Assembly: GCA_030587475.2 (NCBI GenBank)
Contig: JAUQYZ020000123.1
Span: 1 to 13,598, forward strand
Direction of reading: 5' to 3'
Origin: Candidatus Sigynarchaeum calidifontis
GTDB taxonomy: Archaea; Asgardarchaeota; Lokiarchaeia; Sigyniarchaeales; Sigyniarchaeaceae
Length of the DNA stretch: 13,598 bases
The translations under genes were made by a program, and so were the position numbers. How positions within the stretch are numbered: position 1 is the first letter of the stretch; each line of letters opens with the position of its first letter. This document shows, piece after piece, positions 1 to 13,598 of the stretch. The notes under the pieces were generated by a model. It was not told where the DNA came from. It searched no databases and saw nothing but the letters and a program-made list of their open reading frames with translations.

Positions 1-1
1 T

Positions 2-23
2 CAGTAACGGCGGAACTTCAAGT
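2..23 (+). repeat. Left terminal inverted repeat of the IS
   Basis: CAGTAACGGCGGAACTTCAAGT; 2 mismatches to the right IR. Confidence 0.9.
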
Positions 24-27
24 CTTT

Positions 28-44
28 TTTTAAAGGGTTTAAAA
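28..44. promoter_or_regulatory. Palindromic double TATA-like element upstream of the transposase
   Basis: TTTTAAA-GGG-TTTAAAA is a perfect inverted repeat. TTTAAAA (38-44) lies about 24-30 nt upstream of ATG 68, typical spacing for an archaeal leaderless promoter. Confidence 0.45.
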
Positions 45-67
45 GGAACCTTGCATTCGCCGTTTAC

Positions 68-1414
68 ATGTCTACAACAAACGTTAACGGGAAGCGCCTG
101 GCAACGTCTCCCGAGCGAATGAAGGTTCCAAATAAGAATTGGCGTGACGACGTAATAAACGTTGCGGATCGATGCGCGAAAGCATATCATTTCCGTCGGA
201 AACTTGATGGGCTTAAGCACAAGGCCATCGCCTTTTGGGAGGTCATCGTGTTTGGCGTGTTGTTCGGCCTAGGGACAGCGGATGCGGCAAACAAGTTGAA
301 TAAAATCAAGATCGCAGATGCGAACAAGGATAAGCGGCGGAAGAAGGTCAATCGTGAACTGGCAGGTCGCTACGTGCGCCATGAGAGGCTAGTTCCGGAC
401 AAATCGCAGGTCAACGACTTCAAGCGGAAGCTACCCGAGTGGTTCGTGAGAAACCTGGAGCTTCACGTGCTCAAGGCGCAAGTGGATTACTTGTTGGGTT
501 GCAAGATGCTTCCCAAGACCGTTGACGTCATCATCGACTTCAACGACAAGGCGTATTATGGCAAGTTGAAGAAGGAGGAGAGCAAGACGCTGATCGGCTC
601 AAACAAAGCCCCTGGAACCACGCGGGTGCGTAAGTTTCTCGGGGTCATGATCAAGGCGGGACAGCTCCGCGTGTTCACCCATATCAACTTGATCCACAAA
701 AGCGTCCACCACGACGAGTTCGTGAAGAAAGCGCTTGGTGACCTGTTCGTCTGGGGGTTCAACATTCGGAGAGTGCTTGCGGACAGGTGGTTCGCGAACA
801 GGGGCGTGCTGGAGTGGTGCCAAGCCCGGGACATCGAATATATCGGCCCGTTCCACAAGCGAAGTAATGTTATCAAGCATATACACGCGTTTTTAAAGAC
901 CGGAACGCGCATCGTGTTCCCATTCTTGATCCAAGGAGAACTTGCACGTTACAAGGGTCAACCGCCAATGCAAGCGTGGCTGTTTTTAGCGACACGAGAA
1001 AAGAAGCGTTTATCTGGCATCCGCCACCAATATCTGAAAAAGAAGATAACGCTTGCCGAAGCCACGAAGAAAATACACGTTTTCGTTGTCACGACGCAAC
1101 CGCCTGCAAACAAACGGCAGCGGGCAGCATGGCTCCGGGAGCTTGCCAGGTATTATAAACATCGCTGGTTCATCGAGACGGCATTTCTCGACCTTGACCG
1201 CATCAAGCCGACGTGCCACGCGCGCACGGATGGAGCGAAAATCTTTTGCATCACGATGCGATGTTGGCTCTATAATGCGTGGCAAATCGAGCGGGAACGG
1301 AGACGACGGCTACGACGGGTGCCAGCGTCTGTGCGGCATGGCCCCACATTAACGGAGTTTTGCGACACGGTGTTCGAGACGAACTTCGGCGTCTCGTGTA
1401 TTGTCCTGGCATAA
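68..1414 (+). CDS. DDE transposase, ISH3 family (IS4 superfamily)
   Basis: 448 aa, basic. Motifs IIDFNDKAYYG (first Asp, ISH3-like D..YYG), VLADRWF (second Asp) and YKHRWFIETAF (Y-x2-R-x3-E signature with catalytic Glu). Lies between the IRs. Confidence 0.9.
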   Translation: MSTTNVNGKRLATSPERMKVPNKNWRDDVINVADRCAKAYHFRRKLDGLKHKAIAFWEVIVFGVLFGLGTADAANKLNKIKIADANKDKRRKKVNRELAGRYVRHERLVPDKSQVNDFKRKLPEWFVRNLELHVLKAQVDYLLGCKMLPKTVDVIIDFNDKAYYGKLKKEESKTLIGSNKAPGTTRVRKFLGVMIKAGQLRVFTHINLIHKSVHHDEFVKKALGDLFVWGFNIRRVLADRWFANRGVLEWCQARDIEYIGPFHKRSNVIKHIHAFLKTGTRIVFPFLIQGELARYKGQPPMQAWLFLATREKKRLSGIRHQYLKKKITLAEATKKIHVFVVTTQPPANKRQRAAWLRELARYYKHRWFIETAFLDLDRIKPTCHARTDGAKIFCITMRCWLYNAWQIERERRRRLRRVPASVRHGPTLTEFCDTVFETNFGVSCIVLA

Positions 1415-1466
1415 ACGGAGAAATGATTAAATTGTCGAAAATTAACGGGGTGACCTAGAATTTGCA

Positions 1467-1488
1467 ACTTAAAGTTCCGCCGATACTG
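1467..1488 (-). repeat. Right terminal inverted repeat of the IS
   Basis: ACTTAAAGTTCCGCCGATACTG, the reverse complement of the left IR with 2 mismatches. Confidence 0.9.
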
Positions 1489-1630
1489 ATAATATCTTTC
1501 CTCGAAAACGTGCTAATAATCTAATCGTTCGGGCTCCGGCCATCCGATATTCCACTTGCTGGGCATGCATTGATATAGCGTCGTGATGCCCCTCGTATCG
1601 ATTCACCGAGTCATGGTACCTTCTTACATA

Positions 1631-1660
1631 GATCGATGCGGTCTCATCGATCGATTTTTT
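1631..1660. promoter_or_regulatory. 8-bp inverted repeat followed by a T tract (operator or terminator-like)
   Basis: GATCGATG-cggtct-CATCGATC (1631-1652), then T6 at 1655-1660, shortly upstream of the probable CxxCxxCC gene start at 1691. Confidence 0.3.
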
Positions 1661-1690
1661 CAATTCCATAACAATTCTCTCGGTGTTGCA

Positions 1691-2326
1691 ATGGTTATCA
1701 TCCAGGATTCAAGTTCTGGCACACGATATGCGCACGATTGTATCCGTTGTGGCGATTGTTGCCGGAATGCCTATGAGATCGTTGTCCGAACAAGCGATGT
1801 CGACCGCTGGATCCAGCTGGGGCGAGAAGACATCGCTCGCGGCCTCCAAGTCGATTTGAAGTCGGTCTCGCCCGCTGCCTTGATACCACTCTCGTGGTAC
1901 TCGACCCACGATGTCTCGACAGATGCAGACCCGATCGGGCCTGAGAGGGCATTCATCGCTGCCCATCAGGTGGAATTCGATGCGCTGGCCTCATTCTTGA
2001 AAAACGACCACGAGAACGCCGGGACGGGGCATATTTCTCCCGACACGTTCATCCCATTTTGGATTTTACCCGATGTTGACTTCCGCGCGGTTTTGCGGCC
2101 GAAAACACTCGAGATCGCGAGAAAAGGGCTCAGACACGGCATCAGATACGTGGCGATCATGGCTTTCAAGCATTCATGTGCATTTCTCGAGGGAAATGCA
2201 TGCAGCATACACGAATTGAAACCAGCGGATTGTGCCGAATATCCCGTGAAGGAACAACTGGAACGGGATCCTCGTGCCATGGCAAAGTTCCTCGCCGTTT
2301 GCAAGGGCGTGTGCAAAGTGGATTGA
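1691..2326 (+). CDS. YkgJ-like CxxCxxCC cysteine-cluster (putative Zn/Fe-S binding) protein
   Basis: N-terminal CIRCGDCC and C-terminal CAFLEGNACSIHELKPADCAEYP match the family pattern C-x-F-L...C-x-I-H/Y-x2-K/R-P-x2-C-x2-Y/F-P. Start placed at ATG 1691 (MVIIQ...) rather than the ORF-track start at 1583. Confidence 0.82.
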   Translation: MVIIQDSSSGTRYAHDCIRCGDCCRNAYEIVVRTSDVDRWIQLGREDIARGLQVDLKSVSPAALIPLSWYSTHDVSTDADPIGPERAFIAAHQVEFDALASFLKNDHENAGTGHISPDTFIPFWILPDVDFRAVLRPKTLEIARKGLRHGIRYVAIMAFKHSCAFLEGNACSIHELKPADCAEYPVKEQLERDPRAMAKFLAVCKGVCKVD

Positions 2327-2370
2327 AACGATTATTGAGAAGAAAGAAATGATCGTGGTAGGAAATAACA

Positions 2371-3921
2371 CTACGCGTTCTTGCGTTTCTGTTCCAAAGG
2401 CAAAACGAACGTGAACTTGCTGCCCTTGTACCGGCCTTCAGATTCGACCCAGATTCGCCCGCCGTGCCGCTCAATTATCTCCTTGGTGATGAACAAACCG
2501 AGACCGGTTCCTTGAATGTCCAAGTCCAACTTCACCCCTTCGCGATTGATCTTGCCGAAGCGGGTGAACAGCTTCTCCTTCTCCTCGTTCGTGATGCCCA
2601 CGCCGTTGTCGATAACAGATGTCGTGATTTCCTTGGAAAGATCGTCCTTGGAAACATGCACCTCGATTCGACCCCCTGGTTGCGTGTTCTTTATGGCATT
2701 GGTGATCAAGTTCGTGAGCACTTGCTCGATGCGCGCCGTGTCGAAAGGAAAAACGAGCGATGGGGGCGCCGTGATTACGAGGTTCTGGTTTCGGGATTCC
2801 AACAAGTATTCCTGTTCTTTTACAACTCTATTGAGGACCATGACGAAATCATCATCTTTAGAAACGAGCTCGATCTTGCCGGTCTGGATCTGTGATATAT
2901 CGAGCAATGAATTCACGAGAGATTTGAGCCGGGTCGCGCCTCGATTGATCATCTCGACGAACTTGAGTTCATCGCTACCGAGTGACGCCTTGTAATTCGT
3001 AAGCAAGAATTCTACCGCGCCACACATGGAAACGAGTGGTGTCTTGAGCTCGTGAGATGTCACGGCAATGAAATTGTTCTTTAGCTCGTCGATTTCCTTT
3101 AGCTTGGCAATTTCATCCTCCAAAATCTTTTCAGCCTGCTTTTGCTTGGTTATATCATCCAAGATCACGCCGGCGCGATCATTAAGCATGAAGAATACCT
3201 GAATCTTATAGGCTTTTTCTATGGCACCATTCTCCTTTACGTGGAGATTTTCGAAGGTGAACGGCTTTCCGCTCTGGCTTCCCTCCACGACTTGCCTCAT
3301 GATATTCTTCTCGTCCTCGTGTTTCCAGAAATCCATCAACGGGATACCTTGAAGCTGAGCGAGGCTTTTTCCAGCTAGCTTTTCCGCAGCGGGATTACAA
3401 TCGAGAACCGTGAGCTTGCCTCCTCTCTTGATTTTACAAATGAAAATGGCCGAAGGAATGGCCCGCAATATCTCTATCGATGATTTCGATGAATCCCAAA
3501 GCTTTTCCAGGCTTTCCCAGTATAGCGACTCCGCCGGTAGTGCTTGATTGCTCACGTCGATGATGAACGCGGGCCAATATCCAGGAATCCCATCGACGTG
3601 CAAATAAAACGCCTTGATTTTCACGATCCGGCGATCCATCGCCTCTATCTCGAGCTTGGCCTCCCTCGCTTCACCGCTTTGGCTTTCCTGGCAAACCGAT
3701 TCCACGAAGCCATTGATATTCTTTTTGGAGGGCAGCGCGCTGGTAAGCAGCGCTCCCACATTCTTCCCTAAAAGGTTTTCCTCCCCGAGTATTTTACCCG
3801 CGACAGCATTGGCGTATTGGATGGTACCAGAATAGTCGGTCACGACGAAGCCCAGGTCCAGAGCTAAAAAAGCTCGTTCCCATACCTGGCTGCTGGATTT
3901 TGAATCCTTGAAAATCTCCAT
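2371..3921 (-). CDS. Cytoplasmic PAS-PAS sensor histidine kinase (HisKA + HATPase_c)
   Basis: H box SHELKTPL, N box QVLTNLITNAIK, G1 DNGVGI, F box LFTRF, G2 GTGLGLFI. Two PAS-like starts (GFVVTDYSGTIQYANAVA; AIFICK...VLDCNPAAEKL) and a PAC end DITKQKQAE. No TM helix seen. Confidence 0.93.
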   Translation of the reverse strand: MEIFKDSKSSSQVWERAFLALDLGFVVTDYSGTIQYANAVAGKILGEENLLGKNVGALLTSALPSKKNINGFVESVCQESQSGEAREAKLEIEAMDRRIVKIKAFYLHVDGIPGYWPAFIIDVSNQALPAESLYWESLEKLWDSSKSSIEILRAIPSAIFICKIKRGGKLTVLDCNPAAEKLAGKSLAQLQGIPLMDFWKHEDEKNIMRQVVEGSQSGKPFTFENLHVKENGAIEKAYKIQVFFMLNDRAGVILDDITKQKQAEKILEDEIAKLKEIDELKNNFIAVTSHELKTPLVSMCGAVEFLLTNYKASLGSDELKFVEMINRGATRLKSLVNSLLDISQIQTGKIELVSKDDDFVMVLNRVVKEQEYLLESRNQNLVITAPPSLVFPFDTARIEQVLTNLITNAIKNTQPGGRIEVHVSKDDLSKEITTSVIDNGVGITNEEKEKLFTRFGKINREGVKLDLDIQGTGLGLFITKEIIERHGGRIWVESEGRYKGSKFTFVLPLEQKRKNA

Positions 3922-4021
3922 TGACCAATCATAGCTCTTGCTGTGGTGGACGGGGTAGTTATTTAATTTGCGCGTTCTGCAATTATTAACTTAATTCCCT
4001 TGCATATTAAAGAGGTTACCC
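3922..4021. promoter_or_regulatory. Divergent AT-rich promoter region (kinase / GxGYxYP gene)
   Basis: AT-rich blocks ATTTAATTT, AATTATTAACTTAATT and ATATTAAA. SD-like GAGGT (4012-4016) precedes ATG 4022. Confidence 0.45.
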
Positions 4022-5827
4022 ATGATGCGAAAAAAGCGCCGATTCGGGCTGCAAGTATGCATCGCGTGCTTGTTGGTGTTCTTGATGCATCTTGGACCGG
4101 GTATTTTCTTTCATACATCTTTCGTCGATTTACACGGGAACGATCGGCAAGGTATCGGAACTATAGCGATCGTTCCATCCGATGGCACGCATAATTTTAC
4201 CGTGGTCGATATCCGCAACCACCATTTTTCGCTGGCGGAGCGTTACTTACTTGCATCCATCGATGGACTCGTGAACAAGAATGGTTCGAACTTGTTCATC
4301 ATAGAAAGTTTTATCGACGAGTTTTGGTTCAATTACATCAACGGCAGCGGACTGTATTCTGGCCAGCTCCTTCCATTCACAAGCGTGCTCGATTTGGTCG
4401 ATCATTTCAAGGAATATTTCGAGGGCATCATCATCTTCGACAAGAACGATCCGGACCAGGCGAACATGGCCACGCCGCTATGCGGTGCAAACAAGTCGCT
4501 GCTCGTCGACCACGATATTTACAACGCGGTCAAGGCCGTGTTCGATGCGCCAGTGACCTACAACATGACCAAGATCGTCTCGGATAATGCCCTGACTACC
4601 CGCACGGCAAAATATGCATATGCCTTCGACAATTTCTATCCAATTTCGAATCAGTCGGCGCTCGCGTATTTCGCGGAGGATGCCCCACACCACGCCCGTA
4701 GTTTCTACATCGCCAACAACATCTTCACGTTATGGCGCGTGCTATACGTGCACTCGGCCCCTGACGCGGGGGACAAGGATCCAGATCCCCAAGACCAGCT
4801 CGATCTCGTCGCGCGCATCCTGGACGAGACGCCCATCAATATCCCGGTGTATGGCTATCCGTGGCCAGACGGTAGCAACGAGGGCGCTGCGGTGACCCAG
4901 ATCTCCCGCCGCGGAAAGTATGTAATCGCCAACGATTGGGCATTCAACTTGCCATTCCTTGCGAACATGCGACTTCCCCAGGACTACAGGTTTTCACAAC
5001 CGCGGTGTGATTGCATTTTTTTTCCAGAAAACAAGATCTACGTCGCCGGTCTCTGGTCGGACGGGGACAACATCCAATACGTGTTCAACTTCATGAAGTT
5101 CACGCTCTGGGACAATCGCATGGCCGGTCACGTGCCGACCGGCTGGACGATCTCGCCGTCGTGTTACGATCTGATGCCGTGGGTGATGAAATGGTTCTAC
5201 GAGAACAGCACGCCTTACGATTATTTCGTCGCTGCCCTGTCCGGGAAAGGGTACATGTACCCGCGAGAAATGACCGATGCCATGCTCCAAGCGTACTACG
5301 CCGACGTGCGTCCCTTGCTCGATCTCACGGATTTGCACGAGTTGCACACGATGAACATCGGGGACAAGGCCGGGACGGTCGCCGGCCTCCTCGGCAACAA
5401 GGTAAACGTCATCTTCGACGGCTACGGGGGTAATCGCTACGAGTTTCCCGAGTTACACCACGGCACGCCCGTCCTCCATTCACTCTACCTCACACTCCAG
5501 CCGAACAACACGGAGGAGCAGTTCCGCAACGTGGTCAATTTAAAGACCGTCGCGGCCACCCAGCCCGTTTTCGTGTTTTTCAACATCCACTGCTGGAGCG
5601 GGAGCAGCGATCCGCTGTTCTGGAACAAGTTCGCCGCCCGATTGCAAGCTGCCGGGGTGGAAGTTGTCCGGCCAGACGTGCTCGCCCAGCTCGCGAGGCG
5701 GGCGAATATCGGGGCGGCGTTCAACGTGGTTCCGGCCAACGTGATGCTCGCGTTGACCTTAAGCACGACCGTTGTAGCCCTCGCCATCGAGATCCTCCGC
5801 GTTCGCAAGGATCGATCAGTGCTATAG
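4022..5827 (+). CDS. GxGYxYP-family putative glycoside hydrolase, secreted and C-terminally membrane-anchored
   Basis: Signature SGKGYMYP, plus SDGDNIQY and PTGWTISP typical of the family's C-terminal domain, and ASIDGLVNK in the N-terminal domain. Basic-hydrophobic N-terminus (RKKRRFGLQVCIACLLVFLM) and a C-terminal TM with basic tail (VMLALTLSTTVVALAIEILRVRK). Confidence 0.85.
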   Translation: MMRKKRRFGLQVCIACLLVFLMHLGPGIFFHTSFVDLHGNDRQGIGTIAIVPSDGTHNFTVVDIRNHHFSLAERYLLASIDGLVNKNGSNLFIIESFIDEFWFNYINGSGLYSGQLLPFTSVLDLVDHFKEYFEGIIIFDKNDPDQANMATPLCGANKSLLVDHDIYNAVKAVFDAPVTYNMTKIVSDNALTTRTAKYAYAFDNFYPISNQSALAYFAEDAPHHARSFYIANNIFTLWRVLYVHSAPDAGDKDPDPQDQLDLVARILDETPINIPVYGYPWPDGSNEGAAVTQISRRGKYVIANDWAFNLPFLANMRLPQDYRFSQPRCDCIFFPENKIYVAGLWSDGDNIQYVFNFMKFTLWDNRMAGHVPTGWTISPSCYDLMPWVMKWFYENSTPYDYFVAALSGKGYMYPREMTDAMLQAYYADVRPLLDLTDLHELHTMNIGDKAGTVAGLLGNKVNVIFDGYGGNRYEFPELHHGTPVLHSLYLTLQPNNTEEQFRNVVNLKTVAATQPVFVFFNIHCWSGSSDPLFWNKFAARLQAAGVEVVRPDVLAQLARRANIGAAFNVVPANVMLALTLSTTVVALAIEILRVRKDRSVL

Positions 5828-5878
5828 GACAGCCCGTTCCTTACATGACTTGATCACGCTTCCTCGTATTGCAAACTT

Positions 5879-8677
5879 TCAAGGATGCCCTTGATCTTTC
5901 TCGGCGGGCATTTTTTCGTGCTTTTTTTCGGTCTTGTTGATGGTGAACCCGAGCGTGAGGATCTCTTGTTGCCTAGCAAAAAAAGAGACCGAGTTTTCCT
6001 TCTCGATAACGAGCTTGGACACGTGGCGTTCGAGCAAATCGAGCAGCCACGCTTCCTTCAGCGGATATGCAATTGAAATCGATCCCGTCAAAGGTGTGGT
6101 GGATGTGGATAGCACCCGGATGACGATCTCCTCGGGATTTTCCTCGGAGCGCTTGATCGCAGTAATGACGAGTTGTTCTGGCTCGACCGTGATGAAACCG
6201 GCCGCGCGGGGAAGGGCTTCGCCTTTTATATCCCGTCCAGGCGATTGCACCGCGACGAGCGGCACGTTGAACCCGAGGGCTTCTGTCGGGATGCGAGCCT
6301 GGATCGGGTCGCCGTCATGGAAGATCAGCGAGTACCGGAACTCGTGGCTGCCTATCTCGAAGGCTTCTGGAATGCTGTAGAACGGGCCTAGCAGCAGCGG
6401 CACATTACCTGCTGCAAGGGTGCCGACGTAACCGGTGCTGCGTAGCAGCGTTAGGAACATCATCGTCTTGTCCTCGCTTATCTCTTGTTCCGGCAAGCCG
6501 ATGTTCATTATCGTCATTCCCTTGCATTCCTCCGCGCTGGAAACATCAATCCAGTTGATAGCCGGGAAGATCCGGTCGTAATGCGCGAAGCGCTTGTTCT
6601 TATAGCTCCAGGCATTTCCTTTCTGCGGGGTCGGATCCCGCTCGATATGCCCGAACGGGATCTCCGTGCGAAACACGGGCTGCTTAACGGGCACGGGAAA
6701 GCAAGCCTGGATTCGCACGTTGCGCGCACGGTTCTCTATACGCGTGATGAAATCGATCCGGGGCGGGCCATGGTGGTTCAATATCACGTACTGGGTCACG
6801 TCATTGACCGGTTTGAAAAAGAGCTTGTTCTTGCACTGCAGCTTCGACGAGATGCGAATGACCACGCGAACCGGACCATCCTCCACCACAACGAGTTTAT
6901 TCCCGAACGTCGTAAATACTTTCTTTGGCATCGTGCCTTCGAGGTAACTGTCTCCACGGTCGTTGAAGATGCGCAGCTCGTTAATGGCTTGTCGCTTCCC
7001 GTCGGCGAGCAAGGCCCCCGCCTTGTCCTTGATCGATCTTAATTTTCCAGCTTCGAAAACGAGCGTGAAATGCAATCCATTGACCTCGACCGTTTCACCT
7101 TTCACGGAGACGCTGTTTCCCGCTAGGCCATTAGCCGGCCTGGCCTTCTGGTCGATGTTCGCGGCCCGCGTGATCGTGTAGGTCGCATATCCTGCGGGGG
7201 GAACAGCGTTGCAAGCCATCACGTGCACGTGCTCGTCTGTCGAAATGCAATCTTTCTGGAACGGCAGCTGCTTACCTGTCTCATCGAGAATCGAGTCCAA
7301 TCTTGCATCGCCCAATAACTTGAAGGTTACGATCCCGTCCCTCGTCGCGGCGATCGCGTTGAAAACGAAGATCGATTCCTTACCATTCAAGGGCCCAAGG
7401 GTCGTTATCGAGTTTGCAAGGGTGTCCAGCGCGGATGTATAGATCTTGTTGAGCTGCATCGTGGATAACTTGAGTTGTTTCATGACGTGCACGAATGCGG
7501 CATCAACGCAGCAGCCCGGAAGGGCATCGTGGAAGCAGCAGCGGAGCAAGCGCCAGGTGGCCTTCTTGATTTCTCGTGCAGGGTAAGGAAAACCAGACCG
7601 TGTCGACGCGATTGTCGACGTGACCTCGGCTAGATACAAGGCGTTTTCGCAAGCCCGGACGGCCTGCTTCACGCGGACGCGCGTGCTGAACGTGCCCGTG
7701 AACTTGTCCATGAAGCCAGACATCTCGCACGGGCCAATGCTGGTCAGCTGGCGGCCACTCTCCCGGATCGCCTGGAAAAAGTCACGGGGAAGGGCGACGT
7801 GGACGCGGAGCTGCTTGTGCTTGTGGTTCAAGTATTCCACCGCGTCGAGCACGTTGGAACTCGGTGGCAAGTTGTCCGTCCCGCACAGGATGAAGACGTT
7901 CGGCGTTGCTGCTTGCGCGGCACGTCGCTTGATCGTGAAGGTGAGGCCGCCGATGTCGCTGCCGATCAGCGCGGCCCCGGCGTTGATGCACGCGATCCGC
8001 TGGAACAAGTATTTGATCGGTGGTAGCACGCTCTTCAAGATTTCGTGCACCTTGAAGGCTTGCGGGATAAGCGCGATAGTGAACGGGATGGGGGCGAACG
8101 GGTAGACCGGGGCGAGGATGGTGCCCGTGTATGGCGGGAGAACGAAGGCATAGTTGATGCGCATCCAGTGCGTGAGTACACTCGTGCCGTCCAGCGCCAT
8201 CCAGTAAAATTCTTGTGGGATATTCCTGCGGATGGCCCCTCGCACGAAGATAAACTGCTCCAGGCCGGCCTTCGCGAGGAGCTGGGGAAACTGCGCAGTT
8301 ATACCGAAGGAATCGATCAAGAATCCCGTCTTCGGCTCGACGCCGAACTGTTCCTTGAAATAACGCATGCCGTGCAAGAACTGGCGGGCAAGGGTCTCCC
8401 CCCTTGCCAGGAGCGTGTCCGGGGCGACGACCATGCCCCCCATGAGCTCGATTCGGTTCTCGGCGACCCGCTGCACGAGTTCAGCCATCATGTCCGGGTA
8501 GTGGAGCTTGAAGTACTCGACCGCCATGGCCGAGTCAATGATATATTTATAGCCGGGATACTTGCGCATGAGGAGGAGGGCTTCCTTGATGAGCTTGGCG
8601 TTCTTTGCGCCCATGGCGTCGGGTGGATCGCACCAGAGATAGTCGTAGTGGCTATGTGGGGTCAAAAAAACGTCCAA
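5879..8677 (-). CDS. GH38 alpha-mannosidase (start uncertain)
   Basis: N-terminal PHSHYD (Zn-binding HxD), GFLIDSFG (nucleophile Asp), EFYWMALDGTSV, GTDN, FHDALPG (Zn His), middle and C-terminal beta domains (EIPFGHIER, LTLLRS, ITAIKRSE). The only in-frame start is TTG 8677. No signal peptide. Confidence 0.92.
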   Translation of the reverse strand: MDVFLTPHSHYDYLWCDPPDAMGAKNAKLIKEALLLMRKYPGYKYIIDSAMAVEYFKLHYPDMMAELVQRVAENRIELMGGMVVAPDTLLARGETLARQFLHGMRYFKEQFGVEPKTGFLIDSFGITAQFPQLLAKAGLEQFIFVRGAIRRNIPQEFYWMALDGTSVLTHWMRINYAFVLPPYTGTILAPVYPFAPIPFTIALIPQAFKVHEILKSVLPPIKYLFQRIACINAGAALIGSDIGGLTFTIKRRAAQAATPNVFILCGTDNLPPSSNVLDAVEYLNHKHKQLRVHVALPRDFFQAIRESGRQLTSIGPCEMSGFMDKFTGTFSTRVRVKQAVRACENALYLAEVTSTIASTRSGFPYPAREIKKATWRLLRCCFHDALPGCCVDAAFVHVMKQLKLSTMQLNKIYTSALDTLANSITTLGPLNGKESIFVFNAIAATRDGIVTFKLLGDARLDSILDETGKQLPFQKDCISTDEHVHVMACNAVPPAGYATYTITRAANIDQKARPANGLAGNSVSVKGETVEVNGLHFTLVFEAGKLRSIKDKAGALLADGKRQAINELRIFNDRGDSYLEGTMPKKVFTTFGNKLVVVEDGPVRVVIRISSKLQCKNKLFFKPVNDVTQYVILNHHGPPRIDFITRIENRARNVRIQACFPVPVKQPVFRTEIPFGHIERDPTPQKGNAWSYKNKRFAHYDRIFPAINWIDVSSAEECKGMTIMNIGLPEQEISEDKTMMFLTLLRSTGYVGTLAAGNVPLLLGPFYSIPEAFEIGSHEFRYSLIFHDGDPIQARIPTEALGFNVPLVAVQSPGRDIKGEALPRAAGFITVEPEQLVITAIKRSEENPEEIVIRVLSTSTTPLTGSISIAYPLKEAWLLDLLERHVSKLVIEKENSVSFFARQQEILTLGFTINKTEKKHEKMPAEKDQGHP

Positions 8678-8710
8678 CTTTTCATTTTCGCGGATTTTTC
8701 TTCCCTCCTC

Positions 8711-9085
8711 TTAATCGTAGTAGAGTAACAAGGCGAACCACCCGAACCCTGCCAGTATCGCATCCAAGATCCCGAAAGTGGTAAATAATCCTTCTTGAAC
8801 AGCTGTGGTGATGTCCACGGCAAGCATAATCGAATACCCGAACGCCGTGTAGAAGATGACGATGTGGAACAAGATGCCCGCCCAGCCTGCATCGTCTTTA
8901 CGCAGGAATTCTGAACCCGCCGCGATTCCGAGAATGGGAAACACCAGAAGGATCATATCGGAAGCAAGGGCGTTTAGCGACGATGGCCACTCGGCGACCC
9001 GCGGCGGGAATCGTGCCACGAGCACGGCGCTGATGCCGAAGATGACAACACCCAGGATCGTCTCGATTCTTCTATCAATCCTCAT
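8711..9085 (-). CDS. Small integral membrane protein (about 4 TM), function unknown
   Basis: 124 aa from ATG 9085 (MRIDRRIETILGVVIFG...) with four hydrophobic segments. The longer ORF-track start (9424) overlaps the opposite-strand gene and is rejected; ATG 9154 is an alternative. Confidence 0.65.
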   Translation of the reverse strand: MRIDRRIETILGVVIFGISAVLVARFPPRVAEWPSSLNALASDMILLVFPILGIAAGSEFLRKDDAGWAGILFHIVIFYTAFGYSIMLAVDITTAVQEGLFTTFGILDAILAGFGWFALLLYYD

Positions 9086-9233
9086 GCTCTTCACGTGGGG
9101 GAGATGTACATGCAATCTCGATTTTTTTTTTGGATATAGGCGTGTATCTTTCATGTAACCTTGTTGGATATTTTTATTTGGTAAACCGGGTATTAATGTA
9201 GATGACCAGTCCAAGGTAATCGGGGAATTTCGC
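9086..9233. promoter_or_regulatory. Divergent AT-rich intergenic/promoter region with a T10 tract
   Basis: T10 at 9122-9131, plus ATATTTTTATTT and TATTAAT, between divergent starts at 9085(-) and 9234(+). Confidence 0.4.
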
Positions 9234-9761
9234 ATGAAGATCAGCTCGATAAAAATCGTGATACGAAGCGATAATAAAGCGGCCATCTCTGAATTTATCC
9301 GGCGAATACCGGGACGGGTATACACAGATGAAACAACTGCACAGATAATCGGCGCTGACTTCACGCTCTCGGAACGCGAAGCCGGCGACGGAGCGATACA
9401 TCTATACATCTGGATCGTTAACAACCACCCGTCTTTCTCGCCGTTGCGCCAGCATTACTTGCAAGGTGCAAAAATACATGCCATGTTCATAGATGCAAGC
9501 AACCCCGAAAGCATCCAGCAAGTTGCCGAATGGAAGGCCGAAGCTGGCGAGGTTATGGAGGAGGCAACAGGCATGATCGTTGCCACTAACATCAACAAGG
9601 TTCCGGACAACGTGAAGGTGGAAGAGAAAATCGGCGAGCTGGCTCTGCATCTCGGTCTCGAGGCAGTGCTCGTCTCGACCGAGACAGAGGCGGACTACGC
9701 GGCTGCCATCAAGACGTTTCTGGAACGGGTTGACCGAATTGCAATGGCTTCTTGCACTTGA
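9234..9761 (+). CDS. Rab/Ras-fold small GTPase-like protein with degenerate G motifs (pseudo-GTPase)
   Basis: 175 aa, aligns in register with the GTPase domain at 12105-12610: KIVIRSDNKAAISEFIRR vs KIIVIGDPSVGKTSLILR; IIGADF; WIVNNHPSFSPLRQHYLQGA vs WDIAGQAKFNTFRKGFYNGA; IDASNPESIQQVAEW vs FDLTNLETFKNVKAW; LALHLGLEAVLVST vs LAKELGCDVLLTSA. Confidence 0.78.
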   Translation: MKISSIKIVIRSDNKAAISEFIRRIPGRVYTDETTAQIIGADFTLSEREAGDGAIHLYIWIVNNHPSFSPLRQHYLQGAKIHAMFIDASNPESIQQVAEWKAEAGEVMEEATGMIVATNINKVPDNVKVEEKIGELALHLGLEAVLVSTETEADYAAAIKTFLERVDRIAMASCT

Positions 9762-9904
9762 TGCATGACTCTTTCCTCTCATCCTTCACGGCGCGCACTT
9801 GATGCAGCTGTCGTCGCGCATCCTGGGCACACGTAAGCTGCTTGCTTGATATCCTTCTGGCAAATTGGACAGACAAGAAATGTTGGCTTCGTTGGCCAGG
9901 GCAT
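9709..9904 (-). pseudogene. Frameshifted 8-Cys (RING/FYVE-like) zinc-finger gene, or an intact 41-aa CPxC..CPxC zinc-ribbon ORF (9779-9904)
   Basis: ATG 9904, preceded by SD-like GGAGGGTGA, gives MPWPTKPTFLVCPICQKDIKQAAYVCPGCATT. The next frame gives SCIKCA and the third gives AVKDERKESCIKCKKPLQF. That is four CxxC pairs in order across two frameshifts. Confidence 0.55.
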
Positions 9905-9965
9905 GCTACATCACCCTCCATTTACGAATTTATCATCGCCAAGTATGGTGATGTTTTCAAGAAGG

Positions 9966-11171
9966 TCACGCGGTAAAACGATACGCGAGGCGCTTGAGTG
10001 CCTCCAGCAGCACGACGCTGGCAAGTCCCAAGGCAATCATCAACGCGGTTGTTATTGCCGCTCCCAAAGGTTCGATTATGGAGAGGTTCCAGAACATAGA
10101 TCCAAAGATATTGAAGGCCAGGATCATTACAATGAAGTGTCGATGGGTATGCAAGACGAGGCCAACGGCGTCGAGGGCAAGTAGCGTGATGGAGCACGAA
10201 AACCAACCGACAAGGGGCAGGCCCGCCGCGAGGAGCAAGAACTGCGCGGGATCGGCGACGCGGCACGCGATGATCGCGGTGCTCGCGGCCAGGATGGCCA
10301 AGAAAAGGGCTCCGGAGACCGCTTGCTTGGCAGCTAGCAACCGTCGGGTGAACCGCGGGAGCGCCAGGAAGCAAGGGGCAATGCCATCCCCCGCGCCAGA
10401 CACGGCCGACGAGATGAAGAACGGCAAGAAGCCCGTGAGGATGTATAGCCAGAAAAACGCGAAGACCGGGTCAGACACCTGGACGGAGAAGCCCGCGAGG
10501 ATGATGGCGGCCGTGGCAACGACCGGTGCAAGCAACGTGGCGAGATTCCTCGCGTCCTTGAACAAGACCTCCATGAGAGACCGCCCGATGTTCCAGGCCG
10601 GCGAGCTGGGCCAGATGCGTATCATCGTTTCCTGAACGTCCCGGCCCGGCGCTTTGGGATTGAGCTTGATCACGGCAAGCGCGAGAACTTGCGACAAGCC
10701 CGCGGGCAACGCGGCTACCAGGATGCTAGATACGACGGCCAGGATACAATATGCTGCGCCAGGCTGGGTGATAGACAGTGCGATCGCCGCCAGCACGGGG
10801 AACGTGGCCGATGGAATGGCGGTTGCCATGGTGATCGCCCCACCGATCGAACGCTCCACCGTACGCGTGGGAAGCGGCATCGACGAGAGAAACGATCGGA
10901 TGCACGGCTTGCGCGCCTGGCCGGCAGCCGAGATGGCCAGGAGGGTCAAGAACGCGGCTTGGATGCCAAGAAACGCGACAAAGTTGTTCCCGAGCGCGAG
11001 GACCAGCGCCCCCGCCGTCGCGGTCACGCACGCGAGTGCGATGGACGCGGTATTCCCTCCTGGGCTGCCTGGTTTTCCGTGCGTGCCCTCCTTGAACCGC
11101 GATTCGGCGAGCACGGCCCTGGCAAGCTGCCACGTCACGTGATCCGGCCGAACCGTTCCATTCACGATCAT
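9966..11171 (-). CDS. ABC-2-type exporter membrane subunit (multi-pass permease)
   Basis: 401 aa, very hydrophobic with about 10 TM segments in two halves. Starts 6 bp after the ABC ATPase stop. Confidence 0.72.
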   Translation of the reverse strand: MIVNGTVRPDHVTWQLARAVLAESRFKEGTHGKPGSPGGNTASIALACVTATAGALVLALGNNFVAFLGIQAAFLTLLAISAAGQARKPCIRSFLSSMPLPTRTVERSIGGAITMATAIPSATFPVLAAIALSITQPGAAYCILAVVSSILVAALPAGLSQVLALAVIKLNPKAPGRDVQETMIRIWPSSPAWNIGRSLMEVLFKDARNLATLLAPVVATAAIILAGFSVQVSDPVFAFFWLYILTGFLPFFISSAVSGAGDGIAPCFLALPRFTRRLLAAKQAVSGALFLAILAASTAIIACRVADPAQFLLLAAGLPLVGWFSCSITLLALDAVGLVLHTHRHFIVMILAFNIFGSMFWNLSIIEPLGAAITTALMIALGLASVVLLEALKRLAYRFTA

Positions 11172-11177
11172 CCGCGA

Positions 11178-11987
11178 TCACCCGCCTCTGCCTGGTAGAA
11201 TGCCTTGTAGTGCCTTGAACTTATTGTGGGCATCGATGACACTCTTTTCGTCCCCGGTCAAGCTCAAGAACAGGCCCTCCAATTCCATCCCCTCGGCGTG
11301 GGCTCGATTGCGTAGTTGATCTACCGAGCCCTCCGCCACGAGCTTTCCCTTGTTGATGACACCGATCCGATTGCAGATGGACTCTGCCTCGTCGATCACG
11401 TGTGTAGAGAGCACGACAGCGTGGCCGCTGCCCGCCATGGTCCCGAGCATGTCCTTCACGAGGTGTCGCGTGCGGACGTCCAGCCCGGTTAGCGGCTCGT
11501 CGAGGACGAGGACTGCCGGATCGTGGAGCAGCGCGGCGACGATCTGGATCTTCTGTTGATTCCCCTTGCTCAACATCGCGATCGGGGTCTTGTAATACTT
11601 CACGGCATCGAGTACCTTGAGCAGATCGCGTGCCCGGCGCGTCGCGATAGTGGAGTCTAGCCGCCTCACGGACGCGACGAGCGAGAGCAGCCGGGCCGGG
11701 GTCATCGACCGGAAGACGTCGGGCTCCTCGGGCACGTAACCCACGATGGCCTTGACCCGCGCCGGGTCCTTCGCTGGATCGTGACCGTTCACGTTGATCG
11801 TACCCTCATCCGGCTTGAGAAGGCCCGCGATGCACTTGAGCAGCGTGGACTTGCCCGCGCCATTCGGGCCGAGCAAGCCGTAGATCTCGCCCGGGCGGGC
11901 CTCGATGCTCACGCCGTCGATTGCCGGGACGAGCCCATACCGCTTGACGAGGTCCTTGACGATGATACCGGTCGGGGTCGCTGCCAT
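11178..11987 (-). CDS. ABC transporter ATP-binding protein (ABC-2 / multidrug-type exporter)
   Basis: Walker A GPNGAGKST, GYVPE loop, signature LSKGNQQK, Walker B VLVLDEPLTGLD, H-loop LSTH, C-terminal LEGLFLSLT. Confidence 0.95.
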   Translation of the reverse strand: MAATPTGIIVKDLVKRYGLVPAIDGVSIEARPGEIYGLLGPNGAGKSTLLKCIAGLLKPDEGTINVNGHDPAKDPARVKAIVGYVPEEPDVFRSMTPARLLSLVASVRRLDSTIATRRARDLLKVLDAVKYYKTPIAMLSKGNQQKIQIVAALLHDPAVLVLDEPLTGLDVRTRHLVKDMLGTMAGSGHAVVLSTHVIDEAESICNRIGVINKGKLVAEGSVDQLRNRAHAEGMELEGLFLSLTGDEKSVIDAHNKFKALQGILPGRGG

Positions 11988-12104
11988 GGATACACCACGT
12001 TCAAGTGACGCACGCGCCGCGCGGATGATGCGAACCGCGTGCCCTAGTAGGGGTGTCGGGGCGCGGTATAAGAAGGAGATGGGCCGAGCTGGGAATGGCA
12101 GCGG

Positions 12105-13136
12105 TCACGCGAGGGACTTGAATATCTTCGCGGCGAGGTCGGTGAATGCCTGGTCCACGTGCTCGCCCGTGAGCGCTGACGTGAGAAGCACGTCGCAGCC
12201 CAGTTCCTTGGCGAGGGCCTGGATGTCGTCGTCAGGAACAACCCGCTTGTCCTTGAGATCAAGCTTGTTCCCGAGGATGTAACAAGGCATCTTGCCGATG
12301 GCAGAGATGGCATCGTTGTACCATGCCTTGACGTTCTTGAAGGTTTCCAGGTTCGTGAGGTCGAAGGCCACGATGATGCCACGAGCACCATTATAGAAGC
12401 CCTTCCTGAACGTGTTGAACTTGGCCTGTCCTGCTATGTCCCACAAGACCAGCTTGGCCTTTTTCTTGCTCGCGAAAGTAACCTCCTTCTCGGTCAAGTT
12501 CGTGCCGATCGTGGGGAGATATGTCTGGCGAAAGGCATGATCGGTGTACCGGAGGATGAGCGAGGTCTTCCCGACGCTCGGATCGCCGATGACGATGATC
12601 TTGAAGGCGTACTCGGCATCCCTCGACTTGCCAGTGACTTGTGACTCGTCGGGGAACGCGACATCGCCCCGTTGGCCGAGCTCTTGCGAGCGCAGCTCCT
12701 CGATCCGGCGGGTCATGGCGCCGTGGAAGGCAGCGAGGAGCGCGGGTTCCACGGGCTGCTTGCTCTCCTCCCGCTGGGCGATCCTTTTCGCGTATTCGTC
12801 GAAAATCGGCTGGAAATCGGGGAGATACTTGTAAATCACAGCGTCGCCCTCCTCGCCGATGACGAGGGAGAGCGTGGATTCGCCTTGATGGCCACGAGAC
12901 GCGTGATCCCGGTACTTGATGCAGCGGACGACGATCTTCGCCGAGCCGTCGGGCACCGGGATGATGGCGACCTTTTCCGGCACCTCGTCTGCGCCGAACG
13001 AGATGTTCATGGACGCGATGGCCGCCTTTTCAAGGAGCTCCTTTGGCGACGCCAGCGGGTGCCAGCACGCGGGAACGGGGCCGGCACGCTGGTCAAACTT
13101 CGAATACAAGACGGAGATGAGGACGGTCGAGCTCAT
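12105..13136 (-). CDS. Rab-like small GTPase fused to an N-terminal uDENN/longin-like domain
   Basis: C-terminal domain has G1 GDPSVGKT (12564-12587), G2 YLPTIG, G3 WDIAGQ, FYNGA, G4 GNKLD and G5 TSAL. The N-terminal ~150 aa begin VLYSKFDQRAGPVPACWHP, the F-D/H-x3-G-P-x6-P start typical of uDENN/NPRL2-like longin domains. Start placed at ATG 13136 (343 aa). No C-terminal prenylation Cys. Confidence 0.9.
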   Translation of the reverse strand: MSSTVLISVLYSKFDQRAGPVPACWHPLASPKELLEKAAIASMNISFGADEVPEKVAIIPVPDGSAKIVVRCIKYRDHASRGHQGESTLSLVIGEEGDAVIYKYLPDFQPIFDEYAKRIAQREESKQPVEPALLAAFHGAMTRRIEELRSQELGQRGDVAFPDESQVTGKSRDAEYAFKIIVIGDPSVGKTSLILRYTDHAFRQTYLPTIGTNLTEKEVTFASKKKAKLVLWDIAGQAKFNTFRKGFYNGARGIIVAFDLTNLETFKNVKAWYNDAISAIGKMPCYILGNKLDLKDKRVVPDDDIQALAKELGCDVLLTSALTGEHVDQAFTDLAAKIFKSLA

Positions 13137-13274
13137 AGGGGGTACCGCTGGCGGGCTGTTATCTAATGCAAGCTCGTCGTGGAAGGTAATGAATTTTCGC
13201 AACGTCGCTCGTGGCGAACGACCCCATGTGAAGTTTTTAGGCGTGCGTTATCCAGAGCTCTGTAGGATTACCGA

Positions 13275-13292
13275 TCGGGGATTGGTCCCCGA
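13275..13292. promoter_or_regulatory. Perfect 7-bp hairpin / inverted repeat in the divergent intergenic region
   Basis: TCGGGGA-ttgg-TCCCCGA, 17 nt before ATG 13310. Confidence 0.3.
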
Positions 13293-13309
13293 CGAGGCCC
13301 ATCGAGAAA

Positions 13310-13598
13310 ATGTCCCGAACCAACTGTCCCGTCTGCGGGAGACAGCCGAACCCTCCAAAAAGCGAGCTGGAACGGCACTGGTACACGTGCATGGCTTGCG
13401 AACGCGTGTTTTGCACTAATTGCGGGTCTCCAGGGTTCTGTTCCAGGTGTTCAAGCCAGCTCGACGCCAGCCAGCGCCAGCACGTGCGCACGCGCGGCTA
13501 CCGCGCCTTCCACTTGAACAAGGCGAGGACACCGCTCGTGGTCGTCGGGATCGTCGTCTTGATGTTCGGATTGCTCCTCTTTCTCGTTTATTGGAAGA
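13310..13598 (+). CDS. 8-Cys FYVE-like double zinc-finger protein with a TM helix (3'-truncated by the window edge; absent from the ORF track)
   Basis: Hand translation from ATG 13310: MSRTNCPVCGRQPNPPKSELERHWYTCMACERVFCTNCGSPGFCSRCSSQLDASQRQHVRTRGYRAFHLNKARTPLVVVGIVVLMFGLLLFLVYWK, open to the end. Pattern C-x2-C-x17-C-x2-C-x4-C-x2-C-x5-C-x2-C followed by a 20-aa hydrophobic helix. Confidence 0.8.
   Translation, partial: MSRTNCPVCGRQPNPPKSELERHWYTCMACERVFCTNCGSPGFCSRCSSQLDASQRQHVRTRGYRAFHLNKARTPLVVVGIVVLMFGLLLFLVYWK

Follow-up and report, generated by a model that had tools for sequence, protein, structure and literature searches.

The stretch of DNA analysed here (the window, 13,598 nucleotides of Candidatus Sigynarchaeum calidifontis, contig JAUQYZ020000123.1) contains a small gene for a Rab-like protein with degenerate GTPase motifs, called the pseudo-Rab in the following. 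The genes of the window are:

68-1414: DDE transposase
1583-2326: CxxCxxCC protein
2371-3921: PAS histidine kinase
4022-5827: GxGYxYP protein
5879-8677: GH38 alpha-mannosidase
8711-9085, minus strand: divergent membrane protein of 124 aa without a Pfam match, found at the same position only in orthologous locus L002
9234-9761, plus strand: Rab-like pseudoGTPase candidate of 175 aa, a single G domain without hypervariable tail
9709-9904, minus strand: remnant of an 8-Cys zinc-finger gene of about 62 aa, convergent to the pseudo-Rab and overlapping its last 53 nt
9966-11171, minus strand: ABC permease-like gene
11178-11987, minus strand: ABC ATPase
12105-13136, minus strand: longin-like/Rab fusion (longin-Rab), intact and canonical in every G motif, 343 aa, omega 0.06

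That the N-terminal domain of the fusion is longin-like is no more than a lead from the atlas, with NPR2 assigned to 19% of a single cluster. Two conspecific assemblies (L082 and L083) match the window with 99.9% identity until position 13202 and then no longer; the end of the window (13203-13598), with a Cys-rich ORF at 13310, may represent strain variation or a mis-join. Beyond the end of the match L082 encodes an LRR-like protein, and an actin-like protein (ALP_N, MreB-like_C; L082 14624-15670) follows about 3 kb beyond the longin-Rab. An actin gene (L025 1866-2936) is also located 7 kb from P0006, an intact relative of the pseudo-Rab.

An earlier note, made from the sequence alone, had described the pseudo-Rab frame as intact and full length. 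This holds: the ORF comprises 175 aa from an ATG, all orthologues share the start Met, and three further assemblies encode the identical protein (nucleotide identity 99.9-100%). The gene is therefore no assembly artefact, and an assembly error or a frameshift as its source is excluded by these copies. The protein ends with ASCT directly after helix 5, and the prenylated CC/CxC tail of eukaryotic Rabs is not present; archaeal Rab-like proteins are described as lacking a prenylation motif (PMC4915359). The single Cys of the protein was considered as a prenylation site and rejected, since it is not conserved (absent in orthologue P0002) and lies inside the antisense overlap. The JGI label 'SRP receptor beta' of orthologue P0004 was likewise discarded, as there is no SRPRB match.

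The proposed Ras/Rab fold was borne out by sequence and by structure prediction. The protein matches the Pfam Ras family (PF00071) with an E-value of 3.5e-7 and 30.4 bits against a cut-off of 21.6, and its closest solved relatives by sequence are Rab23 and Thor-Rab (E about 3e-7 to 8e-7). AlphaFold2, run on a 16-sequence alignment, delivered a complete G domain (pLDDT 87, pTM 0.84) with the six strands and five helices that define the Ras superfamily. With only the four orthologues as input the same fold elements were obtained at a pLDDT of 72, with an ill-defined switch I. Foldseek retrieved Rab1/3/8 at a TM of about 0.75, and in VIA-align the best folds were Rab11/Ypt32 (Z 19.8; for Ypt32 an rmsd of 2.7 over 169 residues) and Rab23 (Z 19.6).

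The positions of the GTPase motifs and of the switch surface were read by alignment to intact relatives, all on the plus strand:

9267-9290, plus strand: former G1/P-loop S12-D-N-K-A-A17-I18-S19 (SDNKAAIS), both Gly and the Lys gone, Ser19 kept
9345-9362, plus strand: G2 position I38 (Thr in 2/4 orthologues) and RabF1-like IGADF with Phe43 of the hydrophobic triad
9411-9428, plus strand: interswitch Trp60 (triad), then former G3 I61-V-N-N64-H65, Asp and Gly gone
9435-9470, plus strand: switch II face F68-L71-R72-Y75-G78-A79 kept, with triad Tyr75 (Leu in P0002)
9585-9596, plus strand: former G4 T118-N119-I-N121 (TNIN; subfamily TKxD), K>N and D>N
9675-9683, plus strand: former G5 S148-T-E150 (STE; subfamily SAK)

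The earlier note had counted G1 to G4 as lost and G5 as altered, which needs to be refined for several residues. In G1 the loss of both Gly and of the Lys stands, but S19 is an allowed residue ([S/T]) and is kept. The replacement of the G2 Thr by Ile is real in the window, but orthologues P0003 and P0004 still have the Thr and the loss is thus not family-wide. In G3 and G4 the exchanges of Asp and Gly and of Lys and Asp were confirmed, while H65 and T118, also listed as deviations, are the normal state in the intact parent subfamily (DLAGH, TKxD). The G5 change from SA to ST was read correctly (STE at 148-150). From canonical G1, G3, G4 and G5, only S19, T118 and S148 survive, and the motif set of an active GTPase is not present. 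The host is a Loki-type Asgard archaeon, and the same-genus genome G002 encodes a protein identical to one of 'Promethearchaeota archaeon Zod_Metabat.1055'. In the host genome (5.0 Mb, 89% complete), the pseudo-Rab is the sole one among about 41 Rab-like domains in which G1, G3 and G4 are all destroyed. Two further, more distant GTPase-like ORFs with degenerate motifs were seen in this genome, one at C106:26898-27434 on the plus strand (GSRNAGIS / YEIAST / GSHLD) and one at C43:303-899 on the minus strand (GSRYTGKG / WVLSYD / GVRLN).

The Rab-type surface, on the other hand, is present as claimed, with IGADF, W60, F68-x2-L-R-x2-Y75-x2-G-A and D87-x-S-N-x-E-S...W100. RabF motifs are found in IGADF, HLYIW and YLQGA together with F43/W60/Y75; RabF3 and RabF5 match weakly. 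RabF motifs and the surface they form serve the binding of regulators and effectors (PMC4915359), and the spacing of F43-W60-Y75 equals that of F48-W65-Y80 in Rab11, where these residues form the effector-binding triad (PMC6138693). The claim of a selective loss of the G motifs was supported as well: when 13 intact subfamily members define the columns that are conserved to at least 90%, the four orthologues retain the residue at 2 of 11 G-motif positions versus 18 of 24 other positions (Fisher p=0.003). Measured against 100 canonical Rab-like proteins, the same contrast is 1/10 versus 7/13 (p=0.07). Some or many of the retained residues are structural, and folding alone could explain their retention.

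Three further orthologues of the pseudo-Rab, with 72-80% identity, were detected, and metagenome scans revealed no more. Dead G1, G3, G4 and G5 motifs are common to all four; by computation, the residues for phosphate, Mg-switch and guanine binding were hence lost prior to the split of these lineages. In the phylogenetic analysis (a FastTree overview and a maximum likelihood tree of 31 rows) the orthologues form a 100/100 clade on a long stem, inside a 97/98 clade which also holds P0114 and P0006 with intact G motifs (GxxxxGKS, DxxG, TKxD). A second eroded clade (G002/P0115/P0116) belongs to the same group; here the P-loop Lys and G3 persist, and the losses concern other residues. In its members (L031 7135-7692; L081 225-761; P0115) the P-loop ends in AKA or VKV, G4 reads ANAD or ASGG, G5 is lost and G2 and G3 are kept; their neighbours are a longin-like gene of 306 aa and a Rag/Arf GTPase. 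By the AU test, the two clades with the strongest erosion may or may not go back to one origin (p-AU 0.36).

The whole group is part of a 100/99 clade of fast-evolving copies which includes tandem pairs, double-Rab fusions and the eroded P0008 and P0018. Tandem double-Rab proteins or arrays were observed at L024 295-1410, L080 840-2000, L026 2149-3960 (here the second Rab domain is split over two ORFs) and L025 9296-10546; P0018 and L025 9296-9883 constitute another eroded pair, with a GTS P-loop and no G3 Gly. The subfamily signature is GADF...HLYxW...F..LRxYY.HG. An intact group with the same switch signature occurs in all four genomes of the family (in the host genome, G000, at C145:15730-16221), and the switch face of the pseudo-Rab resembles this C145 paralogue, which is a paralogue other than the adjacent longin-Rab. 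The placement of the C145 group as sister is not firmly established. In a class-wide search of 161 genomes, many of them incomplete, with 22 candidates scored in each, subfamily-level matches were obtained only in the host genome and in the same-genus genome G002. Since intact, half-eroded and eroded members stand in one tree, the subfamily has evolved by repeated duplication and stepwise loss, with the pseudo-Rab as its extreme.

The frame is under purifying but relaxed, moderate selection after the motif loss. Counting by NG86 gave a dN/dS of 0.36-0.41 among the orthologues. A codon model on codons 1-158 gave a maximum likelihood omega of 0.385 (range 0.33-0.46; p=4e-7 against 1). Codons 159-175 had been removed for the antisense overlap; this overlap was rejected as the cause of the low omega, which is unchanged without these codons. 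Omega is alike on all five branches (0.34-0.44), although the window's own branch (0.44) is not by itself significantly below 1 (p=0.065); all these tests rely on four closely related orthologues. The earlier note had named a missing Ras-like fold, intact motifs in all close homologues and a dN/dS near 1 as results that would speak against its reading; instead, the fold is predicted, the losses are shared and omega is below 1.

Could the gene still be a redundant duplicate in slow decay, held by weak selection for foldability and heading to loss? Such a fate keeps some weight since most of the neighbouring genes are constrained 2-6 times more strongly (mostly omega 0.10-0.21; permease 0.26). 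It would also agree with the repeated erosion of the subfamily, which struck other residues each time, with the unstable gene neighbourhood, with the lower GC3 of the pseudo-Rab (0.61 versus 0.77-0.81) and with the fact that the gene was not found in G001 and G003 (63% and 78% complete). Nevertheless, we consider it unlikely. No stop codon is present in the orthologues where about 9.6 would be expected under neutrality (P about 7e-5), no indel breaks the frame, and the five branches evolve alike. Moreover, of the classes of sites that were compared, the former G positions show the strongest constraint, with an omega of about 0.09 at 13 positions versus 0.42 elsewhere (likelihood ratio test p=0.007, permutation p=0.008; 4 sequences). 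In the switch region omega is 0.25 versus 0.44 elsewhere (p=0.07).

The adjoining zinc-finger gene shows how true decay looks at these loci. Two single-base deletions are found in the window and a 42-nt deletion in L002, and in L001 the ATG is missing from its usual position, whereas the gene is intact in L003; it is also broken in the three conspecific assemblies, where it is called as 41 aa. As it decays at the same loci, it provides an internal control for the intact pseudo-Rab frame. The same zinc finger occurs at about a dozen other sites of the host genome, mostly within long frames. By its fold and its degenerate motifs the pseudo-Rab is a candidate class i pseudoGTPase, and the moderate constraint marks it as a gene that is probably maintained rather than a pseudogene.

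The zinc finger is present at all four orthologous loci and is the sole constant neighbour of the pseudo-Rab, next to three different upstream neighbours. In G002 the order longin-Rab, ABC ATPase and permease is kept, followed by the gene which stands upstream of the pseudo-Rab in L003, and there is no pseudo-Rab between the permease and this next gene. The position of the pseudo-Rab beside the longin-Rab thus looks recent, and the simplest reading would be an insertion of pseudo-Rab and zinc finger beside the permease. The host genome has no Rab gene at the site (C185) that corresponds to the position of the subfamily member in G002, GCA_040960625 and GCA_041305925. What it encodes there (L068 3340-4299) is a fragment resembling a transposase, by eye of the IS110 type, and a membrane protein of 266 aa.

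These observations bear on the proposal that the pseudo-Rab and the active longin-Rab about 2.3 kb away (we find 2.34 kb) are partners, a dedicated pair of one dead and one active GTPase. The short distance, the permease end of the same operon that is also adjacent in L003, and the tandem and double-Rab arrangements of the subfamily, which make a pairing of G domains conceivable, would fit such a pair. The two genes are, however, on opposite strands with two genes between them, the longin-Rab operon of G002 does without a pseudo-Rab, and orthologue L001 has different flanks without the permease. Subfamily members in G002, GCA_040960625 and GCA_041305925 adjoin the 306-aa longin-like gene and the Rag/Arf GTPase instead. 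The longin-Rab stands far from the pseudo-Rab in the tree, has a different switch face (IGTNL / FNTFRKGFY) and is one of about ten similar fusions in the host genome. Gene order is furthermore a poor guide here, as it rarely pairs GTPases of Lokiarchaeia, or Asgard Rab-like proteins in general, with their regulators (Tran et al., PMC10933270). We therefore regard the pair as improbable, and this part of the earlier note is not upheld. A complex prediction for both proteins, with a score of 0.23 where the mark is 0.32, speaks neither for nor against the pair.

The comparison with known Asgard Rab-like proteins (Thor-Rab, PDB 7EZB/7EZD/7EZE; PMC10933270, PMC4915359; PF00071) reveals the same fold and length, RabF1/F2/F4-like motifs, the F-W-Y triad and the absence of a prenylated tail, and the intact subfamily from Lokiarchaeia is the ancestor of the pseudo-Rab. 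It differs from them in the replaced G1 Gly/Gly/Lys, G3 Asp/Gly, G4 Lys/Asp and G5 Ala/Lys. As the P-loop Lys and Gly, the G3 Asp and Gly and the G4 Lys and Asp are all missing, the protein is predicted to be nucleotide-free, unable to bind or hydrolyse GTP.

Known class i pseudoGTPases are the psGD of AAGAB and Irc6p (PMC12490416), and CENP-M, the dynein light intermediate chain and the pG domains of p190RhoGAP are further pseudoGTPases (PMC5593906). As in these proteins, the GTPase fold of the pseudo-Rab persists without the G motifs and presumably serves as a protein-interaction module. The pseudo-Rab differs in being archaeal, stand-alone and young; it is restricted to a single small clade, and relatives in intact and half-eroded states survive. 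The fold of AAGAB can be matched to it at Z 14.1 (rmsd 3.3 over 157 residues), less well than that of true Rabs (Z 19.8), and the pseudo-Rab keeps a switch face which AAGAB does not use. It nests with the intact P0114 and P0006 (97/98, in a tree that did not include the eukaryotic proteins) rather than as an orthologue of AAGAB, CENP-M or the dynein light intermediate chain, none of which appeared near the top of the sequence searches. By these comparisons, its origin is independent of the eukaryotic class i pseudoGTPases. The range of pseudoGTPases is stated to extend from prokaryotes to humans (PMC12490416); in the literature outside subscription papers we found nothing relevant on Asgard or archaeal ones.

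A different use of the altered pocket was also considered, in which the replacements bind another small ligand or a non-guanine base and the protein acts as an atypical sensor and not as an empty scaffold. The near-fixed replacements (S12, A17, I18, S19, N64, T118, N119, N121, S148, T149, E150) have an omega of 0.06-0.09, and the D>N exchange in G4 is known from Ypt1 to switch specificity from guanine to xanthine (PMC2120555). In language-model features, the atlas clusters that come closest are those of IFT22/RabL5, an atypical Rab-like protein (0.95, a lead only); no sequence search placed the pseudo-Rab near IFT22. IFT22 itself has a P-loop and is able to bind nucleotide. Phosphate binding is unlikely without the P-loop Lys and both Gly, however, the signal comes from 13 codons in 4 sequences only, and loop packing can account for the constraint, so that a repurposed pocket seems a rather remote prospect.

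The explanation we favour, and hold to be fairly probable, is that the pseudo-Rab is a young nucleotide-free pseudoGTPase which acts as a constitutive binder of, or decoy for, the partners of its own subfamily. It would have arisen by duplication within a Rab-like subfamily of the Promethearchaeota. To judge from the loss of the motifs alone, it would bind no guanine nucleotide and could not switch, while the replacement residues may stabilise the empty pocket. The retained face of switch I, interswitch and switch II would then bind, constitutively, those proteins which recognise the intact C145 paralogue, and the protein could be a permanent adaptor, or else a sink that takes up a regulator, for example an exchange factor of the longin/roadblock type. 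The choice of this interface may be wrong, since AAGAB, whose class i status is proven, does not use its switches for binding but a different surface (PMC12490416).

A precedent for such a sink is offered by the nucleotide-free Ypt1 mutants N121I and D124N, which sequester the exchange factor (PMC2120555). They share with the pseudo-Rab a broken G4, including the same D>N exchange (N121 of the pseudo-Rab is the equivalent of D124N), and an intact regulator-binding face; they are engineered point mutants and have an intact P-loop, whereas the pseudo-Rab occurs naturally and is affected in all of its motifs. A natural dominant-negative Rab, fixed by selection and titrating an exchange factor or effector of its intact sister GTPase, is a possible but still doubtful special case.

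Overall, the sequence evidence suggests that the pseudo-Rab is a real, young, narrowly distributed and probably functional gene under moderate constraint, a 'dead' molecular switch that was probably reused as a binding module, whose partner is probably not the adjacent active Rab. Exchange factors are classically trapped with a stable Rab that is free of nucleotide and has an intact switch face, so the pseudo-Rab could serve as a direct bait. With intact, partly and fully eroded members in one subfamily, the birth of a pseudoGTPase could be followed biochemically. If the dominant-negative reading is true, these proteins would provide both a living series of pseudoGTPase origin and a bait for the regulators of Asgard Rabs. 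Dead GTPases that were put to new use are known chiefly from complexes of eukaryotes; the pseudo-Rab suggests that the closest archaeal relatives of eukaryotes reuse them, too.

Follow-up and report, generated by a model that had tools for sequence, protein, structure and literature searches.

It was concluded that a gene of Candidatus Sigynarchaeum calidifontis encodes a GAP-type longin domain tethered to its likely client, a Rab-like G domain, and this conclusion is well supported. The gene was located on the minus strand of the window, i.e., the whole stretch of 13,598 nucleotides that was analyzed. It is plausible that the protein is a candidate built-in GAP acting in cis or in trans, with dimerization, docking and GAP catalysis as the presumed steps. 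We proposed a two-domain switch, in which GAP-class longins would pair and Arg81 (R81) would speed the GTP hydrolysis of the fused G domain; this reading was given a rough probability of 0.45.

The gene and its longin domain

The list of open reading frames and the translation gave a protein of 343 amino acids plus a stop codon (P0001), read on the minus strand from an ATG at 13136 to the stop at 12105-12107. Residues 1-157 formed an N-terminal domain, which was connected by a linker of 18 residues to a complete Rab-like G domain (residues 176-343). All peptides quoted in the original prediction were found in the translation, namely the N-terminus VLYSKFDQRAGPVPACWHP, IKYRDHASRGHQGESTLSLV and WDIAGQ, and the codon of R81 was placed correctly at 12894-12896. 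The features discussed below were as follows.

12105-13136, minus strand: whole coding sequence of P0001 (open reading frame list and translation; start backed by the homologue alignment)
12666-13136, minus strand: longin domain, residues 1-157 (AlphaFold2 pLDDT 90.6, pTM 0.84; longin matches by Foldseek and VIA-align)
13077-13082, minus strand: GP motif, G19-P20, at the start of strand 2 (G in 103/109 and P in 101/109 relatives)
12891-12908, minus strand: D77-H-A-S-R81-G82 in the β4-β5 loop, candidate arginine finger (AlphaFold2, alignment of 109 relatives, weak Folliculin matches)
12825-12833, minus strand: Y102-K103-Y104 after strand 5, nearly invariant (107/109, 102/109 and 102/109)
12612-12665, minus strand: polar linker, residues 158-175, of lower pLDDT, with conserved F161-P162 at 12651-12656 (F in 101/109, P in 97/109)
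12108-12611, minus strand: Rab-like G domain, residues 176-343 (PF00071, E 1.9e-44; 7ezb, E 9.5e-35)
12564-12587, minus strand: P-loop GDPSVGKT, with Pro186 at the Ras Gly12 position (Pro in 98/109)
12510-12512, minus strand: switch I Thr209, preceded by Pro208 (alignment to 7ezb; PMC10933270)
12426-12440, minus strand: G3/switch II DIAGQ with the catalytic Gln237 (Q in 104/109)
12258-12269, minus strand: G4 motif NKLD (family alignment and translation)
12171-12179, minus strand: G5 motif SAL (family alignment and translation)

An in-frame TTG at 13202 could add 22 residues upstream of the ATG; the position of the ATG coincided in the alignment with the start of 15 close homologues. As judged from the letters only, the A/T-rich ATTAGATA, located ~25-33 nt upstream of the start, would suit an archaeal TATA box, and the start would then be near-leaderless. 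The source names of the homologues were Lokiarchaeota, Lokiarchaeia and Sigynarchaeum.

The N-terminal domain was searched by phmmer against 1.84 billion cluster representatives, and 86 clusters (50% identity) were matched. Most of these were 340-350 amino acids long and had a P-loop near residue 185, i.e., the same fused architecture as in P0001. Since 86 clusters matched the N-terminal domain alone and intact frames of ~350 amino acids occurred in 128 of the 301 Asgard genomes searched, P0001 is a real gene rather than a chance open reading frame.

The structure of residues 1-170 was modeled by AlphaFold2 from an 83-row alignment (A4) with a pLDDT of 90.6 and a pTM of 0.84. The full-length model, built from a shallow alignment of 16 close homologues, reached a pLDDT of 51 and was unusable. 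The modeled domain contained strands β1 (6-15), β2 (19-26), β3 (57-60), β4 (66-76) and β5 (84-94), helix α1 (32-43) and further helices at 95-103, 105-124 and 131-157. The predicted topology, β-β-α-β-β-β-α-α, is with confidence that of a longin fold, as had been anticipated for this domain.

The top Foldseek match was 8yqg, the longin part of a Roadblock-Longin protein from Lokiarchaeota, followed by chains of GATOR1, Lst4, the SEA complex, FLCN-FNIP2 and C9orf72-SMCR8; the longins of DENND1, roadblock, AP sigma and SNARE proteins were ranked below these GAP-complex chains. VIA-align superposed 8yqg with a Z of 17.9 and an rmsd of 2.1 Å over 137 residues. Z values of 13.1-13.6, 12.5, 11.5-11.9 and 11.9 were obtained for the chains of the FLCN-FNIP2 complex, C9orf72-SMCR8 (6lt0_C), GATOR1 and Lst4, respectively, where the entries were titled by complex and the identity of a chain as FLCN or FNIP2, and as NPRL2 or NPRL3, was inferred from its length. 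Lower values were recorded for Ykt6 (10.8), Sec22b (9.2), roadblock (~9.1) and TRAPP (~8.9). Hence, the closest solved folds past the archaeal longin belonged to the FLCN-FNIP2, C9orf72-SMCR8 and GATOR1 complexes, the same group to which the domain had been likened in the original prediction.

At the level of sequence, no match was returned by a Pfam and NCBIfam scan of residues 1-170 of P0001, and none at E<=1 by PF11704, PF06218 and PF15019 (Folliculin, NPR2 and C9orf72). A profile of the N-terminal domain detected 8yqg among the PDB sequences at an E of 5e-7 (HMMER); profiles A2 and A5 reached only 8yqg and none of FLCN, NPRL2 and SMCR8. PF11704 was matched at E<=0.1 by 5 of the 83 family members, and one relative without a GTPase domain, P0063, scored 24.5 bits, above the curated cut-off of 23.3. 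These weak matches of relatives always spanned the β4-loop-β5-α2 region, and model position ~61 fell on the arginines of P0029 (R82) and P0063 (R86). In the ESM Atlas, all leads were below 0.9, and NPR2 was found on 19% of the members in one cluster.

The GP motif and the candidate arginine finger

In the AlphaFold2 model, R81 was found in the hairpin loop between strands 66-76 (β4) and 84-94 (β5). The finger of NPRL2 is taken to be R78. The same loop is the place of known fingers: SMCR8 R147 lies in the longin βL4-βL5 loop and is equivalent to FLCN R164 (Tang et al., 10.1101/2020.04.16.045708), and SMCR8 R147 points at BeF3 in ARF1 (Su et al., PMC8213707). A second element, the GP motif, was described by Novak Vanclova, Jackson and Dacks in 2025 for SMCR8, C9orf72, FLCN and NPRL2, where it opens strand 2; it adjoins the finger, is lacking in FNIP2, NPRL3 and longins other than GAPs, and occurs together with the arginine finger in some Asgard longins (PMC12290439).

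The conservation of both elements was examined in 109 full-length relatives, many of which were only 20-40% identical. The D-x3-R-G pattern, on which the original prediction was built, turned out to be kept family-wide: R81 was present in 101 sequences and replaced by Lys in 3, and G82 and D77 were retained in 104 and 93, respectively. Non-conservative losses of R81 were observed in 5 of the 109 relatives, and in four of them (P0071, P0078, P0084 and P0090) the GP motif was lost as well; the GP motif was missing despite R81 in one sequence only. The losses of R81 and GP fell at at least three separate places in a quick ML tree. Such joint loss fits a single functional site composed of GP and R81.

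The G domain was intact in P0071, P0078, P0084 and the own-genome paralogue L005, all of which had lost R81. In L005 (C198:9853-10890, minus strand), the finger arginine was changed to Pro (...SSAPGK...), while the GP motif and the G domain were intact. It may be that L005 acts as a non-catalytic partner subunit.

The Rab-like G domain and the distribution of the fusion

The G domain matched TIGR00231 (NCBIfam) in addition to PF00071, and its best solved relatives were the Thorarchaeota Rab 7ezb (E 9.5e-35) and Rab1A/B (E about 1e-34). All of the motifs G1-G5 were intact (GDPSVGKT, T209, DIAGQ, NKLD and SAL). Thus the domain is complete and Rab-like and keeps its catalytic Gln, as had been stated at the outset. 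The Gtr1/RagA model PF04670 scored P0001 with only E 0.19 and 11.5 bits, below the cut-off of 22, and therefore the domain was regarded as Rab-like and not Rag-like. No prenylatable Cys was found at the C-terminus, which reads ...KIFKSLA. In the alignment to 7ezb, switch I Arg37 of Thor-Rab, the equivalent of the intrinsic arginine of MglA (PMC10933270), corresponded to Pro208; hence the MglA-type built-in arginine is absent from P0001.

The own genome (4.99 Mb, 89% complete) contained 56 Ras-like open reading frames. A P-loop of the form GDP-x-VGKT, in which Pro takes the place of Ras Gly12, was present in 6/6 fused paralogues and in 1 of the ~50 other Ras-like frames. In Ras, the arginine finger of the GAP passes the Gly12 position, and the family-specific Pro186 is therefore suggestive of co-adaptation. 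The conserved F161-P162 of the linker may dock the tether.

The profile of the N-terminal domain matched 128 of the 301 Asgard-phylum genomes searched. Strong matches of ~350 amino acids were limited to the own order (f2, 68/68; f3, 7/7) and the own class (f4 and f5). The fused family was present in 2-9 copies per genome, six in the own genome. Same-strand tandem pairs, 1.2-4.3 kb apart, were observed in at least 21 genomes; in the loci examined, the partners were of two distinct subtypes, and GP and the arginine were usually kept in both. The pairs in genomes of the own order included L008, L011, L013, L017, L020, L022, L025, L026, L027 and L031. Subtype 1 was marked by YIER...RRGG and WDIAGQ, and subtype 2 by YIKW...RRGG and WDIGGQ. 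The two subtypes may be heterodimer partners.

Longins with GP and [DN]-x3-R-G-G were also found in five genomes of other Asgard families, none of them joined to a G domain, and the relatives P0047, P0058, P0063 and P0085 were likewise GP/R-G longins without a G domain. When 41 genomes of another class were compared with the full-length profile, its best 150 matches covered the G-domain half only. GP/R-G longins that stand alone therefore occur throughout the phylum, in agreement with PMC12290439, whereas among the genomes searched the Rab-like fusion was confined to Lokiarchaeia-level lineages. The fusion therefore looks derived. Hence, the suggestion that P0001 is a single-chain forerunner of GATOR1, FLCN and C9orf72-SMCR8 is not supported; as the fusion looks lineage-restricted, it says by itself nothing on the ancestry of the eukaryotic complexes.

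Several other architectures were recorded. P0030, a relative of 525 amino acids, combined the longin and a Rab-like G domain with a TIR domain at the C-terminus (PF13676, E 7e-19), which hints that the switch may be used in signaling or defence. A longer architecture of 471-504 amino acids, found in many genomes, carried a related longin at its N-terminus (E about 1e-26). The own genome encoded one such frame of 496 amino acids (C209:67005-68492, minus strand), which gave the sole, weak PF11704 match there (E 0.127). Frames of 2985-3684 amino acids in another Asgard family (G102:C1, C4 and C17; L048) also held a GP/R-G longin. A TBC RabGAP domain (PF00566) was not found in the own 89%-complete genome, and the control genomes gave no match either.

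The neighboring genes of the window were inspected as well. The region 9966-11987 of the same strand as the GTPase gene carried, downstream of that gene, an ABC ATPase gene (11178-11987), separated from the GTPase gene by 117 nt, and a 401-residue open reading frame without a Pfam match. The order of GTPase, ABC ATPase and permease was kept in a same-genus genome (L050), which at 83% identity is too close to inform; the zinc-finger open reading frame was not found upstream of the GTPase gene in that genome. An open reading frame at 9159-9758 (plus strand) was matched by the family G-domain HMM (E 2e-14), had neither a P-loop nor DxxG, and was considered a putative pseudo-GTPase. A DDE transposase frame (PF01609) was located at the left end of the window (68-1414, plus strand).

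Known systems, proposed mechanism and its alternatives

The P0001 longin shares with the catalytic longins of FLCN, NPRL2 and SMCR8 the fold, the GP at the β1-β2 turn and an Arg-Gly in the β4-β5 loop with an Asp four residues before it, and the complexes of these proteins were its best eukaryotic structural matches. The C-terminal DENN domain of FLCN and SMCR8, or the C-domain of NPRL2, is absent from P0001, and a Rab-like G domain is found there instead. Further, the clients of the eukaryotic proteins, Rag or Arf, are separately encoded, whereas the G domain of P0001 is fused. The eukaryotic longin-GAP complexes are asymmetric heterodimers with one finger; in contrast, the arginine was usually present in both members of the tandem pairs.

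The Asgard longins of the FLCN/SMCR8 type (PMC12290439) carry the same motif pair and belong to the same fold class as the longin of P0001, which differs in being covalently joined to a Rab-like G domain; a fusion is not mentioned in that paper, and ArfR or Rag/Gtr as clients were posed there as a question. Fusions of longin or roadblock domains to small GTPases in one polypeptide of Lokiarchaeia resemble P0001, and Asgard longin-GTPase fusions were already published (Liu et al., 10.1101/2020.10.19.343400; Tran et al. 2024, PMC10933270); RB or longin domains are carried by 26 of the 74 GTPase-related sequences of MK-D1 (PMC10933270). The published fused class was described as Rag/Arf-like, with the finger and GP unmentioned (PMC10933270; 10.1101/2020.10.19.343400), whereas the G domain of P0001 is Rab-like. 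A full-text literature search returned no paper that joined both threads or described the Rab-like fused family. Each part is thus known, and the new element is the combination of a GP/arginine longin with a fused Rab-like G domain. The extent of the earlier work had been understated in the original prediction.

Two further systems were compared. The nearest solved structure, 8yqg, is detectable by sequence and has GP; it differs from P0001 by a Pro-Glu at the aligned position of the arginine loop and by fusion to a roadblock rather than a GTPase. Rag/Gtr and MglA-MglB resemble the family in combining a Ras-like G domain with a dimer of the roadblock/longin superfamily, dimerization being presumed for P0001, and in having paralogue pairs encoded side by side. 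The order of domains is reversed: the roadblock of Rag/Gtr follows the G domain, whereas the longin of P0001 is N-terminal.

The proposed reaction sequence would start with the pairing of two longins, identical or paralogous, as in FLCN-FNIP2, NPRL2-NPRL3 and C9orf72-SMCR8. Such dimerization is expected because eukaryotic GAP longins act as dimers cupping the GTPase, 8yqg is dimeric, and the SMCR8 longin on its own is inactive and requires a partner longin (10.1101/2020.04.16.045708). The longin pair would cradle one G domain, and R81, placed in its loop beside the GP turn, would enter the nucleotide pocket next to Gln237. The arginine would then accelerate the GTP hydrolysis of a fused G domain, either its own (cis) or that of the partner (trans). 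That the family forms a self-contained longin-GAP/Rab switch, in which a homodimer or a paralogue heterodimer would hydrolyze the GTP bound to the Rab-like domain tethered to it, is a tentative proposal to which somewhat less than even odds were given. The members that lack R81 and keep an intact G domain count against a built-in GAP, and a GAP that is always tethered would call for additional regulation.

It is also conceivable, but unlikely, that the longin serves mainly as a dimerization or platform module, like the Rag roadblocks, or as a GEF- or effector-like nucleotide sensor of the kind seen in DENN, TRAPP, Mon1-Ccz1 and SRX-SRβ; R81 would then have a structural role or bind a different ligand. 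Platforms built from longin or roadblock domains are mostly GEFs or scaffolds (PMC10933270), the tandem paralogue pairs recall the RagA/C heterodimers, and the dimeric 8yqg has GP and no arginine at the aligned loop position. However, the joint conservation and loss of GP and R81 is a signature reported as specific for GAP longins and absent from GEF and scaffold longins (PMC12290439), and chains of the FLCN, SMCR8 and NPRL2 complexes outscored the SNARE, TRAPP and roadblock folds.

Slightly more doubtful is an external client, i.e., that the GP/arginine site of the longin acts on another, separately encoded small GTPase, with the fused Rab-like domain as a switch for regulation or targeting that sets when or where this GAP is active. 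Longins of the GP/R-G kind also stand apart from any G domain, in other architectures and lineages, so that the site is able to work on a separate partner; the ~50 other Ras-like frames of the own genome and the intact G domain of some members without R81 are in keeping with this. Nevertheless, fused domains are usually direct partners, Pro186, specific to the family, suggests a change of the fused active site along with the fusion, and no candidate was linked by gene order. Finally, it is extremely improbable that D-x3-R-G resembles the FLCN/SMCR8 finger by coincidence and belongs to an ordinary N-terminal extension: P0001 has no significant Pfam match to a longin GAP, yet this explanation was contradicted by the confident AlphaFold2 longin fold, the VIA-align neighbors, the retention of R81 in 93% of the relatives (20-40% identity) and the occurrence of the motif in Asgard longins that stand alone.

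From gene order, it is hard to assign GAPs or GEFs to Asgard GTPases (Tran et al., PMC10933270). The fused family links the Asgard longin-GTPase fusions and the GP/Arg longins covalently, and the fusion nominates Rab-like GTPases as likely clients of the candidate Asgard longin GAPs. Additionally, P0001 is a small, soluble, single-gene test system, far simpler than the multi-subunit eukaryotic complexes. If the switch driven by R81 is true, Rab-like GTPases would be clients of Asgard GAP longins, the pairing of a longin GAP with a GTPase would have existed in archaea, and the P-loop Pro at the Ras Gly12 position would have been adapted to that pairing.

Follow-up and report, generated by a model that had tools for sequence, protein, structure and literature searches.

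FYVE-type zinc fingers are counted among the membrane-traffic tools of eukaryotes. The fingers of the FYVE_2 effectors and the Rubicon RH domain are of the FYVE type and do not bind PI3P, and the rabphilin-type effectors (1zbd, 2zet) grip Rab mainly by long helices that flank the finger on both sides. The ER protein protrudin pairs a membrane hairpin with an atypical FYVE finger lacking the canonical PI3P motifs, and zinc-binding anti-sigma factors of bacteria consist of a finger followed by transmembrane (TM) helices. Among archaeal zinc-finger proteins, Brz is a haloarchaeal CPxCG protein that regulates transcription (PMC2253796). CdpC, a Haloferax zinc-finger protein with two separate single-zinc ribbons (C3H and C4), serves as a membrane anchor for FtsZ1 (bioRxiv 10.64898/2026.07.16.738847). 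The question at stake here is by which route Asgard small GTPases without lipid anchors get to membranes. FYVE and Asgard did not occur together in any title or abstract in the searchable literature, and in one paper naming both, FYVE is mentioned for eukaryotic Vps27 only.

Gene and sequence features

The window, the whole stretch of 13,598 nucleotides analysed here, is an entire contig (G000:C5, last base 13598) of a 5.0-Mb, 89%-complete assembly. An ORF, P0001, has no stop because the assembly breaks at 13598, in agreement with the earlier note on this DNA, which had described the frame as stopless. Translation recovered the elements reported in the same note, namely the four CxxC pairs, the basic segment and the TM helix. 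The note had also given a distance of 173 bp to the start of a divergent GTPase gene, which follows from ATGs at 13310 and 13136. The features of the ORF are as follows.

13310..13597, + strand: P0001 zinc-finger/TM ORF, 3'-truncated, 96 codons, stopless (from translation and homologues)
13310..13462, + strand: P0001 finger, residues 1-51, eight ligands and two predicted zinc sites; best structural matches FYVE/FYVE_2
13463..13525, + strand: P0001 juxtamembrane helical segment, residues 52-72, rich in Arg, Lys and His
13526..13597, + strand: first, possibly only, TM helix of P0001, residues 73-96, cut by the contig end

The ATG at 13310 is the earliest ATG, GTG or TTG in frame past the upstream stop, and homologues also start 5-6 residues ahead of the first cysteine. 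Translation places the cysteines at residues 6/9, 27/30, 35/38 and 44/47, giving the spacing C-x2-C-x17-C-x2-C-x4-C-x2-C-x5-C-x2-C; the core motif quoted in the earlier note corresponds to residues 22-38. The first knuckle reads CPVCG, the archaeal CPxCG signature. Seven basic residues lie between residues 55 and 72, and beyond them the fragment is hydrophobic from about residue 73 to residue 95, near its end. When all six frames of the window were scanned for CxxC-x(3-6)-CxxC, the sole other instance was found at 5307-5345, in a frame interrupted by stops. Because an alignment of 30 relatives shows seven invariant Cys columns and an eighth column of C or H, and because there is a close homologue, P0001 is, judged from its sequence, a genuine gene and beyond chance.

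The missing 3' end was sought in two places. No other contig of the genome overlaps the contig end, and public sequencing runs, in which 4% of sampled words were present, did not yield it. The remainder of the contig encodes a DDE transposase (68-1414), a PAS histidine kinase (2371-3921), a putative glycoside hydrolase of the GxGYxYP family (4022-5827) and a GH38 alpha-mannosidase (5879-8677), none of which is related to the finger gene.

Predicted fold of the finger

AlphaFold2 models, resting on a family alignment of 27-30 sequences, were obtained for the whole P0001 fragment (pLDDT 85.8) and for the finger alone (pLDDT 73.1), with the same secondary structure in both. The model has strands at residues 24-26 and 33-35, a helix beginning at the last Cys pair, and a helix spanning 53-95 that runs unbroken from the juxtamembrane region into the TM segment. 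A wide VIA search with the whole fragment was set aside because this long helix swamped the matches, and the finger was therefore modelled and searched alone. Against 48,161 PDB chains, the best 13 VIA matches were all FYVE or FYVE-related (Z 4.0-5.5), and in Foldseek searches of the PDB, FYVE and PHD fingers came first without reaching significance (E 0.28-1); scores of this size (Z < 8, Foldseek E of at least 0.28) fall where small zinc fingers generically match one another. The VIA matches were melanophilin with Rab27B (2zet, Z 5.5), RIM2 (2cjs, 5.0), ZFYVE19 (5.0), endofin (4.8), RUFY1 (4.8), protrudin (4.7), Rubicon RH (4.6), CARP2 (4.5), EEA1 (4.4), Hrs (4.3), ALFY (4.2), rabphilin (4.1) and Slp4 (4.0). 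Other finger types entered lower, PHD from Z 3.7, RING from 2.7 (5d1k) and C1 from 2.6, and there was no B-box among the 50 matches listed. Alignments to FYVE chains (Z 4.3-4.8) covered 47-50 residues with an rmsd of 2.0-2.4 A and 23-28% identity.

The absolute scores are low because the finger has only about 50 residues, but the ranking is clean, with the FYVE-type chains all first. Re-scoring of the Foldseek candidates with VIA-align likewise placed eleven FYVE or FYVE-related chains (Z 5.6-3.4) above the first PHD finger, and the Foldseek TM-scores normalised by query were 0.62-0.64 for rabphilin, Vps27 and endofin, with endofin highest at 0.64. P0001 also resembles FYVE fingers in its eight ligands, which are grouped into four CxxC pairs around a C-x2-C-x4-C-x2-C centre. 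The finger is thus predicted to adopt a cross-braced FYVE-type fold.

Sequence models gave weaker signals. At E <= 1 P0001 had no match to Pfam FYVE (PF01363), which was matched by 4 of 27 family members at E values of at least 0.0084, the best score being 23.8 bits against a gathering cut-off of 27.8. FYVE_2 (PF02318) was matched by 4/27 members, all below cut-off, and on sequence grounds P0001 is not a member of either Pfam family. Double zinc ribbon (DZR, PF12773) was matched by 5/27 (E of at least 0.0013, all below the 27.3-bit cut-off), whereas the predicted P0001 models appear to superpose on cross-braced fingers. Matches to B-box models were the ANCHR-like B-box in five of the 27 members (best E 0.0062), zf-B_box, weakly, in two, and a weak profile match to MID1 B-box1 (E 0.06-0.15). 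A profile search against the PDB returned the eL43 zinc ribbon as its best match (E 0.0037), with no sequence model reaching cut-off.

The three motifs of canonical PI3P-binding FYVE domains are missing. WxxD is absent from the family consensus and from P0001, in which only MSRTN precedes the first Cys. R(R/K)HHCR is absent as well; P0001 reads E-R-H-W-Y-T-C-M-A-C, and the family consensus before the third Cys is N-[YF]-[IV]-x, hydrophobic and not basic. In place of RVC before the seventh Cys, P0001 has G-F-C and the family G-[FLI]-C. Because all three are absent, we read the model as a fold of the FYVE type that lacks the PI3P pocket. The description of the finger as FYVE-like in the earlier note therefore stands as far as the predicted models are concerned, which match FYVE and FYVE_2 chains best, and is qualified by modest structural scores and by sequence models below cut-off. 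Its caution that PI3P binding is not implied was well placed and now extends to RVC and to the family. On the predicted models the best structural matches are FYVE and FYVE_2 chains in VIA, and FYVE and PHD fingers in Foldseek.

Homologues, distribution and architecture

The closest homologue, P0003 (NMC04783.1), is a 110-aa 'hypothetical protein' on a 5.5-kb contig of a Candidatus Lokiarchaeota MAG. It is 39% identical to P0001 over 95 residues (pairwise E 1e-26) and was found at E 9e-18 by an exhaustive phmmer search of 1.8 billion representatives with P0001, which otherwise gave a few remote homologues. A word-indexed protein search returned six matches, all 'hypothetical protein', as is every public name found for the family, and a search of the ESM Atlas yielded leads only. 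No loci related to that of P0003 were present in the metagenome or genome contigs searched.

Six-frame searches of related genomes uncovered a far larger and fast-diverging family. P0001 alone as query matches a contig of a related genome (G017:C215) at E 7.7e-8, and it scores E 5e-32 and 8.8e-22 against family profiles A1 and A3, both of which were built with P0001 included. Members typically have 130-165 residues, with an N-terminal finger of seven Cys and one [C/H], then a helix in which an L-x4-[QK] pattern is conserved, usually a pair of TM helices, and a short basic tail; P0003 has a single TM helix. The ligand spacing is C-x2-C-x9-20-C-x2-C-x4-C-x2-C-x5-C-x2-[CH], and across the 30 aligned relatives the eighth ligand is mostly His, being Cys in P0001.

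The family is present in 32/161 genomes of the class (profile search, E <= 1e-5) and in 46/400 genomes of the phylum (E <= 1e-6). It is concentrated in three taxon families, f1 (3/3), f2 (12/14) and f3 (1/1), and patchy in a fourth, f4 (15-17/135). Copies number up to 13 per genome, and the family is multi-copy in the Lokiarchaeia-type Asgard order to which the window belongs; the window's own genome has further copies on contigs C256, C59 and C7. Three paralogous family genes lie in tandem in one genome (L006:1008-2453, G025:C14), and a 295-aa protein of another (L005:1357-2244, G001:C180) is internally duplicated, with two complete finger-2TM cassettes; both are signs of rapid local amplification. 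In the family tree P0001 pairs solely with P0003 (98% support). As 48 of the 79 inner branches are open, only this pair and a trio from the GTPase cluster described below were used.

The finger+2TM cassette also occurs in fusions, behind a TPR protein of about 950 residues (1104 aa in all) and ahead of a multi-TM alpha/beta-hydrolase. In a 480-aa protein (L070:1295-2734, G031:C1) it stands behind a complete shikimate kinase domain (Pfam SKI, 4e-43), an arrangement that reads, from its sequence, as a membrane-tethered shikimate kinase. Fusion to unrelated domains fits a general tethering or docking cassette. Pfam, NCBIfam and PADLOC held no model above threshold for the family, only sub-threshold matches, among them those of one member to the models of the HVO_0758 zinc-finger micro-proteins (Pfam E 0.0025, NCBIfam E 9e-4). 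Neither the family libraries nor the literature open to searching contain a description of the family.

Relationship to the neighbouring GTPase

The gene divergent from P0001, and the spacer between the two, are as follows.

12105..13136, - strand: P0002, N-terminally extended Ras-family GTPase; head-to-head neighbour of the finger gene, listed as context
13137..13309, no strand: divergent spacer of 173 bp (from sequence and same-genus alignment)

P0002 starts with the ATG at 13136 and matches Pfam Ras at 1.9e-44 over residues 179-339. Its C-terminus reads ...KSLA, so that the earlier note was right to say that this GTPase has no prenylation Cys. From this the note had gone on to propose that the finger protein could serve P0002 as membrane receptor or effector, and had suggested synteny with longin-type GTPase genes as a check.

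Synteny is not conserved. A genome of the same genus, G001, encodes an orthologue of P0002 at 83% identity, and its DNA aligns with the window through the GTPase coding region and about 70 bp upstream (about 13137-13202), after which there is no similarity; the gene upstream of the orthologue is an unrelated one on the other strand, encoding a 129-aa protein with four TM helices. The abrupt loss of similarity past the ~70-bp block marks a rearrangement breakpoint between the two genomes. Within the conserved block a TATA-like TTAGATAA lies ~25-30 nt ahead of the P0002 ATG, and from this distance a leaderless or short-leader P0002 transcript is suggested. A second TATA-like element, TTTTTA at 13234-13239 in the finger-proximal half of the spacer, is not conserved. 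Both elements are read as putative promoter parts from the letters alone.

We asked if family genes elsewhere lie near Ras-family genes. The other 92 family loci were fetched with up to 6 kb on each side and scanned for Ras genes, and enrichment was judged across 89 of them against an expectation taken from each genome's own density (29-80 Ras genes per genome), with the following result.

Ras gene within 1.5 kb of a family gene: observed 6, expected 3.2, P 0.10
Ras gene within 2.5 kb of a family gene: observed 8, expected 4.5, P 0.08
Ras gene within 5 kb of a family gene: observed 10, expected 7.1, P 0.17

Across the 89 loci the enrichment was not significant at any distance; the modest excess (8 vs 4.5 within 2.5 kb) would allow for GTPase links of some paralogs. 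Within the window's own taxon family, no Ras gene lies within 5 kb of any of the 11 other family loci. Four complete, single-contig relatives carry 23 family loci at a median of 48 kb from the nearest Ras-family match, with one locus within 5 kb against 1.8 expected. A candidate second head-to-head pair of finger and GTPase (G014:C5) was rejected, as the protein is a 4-Cys ribbon with two TM helices; it was excluded as a pairing example, yet kept among the 89 loci and in the observed counts for f4. Presence and absence of the two gene types do not track each other either: among 21 genomes, nine have both full-length GTPase relatives and the finger family, five the GTPase type only, five the finger only and two neither.

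With about 51 Ras-family genes in the 5-Mb genome of the window and a few paralogs of the finger, the single adjacency of P0001 and P0002 is unremarkable, and in genomes with about 50 Ras-family genes adjacency to a GTPase is weak evidence. Because the neighbour differs in G001, Ras genes are not enriched and the phyletic patterns do not match, we conclude that a partnership of P0001 with the GTPase is unsupported and that the P0002 gene is most likely only a neighbour.

A distinct subfamily in a GTPase cluster

Another branch of the family does recur beside Ras genes. Neighbour clustering identified a conserved cluster in the order, consisting of a Ras GTPase, thioredoxin, a V4R/DUF2507-like protein, a finger-2TM protein, a Ras GTPase and TBP. 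Examples are L141:4572-8071 (G067:C4), L150 and L091, with thioredoxins of 95-99 aa. The finger gene stands directly after the V4R-like gene and before the Ras gene in seven genomes of six genera (G049, G051, G060, G061, G063, G064 and G067). The V4R-like protein has 159 aa and matches Pfam below threshold; it is matched in 140/154 genomes of the order, as a single copy in nearly all that match, and in 0/4 genomes of the window's taxon family by that query. Among 30 loci around the best V4R-like matches, a finger was found in that of G067 itself only, 28 lacked it, and that of G073 gave a weak partial match. The finger is thus an accessory part of the V4R-like cluster. The G073 match (L166:905-1099, G073:C257; E 0.0012, profile positions 3-37) lies where G067 has an intact finger-2TM gene and, to judge by sequence and position, may be a decayed copy or remnant.

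The fingers of this cluster group together in the tree with 87% support, and P0001 falls outside, on another branch. The cluster subfamily and P0001 share the same architecture, but P0001 differs from it in branch and in having a GTPase neighbour of another type. A further arrangement is seen in genus g4, in which a finger-2TM gene is convergent with a gene for a 346-352-aa Ras-family protein (L080:790-1830, G007:C75; L082, G011:C1), the 3' ends of the two genes overlapping in G007. In BLASTP the g4 protein aligned with P0002 over the GTPase domain alone, and not over the N-terminal extension.

Proposed role and alternative explanations

We suggest that P0001, a member of an unnamed family, is a membrane-tethered docking module with a predicted FYVE-fold finger, and that the neighbouring GTPase is probably only a neighbour, a reading to which we give a probability of about 0.6. 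The ORF is the 5' part of a genuine gene for a small membrane protein. Its N-terminal finger, on the cytoplasmic side, would bind two zinc ions through eight ligands in a cross-braced, FYVE-type arrangement, and the basic helix after the finger would pass directly into the TM helix. Most relatives would have their short basic tail returned to the cytoplasm by a second such helix. The finger is predicted to face the cytoplasm because of the positive-inside signal and because its cysteines must be reduced. There it would most likely keep a protein partner from the cytoplasm docked on the membrane. The paralog family of P0001 is fast-evolving and expanded in the window's order. We infer a docking function because the protein is already anchored by a TM helix, has neither a lipid pocket nor catalytic residues, and uses a cassette that recurs in fusions, and because CdpC provides a precedent; docking is what one assumes by default when a conserved finger has no residues for catalysis or lipid binding. 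Beyond the ligands little of the surface is conserved, so that it points to no particular binding site.

That the divergent longin-type GTPase, having no lipid anchor, is recruited by the finger as its receptor or effector at the membrane, in the manner of rabphilin or melanophilin, is in our view unlikely. The idea draws on the head-to-head genes with their 173-bp spacer, on the absence of a C-terminal Cys in the GTPase, on several top structural matches being Rab-binding FYVE-type proteins (2zet, 2cjs, 6wcw, 1zbd), on the other subfamily between V4R-like and Ras genes in seven genomes of six genera, and on the two g4 genomes with a family copy converging on an N-extended Ras gene. It is opposed by the G001 orthologue (83% identity), which has an unrelated 4-TM gene past the ~70 bp, and by the locus counts: 0/11 within 5 kb in the own taxon family, 6 against 3.2 expected within 1.5 kb overall, and 1/23 against 1.8 expected within 5 kb in complete genomes. 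Moreover, 5/21 genomes have the GTPase type only and 5/21 the finger only, P0001 lies outside the GTPase-cluster subfamily, and it lacks an N-terminal helix, whereas in rabphilin-type effectors it is the flanking helices that hold Rab. The broader version, in which the family is the Asgard counterpart, by descent or convergence, of the FYVE-type Rab effectors, with paralogs capturing prenylation-less GTPases and P0001 serving P0002, we regard as very unlikely. A membrane-tethered regulator, whose finger sequesters a transcription factor or nucleic acid like bacterial anti-sigma factors or haloarchaeal CPxCG regulators, is distinctly unlikely: the CPVCG first knuckle, the HVO_0758 matches of one member, the finger-then-TM layout reminiscent of anti-sigma factors and the precedent of Brz among haloarchaeal CPxCG proteins (PMC2253796) speak for it, but the HVO_0758 matches are weak and far below cut-offs, no conserved regulator-encoding neighbour was seen in 44 loci, and the structural matches are to FYVE and PHD fingers and not to the anti-sigma zinc-binding fold.

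The remaining two readings we consider highly improbable, each to the same degree. As a reader of lipid headgroups the finger would bind a specific membrane lipid, like FYVE or C1 domains, and mark or organise a membrane patch. The predicted FYVE-type fold, weak C1 and FYVE Pfam matches in several members and the basic helix adjoining the membrane are consistent with this, but WxxD, R(R/K)HHCR and RVC are absent, the consensus before the third Cys is hydrophobic, and, since P0001 already has a TM anchor, a lipid-binding finger would be needless for targeting. A finger of the RING or B-box kind would make P0001 a membrane-bound, E3-like adaptor of a ubiquitin-type modification system. The ligand spacing of B-box type 1 is similar to that of the finger family, and there are weak matches to IBR, the ANCHR-like B-box, RING and MID1 B-box1; all of these sequence matches are sub-threshold, however, the first RING stands at Z 2.7 (5d1k), well under FYVE, no B-box is among the matches listed, and no ubiquitin-system genes were seen adjoining family members. 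The value of P0001 is mainly in defining the family, for which Pfam and NCBIfam have no model; P0001 itself is truncated, and little can be learnt from its neighbourhood. With a membrane-fixed FYVE-fold finger, multiplied to about a dozen copies in genomes of the Lokiarchaeia type, the Asgard inventory would gain a candidate docking module.

Comparison with known systems

The FYVE domains of EEA1 (1joc), endofin (3t7l), RUFY1 (2yw8), Hrs (1dvp) and Vps27 (1vfy) have eight ligands in four CxxC pairs, as does P0001, and share with its model a pair of short strands and, C-terminally, a helix beginning at the last pair. They differ in carrying WxxD, R(R/K)HHCR and RVC, none of which is found in P0001. 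The loop between the third and fourth Cys pairs has 5 residues in P0001, as opposed to ~16 in EEA1. Unlike the eukaryotic FYVE domains, the P0001 finger precedes a TM anchor in the chain, and its host is an archaeon.

The FYVE_2 Rab effectors (melanophilin 2zet, rabphilin-3A 1zbd, Slp4 5x6t and RIM2 2cjs) and Rubicon RH (6wcw) are among the top structural matches of P0001. The effectors have flanking helices, whereas P0001 has no N-terminal helix, because its finger begins at residue 6, and its only long helix (53-95) enters the membrane. Protrudin (ZFYVE27, 1x4u) combines a membrane hairpin with a FYVE-type finger, as the finger-TM family does, and its finger matches that of P0001 at Z 4.7. 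It is much larger than P0001, however, carries its FYVE finger at the C-terminal end and includes Rab-binding, FFAT and coiled-coil parts; P0001 and protrudin showed no detected relationship in sequence.

Among archaeal proteins, those of the CPxCG type (the Brz, HVO_0758 and HVO_2753 families) resemble P0001 in being small and in having CPxCG-type knuckles. These proteins and CdpC are soluble or bound through an amphipathic helix, whereas P0001 has a TM segment, and CdpC carries two single-zinc ribbons where P0001 has one eight-ligand finger.
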